Positions 1-64,000 of a DNA stretch of 64,000 nt are shown one piece after another. The position numbers were made by a program, and so were the translations under genes. Within the stretch, counting starts at the first letter, position 1. Each line of letters starts with the position of its first letter. The notes under the pieces are model-generated. The model was not told the DNA's origin and made no database searches. It was given only the letters and a program-made list of their open reading frames with translations. The DNA lies in the NCBI GenBank assembly GCA_017654855.1, contig CM030336.1:3782001-3846000 (forward strand), in the 5' to 3' direction. Source of the DNA: Podospora anserina. Taxonomy: Eukaryota.

Positions 1-1657
1 GGCGTATATCCCGTACGCTCCCGCGAGGTAGTTGCTCCCGTAAATGAACGAAAGCGTGTTGCCCATGCCGAAGGGAACGGAGCCGAACAGGAGGGAGATG
101 GAAGGGTGGATTGAGGCTGGGAGACTGGTCCAGCTGAAGACGAGCTGGCCGATGGGGGTGAGGACGGCACCGACGCACATGATCAACGCTGTGGCTTCTG
201 GTGCCGGGCGGGACGGGTTGAGGGGGTCGCGTTTAGGGGAGGAGTTTATCATTTTCCGCCACAAAGGTTCCAGGAAGATGGAGATGAGGGTGCCGAGGCC
301 GATGCCGAGGAAGGAGAGGCCGGTGAGGGAGGGTGACCAGCCGCGGTGCTGGGTGAAGATGATGGGGTAGGCGATGAAGCAGAGGTAGAGGATGCCGTAG
401 ATCACGGATATCCTAGGGGGCATTGTTAGCCGGGGATGTTCCAGAGACAACAGGAAGGGGGACGGCAGGCACCAGATATTAAAACACCACAAAATCGGCT
501 CCGTCACCGCGAGCACAAACGGCCGGGACAGATTCAGCTTCAGCAACCCCCATGTTGAAACAGACCGCTGGTCGTATTTACACCACCAGTTCTCATCCCC
601 CGTCTCCTTCCTCCTCCGCGCGGCTTTCTGCTTTATCAGCGTGGGCAGGTAGGATTCTCGGACGAAAAAGGTGAGGACAAAAGCGATGCCGGAGAGGATG
701 ATGGCCAACCAGTTTCCCCACCGCCAGCCGAGGTAGTCGTTGACGAAGCCGCCGATCAGGGGGCCGGTGACCGGACCGTTGAGGGGGGCGATGGACCATA
801 GTGACATGCAGAGGGCGAGGTACTTGTCTGAGGAGATGTCGACTACTGTTCCGGGAGAGTTGGAGATCATGGCTGAGCCGAAGAGGGCGCTGGGGGATTT
901 AGCATGCTGACACAAGGAGAGGGGGGAAAGGGGCATACCCGAAGAAACGGACTATTACCATCTCTGACAACGAGTCGGCTAATCCGCAGGGGATGATGAG
1001 AACAATAAACGCGGCGAGGCAGACGAGGTAGACTGGTCTGCGGCCGTAGAGCTCCGACATGGGGGCTACGATCACCGAGCCAGCTGCTAGGCCTAGGAGG
1101 TAGGTTGTCAGGCCCAGGGTGGCGATGGGTTTGGAGGTGATGTCGAATTCGTCCATTATTTTTGGGAGGGTGGCTGTGTAGGAGGTTGAGTAGAGCACTA
1201 CAACCCAGGTGGAGTAGGAGACCGTGAGGATGGTGTAGGTCCTGTACCAAAAGGGCCAGTTCATGGGGTGCTCGGGGTCGTCCGTGGAGATGGTGACTTC
1301 GTAGTCTGGGGGGCGGGAGGCGGCAGAGGTGATGGAGGTGCGGCCGGTGCGGGTGTGGGTGAGGTGGTTGTTGTTGTTGTTGTTGTCGGCATCTTGTTGG
1401 TAGATGGCGTCGGTTTGGGGGATGGATGTGGTTCGGCCGAGGGCGTGTTCGAGGGGGGATAGGGGGTCGCCGTTGGAGGAACCTGAAGAGGTGGTGGTGA
1501 GTTGAGAGTGACGGGAGGAGGGCCGCGAGGGGTGAGAGCGGGACTCCTTTTCTGGGTGGAATGGGGGGCTGTCCAATGTCGTGTTGTTGGATGAGCCGCC
1601 GGTAAGTGTGTGGGATGTCCCGCGGGCAGCGCTCTGGTCGAGCGAGTCGGCTGTCAT
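1..1657 (-). CDS. MFS drug:H+ antiporter (DHA1-like), 3' end runs off the window; exons 1657-939, 889-473, 412-<1
   Basis: DDPEHPMNWP motif, APMSELYGRRPVY (MFS motif A), hydrophobic TM segments; GT-AG introns 938-890 and 472-413 with CTAAA/CTAAC branch sites restore the frame. Confidence 0.9.
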
Positions 1658-3607
1658 GATGAAGGTCTACCACGACGGCCAGGAAATGCTTGAGAATGTC
1701 GAGGACTGGTCCTAAGATGTGAACATGTTCATACGAATGGTCGGCGGATACACAACAGCCTTGGTTCCTGTTTATTTTCCTTCGGCAGCATGCCTTGGTT
1801 GGGGAACACAGCGGGATTGGATTGGCGGATGAGTTAAACAGAGGTGGTTGAGTGAGGATTACAATTCGTATGTATGTATTTAGTAGCACACTCGGATGTG
1901 AGCTTTATTATCCACTCTCTTCTCTCTTCCAGGCCACTCACATGCAAGTTATCCCCGTCCGCATTTCCGTCCTGTCTTTTTTCCTTCCTTTTTTTCCTTC
2001 TCTGGGCGACGGGTGGTGGGCGCGGACTTAAGAGAGCTAACCACTGCTAAAGTAGCGCGGTATCGGCAGGCTCCATCATCACTCCCCCCCTGTTTGATTT
2101 CCAATCGGGAAGAAATTCGATTGCGATATCGTTCGCAAGCCACCCCCTGGGTTAGGGAAATCCGGGGAAGTGGAAATTCCTTGCGGAGCCAAACATTGAT
2201 GTTGGGCATTGTCCAGATTCACCCAACACCACATTACCTACAACAGGAGATGTCGAGACAAGTGCCGGTCTGGTCGTCTTCCGACAAGTAACATGGCCAT
2301 ATCCCGCCCCCTGACCGACTGGATACCTCCTCCAAGCAGGGTGGCAGGGCCGGTGACAGAAGCACGACAGCAGCAGGGCGCACCGTGCCACCCCAGCTTC
2401 GCGGGACCCCACACCATCCCTGCATTGCCTCGGTAGCTGACCAGGGCAGCGGAAGTTCGGGACTCTTCTGGGGCCGCCGCCAAGAGAAGCGTCTGAAACT
2501 GGGATGGCCTCATCTAATCTTTGTTGTTAGCTTCGTCCGAATTCGAGACCATCCAAAACTCTTCGTCTACCACAGAGCTCACTGTCTGAATCTATCCAAC
2601 AACGACCACCACCACCTCAACGGCCACGGCGCCGGCCTCACGCACCACAACGGCCGCTACTAATTATAATCATCAGTGAAAACGCGTCAAATCGCACACG
2701 GGTCTTCCAGAATATAAACTGCTGTCCTCCTCCTCTGTTTTGGTCGATACAGTACATCCCATTCTTTGAGTAGTCTAGCGAGGAGCAACACCTACCACTC
2801 CCTGAACAACACATCCAAGGTGGGTGAACAGCACCTAATCTTTAGATGTTGACGTCCGTGAAATCGAGGGAACGAGGGCGCAGGTGAGGAACCGGCGTTA
2901 GACAGCCCAATCTGGACTTCAATACTGGACAGGTTTCAACTGGCTACTGAAAAAAAGATGAACTATGGTGATCGGGGACCGCAATCTCCACGGAATTGCT
3001 GTTCATCTTCCATCAAGCTGGAGTGTAAAGAAGTGGCGGCAAAGATGGGAAAGATGACGTGAAACTGGATTAAAACCGCTGTGTTGATGCATCCAAATAA
3101 GCTAATAGACCCCCTTCCTCCGACCAGTCGAGCATGCATGTGTATCCCCTGGCTTCCTCCTGCCGTCAGCCCATCCAGCAATGTCATACATTATCCATTT
3201 CATCACCCATCCCCCTCCAGCAGCATCTATCCGACCCTTCCTCGCTCCAAGAATTTGTGTAAAGAAGCCCAAGCTGGGCGAACGAACCTCAGCAACGGGT
3301 ATGGCGCTGAATCGAGTCTCGCCGAACGTAACCGACGGAACACCCCTCTCGCCAGCACCACCAGAGACCAAAAGGAAAAGTAAACGTTTTTGCGTGTTGC
3401 GAAGTGCTGTTGTTCATTCCAACCATAAGAACACCCCCTCCAAAACAAACGCCCAGGTCGCCGCCCACATCCCACCGATGAACAATACATACACCCTTGC
3501 GATAAATGTAAAATAAACAGATAAACTCCCCACACCCCAGCGCTGGCAAACTCGGCGTCAGGTGATGATGACTTTGACAGTTGAAAAGAAGAAAAATGTC
3601 GCCCATA

Positions 3608-5644
3608 TTACAAAGTAACACCTGTTCCAGCCGCCGGAGGCGTAAGTGTCAACAGATTAAGTGCACCACCGGGAGACGTGTTCGCAGCTGGACCTGGTGT
3701 CGTCGCGCCGGCTTTGCTCGCCATCTGCGCCAGCGCCTCCCTCTCCGCCTTCTCCCTATCCCGCTGCTCCTTCTCGAGCTTCGTGATTCTTGGCTTCCTC
3801 ACGGTGCCGCCTCTCGAACCGGGCCCGCCACCTCGGCCCCGTCCGCTCTCGCCACCGCCACGAGCACCACCCCTGGACCCTCTTCCACGTCCACCACGAC
3901 CGCGTCTCGGGGGTCCCTCGGGCACAACAGGCTTCTCCACCTCGGGGATCAGAGGTCCGCTGTAGACGAAGAATCCATCCCTGCTCGCAGCTGCCTGCTC
4001 TTCCCAGAGCATCTCAGAGTCATCCACAAAGTCATCATCCTTGTCGTACTCGTCCTCCTTGAAATTCCGCTTCTTCCTCGCCGGCTTGGCAGGAGCAGCT
4101 TCGGGGCCGCTGGCCGGATTTCCGTTGCCCATGCCGCCCATTTCCACATTGCTGTTGTCGGCCTCGCTCAGGTCTTCCTCCATTTCGTCCCCAGTGTCAC
4201 GGCCGCTGCCATTCTTCTCCTTCTCCAAAGCGGCCGTGGCAGCTGCGATGAGAGCCTTGCGCTCCCGCGAGGCAGCCAATCTGGGGTGCAAAGCGTCCCA
4301 TCCGTAGCGTTCCTCGGCCATGCGCATGAAGTTGACATACTTGTTGTTCTCACCTTGCTTGAGCGGGATGTGAAGCGCGATGCTGGGCGGCTCGACCTCC
4401 TCGCCGGGCTTGGCCCTCCCGAAATCCAAGATGGAGCGCTCGCTGGCTGGAAGGGGCGGCAGCGAGTCCTTCTCCTTCACTCCGTTGATTTTTGGCGAGC
4501 TGCTGGTGCTGCTGCGCGCCTTCTTGTTGGCCTTTGTTTCTTGCTGGACAACAGCCGCGATCTTCTTGCTCTGGACAGGCGCGGGCGGGGCAGCAACCGC
4601 GGCAAGCGAGGAGCCGCTCGGAATCGACGACATGCTGGTAAATGAATTCATTTTGGGTTCTGGCTTGCTAACGGAGGCAGGCGCTGGAGGTGGCGGCGGG
4701 GGACGTCTGGCTTCGGCCAATGTGGGCTTGGGCATGGTAGCAGGGGTGGCCAGGACGGGGTTGGCCGGAGAAGCAGGGACTGATGATGGCTCCTGGAAAC
4801 GCGGCTGCGAAGTAGTTGTTGTAAACGATTGCGTCGGTCTGGGTGAGATGATGGAGGTTGGAGGATCGACTAGGCTGGCAATAGATGGCGATGCGCTGGC
4901 CCTGTTGGGAGCCTGGGCAGGCGCGCGAGGGGAGCCAAGCGGACCTCCGGTGCCATAGGGGTCGCGAGATACCATGCTTTCCCTAATGGGGTCGTAGTTG
5001 CCTCGGATGGGATCAAACATCTGCCTGGCAGGCGCCGTCGGCTGGGGCTGCGGAGGTGGCTCGTCGCTGTTGAGGAGATTCTGCATTTGCATCGAGGTCA
5101 TGCTCTCTCTCTTGGGCGGCGTCTGGACGAAGCCGGCGCCACCGTCCAACGACATGCGCATCGAGGTGAGTTCTGTGATCTTGGGCTGACGAGCTGCTGC
5201 TGCTGATGGGGGACCAGAGGCAGCCCGCGCATCCATCTCCGAGTTTGTCTCATTGCTCTCGGTAAGAGCGGCTTTGCGTTTCCTCTGGACAGGCGGGGCA
5301 TTGGGGTCCTTGGGTTTCCTCGGCCGACGCTGCTTGGGTGGCTCGACAGTCCCATCAGGTGCAACCTTCGGCTTGACTGTGCTACCAGGCTTCCGGCCCG
5401 GCTTTTTCCTAGGAACGCCGGCGGCGGTCAGTTGTGTGCCGGGCGGGTACTCGGAGGCTTGCTGTTGCTGGACCTGTTGCTGCATAATGCCGAATCTGGC
5501 AGCTGACCCGGGGTCGACAATGATCTCGTCCATTTCGATGTTGGCTCTGGCGGCGTTGATGATCCGAGTGGGCGATCCAGGCTCGGAAATGGCAGAAGGC
5601 GGTGATGACAACAGGGAGGGTGATGAGCTGTGATACTGCTGCAT
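3608..5644 (-). CDS. HPC2: HIR complex subunit Hpc2 (HUN/HPC2 domain)
   Basis: YVNFMRMAEERYGW and EDEYDKDDDFVDDSE...DGFFVYSGPL motifs, RGG-rich tail; first in-frame ATG at 5644 (the ORF track starts at a GTG at 5668). Confidence 0.85.
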   Translation of the reverse strand: MQQYHSSSPSLLSSPPSAISEPGSPTRIINAARANIEMDEIIVDPGSAARFGIMQQQVQQQQASEYPPGTQLTAAGVPRKKPGRKPGSTVKPKVAPDGTVEPPKQRRPRKPKDPNAPPVQRKRKAALTESNETNSEMDARAASGPPSAAAARQPKITELTSMRMSLDGGAGFVQTPPKRESMTSMQMQNLLNSDEPPPQPQPTAPARQMFDPIRGNYDPIRESMVSRDPYGTGGPLGSPRAPAQAPNRASASPSIASLVDPPTSIISPRPTQSFTTTTSQPRFQEPSSVPASPANPVLATPATMPKPTLAEARRPPPPPPAPASVSKPEPKMNSFTSMSSIPSGSSLAAVAAPPAPVQSKKIAAVVQQETKANKKARSSTSSSPKINGVKEKDSLPPLPASERSILDFGRAKPGEEVEPPSIALHIPLKQGENNKYVNFMRMAEERYGWDALHPRLAASRERKALIAAATAALEKEKNGSGRDTGDEMEEDLSEADNSNVEMGGMGNGNPASGPEAAPAKPARKKRNFKEDEYDKDDDFVDDSEMLWEEQAAASRDGFFVYSGPLIPEVEKPVVPEGPPRRGRGGRGRGSRGGARGGGESGRGRGGGPGSRGGTVRKPRITKLEKEQRDREKAEREALAQMASKAGATTPGPAANTSPGGALNLLTLTPPAAGTGVTL

Positions 5645-7514
5645 CGCGGTGTTTTGATCCTCCTCCACTGGGCGTGCCCCCTACAAGCTGCACAAAAACC
5701 CCCTTTGTGTGTGGTGGTCGGTTGGGTTTAAAGATGAAGTAGCTCAAAGGCGTATGCGTATGGTGGTGTATCGGTATCGGTATCGGTATAAAGATGGACA
5801 AGTTCAAGGTAACATATAACTAAATATAAAAACCAGCTGGTGATTGGCTCCTTTTTTTGCTTTGCACCGGTTTGGGATGCGGAGGCGTTGGTTGGTCCAA
5901 GCGTCTCCTCCGTTGGTTGTTGTGTCGCGGGTGGAGTTTGCTGCGTCTGAATGCCTTCACCCGCCGAGGGCGCTGCAAAAGAGACAGCGGTCGGCGACAA
6001 AATGGGCGGTGTCCGGGCTGTTTAGGGGGATGCAGCGGTCAAAAGCGTATGGATCAATTCGGAAAAGACGCGGGAATCGAAATACGATGGTTGCGCGATG
6101 CAGGCACACCAGGCGTCAATGAAACTGATGGGAGTCGATTCTTTTGTGGTGGTTGTTGACTGCAAAAAGTGTGGAAAAAGAGAGTGAGAAAAGGAGGAAA
6201 TTTTGGGGTGCTGGGCGGCGAGGAGCAGGACGGGGATGGGCTCTGTTTTGGAACTTTTTTTTTTATTACTTTGCAGCTGGCGAGGGAAAACCGGGGCTTG
6301 ACCACCAAAGGGACATTTGTTCTGGAAAAAAACGAATTAAACACCATTAACAAGAACACTCAGACCAGGTTGCCAGTCCAGCCAGTGATGGAGCCAAGCG
6401 ACGGCCAAAAGAGGGAAACGCAGTCATCAGATACATCAGACGGTTTGCCGATATCAGATTAGGTGATGGGAATGCCTCTCTGGCAGCTGGCCACCGCCTG
6501 ACCAACCACTCATAGAGGGAGTAGGGTGACCGGAGGGGGAAATGCCTTGGTTGCTCTGGCTGGGAAATGGAAGACGATAAAATAATATCAATGCTCTCTG
6601 TCGTCACAAGGCCTGGCTGTTAGAGGTCCCCCACCGGCGGGAAGTGACTTTAAAGTGTGACAGGGGAGAGGGGGGGTTCGTCGCAGAGCCAAGAGCGCGG
6701 AAGAGGCTCGCGCGGGGCGGCTTGGGTCCTGCGGTATCCTGCAGTGCCCTGCACACGGTACGGTAGGTACGAGGGTACTTCTGGATCTTGTACCCCGCCC
6801 CCCTTTCGCATTCGGGGTGGGACGATGCGTGACATTCTCCGCAGTGTCCGACCCACAATTGAGGGACAAAATAAACGTGCCGGGACAGGCACAGGGCATC
6901 CCTGATTGAAGCACAAGCCACATCCAATTCCACCAAGTCCCAATTCTCCGATCTATTACAACAAGCCGGTCGGTGTCTGTATACAAGTCAGAAGATGCTT
7001 GGGACGCAGTGAGAGAATGGAGAAGAAATTATACTCCAGATATACACCTAGTTAGACGTGGTAGACTTCTGCAGCGATATATCCGTCCCTGTGCCTTCCG
7101 ATCCCGAGACATGGCGTGTCTTGTATTCGTGCACTAACGATGCAATTTTCCGCTGCTTCACGTGCTGTGGCGCCGGTCTGCTACAGCAAACCGCTCCACT
7201 CTGTGCGAGTCTCTTCTCTCAGTTTCTCAGAAAAATAGCCAAAAGTATCGTTTTCTACACCTGCGAAACACTGGCCTGCATCTGAACGAGTGTTTCGAAT
7301 GCCGTGCACAGACCAGACCCGGTGCCATTCGGCCTTAGATCGACGCTAGCAGTGACGGGTAATTAGATAAGCAGCCACCCCTGTCCAGCTTCCAAAAGCT
7401 TCGTTAAAGTGGGGGGCCAATAACGATAACGATAACGGATAACTTGCTGGTGACGGAACCTTTTCTACCAACACAAAGTAACTTCTTCACCAACGCTCGC
7501 CCATTCGACCATCA

Positions 7515-7515
<1 letters not shown>

Positions 7516-7548
<33 letters not shown>
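7516..7548. repeat. (CA)n microsatellite in the RBA50 5' region
   Basis: Seen directly. Confidence 0.95.
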
Positions 7549-7553
<5 letters not shown>

Positions 7554-7568
7554 AACCCCCCCGACAAA

Positions 7569-8867
7569 ATGGAGGGATTCGGACTAGAGGTACGAGACGT
7601 TCTCGAACACACACCCGACGAAGTCAAGCCCCCGAGCTTCCCGACTCCCGCCAACCAGTCCGCGACCGGATTCCCAGCGCCCAAGAAACGAATTTCTGCC
7701 TTCAAGAAGCAGCGCCAGAACAACAACACAAGCATGCTCCCGACTCCTCCAGCCCAATATGGCCCAGAGCGGCCACCAGCACCAAAGCCAGAGGTGTTAG
7801 AAAAGCAGAGAATCGCCGAGGAAAATGACGCCCTTTTGAACTCGTTGCCGCCCGATCAGATCATGGAAGAACAGCGCGACCTTTTCAAGAACCTTGATCC
7901 AAAGCTTATCCAAATGCTCCTCCGGCGCGCAAACCTCGACGATTCCGGTCCCGCGAAATTCGATCCGTCCCCAGAACCCTCTTCGAGCGCGAAAACAACA
8001 CCCGTAACAACCACGACCAAACCCCCCAAAGTCACTGTCGAGGACGTCTCAGAAAACATACCACCACCACCATCCAAGAAAGATCCCACAAAACCCAAGA
8101 AAACAGTCACCTTTGACGAAGACGCCGCTCCCCCAGCTCCCCCAGCCAACCTCATCCCCGTCAAAACGATCACCACCACCGACCCAAACCTCATCATAAC
8201 CCCCTCCAACGCCCCCGACGAAGCCCACACATTCCACACCCACTACCCCCAGCCCCCCACTGTCCCCGACCTCGACCCCGAAGACCCGGACTTTCTCGAG
8301 AAAATGCACTCCAAATTCTTCCCCAACCTCCCCGCCGACCCCTCCAAGCTCGCCTGGATGGCCCCCATCCCAACCCCGGGCTCCGCCGCCGACAAAGAAT
8401 CCCCTTACTACCCAGGCCAGGACTCACTCCCCATCTCTGCGCTGCGCTTTGACTTTCGCGGTTTACTCATCCCACCGAGATTATCCCGGCAAATCCCTGT
8501 AACGAAGGGTCTTCACCACCATGGTGAGGCGCCCGAGGCGGCGGGGTATACTATTCCCGAGTTGGCGAGATATGCGAGATCGGAGGTCCCAGCGCAGAGG
8601 TGTATTGCTTATCAGACGCTGGGCAGGATGCTGTACAGGTTGGGAAGGGGTGATTGGGGGAAGGGTGAGGGTGGGAGGGTAGGGGAGGAGGACGATTTGG
8701 CGTTTGGGTTGTGGAGGTGTTTCAAGGAGAATCGGGTGGTGGAGAGTATTGAAGAGGAGGTGCAGGGGGAGGAGGGGAGGGGGCACAGGAGTTGTTATGC
8801 TTATGCGACGGAGGCGTTGTGGCTGTTTGAGAAGGGGGGTTGGAGAGAGAGGTGGAGGGGGATGTGA
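7569..8867 (+). CDS. RBA50: RNA polymerase II assembly factor Rba50 (RPAP1 family)
   Basis: RPAP1 motifs IAEENDALL, KLAWM, RFDFRG, GLHHHGEAPEAAGYTIPEL...SEVPAQRCIAYQTLGRML; intact 432-aa ORF. Confidence 0.92.
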   Translation: MEGFGLEVRDVLEHTPDEVKPPSFPTPANQSATGFPAPKKRISAFKKQRQNNNTSMLPTPPAQYGPERPPAPKPEVLEKQRIAEENDALLNSLPPDQIMEEQRDLFKNLDPKLIQMLLRRANLDDSGPAKFDPSPEPSSSAKTTPVTTTTKPPKVTVEDVSENIPPPPSKKDPTKPKKTVTFDEDAAPPAPPANLIPVKTITTTDPNLIITPSNAPDEAHTFHTHYPQPPTVPDLDPEDPDFLEKMHSKFFPNLPADPSKLAWMAPIPTPGSAADKESPYYPGQDSLPISALRFDFRGLLIPPRLSRQIPVTKGLHHHGEAPEAAGYTIPELARYARSEVPAQRCIAYQTLGRMLYRLGRGDWGKGEGGRVGEEDDLAFGLWRCFKENRVVESIEEEVQGEEGRGHRSCYAYATEALWLFEKGGWRERWRGM

Positions 8868-9214
8868 ATGGGGTGAAGAGCAGAGGCTGATCATTGGGCC
8901 AAAAAAGAATAGCATTAACAAGCGAAACCGGTACGTCAAACGAGGTTACGGAGCTGCATGTGAAGACAATCGAGCGCTGGACTGTGACAAATGGCATGTG
9001 ACTTGTTGAACATGCGAAAAGATGGAGAAAAGCATGGCCTAGCAGCTATGCCCGGCAGCTGACATACTTTGGGTGTGAACTTTGCCTCGAGTTCAACTGT
9101 CCAGTTTCTTGTCTTCCGGCCCCAGCAAAACGGGTGATATTCAACTAAATATATCCAGACCACCTATTCAGTAAGAGCACCAACCGTGGTGATCACGACA
9201 TTGTTAGGTGGAGG

Positions 9215-9330
<116 letters not shown>

Positions 9331-9530
9331 GGTAATTACGAATTGAAAGGTGAAAAGTAGTAGTAAGAAAAGGGATGACGATGATGATGACAAGATTCAG
9401 AACCGTCACATGGGAGTGATTTATAGGTAGCTTCCTGTCAATAGGCACGCACGCGGTGTCTTCACCACCACCAAACAACCGCACTTGTTCCCATCCAGCA
9501 TCAAATACACCGAGAACCACATCCACATCC

Positions 9531-9533
<3 letters not shown>

Positions 9534-9563
<30 letters not shown>
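9534..9563. repeat. (ATC)n microsatellite
   Basis: Seen directly. Confidence 0.9.
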
Positions 9564-9564
<1 letters not shown>

Positions 9565-9706
9565 ATACAAGACAAATCCCCAAAACAAAATTACCACATT
9601 GTATCATACAAGTTCCCTTCCCTTAACCCAACCCCCTATCATCAAACAATCTTTCAGTCATTAATTCCCATTTCTTTTCAATCCCCTACATCATACTCCC
9701 AGCCCA

Positions 9707-11554
9707 TCACTTCGACCCCCCATTAGCCAACCCAGCCCTCAACTCATCCACCTCCCTCTGCAACCTCGTCAAATCAGCCAGTATATCCACCCCGTCACCA
9801 CTACCACCACCCCCAGGTGAGGACACCACCACCTCATCCGTCGTGTCCGGTGTTGCCGCCGTCGCCATCGCCATAGCACTATTCCTAACACTACCACCAC
9901 CACCCCTATGCTTCGGCACCGGCGGCGCCTGCTTGCTATTCCCACTACTCCTCCTCACCACCCCCTCCCCCGCTGCCCCGACAGGTTTCTTAGCCCTCAC
10001 ACTCGCCCCCCTAGCCGGAGGCGGCGGCGGCGGCGTCAACTTCTCCTTTGCCGTCCCTACCACCGGTGGAGGGCTGGCAATAGCTTCCACCACCGATCCC
10101 GCCAGCGGCGGTGTGACCACACTGTTATTATTCGGCGTACTACTCCCAGACAGTGTCGGCGGCGGAGATACAGCCTCACCACTGGGCGACGCCACCACCC
10201 TCTGCGATGGTCTCCTCGGGGGCGGCGGTGCCGGCGCGTGGATGTTGGCTCGTAAGGAAGAAGACCGGGAACGGGTCGATTCCATTGATGATCGACGAGT
10301 ACTGCTAAACAATTCCTCCTCTGGTGAAAAAGGCCTAGGCTCGGACCTGCCATGATGTGGTTGTCGTCTCGGCGGGGGGGCAGGTTTTCTTGACGGTGGT
10401 GGTGTCGGCAGACTAGAGGTTGGGGAGGGGGAGCGTAAAGCGTGGATGATGTGAAGACCTGGGTCGGGCATGGCAGGCTCGGGAATCTTCCCCGCTGCTT
10501 CGTGGTCGAATATATTGCCATCTTCTGACACCGAGGGTTGTGAAGGGAGGGGTTTGTTAACGTCTGACGGGGTTGGGGGCCGCTGTCGAGATGGTGACGT
10601 GACAGGTTTAGGGCTTGCTAGTGATGATGAAGACGAGGTTTTGCCGCCTAGGGAGCTGCTGCTCTCCTGGCGGGTCGGGTCTGGTCGGATGAGTTTTCCA
10701 TGGCGGGAGCTCGGGGGAGGGGGTTTCTTTCTCAGGATGGTCGGTGCAGGTTGGAGGGTGGCGGCGGGAGGGTTGGGGAGTAACCTCTGCTGCTCATCTC
10801 CAACCGTCTGGCCTGGTATTTCCCGTGATAGACGTGGCGTGTCCTGCAACTGTATCGTTATCTCCGTCCCAGCTCTTTCCTCCGCCCTCCCGAGATCAGC
10901 ACTCGACCGTGCCGGTGTTGATCCCCCGGTCTGTCCAGTCAACAACAGCCTCCTGAACGCATCCACATCCAGCCCTCCCCTCGACCCTCCTGCCCCCACC
11001 TCAGTTTCCCCCCTCTCCTCCAACCCTGGTTGTCCCATCTGAAAAGATATCCTCGGCACCCCTCCCTCCCGCCGCCTATCCCCCTCTTGCACCGCCAACT
11101 CCTCAACCGAGCTCTTATTCGACCCCCCACCCGCCCCAAAAGGATCTACCTCCACCACCACCACCTCCTCCTCCTCCTCCTCCTCACTACTCTCACTACC
11201 ACTATCACTCTCCTCATCCGGCTCCCCAATCGGCGGGAACCTCTCCCCAAACCCATCACTCTCCTCCGGACTACTCGGCGGCGGGCTCTGCACCCTCACC
11301 TTCTTGACAACCTTTTGCTTCAGAAAACTCGTCGTCGGCGGCGGCTGAGCCGGTCTCGGTACACCCTGCAATGTTTCCCAGAATTGATCACCGCCGCCGC
11401 CCCCAATCGTCAAACTCGAGGTATTATCATCCCCCTGTATCGTCGGCGGTGGTGGTGGAGGAGGGGTCGTCGACTGCAGATCCGGGACGTCGGTAGCGGC
11501 AACGGGCTTGCGACGAAACGGGTTATTGGAATTGAACGATGGCTGGGTGGCCAT
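9707..11554 (-). CDS. Pro/Ser-rich, largely disordered hypothetical protein (615 aa)
   Basis: Long ATG-initiated ORF; N-terminal SNNPFRR, internal LDVDAFRRLLLTG, several PPPPxR motifs, C-terminal helix DILADLTRLQREVDELRA. Confidence 0.8.
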   Translation of the reverse strand: MATQPSFNSNNPFRRKPVAATDVPDLQSTTPPPPPPPTIQGDDNTSSLTIGGGGGDQFWETLQGVPRPAQPPPTTSFLKQKVVKKVRVQSPPPSSPEESDGFGERFPPIGEPDEESDSGSESSEEEEEEEVVVVEVDPFGAGGGSNKSSVEELAVQEGDRRREGGVPRISFQMGQPGLEERGETEVGAGGSRGGLDVDAFRRLLLTGQTGGSTPARSSADLGRAEERAGTEITIQLQDTPRLSREIPGQTVGDEQQRLLPNPPAATLQPAPTILRKKPPPPSSRHGKLIRPDPTRQESSSSLGGKTSSSSSLASPKPVTSPSRQRPPTPSDVNKPLPSQPSVSEDGNIFDHEAAGKIPEPAMPDPGLHIIHALRSPSPTSSLPTPPPSRKPAPPPRRQPHHGRSEPRPFSPEEELFSSTRRSSMESTRSRSSSLRANIHAPAPPPPRRPSQRVVASPSGEAVSPPPTLSGSSTPNNNSVVTPPLAGSVVEAIASPPPVVGTAKEKLTPPPPPPARGASVRAKKPVGAAGEGVVRRSSGNSKQAPPVPKHRGGGGSVRNSAMAMATAATPDTTDEVVVSSPGGGGSGDGVDILADLTRLQREVDELRAGLANGGSK

Positions 11555-13523
11555 TGTGTCTTTGACTTGTAGCAGAAAGGTAGGTCAAGAATATAAAAAT
11601 ATAAACAAGCTGTAGATTTGAGAGGCGCGCGGCTGGCGCAACAGCTGCAATCACGCAACAAGATAATAGGTCGGTTGAACAGCCCGGGCGTGTGCCTTGG
11701 TAGTAAGGCTTGGTAAAAAAGAGCCACTTAGGTAAGGTACGGTGGTGGTGGTGGCATCGCTGATGGGTGCCTGATTAGAACCGAGCCGGCCGCCGCTGAC
11801 TTCCAATAACTTGGACAGTGACGCGGGCTGTCGGATGCGGTCGGGATTAGCGGGGGGTAGGTTTGTTGACGTTGGGTGCTTGTCCGTCTCCAATGCACGT
11901 TTCCACAACAGCTTGGGTGATGAAAAATGTAGATAGCTATCTAGGTGGTAGGTAGTGTGTCAAAGGATTAGACAGCAAACAGAAGCTCCCTCCCCAGAGC
12001 TGAGCTGTGCTGTGCTTCCTGGGCCACGCCAACAGTCGATCAGGCACAGCAACAGCACCTGAACCAGATGACGGCAGAATCCCTTTCCGGAACACACACA
12101 CCCACGTTTCGATAAGGAACCTTCCGATAAGACTGGCAGTGTACCCCGTTAGCTAGCTCCGAACGGCAAGACCCACTTGAGAACATGCAGGACATGCTTG
12201 TCTGGGCACGGACCAGCATGAATCGGCGTGTAAGTGCCACAACTGGTGAAGCCTCAGATTTCTCGTTGGCCCACTTTGATTGACACCTGTGCCGTGGTTG
12301 GGTATACATATGAGACAGACACATGTGTATTTTGATAGATGTATACGGACCGCTGAAGAATACATCTTGATCACAATCATTAATCCCAATTTTATCGCGA
12401 GATTTCTGTCAAGAAGAATGAGCTAGCTGGCTGATCACATTTCCCCATCTCAAGCGGTGAACAAAACCTCCCCCCGCAACAACGCCCCCAATAATCCCGC
12501 ACTTTCTTCTTGCTCTTACCTTTCCAAATCTAGATTTACCATCTCAGCAAGTTACAAATGGTAGTCAACCCTCCAACTCAAAACACATCCCCAAAAACAA
12601 CAAAAAAAAAACAAGGAGTGGCCGGTGAGGAACCACACCCCTGACCCCGACCCCTGACCCCTGGGCGGCAGAAAAATGAGAATGGGGTCAAACCGAAAAT
12701 GTAAACAACCCCCGGTCGACGCGCCACCTACGCGTCGAGGAGCCCCTCCCCCCACTTGTTGGACCCCTTCTTTCTCTCCTCTCTGTATCCCTCCAGATCA
12801 AAACCACCATTCACTCATTCACTCAAAACTAAAGTGAGACCTCTCCAAAGATTTTGTCAGAAAGTAATTCAATTGGCATGTATAATTACAACTCATCAGG
12901 CCCCAAAAACCCCCCAGCCGAGATTTTAAGCCCACCTACCCACCCTACCTCCAACAAAAATCCTCTAACGCCTCCCTGCCCCAAAAGTCTACCCTCTTTT
13001 GCGCGCGCGCTTCCCGGTTCCAAAGTCCTTTTCCGAATCATGTGTGTTTGTAGTGATGTCGCGGTACGAATGATGGTTGGGTATCGATAGCAGAGAAAAA
13101 CCAAATGCATCTTGAATGATTCCAACAAAGGCTGCTCGCAAGTGATGATGATCGTCGTCCGACCCCTTCCTGTCTTCATGGTTGAAAATGTTTGTTGTAT
13201 ATGCAAGTTGTGGGAAGAAGGGGGGGGGGTATAGTAGAGCCAATAACCTTCGTCAACAAAAAGCATGTTTTTCCCACACGTTCTTCCCCCGTAATAAAAA
13301 AAATGTGATACAGGCCCTCCGAAACCAATAAAAACCCGCGCGCGCGCAAAAATGGTGCCTCGAAAAAGCGGCCGCTTATCCCAATGATAACCCCCAAGAT
13401 GATAGCCCCAGTGATAATCCTGAACGCCAAACTAAAAAAATAAAAAAAATAAAAAAAGCAGAGCCGTCATATCAAACAAGTATAAAAAAAACCATCATGA
13501 CAAGAAAGACTGACCCTCGGCTT

Positions 13524-14718
13524 CTACGCCGAGGCAGCTTCCGCCTTGTCGGCCTTCTTTGGTGTCTTCTCCTTCTTGGGGGCAGCGGCCTTCTTGGGAG
13601 CAGCCTTCTTGGGCGCGGCCTTGGCGGCGGGGGCAGCCTTGGTGACGCGACCGGACTTGGTCTTGGTCAGGACAGCAGGCTTCTCCTCAGCAGGGGCTTG
13701 GGCAGCCTGGATAGACAATGTCAGCGGGTATTCATGAAAAAGTCACGTGGGTGTGTCATAGGATGCTCACCTTCTTGGGGGCAGCCTTCTTCTCCTTCTT
13801 CTCCTTGGGCGCGGCAGCCTTCTTAGGGGCAGCGGCCTTCTTCTCCTTCTTCTCCTTGGGAGCGGCCTCCTTCTTCTCCTTCTTCTCCTTGGGAGCGGCA
13901 GCCTTCTTGGTGGCAGCCTTCTTCTCCTTGGGAGCAGCCTCCTTCTTCTCCTTGGGCGCGGCGGCCTTCTTAGGGGCAGCAGGCTTCTTCTCCTTGGGAG
14001 CGGCAGTCTTCTTGGCGAGCTTGGTGCCGCCGGAGGGGCCCTTGGGCTGCTCGAAGATGCCCTTGTCGACACCAGACTTCAAGGCCTTGTTGAAGAGGGA
14101 GTCGAACATGTTGTCAGAGGCATTGATGGTGTTGTTGCTCTTGACATACTTCTTGAGGGATTGACGGCTGGCGGCTGAGTCAGTCCGAGGCGTTCATGTG
14201 ATGTGTGAATGAGATAATTGTGAGGTGAGAGTGGGCGGGTGAGCCAAAAAAACTGTGGTGGGCGGTCGCATTTGCGACACGCGCATCGTTGTGGATGTTC
14301 TCGCTACGCGAGATGGGTGGATGGGAGAAGAAAAAAATGCAGAAATTTTCTTACCTGGAGCCATTGCGATCCTTGAGCTGCAATTCAAGAAAAAGCAGCG
14401 TCAGTAAATGTGATCATGAATGCAAAGTGGGCAAAATCCGAGCGTAGTGAGACGTGGGATCAAAGACATCATGAGCTTCCTTCATCCTCATCCCACTTGC
14501 GACCGGACGCGTCGGCATGAACCAACAGGGGCAGTGAAAATTACCTGAATGATGGCATCCGTGATCATGTCCTGAATAAAAGTTAGATACGACTGATTAA
14601 TCAAGAACATGTCCGATGTATAGACTTTTCATACCTGGTAGGAGGGGTGGACGGGGGCGGCCTTTGCCTTGGGGGCAGCGGCGCCCTCAGTCTTGGTCTC
14701 GGTCTTCTTGGGAGGCAT
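13524..14718 (-). CDS. HHO1: Linker histone H1; exons 14718-14635, 14571-14545, 14377-14355, 14167-13771, 13706-13524
   Basis: Spliced product MPPKK...HPSYQ|DMITDAIIQ|LKDRNGSS|RQSLKKYV...KGPSGGTKLAKK (H15 globular domain) plus K/A/P-rich tail; four GT-AG introns. Confidence 0.95.
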
Positions 14719-17361
14719 GGTGATGGTTTGAAGTGGTGTTTGTTTGTTTGGTGTAGATGACAATACAGATGCTAGATGCTGTTCGAAGCGGAAATGGACG
14801 AGTCGGACAGAGAGGGTGAAGAACGGCTTGCAAGTTCGGGGTGGACGAGAGAAACCAGGGACAGGAGGGTGGGCGGGCTGTCGCGCTCGGGGGGGATGAT
14901 CGGGTGTTTATATATGGAAGCGGGGGTCTCGCCCACCCCCGAGTGATTGTGCTGATTGTGCCCTGGAGCTGCCCAAATTCCCGGGGCAAAAGCTCGCAGC
15001 TTTGGTGCAAGGTATGGCCCGTGCCCCCCACTAGAAGCATGCCTAGAGCTCCCAGGCATATGGCAGACACGCCCGTTCCCAGCATCCATGTCACCCTGTC
15101 TTGCTCCGAAAAAGCCCAGATCATGTGGGGACCTTACACTCTGTGAGGTGGCATCATATGGCTGCATCACCAAAGTGCATGAGGTGTGAGGTGTGAGTGA
15201 GAGACGGGAGCGAGTAAGTGAGTGCAGCCCAACGTGCGTGGCTACCTAGGTCCCTTGGTGAGGTGATGCCATCTCTGTTTTACGCACACCCTTTCGTCAC
15301 TCAACCCCAACCCGACGGCATGGCCTGGATGGATGGATGCCCAATCATTGTCTTACTCAACCATTCACTGCTGAAGAACTTCTACTTCTTGTGGATGATG
15401 GAGGCAAGGGACGAGGCACAAGGTGCATGGCGGGGAAGGCCAGTCATACAGTTATCTATCTACTACTACGTACACTACCCAACAACCATGAGCATGGGAG
15501 GGGTGGCTGTCACCCATCATTCACCACGGGGTCATCCGAACGGGGAAGCCTTCTCGATCTGCCGCTAAGCTGAATTGGAACCCTGGACTGTTCGTCATCG
15601 TCATCGTCAAGATCACATAAGGAACCCTGGATCATGTCAGTGCTAAAAAGGGAAAAAAAAACAGGTGACATGCCGCTGCCAGACAGGCGGGGTGAAGGGG
15701 GGAGGGAGAAGAAAAAAAGGATGCAGAATGCCAGATGGATCATGGAAGGGAGGGAGAGAGAGGGGGCGGCAGGCGTGCCGGGATTCTTGGGGTCCTCCTT
15801 CGATCACTTGCCGCTCCCCGTTATTTTGGCGCTTTCCCTCTTTGGGCGGGCATTTAAATCGGAAACAAACAAAAAACTCGCAGCGTGCCTATTTTCTGAT
15901 TGGCCCGTTCAACGACACCGGATCCACCTTGTACCTCGAGTTGTCAATCATGCGCACCCCGCCTGTCGAAAGAGCATCTCTGATCTTGAGCTCGCCCCGA
16001 CTCCCCCTTCCCTCGGTTTGATTCGAGTTCCCACGCTTCTTCCCTTTTCTCGACCCGGGTCCGCAGCACATGGTTGGAATCACCCGACTCTGCTCTTCTT
16101 TGTGTGCTTTTTATTTCATTTTTTGCGCCCGGGGACCGCGGGGCATTGTTCCAAATACCGATGACCATTTCCGAGACGAGAGTTGGCATTCAAGCATCTG
16201 TTTTCGGACGCGATTTGGCTTCACGCGCCTTGGTCGGTCCAAACCATCGCCCTCTGGCGCATTCAACACAGCACCTCACCAACCCCTGCTTTGTCGTAGA
16301 AGAATACATCAGTTCGATCGGGCAATTGATGCCGTTTCTTCCATGTGCTTGTTTTTCGCACTGCACCGTTGTTGCCTGAGATATCTGCACTTGAAGCGAA
16401 AGTCACTCCTGATGGTGGGGCGGCTCGGGAGCTGCTCGTGAAGCTTTGGTTGAAGCTATCCGCATCTCAACCCTTCCACACTTTTGCCTCTTCCCACAGC
16501 CCACCACATTGCTTTTCGCTCTTCAAACATTGATAGATCACTCCGAGGGGCTCTTGTTTTTGTTTTTGTCACTTTTTTGGTTTGCTCCTGGTCAATTGAG
16601 GCCAATTCAGGCACCATTTCCAACGCCAGCAAGGTGATGTCGTGTCGATCTGCACGTTTGGCCAGCTCATTCACCCTTCGATTGGTCCACCACAACAGCT
16701 TTCTTTTCCTCGATATGAAACGGTAATTATCTTTTCTGCGTGCCAGGTTCACTCCTGCGCAAGTGTTCTCCGAGGGGAGTTGTTTTTTCAGCATTGCTGT
16801 GTGTCACTTTGATGCTGCCGCGTCACGCGGTCAACGTGGGTTTGGCATCAGGCGAGCCGCCCGGTTTCTTGATGTTCCTGGATTCATGTCAGCCACACAT
16901 ATGCATGGACAGCAGATGATGGTGTTGACGAATGGTGTGCGATAAATGGTGAAGAGAGATCATTTTGAGCGAGTACTGTGATGATTCAGGAGGCTGGTGT
17001 TCACGTTCCTGTTCAGAGCGACTTCGATGGTCGGGCGTCATCTCACGAGTCGACCTGACCAACCGCCACGATTACGTCGACACTTATCCTGCCGCCCACG
17101 TTTCGGTCGGGGTAACTGAGAAGAGTCATCATCAAGGGTGCAAATTTCAAAAGAAGTCAAAGGTGGACATTTGGTGTCTCGTGGATCTTGTCAACTGAAA
17201 TATGCCCAACTAGTTGAAGTCTGATTAGTCGGTAGTCTAGTGACCACATCTGTAAACTAGGTTCAAACTAGAGATAGTCCATTCGTACAACATAGAGATA
17301 GCTCAGAGCTTCAGACATTAGCCAATACATACCATCCATGTGATTTTCAACTTCTATGTCC

Positions 17362-19179
17362 TTAGGTGGTGTTCACAATAACCTGCGCCGGAAACACCAC
17401 CACCTCCTCCTCCCCTTCCCCTCTCAAATCCCCCTTCTGCACCACCAAAGGAAACAAAACAACCCTCACCACAGCCCCCTCGAGATCCCCCTCCGTGTCC
17501 CCCCGACCACCCGGTTGCGTCATCAACGACGAGATAAAATTCACCGTCGCCGCCAGCTCCCCATTCTCATTGTACTCGGGCATCAACGGCGGCAACACCA
17601 TAAACTCAGCCACCTGCGTCCTCATCTCAATCGACAGATTCACCGCCTCACTCACCACCCTCCTCAGCTGCACCCTCAACTGCTCTTCCAAATTCCCCGG
17701 CGGCGGCAACACCTTCGACAGCGCCTCCAAAATCGCCTCTGCCACCGCAACGGCATCCCTATCCCTCTGTTTTCTGAACGATTCCCTCCTCGACCAGAGC
17801 CCCAGCGTGGTAGCCCTCCAAGCACGAACCGTCGCCGTCGGCCCAATGTCCGTTAGCTGTTTTTCTAATGACTTGAGCTTGAACCTCTGCTCCCGGTCCA
17901 TGCCGAAGAGGTAACGGGTGAAAATGAATTCCCAGATCATTGACATGGTGACAGAAGTGAACATGTCCCGGCGTTTCACCCTGTCACGGAGGTAGTTATC
18001 GGCGTCGGAGCCGTCGAGGACAGAGTTATCTAGCCGGTCGATGATGTTTTCATCGTTGATTTCCGAGGTGAGGCGGCTGGCGCGCATGTCGGAGAATTTG
18101 GAGAAGCGGAGGACCCATTGGGTGACGGTCGTGAAGAGGTGCTGGCAGCGCTGTCCAAAGTATTCGGTGGTGTGGATTGTTCCGAGCTGGGTTGGTTGGG
18201 CTTTGAGGATATCTAGGCTTGTTGGCAAGCTTTGGGAGGTCGTGGGTTGGGTGGCAGCCTCTTCGGGAGTGTCGGTAGTAGGTTTGGGTGCAGGTTGAAC
18301 AACCTCGGATGCTGTGGATGGCATCGGCGAGACTGCTGTAGGGTCACCCATCCGGTCACCGGATGGCTCGGATGTAGACACGAGAAACGATCGTGATTGG
18401 GTTTTTGAGTCGAAGCTGATGTTTTCCAGAGCCATGATCGATTGCGGACTTTTCGTGCTAGTCCTGTTGGTGACGACCTCCTTCGCCAAAGCCATCATTC
18501 GTCGGTAGGCTCTCGAGTTGACAACAGTGTTATCAAATTCGAACTCGACGCCCTCGGCCACAGTGTTTCCATCCCCACGGAAGATTGTGTCGGCAGTCCT
18601 CCGCGGATTCAGAACAGACTCGGCAATTTGAAGCTGAGGATTCGCCAACCGCAAGGACGCCGCCTTGGTCGCTTGCCTGTCTAGCAAACCTTTCCCGTTT
18701 CTGACGCCCTCGAGAATCTCATCGGTAGTATTCATGTGCAACACTTGAACCAGAAACGCAATCGCGGACTGCTGTCCTTGCAATAGCGATAGATACCCTT
18801 TCATCTCCCCCTCATTTCGCACAATCCGCGCTTTAGTCCACCACGTCCGCACAAGCGAGCGACGGGACTCCATCAGTGCGGTGGCATCGCAGAGTTTTTC
18901 GAGGGAGTCCTCGAAGCAGGTCAGTACGACTAGGCAACCGGTGAGGGTTGTGTCGAGGGTGTGGACGACATCGGCCTGGCCGCGGACGGTGTGGTTTTGC
19001 AGGATGAGGGTCTGGAGCTGGGACAGGCCGGTCTTGATGGCGGCGCATTGGGAGGAGAGGGCGGTGATGGTGACTTGAGCGTTTTGGAATTTGGTGTGGA
19101 GGGTGTCGAGGGCGCGGGCTGCTTGGAGGCAGATGCCTGTGATGCCTGCGATCGAGGCTGTTATCGAGAGGGGGTCCAT
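17362..19179 (-). CDS. 605-aa protein with a fungal HeLo-like N-terminal domain, a low-complexity linker and a C-terminal domain resembling the Leashin/Lah C-terminus
   Basis: N-terminus MDPLSITASIAGITGICLQ...; FEFDNTVVNSRAYRR motif; C-terminal QWVLRFSKFSD...WEFIFTRYLFGMDREQR...VVLFPLVVQKG...PAQVIV; single intact exon. The Lah similarity is from memory and needs a search. Confidence 0.8.
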   Translation of the reverse strand: MDPLSITASIAGITGICLQAARALDTLHTKFQNAQVTITALSSQCAAIKTGLSQLQTLILQNHTVRGQADVVHTLDTTLTGCLVVLTCFEDSLEKLCDATALMESRRSLVRTWWTKARIVRNEGEMKGYLSLLQGQQSAIAFLVQVLHMNTTDEILEGVRNGKGLLDRQATKAASLRLANPQLQIAESVLNPRRTADTIFRGDGNTVAEGVEFEFDNTVVNSRAYRRMMALAKEVVTNRTSTKSPQSIMALENISFDSKTQSRSFLVSTSEPSGDRMGDPTAVSPMPSTASEVVQPAPKPTTDTPEEAATQPTTSQSLPTSLDILKAQPTQLGTIHTTEYFGQRCQHLFTTVTQWVLRFSKFSDMRASRLTSEINDENIIDRLDNSVLDGSDADNYLRDRVKRRDMFTSVTMSMIWEFIFTRYLFGMDREQRFKLKSLEKQLTDIGPTATVRAWRATTLGLWSRRESFRKQRDRDAVAVAEAILEALSKVLPPPGNLEEQLRVQLRRVVSEAVNLSIEMRTQVAEFMVLPPLMPEYNENGELAATVNFISSLMTQPGGRGDTEGDLEGAVVRVVLFPLVVQKGDLRGEGEEEVVVFPAQVIVNTT

Positions 19180-19797
19180 TGATGGTGCCTAGTCACCCAC
19201 AATGGGCCGCGCCGGTTGATGCCGAAAAAATACGGCACGTTAATACCATCTCTCAAGACAAGTTTTTGAGTCTTCGTGATCATCAGGAATCGTATCCAGC
19301 TGGGGGCGCATAAGGCATCTTTCGAGGCTATGCTGCAGGATTGATTCTTGGCGGCACATAACTGGTCGATGGACTTGTTCGGAAGAAGTGAGGAAATACC
19401 ACTCGATAGGGGATCTACACCTAGAGTTTGAACTTTGAATTCAACAGTGGCTTCAGCTGTCAAGTCGGGATGATGGACACGACTGATCTTTTTGCTGAAC
19501 CACTTTGAACAGCCGCTAAAATAGGTACCTTAGTCGAGCAAATAACGTAGACCATGAGTTGCTACCAGGTAGCATGACACTGGCATATCACGAACTCTCT
19601 TCGAAACCAAATCGCAGTTCGCATGAGGATGTCACATCCTACATTATTCACACTCCCTCAGATTCAAACTCACAAGTGACACCAACATAATGTCATCAAA
19701 TAATCAAACAACATGTCTCACGACAGTGAAACACAGAAGAGCAAGGAGCAACGTCACTGCAGCACAGTATATGTATTAGGTCCCTTTTACTCCTTCC

Positions 19798-20005
19798 AAC
19801 AGCAGCCCTGAAATCTTGACCAGGGCGCCACATTGTGGTCAGGACAAACGGTCAAGGTGGAGGAGCTGCTTGTTACCGCCCCCCTCCCCCACCGCTGGGA
19901 GCTTTGCAACCGACAGCTCCCGAGTTCGATTCCGAAGTAAAACCCACGGGTTTTTGTAGCCGGCCACCCTACAACTAAAGGCTGGTCGGTGAGCTTTTGC
20001 TTTTT
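19798..20005 (+). ncRNA. Putative structured non-coding RNA or Pol III element, family unknown
   Basis: Several short inverted repeats, B-box-like GTTCGATTC at 19924-19932, A-box-like TGGAGGAGCTG at 19858, TA-rich motif near 19768, oligo-T runs at 19951 and 20001. Confidence 0.3.
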
Positions 20006-20630
20006 CTGGGCCCAGTTAATAGATTATTTTGGCTTTCTTTTGGGTTTTTTATTTTTATTTTTTTAATTTTTTTTTATTTTAATTCATTTTTGGTTTTTTT
20101 CTTTTTTCGGCCCAGTTGATACATTATCTTGATTTTCTTCATCCTGGAGACAAGTAACCGGGTATCGACTTTAACTTCGAGACTCGAGTCGAAGGTCTTT
20201 GAAACCAGACATTGATCGCCATCTGACAATGCTTTCATAACGACTCACATCTTGTCCAACAAGCCAAGTAGTTTACTTATGCCTTTAGCATGCAATTAAT
20301 TCGATTATTTCTCGAGATCAGCCACTGCGATTATACCTCGAGTCAAAAGTCTCGAAGATAAACACTAAATTAATCACCGATATACCTTGGTCACACCCGA
20401 CAACATTTCTTTTTGCATAGAAATCCCGTGAGACGAGTCGGGTCGTTTTATCAACACAGCTCGTGATCCACACGAGAGATTAGGCCGGGAAGCAATGGTG
20501 GACATGATTTTATATCCGAGGCATGGATTACCGAGGACGATCAATGTCAGGCTTCTCAGCTCCAAGCCAATACCTTGCATTATCGACACCATTGATAGGT
20601 AGGTATTGGCATCTCGAGAGTCGATATCGT

Positions 20631-21414
20631 CTACAGACCAACCGAAATTATGCTCTCTTTTTGACGTACGTCATTCATGATTTTTGCTGCGAAAATCAGT
20701 TTGGACAGGACAAGCTCCATTAACCTCAGCAGCTCTCCCTCCGGTCGCATTGGAATATGGACATATGTAATGGGGATTGGGGGACTGGTTGGGTACCGTT
20801 GACTGGGCCGGTCAAACCGGTCGAGAAAGTGAGAGGGGATGAGGGCTGTGTAAAAATAGAGGTTGTCATCCTTGGCGGCCAGTAGATGAACCTATTCACA
20901 ACACTGTTGGCCCACCCCAAGCGTGCGGCATCGCATTAGGTTATACGTACCTTGTAGTGGTCAGGGCGGCTTTGGTGTTGGTAGTACTGCTCCTGCGCAA
21001 GGGCAATCAGAACGGCAGCGATATATGGATCCTCAATGTTTTTGGCCGGTCGGAGGCGCCGTTGCCGCTTATGCTGCGCCCGGGCAACGGGCGAGTTGAG
21101 CCGACGGGATCGGAAGAGTGGGATGGATTTGTCGCGGCGTCTTTGCTAGAATGCTACGCGATAGTTGACGAGCAGCATGCCGGAGCCCTTCCGGGAATCG
21201 GGCTTGCTCGTCCCCGTGCGGTCCAATCTCTTCACGGGCGAAGTAACATCCGAGAAGGGCGAGGTGCTGCGCTGTCCAGTGTAGCGGCCGCACAAACAGG
21301 CGACTATGTTTGCGCAGAATGTCGTTTTATTGATGCCAGTTCGGTTTCTCGGAGGCGCTTGAGCGGTACCTCCGGTTTCCCTTCAGTCGCAGGTTTGGAA
21401 GTAGACGTTGGCAT
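20631..21414 (-). pseudogene. Pseudogene A of the divergent pair; fungal hypothetical family (PLHW..HL / EDPYIAAVLIALAQ), intron 20950-20892
   Basis: Reconstruction MPTST...PLKRLR...[frameshift ~21325]DILRKHSRLFVRPLHWTAQHLALLGCYF...[frameshift or deletion ~21140]RRLNSPVARAQHKRQRRLRPAKNIEDPYIAAVLIALAQ...HYK|VHLLAAKDDNLYFYTALIPSHFLDRFDRP...*. Confidence 0.7.
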
Positions 21415-21882
21415 TTTGTGTTGGATAAGGTTTGTTTGGGAGAGTGGTCGCGGTGGGATGGACGCGTTGTTTGAATTGCGTCACCAGATCATGTGCTATA
21501 ATGTCCCAGGCTGTTCGCAAAAAGGTCCATGCCCCACACTGAATTCAACCAATCAGGCTTTACATTCTACTTACAAAATATACGGGCCTTAAAACTCTTC
21601 AAAATTCTTAATTTTTACGCCAATAAAGCAAGATTTATTAATCCCAAGAGCTCTTTAATATTCTATGCGGTTTTTCCTTCTTTCAAATGGCCTTGTTATA
21701 TTTCAAAATGATAAAGTTTGATGAGTGCGAGAGGAGACCGTGGACCTCATTGACGACCACCCTGCATAGAGCCCAATGCTACCTACCCAGCCCAACGCAA
21801 ATGTGGTCCCTTATTGCGCTGGAAGTAATGATGTGCTTTCATCGTTCTTCTATATTACTCAAGAACCTGTCCAAAAGTCCAG

Positions 21883-23091
21883 ATGCAATCTTCGGACACC
21901 GGGGTGCGACCAGCCAAAAGGCAGAAGCTGGATGGCATCAACGTTATCCTGGACACGAGCAACGAGGAGTTGACGAAACCTGCTAGCAAAATGGGGCCCT
22001 CGCCATTTAATCGCTTATAGGTTTCGCGTTGGCCATGAATCCCCATTTCTACCGACCTTCCTCGATATTCACCACAATTCTTGTCCCGTATGCGGGGGTC
22101 ACAATACACCGTCTCAGAGAGTCGACATTGACCGGGTTAGGTCCTTGATTGGGGAAACTCCCCGGAATTTGTGCCAGCAGGCCGAAAGTGAACTTCTTCG
22201 ACTGCCCGAGGGCTTTTTCTGGGCCGCCCTTGCCCGCACAGCTCGCCACGAGCTTCTTGAGCCTGTGGCAGAGAAGGTGTATCCGCAGCGAGCGAGGACA
22301 TCCGTACAGAGGGAAGGCTACATCCCCTCCGGAACGGCTATACTCGGTTCCTCATCTTCTACCCTACCCTCTTTGTCCGATTTTGGTAACGATACGGATG
22401 ATTTCAACGAGGACGGGAATGAGGCCCGGCGTGGTAAACCTGAGGAGGTCACTGTTCATCTTATCACCTGTTTCTTACAAGTCGCCCTAGGACTTTGCCT
22501 CCTGCAGCATTCCGCCGCCGAAACTTGGATGCAAGTCGAGGTCAGACCACAGGTCGGGCGTTTACGGTCGACAATTCAAATTGCCGGAAATCCTATTACG
22601 GCTGAGGACGACGGAGGGGTTTGTCGTATGCGTCACAGGGGATGTAGGTGGACGATGGACCAACCTTACTTGGCTATTATCGAAGTAAAGCGAGCATTTT
22701 AGCCCATCAACGCTGATGACGGAACGGCATCATACAACCCAGTCATACCGTACGAGAATCTGGCACAGTATCTTGGCGAAGCCGTTGTTACTTGGAAGGC
22801 AAACCCCCACCATTTCAAGAAAGGGTCAAGATTTTTCTACCTCATCTCCCCCTTCCCCTCCTTCTCCTAGGTTAATCGTATATAGCCGCTCGTGCTTACT
22901 TTACTTCAGAGCGGTTTTGATTGCGGCCACGAATACCTTTCTCCGCTTTATTCGGGCAAAGGGCCCTTGTCGGTGATGCTTCGAAGGAAGTCTTTGTTCA
23001 AATGCAGAGTACGAGCTAGTTAAACCTTCAGTCATATAAAGCGAGACGAGTCGCCCTTTGTCACGTTCTAGCATTAGTAGCATGCGCATGA
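21883..23091 (+). pseudogene. Pseudogene B of the divergent pair; PD-(D/E)xK restriction-endonuclease-like protein, intron 22825-22909
   Basis: Reconstruction MQSSDTGVRPAKRQKL...KPASK[+1 at 21988-21991]WGPRHLIAYRF...KPEEVT...AEDDGG...IIEVKRAF[TAG 22700]...ENLAQYLGEA...KG|AVLIAATNTFLRF[frameshift]...MQSTS[TAG 23017]LNLQSYKARRVALCHVLALV. Confidence 0.7.
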
Positions 23092-23174
23092 AGTTTAAGG
23101 TGGAACTGGAATTCCATCGATGTTTGGATTCTATAGTAAAGATGTGGTTGTGTGCTGTAACATGCGAAGCTCTC

Positions 23175-23460
23175 ATGACAAAGGCCACCAAGCCCGCCAA
23201 GGGTAACTATGTCCCAGGGTTCTATCAGCAGGCGCTCAACGACCAAGCCTTGATCTCGAATATCGAAAGGCATCTCAACAAACTGTGTGAACGGGCGCGC
23301 CAACTCGATGACTACGCTGGTAACGAAGGTGAGATGTCGGACATAGATGTCGTCTCAAGACTACACAGGTAGGTAATGTTTAACGCCGCTTTCATACCGA
23401 CCCACACTCTAACACTTTGTCCAGAGAGCCGAGTACTTCACCATGCTTCTCAACTCACAC
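23175..23460 (+). pseudogene. Possible truncated gene fragment with an intron-like stretch (about 23369-23424)
   Basis: Protein-like MTKATKPAKGNYVPGFYQQALNDQALISNIERHLNKLC..., then GTAGGT...CTAAC...CAG; no recognisable family. Confidence 0.3.
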
Positions 23461-23712
23461 AGACAATCATCACACGTCTCGCCACCGCACTGCCATTGAC
23501 ACCACAGATTGACAACCATCATGATGATATTCATTTTACCCTTTACCAAACACCCCGAGAACGCCACGCTAAATATGCTATACTATGTATGCTCTTAGCA
23601 GCACACAAGACAGCCCATAAAATCCCAGTATCATAAATGCAGAATACAACAAATTCACTCCCCATCCTCATTGCTCACTGTCGAGAGTTCATTCTCCAAG
23701 TGTGTGAGAGAA

Positions 23713-24665
23713 TCACCACCTCCCAACCCCATTGACCCCCACCTGCTCCAACCCCCGCCCCGTAACAACCTCCCTCATGACCCTAACAGCCCTCGCACTC
23801 TTCCCCCTCCTCCCCCCCCTCTCCCTACCCCCCACAAACTCATTAAACCACTCCTCCTCCCTCCCCTCCAACGGCAAACTAACCAACTCCCTCCCCCTCC
23901 CCCCCACACTCTCCCCCCCCTCGATCACACTCCCCACCAACCTCTCAAACAACCCCCTCCTCGCATTCTCCGGCCACATCCTAGTAAAATACAATGCCTC
24001 CGTCACGCTCGTCCTCGCCAACGCCCCAAACAACAACTCCAAACTCTCGCCCGTCTTGAGCACCGGCTGGACAGTGTTATAATACGCCAACGGCAACGAG
24101 TAATCATCCTCCGTCTTCTTGGCGTGCTTGACCAGGACTGTTATAATATCATCGGCAAACTCGCTTGGCAAGGAAGGATGGCAGAGGTATTCCAGCGCAA
24201 ACTTGAATTCTGACCTGTCCATATGCCACAGCCCCCGCATGAGGATCTGGTAGTTGGATGGGAGCCCCGACTCGTCGGCGAGGGAAAGGGCTAGGTTGGA
24301 GGTGCGGGGGCCGCGTTTTTCGTCAAAGTCGAGGAGGAGGTAGAAGAGGACTGAGAGGCGGGCGTGGGGGGAGATGCCGGGGGAGGAGGTGATGATTTGG
24401 TTGTGGAGGGAGCGGAGGGCGGAGGAAGAGTGAGGAGGGTAGACTTTTGATGCTGGAACAAGGATGTTAGTATCTTGGGGAGGGGGGAAGGGGAGGGGAA
24501 CAAACCATCTTTGATACCTAGGCGGTGGAGGACTCGATCGATGAAGAGGACGCCGTCGAAGGATTTGCGAAAGGTTTCGATTTGGCGGGAAAAGGTTGGG
24601 TCGTAGGGGGATGGGCCGTCAGTTGGGAAGGCGGCGTTGAAGTGGGTGAAGTCGAGCATGTTCAT
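23713..24665 (-). CDS. ELYS-like nuclear pore assembly protein; exons 24665-24506, 24452-23713
   Basis: LFIDRVL|..YPP...LFYLLLDF...[19 protein letters not shown]; intron 24505-24453 (GTTTGT...CTAAC...CAG) joins two ORF-track fragments. Confidence 0.8.
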
Positions 24666-24908
24666 TTTGGCGGTAGTTATGGGGGGTGTGATGTTGATGG
24701 GTTGGGTTTGGGGGAATGTAAACAGAGGAAGGCTTCAAAAGCTTGATGAAGCTTCAGATGTGACGACGTGCGACCCGACCCGATTGATTCATGAATTAGA
24801 GGAAAAAGAAGCTTGGTTTAGCTTGTCTAACGGGGTGCGGTGGAGCTGATAATGCCGTTAAGCGGAAAACTGTCACGGGATAGCGTGTTTTCGAGATGGT
24901 CAATTCAG

Positions 24909-24927
24909 ACGCGCGATAAGAACGCGT
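24909..24927. promoter_or_regulatory. MCB-like boxes (ACGCGCG, ACGCGT) in the ELYS/SMC4 divergent promoter
   Basis: Two ACGCG cores about 330 bp upstream of the SMC4 ATG; ACGCGT is the MBF (G1/S) element in ascomycetes. Confidence 0.5.
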
Positions 24928-25254
24928 TCGACCAGTCAATCGTGGCTGGTGTCTAGTGGCTAGTGGTTTTTGGCGGGGGCAGACGTGGCTTGTGATTTGT
25001 TTACAATCAATCAATGTCAACAGACGACAACTGGGGAAAGCGGGGCCTGAGCTCTGGGATTTGTCGCAGCGACTTTTGGACTGAAACGACTCGACAAAAA
25101 CTCGACGACGACCACCAGCGCGTTTTGTGGTTTTGTTGCGTGGGAGATCTGCCAGGCCCTTTGTGTATCTTGCCTTTGCGCAGCGATCTGTTGCGCTGTT
25201 TGTTGTTGGTTTTCTTGATTTCTTTTGGACGTTTGTAGCACACACACCGCAAAT

Positions 25255-28200
25255 ATGTCGACGCGACAGTCCCGCCGGATTGCGACCCGGCGCAACACCA
25301 CCATTGTCGAGAGTTCAGAGGACGAGCTGGGCGACGGGTCCCCAAAAGTGAAGCAGGAAGAGGAGGAGGAGGAATACACACCGGCACCGGTCGAGAAGAA
25401 AAGACCAGGTCGGAGGAGGACCACCACTACCGAACTTGCACCAGCTGCACCCGCCGAGACACCAGTGAGGAAAACCAGAGGACGCCCAAAGAAGAGTCTT
25501 GCGCCTGCGGCCCCCCCCCCTTCCGCACCGCCTGTTATCGAGAGTACCGAGAATGTAGATCCCGACCAGTCGCTCGCCAGCGTAGCGGGTGCATCATCAG
25601 CTGTTGACGTCGACGATACCTCAGTTGGGCCCCCACCATCGACAGTGAAGAAGCCTGTCGCGGCAGCCGACGACACTGTTGGACCACCACCATCCACAGC
25701 AAAGAAGCCCGCTGGAAGACCACGAAAGAGTGTCGCGCCCCGTGCAAGCAAGACCCCCACGCCGGCGCCTGAATTGAACGCTCCCACCCAATCTCCAAAG
25801 CCATCTGTGTCGCCATCAGCACAGCTCCTACGCGATGCCCCCCCGCTTACCGATATCACTTCTGCGACCAATAATGCCACGCTGAGTTCACAACAAGACG
25901 ATACCGTGATTGCGCCCATCAAACCGATCAAGCCCATGGATACAGTGCTCGAGAAGCCAATGGATATCATGCTGAAGTCGCGCACAATGCAGATCCCCGT
26001 GATTCAAGATACCGGCCCAAAGCCGCGCATTGTCATCACTTATCTTGTGCTCACCAACTTCAAGAGTTATGCCGGCAAGCAGGAGGTCGGGCCTTTCCAT
26101 GCTTCATTCTCCTCGGTTGTCGGTCCCAACGGTTCGGGCAAGTCCAACGTCATCGACTCCCTGCTGTTCGTGTTTGGTTTCAGGGCAAGCAAGATGAGAC
26201 AAGGCAAGATCTCGGCCCTCATTCACAACTCGGCAAAGTACCCGAATCTGGAGTACTGCGAGGTCGCGGTGCACTTCCGTGAGGTGATGGACCTTCCTGG
26301 CGGAGGTCACGAAGTCATCCCAGACTCAGACCTGGTCATTTCCCGCAAGGCCTTCAGAAACAACTCCAGCGCCTACTACATCAACGGAAAGACCTCCAAC
26401 TTCACAACTGTCACAACATTGCTCCGGGACCGCGGGGTCGATCTCGACCACAAGCGTTTCTTGATTCTGCAGGGTGAAGTCGAGTCTATTGCGCAGATGA
26501 AGGCCAAGGCTGCCAACGAGCACGATGATGGTCTTCTCGAGTATCTTGAGGACATCATTGGCACATCCAAGTACAAGACACCTATTGAGGAATCAGCCGC
26601 CGAGGTCGAGACACTCAATGAAATCTGCTTGGAAAAGAGCGGTCGTGTTCAACACGTTGAGAAGGAGAAGCAGAGCCTCGAGGACAAGAAGAACAAGGCT
26701 TTGGCTTTCATTCGTGATGAAAATGAGCTTGCCATGAAGCAGTCCGCTTTGTACCAACTCTACATCAGCCAATGCGAGGATAACCTAGCTGTTACAGACG
26801 AAGCCATCAGTCAGATGCAGGAACAACTCAACGCCGAGCTCGAGAAGCACAACGGCAGCGAGCAGATCATCAAGCAGCTGGAGAAGGCTCACGCCAAGGG
26901 CAACAAGGAGTATGAGGCTCAAGAAAAGGAAACTCAGGCCCTGATCAAGGAGATGGCCAAGTTTGAGCAGGAGCGCGTCAAGTTCGAGGAGAAGCGGAAG
27001 TTCTTGGCCGATAAGCGTAAGAAGCTTGAGAAGACCATTGCCAACTCTGAGAACTCGGCAGAGCAGGCCGACCAGACCATTCAGGAATGCGCTGAGGATA
27101 TCGAGAGGCGTGCGGCTGAGATCGAGAACATCGAAAGGTGGATCAAGGAGGAGGAGGAAGAGCTGACCAAGATCCGCGACAGCCTCAAGGGCAAGACTCA
27201 GCACATGTCCGATCAGATTGCGGCGAAGCAAAAGTCGCTTGAGCCCTGGAAGGAGAAGATCAACCAGAAGCAATCTGCTATCGCCGTGGCGGAAAGTGAG
27301 TTGGCCATCTTGGAGGAAAAGGCCAAGGCTGGTGGTGTTGCGCTTGAGGAGATGGAGGCCAAGATCGTGGCCATTCAGGAACTTCAGGCGGCCAAGGCGG
27401 AAGAGTTCAAGGCGTGCCAGGCTGAGAAGGATGCGCTCAAGAAGGAGGGCAGAAGAGTGGTTGCTGAGCTGGAGGAGCTTGCTCAGGAAGAGCCAAAGTT
27501 CCGCGCTAAGCTGTCTAACCTGCGGCAAAAGGCGGACGAGGCTCGCTCAAGCTTTTCGGCTACCAAGACGCAAGGCAATGTCCTAACGGCGCTTATGCGC
27601 ATGAAGGAGTCTGGTCGCATTGACGGCTTCCACGGGCGGCTTGGCAACCTCGGTGCCATCGACAAGAAGTACGACGTTGCCATCTCGACGGCTTGCGGTC
27701 AGCTCGACAACTTTGTCACGGACACTGTCGAGGCTGGTCAGCAGTGCATCGAGCACTTGCGCAAGACCAACTTGGGTCGCGGCAACTTTATGTGCTTGGA
27801 CAAGCTGAGAGTCCGTGACTACTCACCCATCAAGACTCCCGAGGATGCGCCCCGTCTGTTTGACCTGGTTCAGCCCAAGGATGAGAAGTTCAGACCTGCT
27901 TTCTACCATGCGCTCCAAGATACATTGGTTGCGGAAGATCTTGCCCAGGCCAACCGCATCGCCTATGGCGTCAAGAGATGGCGTGTTGTCACTCTGGCCG
28001 GCGAGCTGATTGACAAATCTGGTACCATGTCTGGTGGTGGTACGACAGTCAAGAAGGGATTGATGTCGTCCAAGCTGGTGGCCGAGATCAGCAAGGAGCA
28101 GGTGGATAAGATGGAGGCTGATCGCGATGCCTTTGAGCAGAGATTCCAAGAGTTCCAAGATCATCAACGTGAGCTGGAGGCTCGTCTTCGTTCCCTCAAG

Positions 28201-30088
28201 GAGCAGATCCCACAGCTTGACACCAAGATGCAGAAGATCAACCTCGAGATTGAGAGTTCATCCAGGAACTTGGCGGATGCTCAGCGCAGAGTTAAGGAAC
28301 TCAGCAAGGAGCACCAGCCTTCCCAGACAGACGACAACCGGGTTGCCGTCTTGCGAAAGGAGATCGCCAAGCTTAACAAGGAGATTGAGAAGCTCCATGG
28401 CGAGACTTCTAGTGTCGAGGATGAGATTAAAGAGCTGCAGGACAAGATTATGGAGGTTGGTGGTGAGAAGCTCCGGCAACAGCGCACCAAGGTGGACAAC
28501 CTCAAGGAAGAGATTCGTTCCCAAAACGAGGAGGTCTCCAGCGCCGAGGTCCGCAAGGTCAAGGCTGAGAAGCAGAAGGTCAAGCTCGAGAAGGACCACG
28601 CCAAGGCTTCCAAGGAGCTCGAGGCTGCCAATCGGGACCTGGAGAGACTCGAGGAGGAGATTGAGAACCAGGGCACTAAGGCTGAGGATTACACCACCAG
28701 AGTCGAGGAGGCCAAGGAAGCTCTTGCTGCCAAGAAGGAGGAACTTTCCACACTCAAGGCCGAACTTGACAAGAAGGCCGCCGAGTTGAACGCCACCCGT
28801 GCCGTCGAAATCGAAATGCGCAACAAGCTCGAGGAGAACCAAAAGGTACTCAAGGAGACGCAAAGGCAGCTTGCCTACTGGGAGAATAAGCTATCCAAGC
28901 TCTCGCTTCAAAACATTGAGGATCTTGAGTCCGGCCGACCTTCCCAGCCTGTGGCCCCCCAGTCCCGGCCCAAGACGCCAGGTAACGAAGACGAGGAAGA
29001 GGATGCCGAAGGCGAACCCGAGCTCGACGCCGAGGGCGACTCCCCCATGGGCGATGCCACCGACTCAGACGACGAAGACCCTGCCGCCCAGCTCCAAGCC
29101 GAGGCGGAAGCCACCTTCCTCGGTTCCGGCCGCGGTCCTAATCCTGCCTCCAACCCACTGGAGCTCCCACGCTACACCCGCGATGAGCTCTCTGACATGT
29201 CAGAAAAGACGCTCAAGGGCGAAATTGCCGTTCTGGAGGAAAAGACCCAGAACGTCAATGTTGATCTTGGTGTCCTGGCTGAGTACAGGCGCAGAGTAGA
29301 AGAGCACGCCGCCCGCTCCCAGGACTTGGCTTCTGCCGTTGCTCAAAGGGATGCCGCCAAGAAGAGATGTGACGACCTCCGCCGACTGAGGCTGGAAGGC
29401 TTCATGGAGGGCTTCTCCACCATCTCGCTCCGTCTCAAGGAAATGTACCAGATGATCACCATGGGCGGCAACGCCGAGCTGGAGCTGGTCGACTCCCTCG
29501 ACCCCTTCTCGGAAGGTATCCTCTTCTCGGTCATGCCCCCCAAGAAATCATGGAAGAACATCTCCAACTTGTCTGGTGGTGAGAAGACGCTTTCTTCGCT
29601 TGCGTTGGTGTTTGCGCTGCATCATTACAAGCCTACGCCGCTGTATGTCATGGACGAGATTGATGCCGCGTTGGACTTCAGAAACGTGAGTTTTTCCTTC
29701 CTCTCCTCCCCTTCCGCAACAGTTTGTTCTAACAGTAATACAGGTCTCGATTGTGGCGAATTACATCAAGGAGCGCACAAAGAATGCTCAGTTTATTGTT
29801 ATCTCGCTGAGGAACAACATGTTTGAGCTTGCGGCGAGGCTGGTGGGTGTTTACAAGGTTAATCACATGACCAAGAGTGTTACTATTGAGAATAAGGAGT
29901 ATGTCAAGGGGCGGCAGCAGCTGCAACAGTCGTCGCAGCAGCCGGCGCAGTCCCAGAGGGGAGGGACGGAGCAGACGACGAGGGTGTTTGGGCCGGGGAT
30001 GGCGAGGAGGGAGGAGAGCGGGAAAGAGCCGGAGCGGTTGGGGAGCAGTAGTAGTGCGAGTAGTAACTTGACTCATCGGCCGAGGTAA
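25255..30088 (+). CDS. SMC4: Condensin ATPase Smc4; exons 25255-29685, 29744-30088
   Basis: Walker A GPNGSGKSN, hinge, LSGGEKT signature, Walker B/D-loop YVMDEIDAALDFRN|VSIVANYIKERTKNAQFIVISLRNNMFE; intron 29686-29743. Confidence 0.97.
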
Positions 30089-30379
30089 AGGGGGGGGGGG
30101 TGGGATTTTGGTTGGATTAGGTCAAGATGGATGGGTGGCTTGCATGGGATGGGTTGGGTATGATGATGTTGCATGGATGGGAAAGGGGTGTTGTCTTTGT
30201 GTAGTTGTGATGTGTTTATGAAATGACTTTTTCTGTTCGTTACACACTGGGATGGTTGGTTTGTTTGGGCTTGTGTGTTGTTAAGTCCGTTTGACTTTTT
30301 GCCGGCCTGGTGTTCTTCTCTCTGCTGGGGATGATTGTTAGTTACTCCATGATGATGGCATGCTCCGATGTCAGTCAGC

Positions 30380-30498
30380 ACATACGACCACAAGCAGCTG
30401 AAAATACGGGATCCCGTCCGCTCTCCCCTAGTCAAACAGCTGACTGCCGGACTAGTACTCAGGTGGGTGACCACTGGGGAATCCCTGGTGTTGTATGT
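30380..30498 (+). rRNA. 5S rRNA gene (dispersed copy)
   Basis: 119 nt ACATACGACC...CCCGTCCGCTC...TAGTAC...GGGTGACCA...GAATCCC...GTTGTATGT with complementary ends and a T-rich terminator. Confidence 0.95.
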
Positions 30499-31196
30499 TT
30501 TGCTTCCTTTTTGGAAATCTTATATGCTGTAGTCCGTCTCACTCAGACACCCCTCCTCTGAGGCAGCTGCCGTACAGGCTCGGGAGGTTTATAGGTCTGG
30601 CTTTCTTTACTCTGGCTAGGTTGGCCGGGGTTTGGGTGCTGTGTCATGATCTTTTGCTGCTGATTTGGTCACCAAGAAAAGGCCCTGCAACAGTGAGTAC
30701 GTATCGGCGTATCATGGCATGACTACGGTAGGATAGGGGAAAATTGATGGCCCCGTCTTTGTTGTAACATAATCCAGTAACAATCGGTAGTCATACAAAG
30801 ATACATTACACCACTGTCCAGAACTCAGCGGAAGAGTGACGCGTTGGTGCAATCACACAGCTGGAGCGGTGACATGTTTGCCACACCAACTCATGTTTTC
30901 GGATCGGCTTGAGTGGCTTGCGCCTATTGTGGAATCAAAGATGAAAAGTCAACACAGCGATGACTCATTCAAGATTTAGACTTTCGACCAATGCCTAGTA
31001 AATCCCAAAGACATCCTCTGACTTTGCTCCGTCTCCTACTCTGTCTTTCTTCATCTCCTACTCTCTCTTTCTGTCCCTGCTTCCCATCAACATTTCGGCC
31101 TCGATTGTACGCAATCCACCTAACCTCGCTACTTTGCAGACTGAGACGCTTGATCGACCTTCATCGCAACCTGTTCTCTCATTCCGTCCATCCGAG

Positions 31197-32581
31197 ATGG
31201 CGCCAAGTACAAAACCACGGCGCAACAAGGGCATGGGCATCCGCGACCAGGTAGAATTGCGGCCAGATCAGGAGTCCGACATTCTCCCTTCACCAATCCA
31301 GCAACTCGACAAACGAATCGGGTACACCGACCCCATTGAAGAGTCTTTTGAAGAAAACTATGAGCAGTTGACCGGGGAGAAGCAGGGAGGTTTGGAGGCC
31401 GTTTGGGAATTTGCAAAAGGTGGCTCTTTTCAGAGCCGACTACGCCGCGTTGGCTTTCGCCGTCAGGCAAAAGAATTCGCGTGCCGAGGATCTTGCCGCA
31501 GGAGGGGTTCTGGTGCCGCATTTTCTGAAACTGTGGTGTTCAAGACCTGCTGGGGAGACTGGTGAATACCCAATCTTCCGTGATGGCCTCAGCAACAACA
31601 ACAACAACAGCAACAACAACAACAACAACAACAGCGACAACAACAACAAACGTCACCCACCCCGCCGCCACCACCACCACCACCACCTTGCACGTCTTGA
31701 GAATCCTGACAAGCACCAAGGCCCACCCTCACACCACTCGACATCATTTCAAAGGTCGGACACGATAAACCACCGCATTATTCCCGTGATATCAAACCAG
31801 AAGAGTGCTCGCAACAAGATCTTGATTGAACGGTGTTTGACGTTTTATGGGGATGTGCTCTTCTATCCGGGGAAATACCTGGAGGGCGGCACTAGTTTCG
31901 GGATGAAAGGGATGTAGCGAGAAAGCTATTCTCTGTCTCCTCTGAGAGAACAATTCCAGATGACGCCAACTGGAACATGGTGGCGGTGGATCCAAAGCTG
32001 CATAGCTTTTGGGAGCGGGGTCTCTGCGCATATCGATGCTTGGGTGCAAATCGGATGGATGGCTCACGATGGGGAACGTCAAGGGTCAGGGAAGAGTACG
32101 ATGCGGATCATGCTCGAATTCCATTTGGATGCCTGTGGTAGACCGAAACGCTGTTGGAGAGACGATCGGGCACCTACAGAAATCGCGGGGGATAATGGCC
32201 AAGACATATGGCGGTCATGTCGGGGAAGAATTAGGCTTTATTTCCGGGGAAAGGTGGTGTGTGGATGTGGATTCGGAACATGTCAAGGAGATAATGATGG
32301 CGTTTTGCATCCGGTGGTGGGTGGTTGTCATGACTGCTTTAGCTGGGGGGCCTGGGGCCTATGATGCTGGGCCGGATAGCCCGCCGGATCGGTTTCTTGA
32401 AGATGGGAGATTCAAAGGGATAGAGCATGACCTGCCGGTTATCCAGTTAGGTCCTAATTTTGACTGGAATAAGCTCTGGCTGACCACTTGGGTGGTTCTA
32501 CTGCATGTGTGTGTATCGTTAGGCTCTGGGTTGGGTATAGTTGATGGAATGGCCAATAGATCATACACTGGAACCAGCTAA
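31197..32581 (+). pseudogene. Decayed or lineage-specific hypothetical gene
   Basis: Three successive same-strand protein-like ORF pieces (31197-, 31411-, 32009-) separated by a frameshift and stops; contains a (CAA)n tract at 31593-31650. Confidence 0.35.
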
Positions 32582-32886
32582 ACAGGAAAAGAGAGATTGT
32601 GCGTGTGAAGAGAAGTAGCTCGATACCAAGATGCGGACTGTTGTACTAAATTGATTGTCAAGTATGCGAATTTCATAAGCCGGCACAACTGCATCTTTGG
32701 GTGGACTACTGACTCCCTTGGTAGGTAACTATGCTTTTCACAAGCCCAGCTTAGTATGACAGAAACATTCTGTGACTCCTTGTCAAAGCGTATTCAGTGA
32801 GTTTCAGATGTGTGTTGTTCATTATGACTTGATTGCTTTGGCACCGTAGGTAAGGATGGCTTTAGCTTGGCTACCCACCTTATGAT

Positions 32887-32892
<6 letters not shown>

Positions 32893-32932
<40 letters not shown>
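32893..32932. repeat. Poly(T) tract of about 40 nt
   Basis: Seen directly. Confidence 0.95.
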
Positions 32933-32933
<1 letters not shown>

Positions 32934-33087
32934 AGTGGACAAACAGGCCATGATAGTCCAAGCGAGCATTCCACGTCAGATGGGCAACGACAAACAATGC
33001 ATGTCATGGGTGCAAGTAGAGCCCAACAGTTCGTCTTGAAAACCCAGCCGCTCTGAACCTTTGGGGACCGAAAATGATTTCCTCTCC

Positions 33088-33143
33088 TATCATCATCATC
33101 ATCGTCATCATCATCGTCATCATCATCATCATCATCATTATCA
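33088..33143. repeat. (CAT)n microsatellite
   Basis: Seen directly. Confidence 0.9.
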
Positions 33144-33267
33144 TCAGACTTGGCCTCGGCGGAACTTTCTTGAAGTCTTCAGCGCTCTCTTATTCAACCA
33201 GGCATTAATCAAGTCTCACGGACCAGTGTGCGCGGTTCTTCTTACCCAAAACACTGGCGCTGAAATC

Positions 33268-34459
33268 ATGGATTCTACCGCTTTTTGACAAAACTGTAGA
33301 GGATTTGGTTTAAAAAACAGCAGGTCAATCCTAGAGTCAAACCCGGCGGCTCTACCCTCTTTGAGAGAGTGGGTTCTTGAGCGGGCTGATAGCGTCCCCT
33401 CCATCTCCCCAAGAACCAGGGAGGAGGCTGGATTCTCTTTGCAGGTTGAATTTGGCACTCAAAAGGACGACCCCAAGCGGGCCGGTGCCTCCAATCGTTT
33501 CAGCGACTTTCGCCGCCCCGATGCAATCAATCCCTAGGCCCTTTCCTCCCAGTGGACAAAGTTGAATATCATTTGGAGCCAATCGATGGGCTGGAGAAAT
33601 GGTGGGAGGACAACTCTGCCACACTCACCAAGAAGCCCAAGGAAGAGTTCAGGAAGTTCGGTGACCGAGAGGCCGCAGCATATGCTGATGGTCAATGTCG
33701 ACCTTCTCAAGCAGACCCCTGCGGAGCTCCGAAAGAGATATTGCGACCTTCCTTCAAGGCACCATTCCGACACCGTATATGGTTAAGCTGTGTAAGTTCC
33801 CCTATTTTGTAGCCCATAATATGCTTGACAATGAGGTGGAAACTGCGATTAGGGCATTGAGGTATAATTATCACGGGTCTTGGTTATTCGGAAATGTCTT
33901 TTAACCATCTCAGCTACCAACGCATTTTGCTTCAAAGCCCGGCGTTTTTATTGGTCTTTCCCAAACATGGGAAAAAGACCATGTCTTCGAGAATCAAAAG
34001 CGGCGTTCTCAACCCTGAGAAGAGTCGCGAGTCGATCGGTGTCACCTCAGGGCAGGTCGGAAACTGGGGGGGGGGGTCTGGCTGAAGAAGCTGGAGGCAC
34101 CAGACGACTCCGCCTACTAACCCTGCCACGCCGACCGAAGCCTCCCCAGCCCAGCCGGAGTGAGGGAAAATAGACCGGCACAACCTCCCGAGCCAGCACG
34201 GCAGTTGCCTCGGAGGCCCCCTATGCCTCCTTTTGATCCTCCTGCCTCTCCAGCGAAGATAGCGGAGCGGACAGCGACGGCGACAGCGACAGCGACAGCG
34301 ACAGCCATCGAGGGACAGCCACGCGAGCAAGCGACAGTCACAGAGGGACAACCGCGCGAGGAAGCGTCAACAACAACGGCAGCAGGCGCTGGGGGCAAGG
34401 GTCTGCGAGAGACTGACGTGAACGTCAGCAGGTTTGCGGCTGGGCCCGACAATGGTTAG
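33268..34459 (+). pseudogene. Decayed hypothetical gene
   Basis: Chain of short plus-strand frames with protein-like content (VEYHLEPIDGLEKWWEDN..., VETAIRALRYNYHGSWLF..., Pro/Thr-rich end) broken by stops and frameshifts. Confidence 0.3.
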
Positions 34460-35199
34460 TGAGCGGAGCTGTCTTATGCTTTGGAAGTTAGCAGGTGCCA
34501 GTAATGGAGTGTGGAAGTAAAGGATGGATAAAAACCAAGGCATTTTCTGTATGTAACAAAGGGGTTCAAGACCTGGGAGCAAGATTTTATTCTTAGACGA
34601 TTTAGCGAAGTGGTGGTTTAATAGAGCATATGTCCACAGCGAACAAGGTTTCATGATTTCTGCTGTCCTCATCAGTGTACCCTCTCATGCATGTCACCAC
34701 ACCCAAGTTACTCTAATCATCCAAACCTTCTGGTTATTCCTTCTTCTTCCTCTCATATTTTACTAACTATCCGTTGTTTACATACAACTATTCCCTTCCC
34801 CCAACATATGTATGTACACCCCTTCCCTTTCCCCCTTCATGTTATGTACAACCCTATCATCTCCCCCCCCCCACCCCTGATCACCATCAACTCAAACCTC
34901 AAAAAAACACACATCCATGCAGGTATTATTCCCTTCTCTTCCCCCCCTGTTGAAATTCAAAAACGCCACATCATGTATGTCCCTAAAACTCAAACGCACA
35001 AAAACTAAAAACTTGGCTTTCTCGCTTCAGGGGTATTCTCCTCTTTGCTTCCCTATCCTTATCCATTTCCCATCCCGTATTGCTCTGTACCGTTCAATGT
35101 ACCCAACCCTTGTAACCTACCACACAAAAACTCAAAAAGAAACCCGTACCCTTCATCATCCATCCGTCATGTCTGTACCCATATCATCCCACCTGGTTC

Positions 35200-36726
35200 C
35201 TACCCCCGAAAGTTACTGTTCAGCTTCCCGATGCTCCCCGCCTCCACCCTCGCAAAGTCATGAATAGCCGGCAATTGCGGCGGCCTCCCAACCCCACCAT
35301 GCGCCGTCCTCGGCGAGCTATTCGCCGAATTCGACCCGCCACCCACCGACGGCCCGGCACTGTTAGGCTCAGACGACACCGCCGAGGAGGCGTTGGTCAG
35401 CGGCGGGGTAGGGTGAGAAAGCAGTGCTGACAAGCTCGCTTTTGTGCTTGCGCTTGTTGGATCACGGTTTCGACCGTCGGAATTTGGCGAGACAGAAAGG
35501 GCCCTGTTGGGAGGGCTGGTCGTGTGTGTGATGATTGGACGCATTGGTGGTGGTTGTTGGTGCTGCTGGGGTGGTTGGACTGGGGCGAGCTGGATCCCAC
35601 CATTGAGAGCAAGTCTCGGGTCCGAGATGGCTTCTCTGGCCTTAGCTTGAAGCTGCCGAGATCGGGGAGAGCCAAGAGGTGCTATTCTGGGTGGTGATAA
35701 GATGGGTGTTGAGACAGATCCTGGCTGGGAGTATGGGGCGTGGTGAGGCGGCTGAGATGGAGTTGGGGCGGGAAGAGGGAGCTGAGGCGGTGGTTGTGGT
35801 GGCCGCTGCTGAGGCAGTTGCAATGGTGGAAGAGTGGGAGCTCTTTCTCGCTCGTACTGGTGATGATTTGCCGAGTGATATGGCTGTTGAGGTGGTGGCG
35901 GTGGTGGAGGGCCATATTGCAGCTGGGGAAGATGGTGACCGTATGGTGCTGGATGGGCACCAGGATGAACTGGGTGGCCGGGGTGGTGGTGACCATTGTA
36001 TGGATGACCGTAGGGCGGTGTCGTTCCCGGCGACGGTGGCCAGGGTTGATAATGGCCGTGGTGAGCGGGATGCGGGGCATATCCCGGGTAGCCTGGGGGA
36101 AGATGATGAAGCTGCTGTACCTGTGGTGGGTAGGGCGGCTGCTGCATCGGCGACCGTGTCAAGGCCGATTGATCGTTCAGGCTCGACTCGGGGTACATGC
36201 CCTTCTGCGGAATGATGCCTCGCAGTTGGGGGTCGGTGCTCGGTGTCTGCAAGTTCTGTGAATTTCTGGTGTAGTACGAAATGAGGTGAAGATGCTGAGA
36301 GTTGGAGGTGGTGATGCTGAACGATTGCTTCATAAGGCCGTCGGTCTTGTAGCGGTAGCCAGCCGCCAAACTGTCTGGCTCCCCATCATCCTGATCCTCA
36401 TCACTGCCACGACCAGAATCCGGAGTTCTCCCAGCCCCCCTCCTCGAGTTCCCAAAACCATTCCCTCGCTTGCCTTCCATCTCGCGGTATGTCAAAAAAC
36501 TCCCAGACACACGGCTGGCGCTCCATGACTTTCCATCAGTCCACCTCCGCATGCCAGCTTCCCTCTCATCCCAGACATAAACCGACCCGGATCGAATCTG
36601 TTGGCGTTCCTTTTCGGACAATCTTCTTTGAACTCTAGGCAAAAGTCCCAGTCGGCAAGCCTCGAAAAGTTTGATGGCGTCGGCAGGTGTCTTGACCATG
36701 CCGTGATATGTCTCCATTGTCGTCAT
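35200..36726 (-). CDS. PAC2: WOPR (Gti1/Pac2) family transcription regulator, Pac2-type
   Basis: METYHGMVKTPADAIKLFEAC...RRLSEKER...GMRRWTDGKSWSASRVSGSFLTYRE and DGLMKQSFSI...HLHLISYY; P/Q/H-rich tail. Confidence 0.92.
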   Translation of the reverse strand: MTTMETYHGMVKTPADAIKLFEACRLGLLPRVQRRLSEKERQQIRSGSVYVWDEREAGMRRWTDGKSWSASRVSGSFLTYREMEGKRGNGFGNSRRGAGRTPDSGRGSDEDQDDGEPDSLAAGYRYKTDGLMKQSFSITTSNSQHLHLISYYTRNSQNLQTPSTDPQLRGIIPQKGMYPESSLNDQSALTRSPMQQPPYPPQVQQLHHLPPGYPGYAPHPAHHGHYQPWPPSPGTTPPYGHPYNGHHHPGHPVHPGAHPAPYGHHLPQLQYGPPPPPPPQQPYHSANHHQYERERAPTLPPLQLPQQRPPQPPPQLPLPAPTPSQPPHHAPYSQPGSVSTPILSPPRIAPLGSPRSRQLQAKAREAISDPRLALNGGIQLAPVQPPQQHQQPPPMRPIITHTTSPPNRALSVSPNSDGRNRDPTSASTKASLSALLSHPTPPLTNASSAVSSEPNSAGPSVGGGSNSANSSPRTAHGGVGRPPQLPAIHDFARVEAGSIGKLNSNFRG

Positions 36727-38711
36727 GGTGGGCGATAGTGCTTTGGAAGATGTAGGTTGATGCAACCCAGGACCGTTGGGCCAAAGAAAGAGAGACTGTA
36801 TAGTCAACCAAGATATCCTCCTTTCCTCCTCAACTGCAAAACTTATTGCACCACCATTCAGGACTGGAGCCTCGAGCAAGTTTTGTCGACAAGAAGCTTA
36901 AAGGCGCCACAGCAAAACCCTATGTGATGTGATGTAACCAGTGTCAATGTTTATCCCTTCCTATGGTGGATTCATGAAGAGGCAAGCCGAGCCGATAGCG
37001 GGTCCATGACCTGTGGGAGCGAATTAGGTAAACGTGAGACGTGTAAGGGGTGAGGGCTTGGCAGAGAGACGACGGGCGTTTTAAGCCTCAGTGTGGATTT
37101 ATAGCCTTTTTTTTTCCTTTTTTAAGAGATGTGGAGGAGAGGAGAGAGGTGGGCGTGCTAGAGTGACAGAAGCTTGATCGAAGCATTGCCCTTGGCTGGC
37201 GATACCTGGCACACGACGGCACACGGCAGGCAACAAGCAGCCTTTTGGGCGCATAAACAGCTTCCCACGTCAAACCCTGGGGTGTGGTTCCTCGCCTTGT
37301 GTCTTTGTGTCGTCGACCACGTCAGGCTCACGAGACGCGAAGGGTTACAGCAGCACGGCCATGGGCGGAGCACACACAGTCCCACGCTTCACCATGTCCC
37401 CGTCCGCATACACTTGATGGGGACGAAGGCCGTGGGGAGTCATGGGGATACAGAAGCCTGCCCTTTTTGAGATCCGGTATGGAGAATTATCAGGGGATAC
37501 AGTTGCACTCGCACTTGCACTTGCACTCGCAACGCGTTGTTATCTGTGTTTCAAGAGACGAAATAGGACAGTTGACGAGGAAGAAAACAAGCTGGAAACG
37601 TACCTATCAGAATGTGTCTTGTTTTTGTTTTGTTATGTTGTGTTGTGTGTTATGTGGGAGCGTGAGTAACCGCTTGTTCAGCGAGCTAGCAAAGGTAACG
37701 GCGATGACAGTTAGTCGTGGTGTGGTGAACGGTGGACGGTGAGACCCAGAGAAATGCAAAAACCGAGAAAAGTGTCTTTAGGTGCAGGGCGATGCGCGCG
37801 GGTTGTATCGGGACGTTTCGACTTATATCGAGAAAATGACCAAAAAAAATAAGGCAGTGGAAATAAGGTGCGTGAGGGCACCGCGGTTGGCGGCTGGTGG
37901 TGCGGATCCGCTGCAGGTCGATGACGATGCGCCCACTGGCACATGGGTGTCTCGGAATGTGGGAGCTTTCAGAGGGGTGTCCCGCTAGAGAGAACCCACT
38001 CCAAGCCCACCAAGCACCATGCCAAGCCGAGCGATGCCTCAGGTCTGGCAAAACGGCTAGACGGGGGGCGTCTTGGTCCTGGCTGTTGGTGCCTGCCTGC
38101 CTCTGGGTGATCATCAGATGGAAATTGGAGAAAGCGAGGCCGTGAACAGCCCCATTTTGAAACAGCCAGATACGAGTATTCCTCCCTCCCTCCATCTCTC
38201 CATCCTTCCCTACCTTCGGAAAGATCAAGTCAGTTTTAAAACAATCCGAGTTGATCTGGCACAGGCACAGACACTGATGACAGGTGAAATGCAATTCATC
38301 TTCTCATTATCACTCGTCCCACGCCCCCCTTCCCCGAGCGGAGAATGCCAAGCAAAAGCCAAGAGGGCCAAGCAGCGAGGCCAAGAGAGCCAAGAAAAGC
38401 GGAGCAGGCCAGACAAAGGACAGCCAGGACTAACTCCACAGCAAAAAGGTGCGAAGCTCTGTCCCTTCATCCCTGGCCAAAATTACTTCACTTTTTGGTT
38501 CAGCGCTCCACCTGTCCAGAAAGTGTGTCGTAAGCTCTTACAGATCAATGAGTCCTACGAGAGGGGAGAGGGGGCCTAGATCTCGCTTCATTTCTGCCTC
38601 CTTTTCAGTCCACCAGGCGGAGAGATACTCAGAATTCTACCCAAGCAAGGTGGTGGGTAGGTCCTTGTGTCACACATGTTGGATGTCGTTGGTCCTGAGA
38701 TGATCTGTTTA

Positions 38712-38753
38712 TGGTTACGAGCAGCTGGTTACGAGCAGCTGGTTACGAGCAGT
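38712..38753. repeat. 14-bp tandem repeat x3 (TGGTTACGAGCAGC)
   Basis: Seen directly; last base of the third copy differs. Confidence 0.9.
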
Positions 38754-41284
38754 TGCCTCTTGCAGTTGGGTTGATGATGAATCTCCGAACAAAACTCTTA
38801 TCATCTCACCCATCATCATTATTACTCCACCAACTGTTGCTGTTATGAATCGCTTGGACCTCGGGCCTGACCGGGACTCATCGGTGTAACACGCACACCC
38901 CCCCCCAATCCACATGTTGTTGGACCTTGTAGGTAATTGGACTTTTGTTGTGTGTCACAAGAAAGGAGCAACAGCAGCAACTGAAGTTATTGCGAAGGTC
39001 CATTGTCGCACAACGTCCTGCCGAGCTTTTGTGTTCTTTACTGTCAATTTACCAACATCTGGATCGCCACGCTAAGGAGAAGAGGGGGGTGCAATATGGT
39101 TATCAATATTCGCAACCGTTGGGTCCGAGAAGTCCACTTGGTCTTGGTGATTGATATCAATGGCTCCCCCCCAAAGTTCCAAGACTCTTGGGCCACGCAC
39201 GCCAACACTTGGGTCCTGCTCGAACTTTGACTAGTGCCCGCTTCCAGTTCCCTATCCAAGTCTAGCCCAAAACATTATCTCAACGTCCAAAAAGGCGCAC
39301 GTGGAAAGCTGCAACCTGTTCACTTTGAAAGAACAACTGCACTGCACTTGCTGACCCCTTTGTGCTCCCACCTTTTCTCCTCTGTCATCGGAACTAAGCG
39401 CCTTGGTTACCTCCGAAGCCGAAAACTTGACATATTTTGGACATCTTCTCCCCCCTCCCATTGGGTGTGTGGAATAATCGCCTGATTAGGAAATCTCACT
39501 GTCATGTCAGACGTTATGTAAAAAGAAGGGGTCCAATCCAGGAGGGAAAAAAAGTGTGAATAACAAAAACGAGAAAAGGCAGATGGACCCCTGTACGGAT
39601 TTGCCATGGAAATACTGGCTTGGGATAGGATTTCAAGCTTATTTCACTCTCCCCATGCTAGCGTGATTGGCATTTGCCTGGATCACCCTTCAAGCCATCA
39701 GCCTTGGCTTCCATGCTCCATCCATCATGCCGCCCAATGTTGCGACTCTGGGCCAACTTGGCATCTTTCTCGGATCAAAAGGTCGCTGACAAGACCCCGT
39801 GACTCCGAATCCGAAGAGGGAACTGCTGCTCGCTCCACCGGCTCGCGACGAGACACCCCTCTCCTTGAAACCCGCGAGGCGCCGGGTGTGCCGTCAGTCC
39901 CGTCGTCGTTGACATGTCCGCCCACACGGACGACCGAGTAAGCTTCGCTTCGCTTAGGACATCCGTACGGGTAAACCTTTTCGAGCGGGTGTGAACACCT
40001 TCTGGAAAAGCTGTGGACTTGATTACAAAACACCAGCACCCCCACATGAGGAGGAATCCCTGTCGCAATTTGTCTTGGGATGTGCCGTGATGGCCTTGGC
40101 CGTTTCTGGGCAACACTTTAAACTTGGAGTGTGGCTTGCCGCGAGGTACCGGTACCCTGTGGGGTGTGTGGCACACTGCAGCTAGCAATTCCTCTGCTTG
40201 TCTCTGTGGAAGCAACAACTGCGAATGTAACTGCACAATGAGAGCCTCGACGAGGCGTGGTGAAGCGTGTGTGCCTCTGATGAAGAAGAAATGTCGTTGG
40301 CCATCGTTGTTTGCCCTGTGGGCAGGGTGTCTGCAGTTGGGCGCCCCATTAGTCAGATCCTTTATCCACTAGCGTACCAAGTAAATCGTATTCGCGTTCC
40401 GAAGATGCGAACCCAAGATCGGAATTCGTCACAGCTCCCGCCCGCCGCGATCCATGCTATACGCCCAGAAAACTATTGACGCTTAAAATCATGCTTAACC
40501 AACAAGAGGCTTGGCCATGATTAGTCGTCAGGTATTATCTCCTGATTCGGCCTGCATTTCCATACCAGTCACACCTTCCCCTCAGCGCAATGCTCTGCCA
40601 GTGCCACCACCCACAACCATCCACAACTGCCACTGCCAAGCTTCCAAATGCCACTTCTCTTTTTCAAACTGCCTTGGCTCGACGGAAAACCGGCCTTCTT
40701 TGCGGTGCCCAGCCGGGACCGGAACATTGACCACTTCAGCTGACCTCAAGCATCTTGTTTTTTTGTTTTTTTTTTATCACGAACAGCAGCAAAAGTCCGC
40801 CCCTGGCCTCGATCGACATGACTGACACGATGGGGAGCAGTTGCACAGACTCAACCTAGATCTTGACGCATACCTTGCCGTCACCAACAGCACCAACAAC
40901 GAATGATACTCCGGACAAACAAGTAAAAGCCCTGATGTGATGGCCGACTTTGTTGGCTCGCCAAGCTGCGAGGATCTTTCCGAGGGCGTCGCCTTACTGG
41001 GCCAAATATTACGACTGCCACACTGTTGCTCACTCACCTTTCCGAGAGGCGAGAGGCACAGCTTCAAGCTTAAGCATGCCCTCACATTTCCAACAGCCGC
41101 ATCTGTTGTTGCTGTTGTTGCACAAACTTACACAAGGTCCCTGCGCCTTGACTGTTCTTTTTTTTTTGATACCAGGCTCCGGCGCACAACAGCCGTGGTG
41201 GTTGACATAGTCAGATGAAAATGATAGTAGGACCTGACTATTGATGATAACTGTCTGATCTCACTTCAGGCAGTGAAACTAAAA

Positions 41285-41317
<33 letters not shown>

Positions 41318-41477
41318 TGTTGACGAATAATTGGGTTCGCTTCCGGCAACCATATTCCGCCGTTGCCTACCCCAGGGTCACTTTCCCTCACTTGTTCGGA
41401 GCCTTGGTAATCAGTCACTCATCAACCTCAACAACAACAGCAACAACAACAGCAACAACAACAACAACAACAACAAC
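41285..41477. repeat. (CGT)n at 41285-41315 and (CAA)n at 41428-41477
   Basis: Seen directly. Confidence 0.9.
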
Positions 41478-44400
41478 GTGTCAGAAGTCTCCGCTGGGGA
41501 AATCCCCTTTTTCTTTGTGGCTCAGTCTGACCAAAATGCCGGAACCCAACGGCAGCAAGCCGCTTATTCATCAGTAAGGTACGCGGATACGGTAATTACG
41601 GGATACCAAGCTTTGCGGCGGCCTCCGTCAGCCTCGCATGCAATTGAGGGGAACATGTCGTCTGTTTAAGGTTAATAACGCACCAAAGAGCGACGCCAAA
41701 AATACACTCCCCGGAACGGCCCTCCTGTTCCCCGCCAAACCCTCCGTTTCGATTCCTCCAGTGCTCGACCCAAGCACAGAAACACCAACAGGTTCAGCTC
41801 AGCGTCTGACCATGCGGTTGGCATGTAGCACATGGCGGATCGATCAGGCGGCTGGCCTGCCATAATAAGTCGCTTGCAATTTACCCATCTTCTGTCTCAC
41901 AAAGTTGGGCGCCAACGAAGGGAATATCTCGATGGAATACCTAGGAGGCACCAGTACAACACTCGTCCGCAGTACCGGACGTGCTTCTCGGACGTAAAGC
42001 GGAGGAGCCCTGCAGCGGATCACACCCCGACTCGAGGAGCATGGTTACAGATGATGAGAGATCAACCCTTTTGGGGATGTGAGCTGCCGAGACCGAGCCC
42101 CGAGTGCGAGCCTTCTCATTGCTTACCTCACCGACCAACCATGGCTCCCAAGACGAGTTGGCTTATCTGTCCGAATTGGAAGAAAGCCACCGAGGAAGGT
42201 CACAGTCGGACTCGGGCGGCTGGGACGGATACCATGCGACCACGGGCGGGCCTGTATCTGCTGGTCATCTGGCTGATAGGCTACGATCGTGTGCCCGAAC
42301 CATCGTACGCCTGACGACGTGCCCTGCTGTCGTTTAACTACTATGGCGATAGGTCCTCCGCTCAGCAACACCGCGTACAAGGCTTGCGGCTGCTCGCGTG
42401 GGCAAACATACTATGCACTGTGCAACCCCCAACTTGACGCTTGAGCTGCAGTGCTTGGTTTACGAGGGACTGCAACGGGAAAAAGCTGCATTTCGACATG
42501 CCTCAAAGAGCTCACTCAGCGATGAGGCGTACTGTGGCCGTCCATTGGACCAACATGTTCTGACCGTAAAACTCGGGTTCCAAGACGACCCCGAAACCTT
42601 GGGCACGCCTCATGAAGGAGTGCTGGAGCAATTGCCCAATGAGGCTGGTCTATAGTTGGATCACCGAAACTGATTCTCCACGAGGCTCTAGCAATGCTTA
42701 AGCTTAATTCGACGAGGCCTTTGTTTCCATTCACCGAGGTTACACGAGCGTTTGAATTGGGATCCCAAGCCTTAAATAAGGACAAGGGGGAGGAGGGTTC
42801 GTTGCTGGGGGAAAAAAGCATATTTCTTGGCTGCGGGGTTCTCAGCTTGATCAGGACAAAAATTCTCTCCATGTCACTTTCTTTTTACTCATCGTGTGTG
42901 GGCGTAGGCAGCCTCAACTTTCGCAAGTTTATTCCCAGACGAGTTACATACCTTCCGTCGGCAAATCTTGGTCACAAGGGGCCAAACACAGTACGAATTA
43001 TTCCCATTCGTGCAACACAAATGCGATGTTCTGGAATGTGGGATGGGCCGAACCCTCAAGTCCGATCTTTCTGCGCCTTTTCTATTTGGTATTGAACAGC
43101 TGACGTCCGTCCTACGAGCAACAAGTTGAACACACACAAGTTGCGACTGTCACGAGTTCACAACTTGGTTTTCCCCGTCGGGCCTTTCGGCCGGTAGGTA
43201 GCTACCTGAGCTTTTCTTCAGTTGACGGTTGGCACCTCAACCCCCAAGCCCCCGAGTCAGGGGCACAAAGCCGCTGTCACTTCCCCTACTACTGTGTATA
43301 GCAACAACGCCCACAGCATGCCTTGGCGTATCTAGCGTATCGCTGCACGGGTTGCACAGGCCGTATGCAGTGACAATGAATGGTCAATCGGCAAAATCGG
43401 ATCAGATCCCATCATCAACAACATCGCAGCGAAAGAGCAACTTTTGAACCTACCCACCCACCCAAAACTTTGTGCGACACAAACCTCTTTCTTTCATGTT
43501 CCCCTCTCTCCTCTTCTGTCACGTCAAGATTGGGGGCTGATCACCGTTCGACATCCGCAGCGTAGCACGCGGCTCCTCCGCTCAATATCGGCAGCTGCTG
43601 TTGCAGTGATGCAGAGGAGACGGAGTATGCCGCCGCGTTCACAACTTGTTTTCATTGTCAAAAACCAGCTCAACAAGTACATACAGTGCACGGCTGCAAC
43701 AAGACATCGAGGAAGGCCTGATAATGTGGGTCAAGTGTTGAGGAAATGGTGTGTGACTTTTGACCATTTTCCCGGATGCTGGATTGCCCAATAGTTCTGA
43801 GAGGGGGGAGGGAATAGACAAGACATCAACCACATCACGCCAGGAGAAAGAAACACCGGATCAAACCCGCGGCCCCTCACTATGTCTTGTCAACAACAAC
43901 AGGCAAAAATTCGTGATGATTTACGGTGTTCCTGTTCTAAGAACGTGCTCCCTCGTAACCTCTCTACAAGCGGCAATGATCTTCGCTTTTTGGGTAATGT
44001 GCTGTAACTACCGAGACCCCCTTTTAACCCCCTTTTTACAAATCATGGGAGGGGGGTCTCTGAACCACGACGACCGCCGAACTTTCGCCGGTTGGAGAAA
44101 AAAAACTGTATCGTGGGCCTGCCCGTCTATGGTTGCAGCGGGCGCCCATGTCGGTAAAGCGAAAAAAAAAAAAGCTTGAGTTTCATAAGCTTAACAATGG
44201 GGAAGGTGGTAGAGAGGCGGCCTCGGTGAATGGGTGGGGGGGAGGGGAGTGAACAGAGGGAGGGAGGGATACGTGTCGCGTCGTGACGACATGAGTTGAG
44301 AATGGATGGATGGGGGTGGTCAAGGTTGACAACAATGATGACTTTTTGCACAGAGGCTGGCTTGTTTTGACTTGACTTTGTCCCCCGACTTGGCCAGATC

Positions 44401-47400
44401 TTTTCATCCATCAAACGCTGGGTCTTGGTTTGCTGTCTGGGTTGGGTACGTAAGGGAAACTGACTGTCTAGATCGTCGGAAACTCCCAACCCCGTTCCGA
44501 CGAAGCAGGGTGATTTTATCCCAGAAGGTGACTTTTTGTTGGAGTGTCGAAAGAAGGTGTGGCTGCATGATCAACATACACTCCCGGACGGGAAGTCGGG
44601 TAAGGCAGGGTTAGGTAGTCAAAAGGGAAAGAATTTCTTGCCCCACGCGGAAGTGTGAGAAAAGGTTGATCAACCGCCGCGGCAAATCACTTATGCAAAA
44701 TAAAAAAGTGTACCTTGCCTTTGAATAATATCAAGGTCGGATAAGGGAGGTCACATCGCCTGATATCTATCTACGCATCGAAGGTCACGGTAGGGTGGAT
44801 TGATTAAGCTGCTTGCCGCACCACACAGGGTAGGGTGTATGGACGGGAAGTTATCCCGTTGAATGATGATCAAGATGGGTGTCCCTTTCCCGCGCCTTCG
44901 TTATCGCCGCTTATAACCGGCATGATGATGTGTTTTGGGGGATTACCGTGGGAATAACGTCGGGGGAAGTTTGGGGGAAGGGACACATCTGAGGGCCAAG
45001 ACATCTGCCGGCGTCGGTGGAAGAGGGAGTTTATGTGGAAGAGATCGGCTCGGCATTCGTGGTATTGTGAAGCAGTGGGTGATACTATCGCCACTTGTGT
45101 TCTCGGGAAGGACAACGTGGAGCAGGTAGGTGGTGGGTTGTAGATGTCGGCGTTTGAGAGGGATGCAACGTCGCCTTTCGGGGTCGACGATATGGTGTCC
45201 GCATATGGTGATCGATCGACGGTGGGCTAGGGAGAGACGTGGTTATTGCAGAGGACTTGTGATATCACCGAGGTGTTTGGAAGAAGAAGTGGTGGCTTCT
45301 CGGCACTTGATTGCAGTACCTAGGTAGGCACTGATCTCGAGGATGGATGACAAGGCAGGAGCAGAGACGGGGGAAGTGTTCATCAATACTTTTTGTGTCT
45401 GGTCATCAGATATGACGGTGAAATAGGCAACGGTATGTGCAACATGGGGTCTTGCTGAATTGCCAGTAATAAACAAGAGCAACAGAACATCTTCCAAGCC
45501 TCTCCAAGCATTCAGACTCCCGTTGGAACCTTCATGAGTCTGCCCTTCAACATTTACACGTGGCTAATAGGCAGCAGCGAACGAACAGTTCTAGGTCCTC
45601 GTATTGACAAATGCCTAGACAGCACTCTTTTCCATCTCCAGTAACCATTGCATCTAGGCATCAAACAACCCACCAACCAACATCCACACGCCCAACCACC
45701 CATTCAATATCAACCCTTCAAAAGCCAAGTTTCTCGCCAACCCCTTTCCCACCTCCCCAAAACCGCAAACATCTCCTGAGCCAAGCTATACCAAGCACCA
45801 ACCACCTCTGCTGGCAATATAAAGCCCTATGAACTCTACAAAGCCAAGGCAATCCTTCCAACACTCAACCGCACCTTCTCCAAGGCTGGATAAAGAGACT
45901 CTACCTGACCGGTTAAAATACCTCAAGCCCTACTGAAAGCCAAGATGGAATAAACACAGGGCCAAGCATTCTCGCGTAAAACGAGAAAACCTAGGTGCCC
46001 TACGGAAGAATTAGCCATCCCGTTGTTGTAGCAGCCAACCGAGAACGCCACGCAGAAAAGGTTGAATTGACGAAGATCGAGATTCAACGCTTTTTGTTGG
46101 CTTGGCAGCAAGTAGGTAAGAACACAAGAGATTTGGTAATGATAATTCTGCGTGTTGTTATGAAGAAGGATGTGAATGGTGTCTCTTGTGATTGGGACGG
46201 ACTAGATTTGGGCAACATGAGCATCAATACAGGGGGGTGGAAAGGGTCTTGTTGATAGGAACATCGTTCATGTGTTTGTAGATGACCTATAATGACACGT
46301 CTCTCCTACATAAAATCTGGCGGTATGAGAAAGGTCTCTTTGGTAGGAGCGTTTCTGGATGTGGAGAGAGAGACAGAGAGAGAGGCCTACAAAAGATGTC
46401 CGGTGAGCAACACAGCTCAACATGCCCCTTGGTACCTTAGGTATTACTACAAATCATCATCACCCTTTGCCACTGGCCTGCAAAGTTATACAAGCACTGC
46501 AACAGACGGGTAGAATCCTTCACCGACGTGTCAAGAAGTCATGATCTAACAACCCCCCAAACTCATCACCACAAACCACCGCCATCCCCCGCCGCCATGA
46601 ACCCCCACTGGTGCATCTATACGAGCCTGTCCACAGAATTTCGGTAATGTAGCCCATCTCTGGAAGGAGGGGGGCCTTGCGTCTTCGGTCGGCTGTACAT
46701 CCTTCCTGCGATATGAGTAAGTATTTATCTTTGTATCTCGAGATTTGGGGGCGGAAAAGCGGAGTGGTGACGATGGGGGGTATCGTGCTTGTCTCGCGCC
46801 CGAGCAGGAGGGAATCGATAAGACAGAACCGAGATGGAAGGGGAATCTTTCCTCTCTTGAACTAATGTTAGACGGGGCCATGGCTCTGCTGGAACAAAGA
46901 CTTAGCTTATCCAAGTTGTGATGATGTACATGTTATGAGTAGGTATATGGTCTCAGGGTTTCTATGACAGTCTGTGTGTGTGACAGCCTCTAGACGTAAA
47001 GAGATCCCTGTCAAGGGGAGGTTTGCAAGGAGAAATATCAACGTTGACAGACTATCTGATGAGAGATGTGCTTAAAGGGATCCAGTACGAAAGCACCTGA
47101 TGAGGATGTGTGACGGGACCTCTCTATCAACAGCCCACAAGGATGTCTAAGAGGCGGAGGCTGAGGCTGAACACCACGATAGTTGCCATAGTGGGTTGTC
47201 TCACGAGCTCGCTGACGTTATCACTTGGTCACTTCTGCTAACTGGAGGTTGTGACTGGAAATGTATGGCTGGCCTTGTGGTAGTGTTGGGAGCAAAGGTC
47301 ATCATCCAGGGGTTACGATGTGCCTTCTCGCTTGTCTCCCCGCCGAGGCGATGAAAACAACAGCACCAGGTTATTGAGCCCCTTAAGGAGCAGCATCGTG

Positions 47401-48416
47401 TGGAAAAGCAGCTCCACAGCTCCACTCCATGCCCATGGACGGAATGCTTGAGGTGGTCAGTTTGTGCCTCCTTCGCATAATCATTTCGAGGCACTCGACT
47501 ATACCCACCCATAACAAGACAACTGGCGAGCACGCCGACATCTCATCCTATCACCACAAGACTTCAAAAGTTCCCAACAGTACTACGGCCGAGCATCATC
47601 AAACTCCAAAAGTCCATCAGGGTCCAAGACACTTGTCCCTGCCAGGCAAAACGAGGCGTCGGTCAGGATAGACATCCATAAACATCAAGCACTCAAAATA
47701 AATGAAGAGGGCAGGAAATAAAACTCCGTCATCTGAAACCAGATTTCTACATGGTGATCTCACCGACGCACACATAAAAAGACCAACAAGCCCCGCGTTG
47801 ACCGCTTCTTCGAGAGCCCGAGACAAGCAAGACGCAAAGCGGCAGCTGCTCACCGGTTAGCAGTCAAATCGACAACGTATGTACCCTGTAGCAAGATGTC
47901 TTGAGCCCGGGGAGGGAGTCAGGGAGGGAAATGGTCCATGGGGGTGGTTATTCAAAACTTGGATTGAGCTGGGTATCTTTTGAGGTTGGTTGAGGGGAAA
48001 GGCGCGCCGGCCGCAGATCAACTGATCTCGACTTTTTGTATGCACGCAACCGGAGTCGCGCGCCTGGACCCAGTGAAGAGGAGCGGTTCGCTGCTTCCAA
48101 CATCATCTAAGGCCGTAAAGATGGTAACGTCGCACACGGGTAGATTCCATTGTTGAGTAGCCGTGTCAAATCTGACATGAAGGCCGATGTCCCTCGCGTG
48201 ATGTGCGCCTTCGGGTGGATCTCGTCGGTATTGACAGGGGAACCAAAATCACGCGTTTCCAATCAGGGACTTGGACCGCCGAGAGGAATGACGGTGATAT
48301 GGTGTCACGAGGTGCGGGCAGGCAAGCCATGACGGCCAGGTAGGTAGCACAGAGGGCACAGTGAACGGCACCAAAGATGTGAATGAAAGACATCCCGATC
48401 CCTTAATGCCATGCTT

Positions 48417-50161
48417 TTAACAGTCGCATCGCCCATACCAGCGTGGGAATGAGACAATGTCTCGCACCGTTTGAACCCCCGACAGATAGCTCAGCAGCCG
48501 ATCGAAGCCCAAGCCAAACCCACCGTGGGGAGGGCATCCCCATCGACGCAGGTCGGCATACCACTGAAGGCCGTTTCCAGAATCGTCCTCGGATGCAGTT
48601 TCTGACGGAGACTTGATGATCCCTTGACGCGTCATTATGTCCAACAGAGGTTCCAACTGGTGCTCACGCATCGACCCACCCGCAATTTCACAGAGTTCGG
48701 GAACAAGCAAGTCGAAACAGTCGACCGTGACTCTGGAAGGATCTTCGGAGCCGGGACCCCGGGTTGGGCGCATGTAGAAGGCCTTGATATCACGGGGGTA
48801 GTTGGTGACAAAGACCGGCCGGTCCTTGCCAACCGTCGAAGCGATGAACTTTTCATGCTCAGACTGCAGGCCGGCGCCCCAAACCGGCTTGTGCTCGAAC
48901 TTGTCTTCATGCTGCTTCAAAATGTCAATAGCTTCCGTGTATGTGATACGGGGCCAGTCTGGCTGCATCAAGCCCTGCCAACGACGGTCAACCTCTTCCG
49001 CCGGAGCCAGATCTTGGCCAAAATGGGGTGTCCGTGTCAGCAAAGATTTGACCGTGTCTGACTGGTATAAGTCCGTGCCAAGTTGACGCATCATGTCCTC
49101 AGCGAGGTCCATGACGGAGTTCATGTCGTCGACGAAGCTCATCTCTGCTTCAAGCATGTAGAACTCGCTGAGATGTCTTGATGTATCGCTCTGCTCGGCG
49201 CGGAATACAGGGGACAGGGTCCAGACATTGCCGACTGACTGTGCAAGGGCCTCTAGATGAAGTTGGGTCGAAACTGTGAGGTACTTCTTGGAGCGGAAAA
49301 AAGAATCTTGTGAATCAGCAGACTCCTTGCCAGGTTGGCCGGCCGTGTCATTGGCCGGGTTCAGAGTAAAGACCTCGCCCGCACCCTCACAATCGGACGA
49401 TGTGATGATGGGCGGGTGTGTCTGTACAAAATCCTGGCGAGCAAAGAACTGAGTCAACGAAGTTACGGCTTCGGACCGCAATCTCAGCAAGAGAGCATTG
49501 AGCGGTGTTCTCGGCCGCAAGTGCGGCAAAGTACGAAGGTACTCGGGTGTCTGATATTTCTTTTGAATGGGAAATGTCTGGAGAGCAAACTGTCAGAAAT
49601 CGGTGGGTGTCGTGTGGGCGTATGCCATGGGAGCCACATACCTTGGCATCTGAAGAACCCAAGACCTTTACCTCCCTGACTTGCAACTCGTGGCTTTGTG
49701 CGGCGCCAGGAGAAGCAACCCAGGAGCCGGTGAGTCGGACGGCCGCGCCGACAGTCAGGCTACAGATGTCGGAATCAGCAAGATGAACAACCGAGACAGA
49801 CGTGTCGGAATGATTGCTCCCACCCTTCAGCCAGACCGGACTCGATAACGGCCTGCAGAGGATCCAGCGAGGAACCATCGGCGAGCGAGACAAAGCGCCA
49901 GGCTTTCAGACCACGGACAGACCGGACATAGCCGTGGACAACCACATTGTCGACGTTTTGCTCAGGTTTCCACTTGAGCAGCTGAGAGATGGCACGGGCT
50001 GGCTGTACCGGTACTGGTGCTGGTGCTGGTGCTGGTGTTGCGGTTGCTTGGTGTGATAGACATCGACGGGAGCTGTGACTCGGGCGCGAGAGCATTGAGA
50101 TACGCGAGACAAGGGGACTTGCTGATGGCCGCATGGCAGACCCCAGAACGGAGGGCCGCAT
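48417..50161 (-). CDS. SLM5: Mitochondrial asparaginyl-tRNA synthetase; exons 50161-49824, 49759-49642, 49577-48417
   Basis: R/S-rich presequence, OB-fold, ITSSDCEGAGEVF, LTVSTQLHLE, FRAEQSDTSRHLSEFYMLEAE, PPHGGFGLGFDR; two GT-AG introns restore the frame. Confidence 0.92.
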
Positions 50162-50284
50162 TGCTGCTCAGATCTCTATCGAAAATAAGCGTATGAGCTA
50201 GAATGGACAAAGTAAAAGAATTCCAGATCAAGCGAGGTGCATCCTGGTCCCGTCTGTCGTCCACCACATACCTAGGTGTCTCGT

Positions 50285-50400
50285 AGTGAGTGAGTGAGAG
50301 AGTGAGAGAGTGTGTGAGTGTGTGTGTTAGTGTGTGTGTGTTAGTGTGTGTGTGTGTTAGTGTGTGTGTGTGTGTGTGTGTGAGCGTGTGTGTGTGTGTG
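50285..50400. repeat. Imperfect (GT/GA)n microsatellite
   Basis: Seen directly. Confidence 0.9.
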
Positions 50401-51887
50401 GTTGTGGTCTTGGCATTTTTTCTACATGGAATGGATGGGGCTATTCTGAGAAGTGGGGATGGCTTGGAGTGGGGGCAGCTGGTAGCTAGGTACCCGCTGG
50501 GTCGTCCCATCTTTGATCCGAACCTCACCTGCCGTTCTCGAGACGTCTCTCGTTGGTGATTGGTCGGAATTCTTGCCTGTCACCATCACCTGGCTCCCTG
50601 GCTGCTGCTGCCGTCACTGACAGCGTGCCATCCAACCACTAATTATGGCATCAAGACCTGAAAAGGGTGAAGCCTCATGCAACCCGTCGATACCACACCT
50701 TTTCTCCATCTGAAAAATACTCTCATTCTGGAAACCTCCGCTGCGTCTTCTCTCGCACTTCCGAGCCCTGGAGCCATCAACCGCCATCCATCATCCATCA
50801 TCCATGGCGATCACTTGCCCCGCTCCCGACAATGGACCACACCCCCTCTTTTTCTAGCAGAAGCACCAGAAGCAGCCCCGCAAGGGAATAGTCCGTCATG
50901 GAAGTGTCAGACATGCAGCTTTTCGCATCTTTTTGCTCTTTAGGTTTGGAAACCTCCCTCCATCTTTCACTCCCCCACGGCCCGCGTGTCGATCCTGTAT
51001 TGCTGAGAGATCCTCGACGAATTGCCGTCTCATTCGATCGAACTGAGAGGAGGGCCCATGTCTTGCCCTCATTGGTCTTCACCGCAACTGCTTGGTCTAT
51101 TGGTTTCAGCAGCTGTCCGGGGTTCACTTCGGACTCGATGAGCTATTGATGGCCGCTCTTGTGTGCCATGTATATCTCCTCGCTGGTCTACTTGGCACGC
51201 ATACACACAGGCGCGGGCCAATGTCTTTGGTTCCCAAGAGGCGCTGGAATACCAGATTGACTCAGACTCAAGATGGCGCACTCGATGCGACACAGCAGAC
51301 ACTCGCAATTCCATGAGTCTCGGCAGCTTGCGTCGGCCTGAGGTCCATGGCAAAACAGCTTTTGCTCTGTCCTCCCTCACAAGGTCCCGGCTTTCCGTCG
51401 ACCTCGAGGGCTCTTGCGGTGTGTCGGGGCCGGCCATGTCTGAAGGCTGGCTCTCTCTTTCAACCAAGCTGGAAGCTGACGAAACAAGTTGTTTTGGCTC
51501 TTTCTTTGCTTTTTTGCATGTTTCAAACCGTCGAGTTACACGGGGGAAAAAGAGGGTTCTGCTGCAACATGGACACATGGACTCGCTCAAAGCAACAAGG
51601 TTGCCATCCCAGGCCGCTGTCGTCTTGTGGGCTTTGGAGATCTCGGACTTGCTTGCTGTTATCGGCACATATAAAGCAGCTGGATCCCTCCCAGCTCATG
51701 TCTGTTTTCAGTCTGTCCATCAGCAGCAAGCACAAGCAAGCAGTCTGAACTAGAACTCGGGCTTGGTTTGGTCATATTGTGCCGTCTCTACCAGGACTAT
51801 AGTCTTTTGACAGTCTAGGACTACCTTCTTCGCCGCAAGCAAACAGCCCTCCCAAAGACAACACACACACACACACACACACACACA

Positions 51888-53002
51888 ATGCCTTCCTCCA
51901 GCTCCAAATCCTCCAAGCCCAAGCCCTCCGAGGTTGCGTCGGAGACAAAAAAGTACTACACACCCTTGATCAAACACGAATACGCAAACCGATGGCAGAC
52001 CTGTTCCTACATCTGCCGTCAGCCTCTGATAGATATCCAGTTCGAAGACAGGCCCCCTAGTGTGACACCCCCCGTCTTTTGTAAGCACGACGCTCCACTG
52101 CCGGACACCATGTCATACAGCATGCTAACCCGAACTCAGACGTGTCCACGGGTGACCCGGTTGACATGACGATCAACTGGCAGATCCAATCGGGGACTTC
52201 TATCCCCTTCATTTGCGCGGCAAACGACAGGCGTCCCGGCGGCGACTGGGAGACCGGGGCGGTTGGCTACGAGGAACGCCTCTGCCGGCGAAGCACCCTT
52301 GCAGCGGCCTTGGCTACCCCAGGGCAGGGTTCTGACCTCAACGACCACTATCCCATCCCCATCTGTGCCGGGATCATGTCTCAGGATGTTGGTAAGTGTT
52401 CTGACCTGTTGCCTGCCTGCTGCTCGACACTAACACGGCTCACAGTCGTCTTCCGAGGGCCCCACGATAAGTACGAGAAGCTCCCGCTGGAGCAATGGCG
52501 ATCTCTCCCGGTTGTCTCCGTCCCACCACCGCGGTGGCCCAAACTGACGCAGAACGGCACAAAATACTCGTTTGCCGACGAACGGGAGATGGTCAGGGAC
52601 AAGCTTCGGGGTGCTCTTCGAATCTGCGCCTACTATCGCTATGACACCGTCGTGATTGGAGACTTTGGGTTGGGCAATGGCTACCGGAACCCACCACAAG
52701 AGCTAGCGGAGCTCTGGCGGGAAGTGTTCCTCTACGACCCCGACCTCCGAGGCCGTATCCGATGCGTCATGTTTGTCTTTGAAGATCCCGCTCAAAGCAC
52801 CATGCAGCTCATCCTCGACGAGATTGCCAAGAAGGCCAAGGGGGGTTCATCCAGCAAGTCGAAGAAGGGCGGCTCCAGTTCTTCCAACAGCAACTGCCCC
52901 ACCGACTTTCAGATATTCAACCAAGTATTCGACAGTGCCGAGATCCAGAGAGTAATCGCAAGGCCGGATGCGAGATATGGGTTAGACAATCTTCTTGTCT
53001 AA
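51888..53002 (+). CDS. Microbial PARG-like macrodomain protein (DUF2263/TIGR02452-like); exons 51888-52080, 52140-52391, 52446-53002
   Basis: AANDRRPGGDWETGAVGYEERLCRRSTL and VVIGDFGLG..YRNPPQELAELW; introns 52081-52139 and 52392-52445 (GTAAG...CTAAC...CAG). Confidence 0.75.
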
Positions 53003-55608
53003 TAACTAAGCCTTTCCTTTCCTACCCAGTCGGTTAGGCGTTTGGAGTCAGGTCGGTCCAAAATCATTTGCGGATTATGCCAGCATTTGTTTGTGGGAGT
53101 GTGTGTGCAACAAGAAAAACTCCGTTGTGGTCTGCTCTTAGGGGGTTCACGGTGTTTGATTTCTCTACATATTTCTCTTCTCCGGTTTTATTCCATCACA
53201 CATCACAGCACGCTGGATTGGCAGCTTGGCTGTAGGCGTTGGCCATGGTGGGGTTGGTCCCATATCACTGTTCATCATTATCCTAATATTGTGTGTTCTC
53301 AGAGCCAAATAATACGTTATTAAACCCCTGCCATTGCTGTCATCCCTTGCTTACCTTGTGGCTATCAGGAATTCCTGCTTTTCTGACAGTCCTGTCTAAC
53401 GGAGAACGCCACAGACTGGGCTGACAAGAGCCCCGAGAGCCTGGACCTTGGGTTGCGGGCCGATCAGGTTGTGCTGACCGGGTCGACGGCAATAACAGTA
53501 CCGTGGAACAGAACAAGGCAAGTCATACGGACGCACCCCACCCTTGCCGATTTGACAGGTTTGCATGTTGGTTCGACATCACTGCTCTCTGGCGACCGGC
53601 TGGCTGTCACATTTCTAAATCCCGAACATGGGAAAGACAGGCATTGTGGTCTGCATGAGATTTTCTCGAGGGACACATGTTGATTGGCGTTTAGAAGGAA
53701 ACCGGTCTAGAATGCGCGAGATTTCCCCCAAAAGGCCATGGTGGCGAACGCACGCACTGCATACTTGATACTTGTGAACCCTCACCGGGACTCCTGGTTT
53801 GGGGATGGGTCTGCATATAAGTTGCTCTTGCGGCATGCTGAAGCGAATAGAGTCAAGCCGGCACAGAAAGGAAAAAGAACACCTAAACCACGCAGGCCTT
53901 GATATCATTCAACAGCAGCAAAAGCCGAACCACCCCCTGCCCTGTGCGCATGTGATATCGAAGTTCTTGCGGAGGGGACGTGGTTCGACACGCAAAAGCC
54001 CGGGCGAATAGGAGGAGGCGGTGTGAAGCAAGGAGGCTGTCATGTTTGCTTTATGGGCGTACATGGTACATGGCATACTGCATGGGACATGGGGCGTGGG
54101 CTTGGCTCTAGCTGTACAAGGTGAGGTGCATTGCATATACGCTAGCGCTCCCAGCAAGGCATCTCGAGAAGAATGCACATATCCGCTTCCGTACCACAAC
54201 CTACCTTATCTTCCCTCCCGCACACACACACACACACACACATCGTCTTTTTCTCTTTCCCCCCACCGAATCACTATGTCATTCCTATAGGTATACCTAC
54301 CTCCACCCAACCTTCAGCTCCCATTCTTCTTCTGCTTCTTCGGGCACTGGCGTATCCCCGGCATTCACTCCTTTTACGAGTCCTCGTCTATCATTTGTTC
54401 CCCCCCCCAAATCACTGGAACGTGCCTCCTCAAGCCACCACAATGCGTCAATTCTCGTACGAGAAAATAATGGCACGTTTCCAGAAATATTGAACCACCA
54501 CCTACGTACACTCAGGGTCCTTTCCCAAGGGACCCCCCTCATCAACCACAAAACCAGGACTTAAAACTCCCCCCAAAGGTCACGTTCGAGACAGGTCCCA
54601 CAAAATGGATATGTACCACATCCCACAACGTGAGTCGATAGCCGCGTGCTGTGTAAGTGTAATCATCACACAACACAAACATAAAACCCAACTCTATAAG
54701 CAAAAAAAGAAAAAATAAGAGTGTATTTTTTCTCCCACTCGGTACCGCTTTGTATGTATGGTCCCGTGGGTTTGCTGCAGTGTTGGATGTCTGAGATCGA
54801 GTGATACAGATCGTAAACAAGGAAGGTAGAAAGAAAGCCATGTACCGCTCCTCAAAACTACGAAGCACGGAAAGAAACAACGGAGATAGCGCTGACTGCG
54901 GGACTGCAGAGGAATTTCTCACTTGGCTGCTAGTCTCTGTTTTCTCTATTCAACAACGATAGCTGGAATAATGTGCTGTGATGTATAGCTGCCCAAATGG
55001 AAGCTAACAACCTGCCTTGAAAGCCACACGTGCCATACAAAAAGAAAAAACATACCTTTGACAAAAGAAAATAGACGCCTTCCACCCCCTTATCTGTACC
55101 TGTATACCCAACCAACCCCCTCTTTAGTTAGGTAGTTCCCGTCAACAACGAACCCCCTATTAACCCCCTGAATTTCTCCCACCCCCCATCCGCCCACGCG
55201 ATCTGATCACCAACATGCATTCCGCCCCTGATCCATCACCAAGGAAAATTCCATGGTGATCATCACCTAACCTCCAATAAAGCAAACATACCTGCCTTTT
55301 TCCCTGCTATCCTATCATATCCAACTAACCGCACACCCCACCCAACTAACTGCATCATCAGCAAAACAGCAGAGATGTGATATGTGAGAGGTCATGTCGC
55401 TGTTTATGTATGTACCTATGCTAGCCGCTTTTTTCTACTCCCACCAATGAGACAGGGACAAGACAGACATCAGAAGAAAGAAAAGTTTCCATGATGAAAA
55501 AACTTTCTCGGCTCGGGTTCTTGTGAGCGTGCCGAAGAAAGGAGCCGAGGAGCCGAGGGTAAGGGGGAAGATATCGCTTGCCGGTGTCGGCGGAAAAAGA
55601 AAAAAGCA

Positions 55609-55612
<4 letters not shown>

Positions 55613-55656
<44 letters not shown>
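55613..55656. repeat. (GA)n microsatellite
   Basis: Seen directly. Confidence 0.95.
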
Positions 55657-55661
<5 letters not shown>

Positions 55662-55951
55662 GGAAGCACCTTGGATGGGTGGGATGGAAGGATGCATACC
55701 TAGGAACCCGGAAGCTCAGTTCTCACCAGTCCATAAGGTAGGTAGCCACTTTAGCAACAGCGTTTCTCCTAACAAAGCTGCTCTGGCAACTCGGGATGGT
55801 TTGATAAGTCTAACAAGATCTCACCCCCAGTTCACAAAATTTCTCCTCACATCACTCAAAACTCGCAACCAAACATTCCTTTCACATTTCTATTGCTACC
55901 TTTGTAACCATAATATTACCTTTTTTCCACCAGTACAACCCCCTCCCTGTT

Positions 55952-58900
55952 CTACGCCCCCGGCACAACAGCCAAAACATCATAAATCTTCTCCCTCACC
56001 GCATAAAACGTCCCCCTCCCCCCCCCACCACCCCCCATCAAACTCCTCCCACCCCCAGGCCCAACCGCAAACGGCAACGCCACGCTCTCCAACTCTATCC
56101 TCCCAGCAGCACTCTTCCTAACCGCAACCGTCTCGTCAATCAACAGCGTCCCCTCCCCCCTAAACTCCGCCTTGTGCCCAGCATGCAACATCGCCCTCCT
56201 CAGATCCGCCAGCCTCAGATCCCCCGCATGAAGCGGTTGCGAAGCCGCCTTCACCGTAGCCGTAGCCGCCAGGTTAACCGGTAGCACATCCACCGTAGGG
56301 AGGGTGCGCGGGTTGGCATCATTATTGACCGTGGTCAACGCCATACTCGAAGAAGGCGACCCCCCTTCTTCCGTCTTCTGCCGTTTATTCCCCTCATCGT
56401 TGGGGTCGTCCGAGGGAATAAACCCCCCTCCGGGAAGTAGCACACCCGTAATAGTAGCAATGCCTAACCCATTAACATCCTGCCATTTGAGCTTCTTGGC
56501 CAGATAATCCGAGAGCTTCACCACCCAGGCGTTCGTGTCCACCGAGGCATTCACAAACGTCCCCACCGGGGGTGTAAACACATCCACCGTCGCCGATTCA
56601 TTGGATGAGTTAGCCGCCAGCTGCGCAGAAAGCAACTTCTTGCAGTCAGCCGCAAGAGCCTGTGATTCCTGCTCCGTTCCCGCGACGAGAACCAACCGAC
56701 GGGGCTGGATGAGCGGGATGAGCATATGCAGCGAGCGTTTATCGTGCAGACCGGAAAAGTCGACAAACGCGATGCGGAGGTTGACGCTGATCTTGTGAGT
56801 GGTCATGACGAGCTTGGCAGGTCCGAGGACGGGGGCGTCTTCTTCCTCGTCCAGTTCGTCTACTTCTTCCGTGTGGGGACCATTTCCTGGGGCGCCAGTG
56901 GCGCTGGCATCGTCTGGCTCGTCCGAGTGGGCACGGGCGGGTTGCTTTTCCCGTTTGCTGTTCGCCGTGGCCTTGTTGGCGGCGTTGACGGCAATGAGAC
57001 TTCGCTTTTTGCCCAAGCTGTCTTCTTGTTTGGTCTTGGCTGGGTCGGTTTCTTGCCTGTCGGCTACTTCTCGCTCTTCGGCGCGGAGGTAGTCTTCTGG
57101 TCGGATGAGGTCGCCAAACTCATCGTGACGTCTTCGTTGGGCTACTGCTGGGAACATGGCTTCTCGCCCCTTTTTACCCCTGACTTCGTAGTCATACACA
57201 CCCCGCTTCTTGATGAGGATGTTGACACCCAAGTCTTCGTCGTTTAGGACGACCTTCTTTCGGCTGGCTTGTTTGATGTTGGCAGAAATATTGAGTGCTT
57301 TGCCCTGTTGTTCCGTCTCCGACTCCTCAGACTCGGTGGACGTGTCGGAGAGAGCATCGTTCAAGTCGGTCCAGGCTTCCCAAGTCATTCCACTTCCGCC
57401 ATGTGAGGTGGCTTGCAGTTGTTGTTTTGTCGCAAGCCACTGTTGGTAAACACTGAGATCGTTACCTTCCAGCGCCTGTTTTGACGCATCAGCAATCTCT
57501 AGTTCTCGCCCACCGGCGTAGACCTGTTCAAAGGTCTCGCCACTGGTGGTCTGCTCTGTTGCTACACCGTCCTTTCTCTCCTTCCACCAGTCCCAGAGTG
57601 TCCTGGCGATCGATGGCTTGTTCTCGTTCAGTGCTGGCTTTTCGGTTAGAAGAACAAGATTCCTTGCGTCACCGGCAATGGACTTGAGAACCTCCTTCGA
57701 GAAGCCCCACTCGAGGCTGGAATCTGTAGCTAGAATAACCCGGCCTTTTGGTTCAAGATCCTCAAGTGCTTGCTTGAGAACCCACGAAACCTGTCCCTTT
57801 CTCTCTAGCAGCCGCAGGTGCTTAAAGTCGAACGGTCCGGCCACCTTATGGTCGTGATGATGTCCGCCCCTCTGGCCCCTGCTGTGGCTTTCCTTGCCAC
57901 CAGCCGCGGCTTCAAACTCCCTCACAATCTTGTCGTCCATCCACTCGAACAAGCTCCTGGCGTGCTTCAGAGTACTGCCGATGCTGTGACCGGCCAGATA
58001 CAGCTGCGCATTTCTGAATGTTTCGTTGTTGTTGTTGTCCACCTCGTTCCTCCAGGCGTGCTCTAGAAGATATGAAAGCTCCAAGACTCTGGCACTTGAA
58101 TCGACCGGTATCAGGACTGTCCCTCCTCGCGCAATACAGAGCTTGATCGATTCCAAGAGTTGCTCATCACGCTTGGCACGAGAGAGGGTGGCGTCGGGTG
58201 TTCGACTGCTGCACACCAGAGCTGTTGGTTTTCGGAGTTGTTCGATGACCTCGGTGCTGCCTCCCCCGCCATGTCCACCGCTCAGCCAAGCGGCACCTGA
58301 AAAGACATTTTCCTTGCCTTGGTTCCAGTCGACGGCGTAGACAATAGATTCGAGCCCGTGCTGAATGTGCCAGATGGCTCCACCGAGTGTCCGTCCCGAA
58401 TTATAAGCTGTGACTGTCAAGTTGGTGATGTCTGGGGAGAATGGCGAGGATCGAGGCTGTTGTGGTTGTGAGTATTGTACGGCCTGAATATTAGCAAAGT
58501 ATCGTGTGATCTCCTCGGGGGATGGTGGCTGAAGCAGCAGGTTGGGGTTCAGTGATGGGGCCTGGGATGATGCGTAGGCCACTTCGGCGAGTGAGGACGT
58601 TGGTATTGTCGTCGCAGCTAATGGGGTGGAGGCATAGAGATCTTGTGTCAGGGTACGGCCGAGATCAATGACTGGGCGTGTCGCATAGGCGGGGATGGTT
58701 GAGAACAGGGGGATATGTTTGCAGCAGTGCGCATAGGCTCCGATGTGGGCGACAGTCGCATGGGTCAGGAGGATGAATGATAGAGTCGGGACTTGTCTGG
58801 AATAAGCAGTTAGTGGCCATGCCCATTGAATCATATCTATGGAAGTAATCCATACTTTTCTAGTTCCCTGAGCTTTTCAACAGCAAAGGTCTCGTCCCAG

Positions 58901-59001
58901 CCAACATCCACCAAGATCTTGACACCCCCATCGAGTTCGAGTAGCGACTGTGATGCTGTGGACTCGGAGAGGGCGCCTTGTAATGGGCAGAAGCTAAACA
59001 T
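55952..59001 (-). CDS. CFT2: Cleavage and polyadenylation factor subunit 2 (CPSF100); exons 59001-58856, 58796-55952
   Basis: MFSFCPLQGA...ILVDVGWDE; degenerate MBL motif LTHATVAHIGA; IVYAVDWN; LIPVDSSARVLEL; GDLRLADLR...FRGEGTL; intron 58855-58797. Confidence 0.93.
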
Positions 59002-59821
59002 GGCTGAAGTAGTTGATGGATGGTGGTCAATTGTTGCCGGGAATGGCGCATGTTTTGTAGTCAAGTTTTGTTTCTGGCAAGCAATGAAGAAACCAAGGCT
59101 GAGCGCAGCAGAAATGCGCCAGAGACAGCCCCGTAAATGGAGAGCCTCTTGAAGCGCGTCACTGTAAATGGGACGCGACGGACTGGTAGCAGGCTGCAGG
59201 AAAGCTTATCGATTAAAGACAGGACGGGCTAAAGACACTGTGCCACTGATAGAAAACAATTACATGTGTTCTCCAACTCTTTGCTTCCAACACAGTCTAT
59301 TTAGCATCCTGTCCTAAGCGGTGTCGGGCGGCAGAATCATGACACTGGCGCAAGGATCAATCCAGTCGGCGGAAGCTGCCGAGTGGACAGGTGGAGGTCC
59401 AGACGGCCAGGCACCGCCAACCCCTGCTTCCACCAGCCGCGGGGCCTCTCATGCGACAGCCAAAAAAGGACAGCTCGACCTTGAAGGCCAAGGTGGGACG
59501 GACCCCTCTGTTATTAAGAGAGGACACTTTCTGGTTCTTCTGATTGATTGTGACCAGCACTAGTCAGCTATAACACTCAAATCCCCGGTGACGATCTCGA
59601 GGGCGACTTCTAGAACCCAAGCTTCGCCCAGCTCAAAACACTCCTCGATCGATCGATCCACAATTATCACCCCTTAGTGCCGGCCCCGTATCAGCAGCAA
59701 GCAACTTACATACAACGGCCAACTACCGAACGAAGCTCGCCTACAAGCCAAGCACCTGACCGAACGACTCGAACATTGAACCGCCGATTTTCCATCCAGC
59801 TCCCGTCCCGAGACTGACAAC

Positions 59822-62800
59822 ATGGCCGAGTTCGGCATGTACCACGCCCTGGGTCAGGGGGAGAACATCGATCCCAACGATCCCCATCGTCGAACCCAAC
59901 CAGCCGCTCCTCAGTTCCAACCACCAGTTGCCCCGAACCCCTACCAGCCCCAGGCCTCCTCCCCATATGGTGCGCCAACACCTCCGGCACAGCAGCCGTA
60001 CTACGGCACCCCTTCCCCAGCCGGTGTTCCCCCTCCGCCTCAGCTTCCGGGATATGGAGCTCCCCCAGCAGGAGAGCCAGGTCATTTCCAGGGTCAGCAA
60101 TCTCCTGCCGATGATGGTGGTTTGGCCGCTCAGATGGGAGGAATGAGCCTGGGTCCTGATGCGGGTCACGGTGCGGCGAGGAGGAAGAAGAAGGACCGCC
60201 ATGCCTACCATCAGGTCGAGGCCGTGGGATCATCACAGCCCTTCAATGGCATTCCTCCAGCTGGAACACCTGCTACAGCCTTTCTCAACGCCGAGCCCTC
60301 GGCTGCCGGTGCTCGCTATGGTGGCTCTCAGTTCCCAGCGCCGGTAAGCCCAGGCTTCAACCCTGTTCCGGCTTCACCCGCCGAGTTTGCGGCGAGGGGT
60401 GGCGGCTTTGGTGATGCCACTGCCTCCGCCACCATGGTTTCTAGCGGGGGCCAGGACAGAGTATCTCCTGACGAGATGCCAAGTGTGCCCCTTTCCCGGG
60501 ACTCGGTCCAGCAATACTTCCTCACCAACGTCTATCCTACCTTTGAGCGCCTGGTTCCCCCTCCCGCCACCACCTCCTTCGTCGCCTTTGACCAAGGAAA
60601 CTCATCCCCCAAGTTTGCCCGTCTGAGTTTGACCAACATTCCCGCCACGGCCGAAGGACTGAAGAGCACAGCACTGCCCCTGGGTCTTGTGTTGCAGCCT
60701 CTTGCCCCTCTCCAAGCCGGCGAGCTGCCGATTCCCGTCTTGGACTTTGGTGATGCCGGCCCGCCCCGCTGCCACAGATGCCGTGCTTACATCAACCCCT
60801 TCATGATCTTCCGCTCCGGCGGCAACAAGTTTGTGTGCAACCTGTGCAACTATGCCAACGACACCCCTCCCGAATACTTCTGTGCCACCAGCCCCCAGGG
60901 TGTTCGCGTGGACCGCGACCAGCGCCCAGAGCTTATGCGGGGCACCGTGGAGTTTGTGGTGCCCAAGGAGTATTGGACCAGGGAGCCAGTTGGTCTCCGT
61001 TACGTTTTCGTCATTGACGTCACCCAGGAATCTTTCAACAAGGGCTACTTGGAGGCCTTTTGCGAGGGCATTCTCCGTGCTCTGTATGCTCCCGAGGATG
61101 ACGAGGAGAAGGATGAGAATGGAGAGGTGAAGAGGAGGATACCGGCGGGCGCCAAGGTTGGCTTCGTGACTTACGACAAGGAGGTTCACTTTTACAATGT
61201 GAGCCCGTCGTTGGAGCAGGCTCAGATGATGATTATGCCGGACATTGAGGATCCTTTTGTTCCGCTCAGCGAGGGCTTGTTTGTGGATCCTTATGAGTCC
61301 AAGACGGTCATCACGTCTCTTTTGACGAGGCTGCCGCAGATGTTTTCGGACATCAAGAACCCGGAGCCGGCGTTGCTTTCTACCCTGAACGCGGTTGTGG
61401 GTGCGCTGGAAAAGACTGGTGGCAAGATTTTCTGCTCGTTGGCTGCGCTGCCTACTTGGGGTCCTGGACGTTTGTTCATGAGGGATGATGGAAAGCATCC
61501 TAATGGTGAGCCGGACAAGAAGTTGTTTAGCACGGAGCACCCGGCCTGGAGGAAATTGGCCGAGAAGCTGGTTTCTATTGGTGCTGGTGTTGACTTTTTT
61601 ATGGCGTCGCCTTCCGGGGGTTATCTTGATATTGCCACTGTTGGTAAGTATTACCTTTGTTTGCTTATCGAAATGACCCGCTGACATGGAACTAGGCTAT
61701 GTGTCTGCCACCACTGGCGGCGAGACCTTCTTCTACCCCAACTTCATTGCTGGAAGGGACAACACCAAGCTTTCCCTTGAGATCAAGCACGCCGTAACCC
61801 GTGAGACGGGCTACCAGGCCCTCATGAAGGTCAGGTGCTCCAATGGCCTTCAGGTATCGGCCTATCATGGCAACTTCATCCAGCACACATTTGGCGCCGA
61901 CCTGGAGATCGGTGTGATTGATGCCGACAAAGCCCTTGGTGTCACCTTTGGCTACGACGGCAAGCTCGACTCCAAACTGGACGCCCACTTCCAGGCTGCC
62001 CTTCTTTACACCACCGCCTCCGGCCAGCGCAGAGTCCGCTGCTTGAACGTCATCGCTGGTGTTAGCGAACAGGCGAGAGAGAGCATCAAGTTTATTGACC
62101 AGGATGCTGTCTACACTATTCTTGCAAAGGAAGCCTCCACCAAGCTTGCTACTACTAGCAGTAGTCTGAAGGACGTCCGGGCGGGTCTTACGGAGAAGAC
62201 GATTGATGTCTTGGCCATGTACCGCAAGAATTTTCTGGCTCAGGCGCATCCACCCGGACAGCTGGTTATGCCGGAGAGGTTGAAGGAGTTTGCGATGTAC
62301 ATGCTTGGCATGATCAAATCCCGTGCTTTCAAGGGCGGTAATGAAACATCTGACCGGAGGGTGCACGAGATGAGGATGATTCGCTCCATGGGCTGCCTGG
62401 AACTGTCTCTCTACCTCTACCCGAGGATGATACCCATTCACAACCTCGCTCCCGAAGATGGCTTCCCCGACCCCGCCACCGGACACCTCAAGATGCCCCC
62501 TTCCACCCGCACCACCTTCTCCCGTGTCGAACCCGGGGGTGTGTACATTGTGGACAATGGCCAGCAGCTCCTCATCTGGTTCCACGCCCAGACGAGCCCG
62601 AACCTGATTGAGGACTTGTTTGGGCCTGGAATGGACGAGCTGAGGAAGCTGGACGCGTACACGAGCCAGCTGCCGGTGTTGGAGACGCACTTGAATGCGC
62701 AGGTGAGGAATATTTTGGAGTGGTTGAGGGGGATGAGGGGAAGCAAGGGGTTGACGGTGCAGCTGGCGAGGCAGGGGTTGGACGGGGCCGAGTACGAGTT

Positions 62801-63078
62801 TGCGAGGTTGCTGGTGGAGGATAGGAACAATGAGGCGCAGGGTTATGTGGATTGGTTGGTGGCGGTGCACAGGGGGGTGCAGCTTGAGGTGAGTAAGGGG
62901 ACAAGGTTGAAGTGATCATGTCAGTGTGATTTGACAGGGTTGTGACGTGAGGGGGGGGGGGATGTGTGTGCTGACGAAAAGTGATTTATAGTTGACCGGT
63001 CAGAGGAAGAGGGAGGATAAGGATGGGGATGGGGGGGTTATGGGTGGTTTTACGGGGTTGAGGGCGGGGTATTGGTAG
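59822..63078 (+). CDS. SFB3: COPII Sec24-family cargo adaptor (Sfb3/SEC24C-D type); exons 59822-61643, 61696-62888, 62992-63078
   Basis: DQGNSSPKFAR, zinc finger RCHRCRAYINP...CNLC, RPELMRGTVEF, trunk, helical and gelsolin regions, LLVEDR; introns 61644-61695 and 62889-62991. Confidence 0.9.
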
Positions 63079-63541
63079 GACCGAGGACTTGGGGGAAGGG
63101 TTGAGGAGATGATGGGGAGTTGAGATGGTGGAAAGGGGGGTGAGTTTGTTGGAAGTAGATACCATAAAATGGAATTTGTGTCATGTTTTTTTTTTGCTCG
63201 ATCTCTGGCATTCAATGACAATTGGGAGCGTGGTTGGTGATATCGGGTTACTTACTGGCTGCGGCTCTATGTAATCCACAGGGTGAGGTGAGTATATGGA
63301 GTTGGCTTAGGCATGACTAAACTGAACCGGAACCGAACTATAACTAGTTACACAGGTTTATAATGTCATAAGCTTGAGTGGGTTATTTAGCTTGGGTGGG
63401 TTATTTCAATGACAATCTTTCGAGTCGTGTATACTGCAAGGGAGGGTATTGTTTATTAAAATTTCCAAACTCCAAATGATGCACACCTTTACCCTCCCTT
63501 CCATATACCACCCTCAAATTATGTCCAGCCAGTCAAACTAC

Positions 63542-64000
63542 CTACCTCATCTCAATCCTCTCCACCAAATCCCCCCCCAACCTCGCCATCTCCCCCACCA
63601 TCGCCTCCTTATTCATCTCCACCTCCACCTTGTCCTCCCCATCCCCCTCCTGCTGCTGCCTCCCCGGCCTATAACTAGCCAACATTCCCCCCTTCAATAC
63701 CCTCCTCTCCATCCCCGGATTCCAAATCGCCCCCACAACATTATCCCCCTCCCCACCCCAAAAAAACACCAACGGGCCCCCAAATACCTTCCCAAACTGC
63801 TCCAGCAAGACCTCCGCCGGGTGCGCCACTAAAGGGAGTAAATCCTCCCCAGTAACAACATCCAAATTCTTAAACTTACTCCCCCTCCCCTCCCCCACCT
63901 CCTCAGCAGGATCAACATTCTCATACGTCCTCATCGCATTCTTCAACGCTTTAGGATCAAGATGAATAAGCACGTCATACTCCTTAAGCGAAGGGACAAA
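63542..64000 (-). CDS. UTP22: U3 snoRNP-associated Nrap protein, C-terminal end (partial)
   Basis: FVPSLKEYDVLIHL...VVGAIWNP...NKEAMVGEMARLGGDLVERIE matches the Nrap/Utp22 C-terminus. Confidence 0.8.
   Translation of the reverse strand, partial: FVPSLKEYDVLIHLDPKALKNAMRTYENVDPAEEVGEGRGSKFKNLDVVTGEDLLPLVAHPAEVLLEQFGKVFGGPLVFFWGGEGDNVVGAIWNPGMERRVLKGGMLASYRPGRQQQEGDGEDKVEVEMNKEAMVGEMARLGGDLVERIEMR

Follow-up and report, generated by a model that had tools for sequence, protein, structure and literature searches.

A HeLo-like domain joined to a Leashin-type (LahC) C-terminus in a predicted protein of Podospora anserina

The window analysed is a stretch of 64,000 nucleotides of Podospora anserina (GenBank assembly GCA_017654855.1, contig CM030336.1, positions 3,782,001 to 3,846,000), which carries on its minus strand, at exactly 17362..19179, the intact 605-aa ORF of PODANS_5_8750 (also Pa_5_8750). 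The features of this gene, with positions counted within the window, are as follows.

17362..19179, minus strand: whole CDS of PODANS_5_8750 (605 codons and the stop), an ATG-to-stop ORF with 100% identity to the deposited protein P0002
18727..19179, minus strand: match to PF17111 (PigL_N, formerly Helo_like_N), residues 1–151, with 33.9 bits in Pfam against a cut-off of 27.2
18640..19179, minus strand: predicted long four-helix bundle and a fifth helix (163–179), residues 1–180, from the structure model and VIA-align
18499..18549, minus strand: short motif EFEFDNxVVNS(K/R)AYRR, residues 211–227, a conserved, poorly ordered stretch
18178..18465, minus strand: S/T/P-rich disordered linker, residues 239–334, from composition and pLDDT
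17374..18177, minus strand: LahC domain, homologous to the septal-pore-targeting C-terminus of Lah/Leashin, residues 335–602, from BLASTP, model and conserved columns
17920..17982, minus strand: helix homologous to the predicted transmembrane segment of Aspergillus fumigatus Lah, residues 400–420, from alignment and model
17508..19614, strand and ends not given by the contigs: transcribed region, from colinear cover by spliced-type contigs of four runs (X1, X2, X6 and X10)

The ORF starts at its first ATG, with an upstream stop three codons before (stop-to-stop frame 17362..19188), and every string quoted by the first-pass annotation, which had described the frame as intact and given no strand, is found in the translation, namely MDPLSITASIAGI at residues 1–13, FEFD...SRAYRR at 213–227, QWVLRFSKFSD from 354, TRYLFGMDREQR at 421–432 and LFPLVVQKG at 575–583. 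The gene had also been taken to be single-exon, which holds as far as contigs can show, since in all four runs (four studies) contigs that skip the introns of neighbouring genes stay colinear across PODANS_5_8750, with no joint in the ORF. These public runs carry no RNA label on record; they were judged to be RNA because their joints skip introns and their cover is very uneven. The contigs extend over 17508–19607 in X1, 17511–19614 in X2, 17551–18622 and 18598–19585 in X6 and 17951–19249 in X10, and the sole break in cover, at 17463–17507, is a C-rich low-complexity stretch. PODANS_5_8750 is transcribed and unspliced. It is no chance frame, given its identity to P0002, the mere 10–14 of 605 residues that set it apart from its counterparts in four further species of the P. 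anserina complex, and the full-length relatives with 64–77% identity found in other genera. The models of Chaetomium globosum and C. tenue terminate within LahC and some gene calls on assembled contigs begin at M126, as might be expected of a false gene model or a pseudogene in decay, but such an origin is very unlikely for a frame that is intact, covered by spliced-type contigs in every run and represented by full-length orthologues in many genera. The ORFs up to about 10 kb away in both directions match RPAP1, ELYS, SMC or no family, with no NLR gene among them, and tblastn detected no second copy of either domain within the 64-kb window. No paper naming Pa_5_8750 was found among the main texts searched.

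The HeLo-like N-terminus, proposed in the first-pass annotation, is borne out by the Pfam scan, in which residues 1–151 score above the gathering score of PF17111 (E 2.6e-8; profile positions 1–140 of 209). PF17111 is a broad family whose Pfam name now comes from a pigment-cluster protein, and the match denotes family membership, not killing activity. The accession corresponds to Helo_like_N, or HeLo-like, in PMC9815663 and in a bioRxiv preprint. Pfam finds no other family in PODANS_5_8750 even at E ≤ 10, and the absence of any NACHT or NB-ARC domain or repeats at this level indicates that the protein is not a fungal NLR/STAND protein; nor does it contain an amyloid motif, its C-terminus being LahC. 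The PF17111 region opens at M1 with a helix (residues 3–29) that is hydrophobic and contains many small residues; the 19-residue Kyte–Doolittle mean here reaches 1.39 (residues 3–21), the second highest value in the protein. In the structure model this helix is followed by helices at 31–61, 69–105 and 109–161 (pLDDT 60–85), and VIA-align with residues 1 to about 160 gives only generic four-helix bundles among the matches listed (Z up to 17.1). With the full PODANS_5_8750 model, MLKL and HET-s are absent from the 50 VIA-align matches listed, and Foldseek against the PDB returns no match at E ≤ 1e-3. PF17111 is present in 11 of the 54 members of alignment A3, and the Atlas clusters nearest to residues 1–240 carry PF17111 or SesA. 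By profile and model, the N-terminal ~180 residues are assigned to the HeLo-like (PF17111) type, as a helical bundle whose first helix is hydrophobic.

Identity of this N-domain among Sordariales orthologues is 73–90%, which, together with the few differences within the species complex, is counted in support of a probable purifying selection on PODANS_5_8750. The N-module is elsewhere joined to unrelated C-termini: in P0357 its partner is an MSP domain, and P0354 and P0355 have different tails again. The motif EFEFDNxVVNS(K/R)AYRR belongs to this module, because the 17-sequence alignment in which it is conserved (F213, F215, D216, S222, Y225 and R226 at least 90% conserved, R227 invariant) includes relatives with other C-termini. 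The linker that follows is little conserved among orthologues and varies in length; with 16 serines, 15 threonines and 12 prolines in 96 residues (45%) and pLDDT below 50 across residues 239–316, it is modelled as disordered and corresponds to the S/T/P linker noted in the first-pass annotation.

The C-terminal part had been likened to the end of Lah/Leashin, and the comparison by BLASTP agrees: residues 339–602 align with residues 5250–5515 of a 5556-aa "involucrin repeat protein" of A. fischeri, the orthologue of A. fumigatus Lah, with 61% identity (E 2e-102). The remaining BLASTP segments against this protein have E ≥ 0.96, and the last ~270 residues are the sole Lah match. A. fumigatus Lah (AFUA_2G08060), the tether of the Woronin body, likewise carries the annotation "involucrin repeat protein". 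The same part also matches the last ~270 residues of proteins of 4000–7700 aa (55–67% identity, E about 1e-105), one of which bears the source name "Leashin". According to PMC5345055, the only literature found to use "LahC" in this sense, the last 288 residues of A. fumigatus Lah (LahC288) are necessary and sufficient for septal targeting, and LahC alone brings GFP to the septal pore rim; N. crassa LAH-2 is reported at the pore rim and the hyphal apex (PMC2690989). The homology spans the whole of this minimal targeting region. Among 103 giant Lah C-termini, 147 columns show conservation of at least 90%; PODANS_5_8750 keeps 121 of them (82%), and in the fused clade only four have become fixed for a different residue (C349F, C368S, M408T and E555Q). 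Across 354 proteins the median tail after the domain is 43 residues, and the short stretch found behind LahC in Lah is missing from PODANS_5_8750. To judge from sequence, LahC is well preserved in the C-terminal ~270 residues.

Modelled from a mixed alignment, LahC (residues 330–605) is predicted to consist of eight helices and a C-terminal beta-sheet (pLDDT 92.5, pTM 0.91). Foldseek of the LahC model against the PDB gave no match at E ≤ 1e-3, the wide VIA-align search reached a best Z of 5.6, under the usual background, and a PDB sequence search with the 17-sequence profile returned 0 matches at E ≤ 10, so that LahC is a confidently predicted fold with no solved structural relative found in these searches. 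Two Atlas leads to possible relatives, GIL1_IRKI_C (PF24994; 0.79) and MIEAP (PF16026; 0.76), fell under the trust level and were set aside; DUF641 matched 23 of 54 alignment members amid many matches to coiled-coil families, the LahC-only member matched no family at all, and this lead was likewise set aside. The homodimer prediction for LahC scored 0.11 against a mark of 0.32 and carries no weight either way.

Residues 400–420 align with ...FMSVVMTMVWEF... of the A. fischeri orthologue and form helix 71–91 of the domain model. The corresponding helix of A. fumigatus Lah is predicted to be transmembrane; this helix and the following domain are both reported to be required for targeting, which the mutation of a valine pair to glutamates (V5303E/V5304E) abolishes (PMC5345055). 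In PODANS_5_8750 the valine pair reads V-T (SVTM versus SVVM) and the highest 19-residue hydropathy of the helix is only 0.95, while W416, E417 and F420–G426 are nearly invariant in this region. In the LahC model, the helix published as transmembrane belongs to a compact domain, an arrangement which, if the model is right, bears on how Woronin bodies are anchored.

The fusion of a HeLo-like module to LahC was found across Sordariales and in Thozetella (Chaetosphaeriales); the 17 matches of the orthologue search include none from Neurospora or Sordaria. Triangularia setosa carries both the fused gene and a canonical giant Lah, and in the careful tree the fused LahC branches as sister to the canonical Sordariales Lah C-termini, both in keeping with the gene chimera envisaged in the first-pass annotation. 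PODANS_5_8750 is best explained as a two-module protein that arose when the 3' end of a leashin (lah) gene was captured. Two rougher trees (FastTree with 349 domains and a quick IQ-TREE) had put the fused clade together with the HET-ankyrin, tandem and Hypocreales copies; this grouping is absent from the careful tree and is therefore treated as long-branch attraction. A precomputed PF26082 label on proteins of the A. niger group was not reproduced on re-testing. The fused LahC evolves faster than the canonical domain (median identity 67.9% within the fused clade versus 85.4% among 13 canonical Sordariales copies), and its function may thus have shifted.

That LahC anchors PODANS_5_8750 at the septal pore's rim, beside Lah, is judged, from homology, slightly more probable than its opposite; the V-T pair in place of V-V, the missing tail and the faster evolution of LahC would speak against it. 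The faster divergence and the four clade-specific replacements at otherwise conserved columns would also suit a captured LahC that took on another role or address, such as the hyphal apex, which LAH-2 is also reported to mark (PMC2690989), lipid binding or self-association, in which case the protein would be no septal-pore factor. This is unlikely for a domain that keeps 82% of the highly conserved Lah columns and gives a high-confidence fold from an alignment of mixed copies.

The best reading overall, held at about even confidence, is that PODANS_5_8750, a HeLo-like protein, is tethered to the septal pore. HeLo and HELL domains are reported to be membrane-targeting death executioners which require their N-terminal helix and relocate to the membrane upon activation, and dying incompatible fusion cells are reported to become isolated through plugging of their septal pores. 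LahC would still serve as the address, holding the protein beside Lah, and the tethered bundle would act on the pore-lining membrane, as HET-S, HELLP and MLKL do on the plasma membrane; after a wound or a death signal, it would contribute to sealing the pore or to permeabilising it locally, which would isolate the compartment. This last step, in which the bundle acts on the pore membrane and cuts off the compartment, is drawn by analogy and is tentative, at less than even confidence. The strong conservation of the N-domain, the low polymorphism, the lack of an amyloid motif and the housekeeping neighbours are unlike those of NLR-paired HeLo/HELL genes and argue against an executioner, as may the intermediate pLDDT of the N-domain model and the generic nature of the four-helix matches listed.

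The same evidence lends itself to a protein that resides at the septal pore or regulates it without being lethal; LahC would then be the address and the N-module, with its FEFD...AYRR motif, a docking scaffold that does not attack membranes. Such a protein could influence how Lah is anchored or where Woronin bodies are positioned, or could compete with Lah for the LahC receptor. The N-module is unusually conserved, above the LahC part of the same orthologues (63–72% identity), polymorphism across the species complex is low, neither an NLR partner nor an amyloid motif is found, and the occurrence of the module with unrelated C-termini fits a general adaptor. However, the N-terminus scores as HeLo-like, its hydrophobic first helix is typical of a membrane-targeting family, and LahC recurs with HET and NLR modules, and a non-lethal role is regarded as rather improbable.

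LahC is the last domain of eight HET-ankyrin proteins in Fusarium, and follows the TPR repeats of one kinase-NB-ARC-TPR protein from a Xylariaceae species (a single gene model). In the best tree, both trace to Hypocreales Lah and not to the Sordariales copy, and separate origins of the LahC fusions are favoured by the phylogeny, but are not proven, as the AU test does not reject one clade for all fusions (p 0.107). The position of LahC at the C-terminal, sensor-side end of these proteins and its capture in separate lineages would be consistent with a guard or integrated decoy, with LahC as a bait resembling the end of Leashin that anchors it at the pore; binding or modification of LahC by a toxin from a competitor, by a mycovirus protein or by some other non-self factor would then trigger death through the HeLo-like, HET or NLR module. 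Yet PODANS_5_8750 lacks a nucleotide-binding or repeat domain and is conserved, not diversifying, and with the NLR case and the independent origins qualified as above, both the decoy and the triggers envisaged for it are improbable.

Besides the reading of PODANS_5_8750 as a tethered HeLo-like protein, it is conceivable, if not probable, that LahC is a portable "septal-pore address" captured several times by cell-death and non-self systems, as HeLo-like in Sordariomycetidae, HET-ankyrin in Fusarium and NLR in Xylariaceae, and that these proteins make up a class, so far unrecognised, of immune executioners or guards stationed at the pore. If so, members of this class would close off a compartment at its entrance or kill it there, or monitor the tether of Woronin bodies for tampering. 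The combination of HeLo-like and LahC is a new architecture of known domains; no paper describing it was found, nor any combining "HeLo-like" with "septal". It points to LahC as an autonomous module in use outside Leashin, and gives a conserved protein which links a HeLo-like domain to the sole domain known to suffice for targeting to the septal pore. As regulated cell death in filamentous fungi needs confinement, PODANS_5_8750 is a concrete candidate for coupling a death executioner to pore closure.

In the comparison with Lah/Leashin, PODANS_5_8750 aligns along the full length of residues 339–602 with the final ~270 residues of Lah orthologues, including the predicted transmembrane helix and the following domain, but is 605 aa long as against 4000–10000 aa for Lah, and has neither the acidic repeats, the Woronin-body-binding N-terminus and the coiled coil before LahC nor the tail after it. 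Its small size, the absence of the Lah-type repeats and N-terminus and the coexistence of a canonical Lah in T. setosa therefore identify it as a paralogue of the LahC domain, not as a tether.

With the executioners HET-S, HELLP and HELLF of P. anserina and C. globosum it shares an N-terminal bundle of the PF17111 type with a hydrophobic first helix; these proteins have a C-terminal amyloid (prion-forming) motif and an adjacent gene for an activating NLR, whereas PODANS_5_8750 has LahC and housekeeping neighbours. P. anserina is reported as the organism in which HeLo-type executioners were characterised. HeLo-like domains are also reported as homologues of the MLKL four-helix bundle (pdb 6vzo, cited in PMC9815663), and PODANS_5_8750 resembles MLKL in its predicted order of an N-terminal four-helix bundle, a linker and a C-terminal domain that would control the site and time of action, but it has no pseudokinase domain and MLKL is not among the VIA-align matches listed. 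The HET-ankyrin-LahC proteins of Fusarium and the kinase-NB-ARC-TPR-LahC protein of Xylariaceae likewise carry LahC last, behind other domains of incompatibility or NLR systems, but the partner domains are different from that of PODANS_5_8750. Finally, Spa10 and other SPA proteins are similar to PODANS_5_8750 in predicted residence at the pore and in a long disordered segment, and since Spa10 is reported to be required for the retention of LahC at mature septa of A. fumigatus (PMC5345055), it is a candidate partner of PODANS_5_8750 rather than a relative.

The open reading frame (ORF) under study encodes a conserved and transcribed protein in which a HeLo-like N-terminal module is joined by a linker to the C-terminal domain of Lah/Leashin (LahC).

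17362..19179, minus strand: PODANS_5_8750 ORF, ATG to stop, 605 codons

The stop-to-stop frame exceeds this ORF by three codons only, and its translation, in which all sequence strings quoted in the first-pass annotation are found, is identical to the deposited PODANS_5_8750 of Podospora anserina S mat+, labelled 'uncharacterized' by the source. Even with the Pfam cut-off relaxed to E <= 10, PF17111 is the sole family matched anywhere in the protein. Residues 239–334, between the two conserved parts, are disordered in the model, and S, T and P account for 43 of these 96 residues, in agreement with the S/T/P linker claimed earlier. At window position 18350, within this linker, all four public sequencing runs carry C where the window has A (codon 277, M to R). 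As R or K occupies position 277 in all other members of the 90% cluster compared (other Podospora species and Logan assemblies), M277 reflects either a change specific to this strain or an error in the reference.

A search with residues 335–605 returned 913 proteins of 332–1059 aa (best 120 listed) and 108 of 1060–3025 aa, while exhaustive HMMER with the whole protein matched 760 proteins at E <= 1e-3 and 275 at <= 1e-30. Among the HMMER matches listed, the domain occupies the extreme end of 4000–7700-aa proteins with 55–67% identity, and the median tail beyond it is 43 residues in 354 stored proteins with the domain. Of ten giants looked up, one (5556 aa, Aspergillus fischeri) carries the name 'involucrin repeat protein' and another is named 'Leashin [Exophiala dermatitidis]'. 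BLASTP aligned residues 339–602 with 5250–5515 of the A. fischeri protein (61% identity, E 2e-102), with no other noteworthy segment. AFUA_2G08060, also an 'involucrin repeat protein', is described as the Woronin-body tether (PMC8227032). In A. fumigatus, the C-terminal 288 residues of Lah are reported as sufficient for targeting GFP to the septal pore rim; a helix predicted to span the membrane and the domain that follows are both needed, and Spa10 is required to retain the Lah C-terminus (PMC5345055); N. crassa LAH-2 is located at the pore rim and hyphal apex (PMC2690989). The Lah/Leashin match proposed in the first-pass annotation is therefore correct, and the matched portion of Lah is exactly the targeting region. 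Among Pfam-named Atlas clusters, the closest to residues 335–605 are GIL1_IRKI_C of plants (0.79) and MIEAP of animals (0.76). Neither score reaches the trust level, and a possible deep kinship of LahC with these two is a lead.

Of the columns conserved at 90% or more across 103 giant Lah C-termini (147 in all), PODANS_5_8750 keeps 121, and just four (C349F, C368S, M408T and E555Q) have a different residue fixed in the clade of fused proteins. Modelled alone (54-row alignment; pLDDT 92.5, pTM 0.91), residues 330–605 form a domain of eight helices and then a small beta-sheet, for which no solved relative was found by Foldseek at E <= 1e-3 or by exhaustive VIA-align (best Z 5.6).

Residues 400–420, window 17920–17982: helix in the LahC model homologous to the published Lah transmembrane segment

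This helix, one of the eight in the compact, confidently predicted model, is weakly hydrophobic (hydropathy peak 0.95) and contains the charged, nearly invariant E417 and R422. A buried core helix might explain the loss of targeting by the VV-to-EE change as well as a membrane span would, although fractionation of a short transmembrane construct, as reported in PMC5345055, argues against it. For Lah, the proposed membrane topology may need to be tested again.

The N-terminus, read as HeLo-like in the first-pass annotation, matches PF17111 over residues 1–151 (33.9 bits, above the gathering score of 27.2). The present Pfam name of this family is PigL_N, but it is described as Helo_like_N, a HeLo-like domain in a membrane-targeting domain family related to the MLKL four-helix bundle (PMC9815663; bioRxiv preprint), and one relative from the search with residues 1–240 is still source-named 'Fungal N-terminal domain...'. 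AlphaFold, run on a 53-row alignment, gave a model of mean pLDDT 70 in which the module forms helices at 3–29, 31–61, 69–105 and 109–161 (pLDDT 60–85); few stretches of the protein are as hydrophobic as the first helix. Since the matches listed by structure searches were generic four-helix bundles only (Z up to 17.1), with neither MLKL nor HET-s among them, the modelled fold is consistent with the HeLo-like family, while fold alone is no proof of kinship. The closest Atlas clusters carry PF17111 or SesA. Identity among Sordariales orthologues is 73–90%, and the word-based search with residues 1–240 found 17 proteins among 2259 candidates. In three relatives, two of which have the FEFD...AYRR motif, the same module is followed by a different C-terminal part.

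Chaetomium strumarium: 814 aa
Penicillium coprophilum: 453 aa
Third protein: MSP domain

The module is therefore a unit joined to varied tails. Gene calls P0382–P0384 and P0356 from long assembled contigs begin at the internal methionine M126, without the first two N-domain helices, which may be a gene-caller choice only.

Surveyed across Sordariales, the fusion recurs in several genera (the P. anserina species complex, Triangularia setosa, Apiosordaria backusii, Apodospora peruviana, Lasiosphaeria miniovina and several Chaetomiaceae), and it is also found among environmental records and in Chaetosphaeriales. T. setosa has a 7593-aa canonical Lah besides the fused gene. The Chaetomium tenue (P0351) and C. 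globosum CHGG_09849 (P0352) models of 499–511 aa stop mid-LahC at about residue 495, either by a missed intron or frameshift in annotation or by real truncation. The LahC of the fused clade is the faster-evolving of the two forms, with a median identity of 67.9% within that clade versus 85.4% among 13 canonical Sordariales copies. Within the P. anserina complex, the whole protein is little changed.

LahC also occurs outside Leashin in P0155, P0156, P0158, P0163, P0182, P0197, P0210, P0213, P0218, P0003 and P0122 (handles of compared proteins). Eight Fusarium proteins contain HET, ankyrin repeats and LahC as the last domain (Pfam checked on three, LahC coordinates on all eight), one of them with a SesA match after LahC; a Xylariaceae protein, from a single gene model, combines kinase, NB-ARC, TPR and LahC in this order; and LahC occurs twice in two proteins, from Trichoderma viride and one further record. 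These fusions to HET and NLR modules keep alive the reading of LahC as a guard or decoy. A careful IQ-TREE analysis covered 71 LahC domains. In this tree all 12 fused copies form one clade (98/91), whose sister comprises canonical Sordariales copies, Sporothrix and one long-branched NLR copy (80/91); HET-ankyrin and tandem copies group with the Lah of Hypocreales, and an Aspergillus niger group joins Eurotiales Lah. FastTree (349 domains) and a quick tree, unlike the careful one, lumped the non-canonical copies together, and a single clade of fused, HET-ankyrin and tandem copies was not rejected by the AU test (delta lnL 18.5, p 0.107); several independent captures are the best estimate.

Among the runs listed, none is recorded as RNA. 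The four compared are read as transcript assemblies because they skip six intervals with CT..AC ends in neighbouring genes, equivalent to minus-strand GT..AG introns (five in all four runs, one in X1 only), because intergenic bins are nearly empty, and because depth differs more than hundred-fold between genes. Contigs of all four are colinear over the ORF without a joint, as claimed for an intact single exon, the sole contig break being at a C-rich run (17463–17507). In three studies, contigs stop near 19585–19614, which weakly suggests that the 5' end lies ~420 bases upstream of the ATG. At 18498 (codon boundary R227/M228), one contig per run, in all four, leaves the window sequence and continues for ~255 letters absent from the whole 64-kb window; other contigs of the same runs cross colinearly, and the flanking bases form no canonical splice acceptor. 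This junction may mark a second form of the transcript, or a graph artefact arising where another locus shares a word with this one.

Housekeeping genes flank the locus, and no NLR, HET or amyloid-motif gene was found near PODANS_5_8750.

7482-8864, plus strand: RPAP1-like protein gene
23716-24618, minus strand: ELYS, nuclear-pore assembly factor; one 53-base intron confirmed, 24453-24505
25219-29823, plus strand: SMC protein gene

A very highly covered minus-strand gene at 13000-14830 (word depth about 35–860, the top of the stretch examined in all four runs) has four short introns (13706-13769, 14168-14354, 14378-14544 and 14571-14633), and its ORF pieces match no Pfam family.

Given the strong conservation, the lack of an amyloid motif and the housekeeping genes nearby, a non-lethal role as a pore resident is a realistic alternative. 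In the literature search, with supplementary tables outside its scope, no paper was found naming PODANS_5_8750 or coupling HeLo-like domains with septa. The Thozetella sp. protein, the one fused protein of Chaetosphaeriales, resembles Lah in still having a short coiled-coil piece ahead of LahC. If LahC still addresses PODANS_5_8750 to the septal pore rim, the tethered HeLo-like bundle may act on the membrane there, which would link the membrane-targeting behaviour described for HeLo/HELL proteins to the plugging of pores described around dying cells.

Follow-up and report, generated by a model that had tools for sequence, protein, structure and literature searches.

The locus and its surroundings

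The locus lies within a 64-kb window (the whole stretch of DNA that was analysed) and consists of the remains of two genes, here called A and B, which diverge from a spacer of 468 bp between their start codons (A ATG at 21414, minus strand; B ATG at 21883, plus strand; Table 1). The initial annotation had proposed two broken genes diverging from a spacer of ~470 bp, and this layout was confirmed together with all the sequence strings that it quoted; its end of the span, 23091, proved slightly short, with homology to B reaching ~23124. The pieces of B align in order along an HMM built from 14 full-length homologues (main piece, E 8e-92) and carry two frameshifts, one deletion and three in-frame stops, the deletion costing family residues ~330–351. 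Gene A is recovered by the A-family HMM in three matches (21326–21138, 21142–20969 and 20891–20694; E 2e-15 to 2e-23). For both genes, the agreement with their families is well beyond what chance would give. Its frameshift separates an N-terminal piece (21414–21328) from the piece with W-T-A-Q-H-L (21326–21138), and its deletion removes residues 95–148 of the intact orthologue P0060, that is, the predicted beta1–beta3 sheet with TDG...LAYLDLE, a segment retained in P0060, P0061 and P0062.

Table 1. Features of the A/B locus, in window coordinates, with the evidence for each.
Feature	Position	Strand	Comment and basis
Gene A, pseudogene, decayed member of the basic A family	20631..21414	-	ATG 21414, stop 20631-20633; A-family HMM, tblastn with P0060
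A lesion 1, 1-nt frameshift	21326..21328	-	tblastn (P0060, P0063): frame -2 becomes -3
A lesion 2, junction left by an out-of-frame deletion of ~160 bp	21138..21145	-	tblastn with P0060, P0061, P0062: residue 94 to 149 with frame change
A intron, 59 nt, phase 0, GTACGT..AATAG	20892..20950	-	Directly before V-H-L-L-A; skipped in X15 and X20 contigs; splice enumeration
A PLKRLR	21349..21366	-	String found in place
A N-terminal motif HWTAQHLALLGCYF	21240..21281	-	Family consensus PLQWTxQHLxLLGCRF
A helix EDPYIAAVLIALAQEQ	20987..21034	-	E, D, P, Y and Q nearly invariant in A family
A segment VHLLAAKDDNLYFYTA	20844..20891	-	String found in place
Spacer	21415..21882	.	Bidirectional promoter and probably most of the B 5' UTR; contig ends
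Gene B, pseudogene, decayed member of the acidic B family	21883..23124 (end ~23124)	+	Collinear HMM matches; tblastn with P0010, P0001, P0003
B PAKRQKL	21910..21930	+	String found in place
B lesion 1, frameshift from frame 1 to 2, just before KWGPRHL	21977..21990	+	P0001 and P0003 HSPs overlap in two frames
B N-terminal motif KWGPRHLIAYRF	21989..22024	+	String found in place
B HHNSCPVC	22070..22093	+	Part of possible H-H-C-C metal site; family H46, H68, C72, C75 invariant or nearly so
B KPEEVT, conserved glutamates opening core helix	22436..22453	+	E189 invariant, E190 nearly so (33 sequences); model helix 188-207
B AEDDGG, aspartates ending a strand ('PD' position)	22601..22618	+	Family conservation and model
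B IIEVKRAF, ExK motif	22676..22699	+	Family LEAKRAF; E268, K270 invariant
B lesion 2, in-frame TAG	22700..22702	+	tblastn
B helix NLAQYLGEA	22757..22783	+	Q296, E300 invariant
B predicted intron, 85 nt, phase 2, GTCAAG..TTCAG	22825..22909	+	One base before V codon of V-L-I-A-A
B segment VLIAATNTFLRF	22914..22949	+	String found in place
B lesion 3, ~53-nt deletion and frameshift	22953..22965	+	P0010 matched over 318-329 (frame 3) and again over 352-397 (frame 1)
B lesion 4, in-frame TAG at W position of family	23017..23019	+	tblastn
B lesion 5, in-frame TGA within a 6-residue insertion	23089..23091	+	tblastn

Contigs from four runs, each from a different study, span gene A with 0 differences, and the same lesions are present in all of them, so the lesions are not errors of this single assembly. 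Both pseudogenes are covered by RNA-like contigs and are taken to be still transcribed. Those of A end at 21429–21449 and those of B start at 21478–21628, with an uncovered gap between them in three runs. The A intron is spliced out in contigs of two runs, while the predicted B intron is retained, the contigs reading through it; its position and phase are identical in loci L009, L011 and L013, and the two-exon structure recurs in all loci. The RNA nature of the four runs, none of which is recorded as RNA, is a tool's guess whose backing consists of the spliced joint and the gap in the spacer. In a search for promoter words shared between spacers, a tandem CAGCCAC was found in 5 of 11 spacers and is absent from that of the window.

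Searches with the A-family and B profiles found no second copy of either gene within the 64-kb window. The neighbours are core genes (ELYS, SMC, RPAP1, Gti1/Pac2 and PigL_N among eight ORFs examined), and the downstream neighbour is common to the T. verruculosa locus by tblastn, placing the window copy in synteny with a related genus. This syntenic site among core genes, with a neighbour shared with T. verruculosa, argues for long vertical inheritance of the window copy. Repeat-induced point mutation (RIP) was considered as the cause of decay and rejected: A and B have TpA/ApT of 0.72–0.81 and (CpA+TpG)/(ApC+GpT) of 1.04–1.18, compared with 0.70 and 1.08 for the neighbouring ELYS gene and 0.60 and 1.26 for the whole window.

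Sequence conservation and modelled structure

Searches returned 59 homologues of B and 62 of A, none with a precomputed Pfam domain. Judged by sequence, A and B are two separate uncharacterised families of the Pezizomycotina, annotated solely as hypothetical proteins and neither with a Pfam model; full-text searching found no literature describing either. Intact members measure about 400–420 aa (B) and about 350 aa (A). When 33 members of each family were scanned against Pfam, the best E-value was 0.018 and nothing reached 0.001; no nuclease family appeared among matches up to E 1 for the 33 B members, nor among those for the window pieces. NCBIfam matched neither family, PADLOC gave nothing beyond one weak match (a 21-residue stretch of P0015, E 0.0037), profile searches of Protein Data Bank sequences returned nothing at E <1 for A or B, and the B alignment, used for motif scans of collections of viral and prokaryotic contigs, picked up no relatives.

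Across 33 B sequences, E189, E268, K270 and Q296 are invariant and E190, D243 and D244 nearly so, a conserved residue set that upholds the PD-(D/E)xK layout read from B in the initial annotation. The window B still encodes PEEV, AEDDGG, EVK and LAQ, i.e. the full E...DD...ExK...Q set. In the A family, D184 is found in 18 and D203 in 30 of 33 sequences, and a lysine occupies the lysine position in three of the 33, in agreement with the earlier statement that A has no D...ExK; the caveat attached to that statement, that a lesion had removed the catalytic residues of A, is not the explanation, since intact A homologues are without D...ExK too. The NLS-like N-terminus proposed at the same time did not prove to be a feature of the wider B family. 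The H-H-C-C set of B may form a metal site. The charges of the two families are opposite: A is strongly basic (median pI 9.7, net +16, 33 sequences) and B acidic (median pI 5.5, net -15, 14 sequences).

AlphaFold2 models of A and B (pLDDT 75 and 78, pTM 0.76 and 0.74, respectively) close with the same helix-strand-strand-helix-strand-helix order, and the order of elements in the B model fits an alpha-beta-beta-beta-alpha-beta core. In Foldseek searches of the PDB, the mitoribosome chain 9uwh_s was in the top three for both (A, E 5.8e-4, probability 0.99; B, E 1.3e-3); the endonuclease-like mitoribosome chains matched B at E ~1e-3 with probability 0.96–0.97, which is weak, none being at E <=0.001, and the TM scores of the matches, 0.21–0.35, are weak as well. 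We take PDB chains '5' and 's' to be mL37 and mL65. Lesser matches were AddB for B (E 0.4) and lambda exonuclease for A (E 0.47), and a search of viral models with B gave nothing at E <=0.001. In the ESM Atlas, the nearest named cluster for both proteins was mL37/PF07147, with Mrr_cat and Uma2 also listed for A and HSDR_N and PDDEXK_12 for B; the scores for B (0.76–0.78 for HSDR_N, PDDEXK_12 and PDCD9) are leads only, and the structure rows for A gave TM scores of 0.53 for mL37, 0.30 for Mrr_cat and 0.30 for Uma2. The unnamed Atlas clusters nearest B are mostly labelled Mollusca, an unverified lead. The models lend moderate support to a putative endonuclease-like (PD-(D/E)xK-type) fold for A and B, and a common fold, as first supposed, is borne out to the extent that both models have the same endonuclease-like fold as their best match, weakly. 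A prediction of the complex of B P0010 (residues 1–405) with A P0067 (residues 60–355), run without alignments or folded controls, scored 0.00 against a mark of 0.34 and speaks neither for nor against binding.

The initial annotation regarded A and B as apparent paralogues. The N-terminal W-T-x-x-H-L block gave P 8e-4 in an hhalign comparison of A with B, and none of 120 column shuffles reached its score; the introns lie one base apart, just before a matching strand, with different phases (0 in A, 2 in B). Over the whole proteins, in contrast, the hhalign comparison was not significant (probability 0.6, E 0.096), one of 60 column shuffles beating it, and the B profile did not match the A pieces of the window at E up to 10. 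The shared N-terminal motif and matching intron positions are suggestive of paralogy, and A probably arose long ago as an inverted duplicate of B.

The pair in other fungi

Linkage was surveyed in 21 metagenome loci, B alone having been used to fetch them. In 14 of these, A is found upstream of B and on the other strand, and six of the seven loci without A have <700 bp of upstream sequence. Once near-identical loci had been merged, 12 distinct loci had sufficient flanking sequence, and 11 of them contain A, bearing out the expectation that homologues elsewhere would be adjacent and divergent. Among the protein matches, 12 of the 59 for B share their organism and an equal-sized contig with an A match, an indirect sign of a common contig; in two of these 12 pairs the locus tags run consecutively, and in four the contig measures 3.4–13 kb. 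Partner identities of A and B correlate across 17 pairs (r 0.77, reached by none of 2000 permutations), as is expected for any two genes of related genomes, and the nearest neighbour is the same for both genes in 13 of the 17, including two separate pairs of one genome. A and B are a conserved, tightly linked divergent unit in many filamentous fungi (Pezizomycotina), their adjacency holding across classes while every flanking gene differs.

Decay has affected eight of the 16 distinct copies of B. In none of six loci, one of them clipped by a contig end, does a B that looks intact accompany a broken A; the reverse, a broken B next to an A that looks intact, was seen at L008 and L015 and likewise in the T. 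verruculosa pair P0003/P0060. Sequence change is more rapid in A than in B (identities to the nearest neighbour 0.88 vs 0.71, 0.85 vs 0.77 and 0.83 vs 0.70). The gene tree, a quick tree only, is at odds with taxonomy, placing Arachnomyces with Sodiomyces and Aspergillus within a Sordariomycete clade. All four runs carry the same broken locus, with no within-species presence/absence polymorphism seen among them. Genomic context differs in every distinct locus, several copies per genome occur in some species, and DNA similarity between distinct loci ends at the gene bodies. L002, L004 and the window showed neither terminal inverted repeats nor shared ends; the pair in L009 has direct repeats of ~240 bp on either side. 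Ten flanking ORFs elsewhere include CBM21, lactonase, DUF7587, RNase H, APH, NACHT, CAP and MFS, and no transposase, recombinase or reverse-transcriptase domain was found beside the pair, the only such match being the one RNase H ORF, in L009. The patchy occurrence of the pair, its several copies in some genomes and its frequent decay suggest that it serves an accessory function or one in genetic conflict, and not housekeeping.

Interpretation and known counterparts

The reading that we prefer, with a probability of roughly 0.6, is that the two pseudogenes are a copy, dead but still transcribed, of a conserved unit of two genes, in which a nuclease, B, and an inactive partner, A, act together in a dispensable function. 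B would be an acidic protein with a predicted PD-(D/E)xK-type nuclease core and A a strongly basic protein of similar predicted fold without the catalytic lysine; set head to head on a short shared promoter, the two would be inherited, duplicated and lost together. Their products may form a heteromeric nuclease in which A, itself non-catalytic, would bind nucleic acid or regulate B; both the physical interaction of A with B and the nuclease activity of B are presumed here. For the window alone the finding is modest, namely two transcribed pseudogenes. A head-to-head pair that is stable across fungal classes amid changing surroundings is rare in eukaryotes and usually marks products that need joint production, and should B prove an active nuclease with A as its inactive partner, the unit would be a new heteromeric nuclease in fungi.

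Divergent gene pairs are described as common in eukaryotic genomes (PMC4551913), and A and B might be two genes of separate function that merely share a bidirectional promoter, co-regulated but with neither interaction nor common ancestry. The non-significant whole-protein comparison and the differing intron phases would agree with this, yet we think it improbable given an adjacency kept across Pezizomycotina classes though all flanking genes differ, duplication of the pair as a unit, a fold matched by both models, an N-terminal motif common to both proteins, their opposite charges and the tendency of A and B decay to coincide. Very improbable, in our judgement, is a two-gene mobile element or its cargo (a transposon, Starship passenger or virus-derived unit) with B as the element's nuclease, a possibility raised in the initial annotation. 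A context that changes at every distinct locus, multiple copies in some genomes, conflict between gene tree and taxonomy, the direct repeats of L009 and the Mollusca-labelled Atlas clusters could be accommodated by such an element. Against it weigh the lack of terminal inverted repeats or shared ends in the three loci compared, similarity that stops at the gene bodies, neighbours free of transposase, recombinase and reverse transcriptase (the RNase H ORF of L009 excepted) and the failure of the motif scan to find a viral or prokaryotic relative, while the window copy has no RIP signature and sits in synteny with a related genus among core genes.

A toxin–antidote or incompatibility cassette we hold to be possible but doubtful. 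B would then be a nuclease toxin, with A, descended from an inactive paralogue, as the matching inhibitor or antidote; the pair would persist or spread selfishly (by spore killing, allorecognition or addiction) and decay once fixed or lost. The two genes are tightly linked and inherited as a unit, a catalytic-type B stands next to a dead A, and A is the faster-evolving of the two; precedents exist in the Spok PD-(D/E)XK domain (PMC6660238) and in CinA/CinB (PMC8787490), as described there. The frequent decay of B, the asymmetry between broken A and broken B and the incongruent quick tree fit as well, but the counts are small and would also be expected if a dispensable pair decayed at random, the copy in the window lies in synteny among core genes and has long been inherited vertically, and the four runs showed no presence/absence polymorphism within the species. 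Since the window copy is dead, it cannot work as a cassette in this genome. In its boldest form, which we consider unlikely, the pair would belong to a hitherto undescribed kind of eukaryotic conflict element, in which a nuclease toxin is countered by an antidote that arose when an inverted copy of the toxin gene lost its activity. The two genes would move, or be kept, together across the Pezizomycotina, repeatedly invading, becoming fixed and decaying, and the window would show the last of these stages. If true, this bolder reading would add a new two-gene toxin–antidote or incompatibility system, and if the Mollusca clusters of the ESM Atlas are real relatives of B, such an element may reach beyond fungi.

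Among known systems, the Spok proteins of Podospora come from the same host group, and their PD-(D/E)XK domain is reported as required for killing (PMC6660238). Spok is described as a single protein with a coiled coil, nuclease domain, cysteine cluster and kinase domain (PMC6660238), joining killer (nuclease) and resistance (kinase) domains in one chain, whereas neither B nor A carries a kinase domain (no Pfam kinase match in 33 members of each); no protein named Spok was found among the 59 B and 62 A matches, most of them unnamed or 'hypothetical protein'. The Wolbachia CinA–CinB pair is likewise linked, with one product a PD-(D/E)XK nuclease: CinA is reported to bind the CinB PDDEXK nuclease specifically and to rescue from it, CinB toxicity needing the active site (PMC8787490). 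Unlike A/B, it is described as a bacterial co-directional operon whose CinB has two nuclease domains; CinA is not described there as a nuclease paralogue (PMC8787490), and no sequence similarity to A/B was found.

The heteromeric mechanism proposed for A and B under our preferred reading may resemble that of active/inactive nuclease pairs and of the mL37/mL65 pseudo-dimer. In XPF-ERCC1, Mus81-Eme1 and Sen2/Sen34 with Sen15/Sen54, a catalytic subunit is joined by a paralogue without catalytic residues that gives substrate binding; these repair and processing enzymes are universal and either essential or nearly so, and their genes are unlinked, whereas A/B, a putative heterodimer, is accessory and tightly linked, and shows no sequence match to them. 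The mitoribosomal proteins mL37 and mL65 are non-catalytic RNA-binding proteins. As core ribosomal protein genes they differ from A and B, which are patchy, often decayed and adjacent in the genome, and PF07147 was not matched at E up to 1 by any of the 33 B and 33 A members. B also differs in retaining the full catalytic-type residue set, mL65/mL37 being described as a pseudo-dimer of repurposed endonucleases (PMC8998825). The likeness lies in the structures: mL37/mL65 (MRPL37/MRPS30, PF07147 PDCD9, animal mitoribosome) provide the best PDB matches and the nearest named Atlas cluster for both the A and B models, and are, as described, two related endonuclease-fold proteins that sit as a pseudo-dimer on nucleic acid (PMC8998825).

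The gene pair in the window and its lesions

Genes A and B are divergently oriented and together span 20631 to about 23124 (see table), with all peptide strings quoted in the initial annotation found at their expected positions. The lesions of A were read by tblastn with P0060, its intact 284-aa orthologue from Triangularia verruculosa. The P0060 residues that window A lacks form a predicted beta1-beta3 sheet, and the segment is retained by P0061 and P0062, gene models from two species of Podospora, both with an abnormal N-terminus; P0061, from P. pseudoanserina, is the antisense of B fused to part of A, probably an annotation artefact. B survives as six pieces collinear with a profile built from 14 full-length homologues, which together with tblastn defined its lesions. 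No RIP-like dinucleotide bias was found at the window locus.

Coordinates of features at the A/B locus, in the window unless a metagenome locus is named
Feature	Position	Strand	Remarks
Gene A	start codon 21414, stop 20631-20633	-	pseudogene
Gene B	start codon 21883, homology up to about 23124	+	pseudogene
A-B spacer			468 bp between start codons
A frameshift, 1 nt	near 21327	-	tblastn with P0060
A in-frame loss of two codons		-	tblastn with P0060
A out-of-frame deletion	21138-21145	-	removes P0060 residues 95-148 (tblastn)
A intron	20892-20950		59 nt, GT..AG
B frameshift	~21977-21990	+	profile and tblastn
B TAG stop	22700	+	profile and tblastn
B predicted intron	22825-22909
B ~53-nt deletion with frameshift	22953-22965	+	profile and tblastn
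B TAG stop	23017	+	profile and tblastn
B TGA stop	23089	+	profile and tblastn
Stop-free antisense frame over A	20843-21592	+	249 aa
Stop-free antisense frame over B	22049-22351	-	100 aa
Upstream neighbour of the pair	17362-19188	-	608-aa open frame, PigL_N domain (E 2.7e-8)
Small spliced gene immediately 3' of B	23100-23640	+
T-rich stretch	20000-20150		GC 0.38 over 20000-20499
L008, partial second B	4369-4879		profile positions 100-269
L009, repeat copies	2728-2965, 7481-7642, 8514-8568
L020, NACHT/NWD-type NLR gene	9544-12258		ankyrin repeats

We compared 20300-23400 with contigs of four sequencing runs from four studies, the RNA type of these runs being a guess. Contigs covering A showed 0 differences from the window and those covering B differed at 21790, 21837 and 21886 only, so every disabling B lesion is present in them; the lesions of both genes are genuine, and the window copy is dead. 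The three differences (G>A, a missing base and C>G, respectively) are common to the contigs of runs X15, X16 and X18 and are probably strain variation; the last turns the second codon of B from Q to E, matching the T. verruculosa B model P0003. The locus appears to be transcribed, with the A intron skipped in contigs of two runs and contigs running through the predicted B intron without skipping. Contigs of A end at 21429-21449, those of B begin at 21478-21628, and in three runs no contig covers the central part of the spacer, a pattern that fits two divergent transcripts, the contigs being uninformative on expression level and exact transcript ends.

The window pair sits among ordinary genes (ELYS, SMC, RPAP1, Gti1/Pac2 and a PigL_N protein; eight ORFs scanned) and has its downstream neighbour in common with T. 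verruculosa. In the small downstream gene, RNA-like contigs of X15 and X16 stop at 23368 and loose letters resume at ~23425, which indicates an intron of ~56 nt; P0003 is a truncated B fused to this gene. The T-rich stretch, in which a ~40-bp unit is duplicated (GGCCCAGTT.ATA.ATTAT...), lies ~500 bp past the A stop codon, beyond the A transcript, whose contigs extend to ~20546, and is possibly a repeat remnant.

Distribution and linkage of the two families

The main piece of B matched 59 proteins (E down to 1e-114), and its homologues are 300-420 aa long, come from Sordariomycetes and Eurotiomycetes, carry no Pfam domains and are annotated as unnamed, hypothetical or uncharacterized. The intact A orthologue as query retrieved 62 proteins of the same character, while an exhaustive HMMER search with the last exon of A gave 40 representatives. 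Neither family matched Pfam or NCBIfam, PADLOC returned nothing beyond one weak 21-residue match, and profile searches of PDB sequences gave nothing at E below 1 for either family. In the ESM Atlas, the three unnamed clusters nearest B (query P0010, a homologue) are labelled 'commonest Mollusca' (scores 0.95-0.96, 403-426 aa, 56-143 members), and those nearest A are Ascomycota.

By organism and equal-sized contig, 12 of the 59 B homologues pair with an A homologue, two of these pairs having consecutive locus tags (F66182_9208/9207 and MFIFM68171_03632/03631) and four lying on contigs of just 3.4-13 kb. Metagenome contigs scanned with the B alignment alone yielded 21 loci, on which both family profiles were then run. 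In 14 of them, A was found on the other strand upstream of B; among the seven loci without it, six have <700 bp of upstream sequence and the seventh is L020, where B is badly decayed. Merging near-identical loci left 16 distinct ones, and A is present in 11 of the 12 with enough flank. Where both genes look intact, their first profile matches are 353-702 bp apart. DNA similarity between distinct loci ends at the gene bodies, and the flanking ORFs vary by locus (CBM21, lactonase, RNase H, APH kinase, NACHT, CAP and MFS; ten ORFs scanned). The NLR gene of L020 lies 1.7 kb downstream of its B, and the partial second B of L008 ~770 bp past the last match of the first (3602). L009 is the sole locus with flanking direct repeats, ~240 bp long and 74-96% identical, either side of the pair, and a third, inverted copy downstream.

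We compared co-divergence over 17 pairs (8 loci and 9 named pairs), excluding as decayed or fragmentary the L007 group, L014, L019, P0003/P0060, P0006/P0114 and P0059/P0081. Identities between A partners correlate with those between B partners (r 0.77, reached by 0 of 2000 permutations), which we take as supporting evidence only, because a correlation would likewise follow from common descent of the host genomes. The nearest neighbour is the same for A and B in 13 of the 17 pairs. Diplogelasinospora grovesii carries two separate pairs, each with one foreign pair nearest for both genes, suggesting that the unit was duplicated or transferred whole. In a quick tree built from 40 B proteins, Arachnomyces falls with Sodiomyces, Aspergillus is nested in a clade of Sordariomycetes and Sordariales occupy at least four separate positions.

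Tandem CAGCCAC words, 11-15 nt apart, occur in 5 of 11 spacers (L001, L003, L004, L008 and L009, of which L003 and L004 are related) and are absent from the window. They lie 140-190 nt from the A end of the spacer segment (measured between first HMM matches and so including unmodelled N-terminal codons of A), always in B orientation, and are possibly a shared transcription-factor site.

Predicted fold, putative catalytic residues and possible paralogy

AlphaFold2 models of B (pLDDT 75, pTM 0.76) and A (pLDDT 78, pTM 0.74) share a terminal order of helix (with LAQ), strand, strand, helix, strand, helix. In Foldseek searches of the PDB, ranks 1-16 for B are exclusively mitoribosome large-subunit chains, matched weakly (best E 1.1e-3, probability 0.96-0.97, TM 0.21-0.35), followed by AddB at E 0.4. 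The top chains for A, 9uwh_s (E 5.8e-4, probability 0.99) and 9hcd_s, are also among the top seven for B, and lambda exonuclease comes next at E 0.47. The nearest annotated ESM Atlas cluster for both A and B is mL37 (PF07147; scores 0.76 and 0.77; TM 0.53 against A), with HSDR_N and PDDEXK_12 further out for B and Mrr_cat and Uma2 for A. A review describes mL65 and mL37 as a pseudo-dimer of repurposed endonucleases (PMC8998825). Weak as these structural matches are, they lend moderate support to a restriction-endonuclease-like fold for both proteins and to a resemblance between the two.

Across 33 B sequences, E189, E268, K270 and Q296 never vary, and E190, D243 and D244 hardly do; H46, H68, C72 and C75 in the N-terminal region are also conserved and may form a metal site, and a serine- and acid-rich stretch is conserved and predicted to be disordered. 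At the equivalent positions of the A sheet, D occurs in 18 and 30 of 33 sequences and K at the lysine position in just 3; the catalytic motif is thus missing from intact A proteins. The initial annotation had cautioned that the window lesion might have removed catalytic residues from A; the intact homologues show that it is not the cause. The proteins differ in charge: A is basic, with a median pI of 9.7 and a net charge of +16 over 33 sequences, and B acidic, with a median pI of 5.5 and a net charge of -15 over 14 full-length sequences.

Whole-protein hhalign of A against B was not significant (probability 0.6, E 0.096; score exceeded by 1 of 60 column shuffles). An N-terminal block, PLQWTxQHL in A and ASxWTxRHL in B, aligns at P 8e-4 over 14 columns, a score reached by 0 of 120 shuffles. 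The A intron is phase 0, directly before V-H-L-L-A (window, L001, L004 and L009), and that of B phase 2, one base before V-F-L-I-A (window, L009, L011 and L013). The head-to-head layout fits the outcome expected from an inverted duplication, and on balance we favour paralogy, with some reserve.

Decay, proposed function and known systems

The unit is dispensable: half of the distinct B copies (8 of 16) are decayed. Four closely related copies, 95-98% identical, differ in their B lesions: L007, L010 and L016 share an in-frame stop codon at position 247 of the profile, and L012 has a frameshift at position 285. L007, L010 and L012 are 98% identical. The differing lesions reflect either decay that was recent and independent or errors of assembly. 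Where the flank sufficed (12 loci), a B that looks intact had a broken A beside it in 0 of 6 cases (one cut by a contig end), and a broken B accompanied an intact-looking A in L008 and L015, as likewise in T. verruculosa.

The properties of A and B most likely reflect a nuclease and a non-catalytic partner of the same fold working together. B would be the nuclease, A would bind nucleic acid or regulate, and one short promoter would express both. The main rival is a toxin-antidote or incompatibility pair, a possibility raised in the initial annotation; the asymmetry between broken A and broken B matches the toxin-antidote expectation, but the counts are small, and we hold this explanation to be rather improbable. 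That the pair is a transposon finds little support: there were no terminal inverted repeats in L002, L004 or the window, no shared ends between distinct loci, no transposase among the flanking ORFs scanned and no relatives in motif scans of viral and prokaryotic collections.

A full-text literature search, covering main texts, returned no description of the pair. Acting, as we favour, as nuclease and partner, A and B would constitute an undescribed, conserved nuclease/pseudo-nuclease gene pair, by sequence a member of none of its nearest analogues. Functionally, these include active/inactive nuclease heterodimers. In structure, the mL37/mL65 pseudo-dimer comes closest, and equally among the nearest in function are CinA-CinB of Wolbachia (PMC8787490) and the Spok killers of Podospora, whose killing uses a PD-(D/E)XK domain (PMC6660238).
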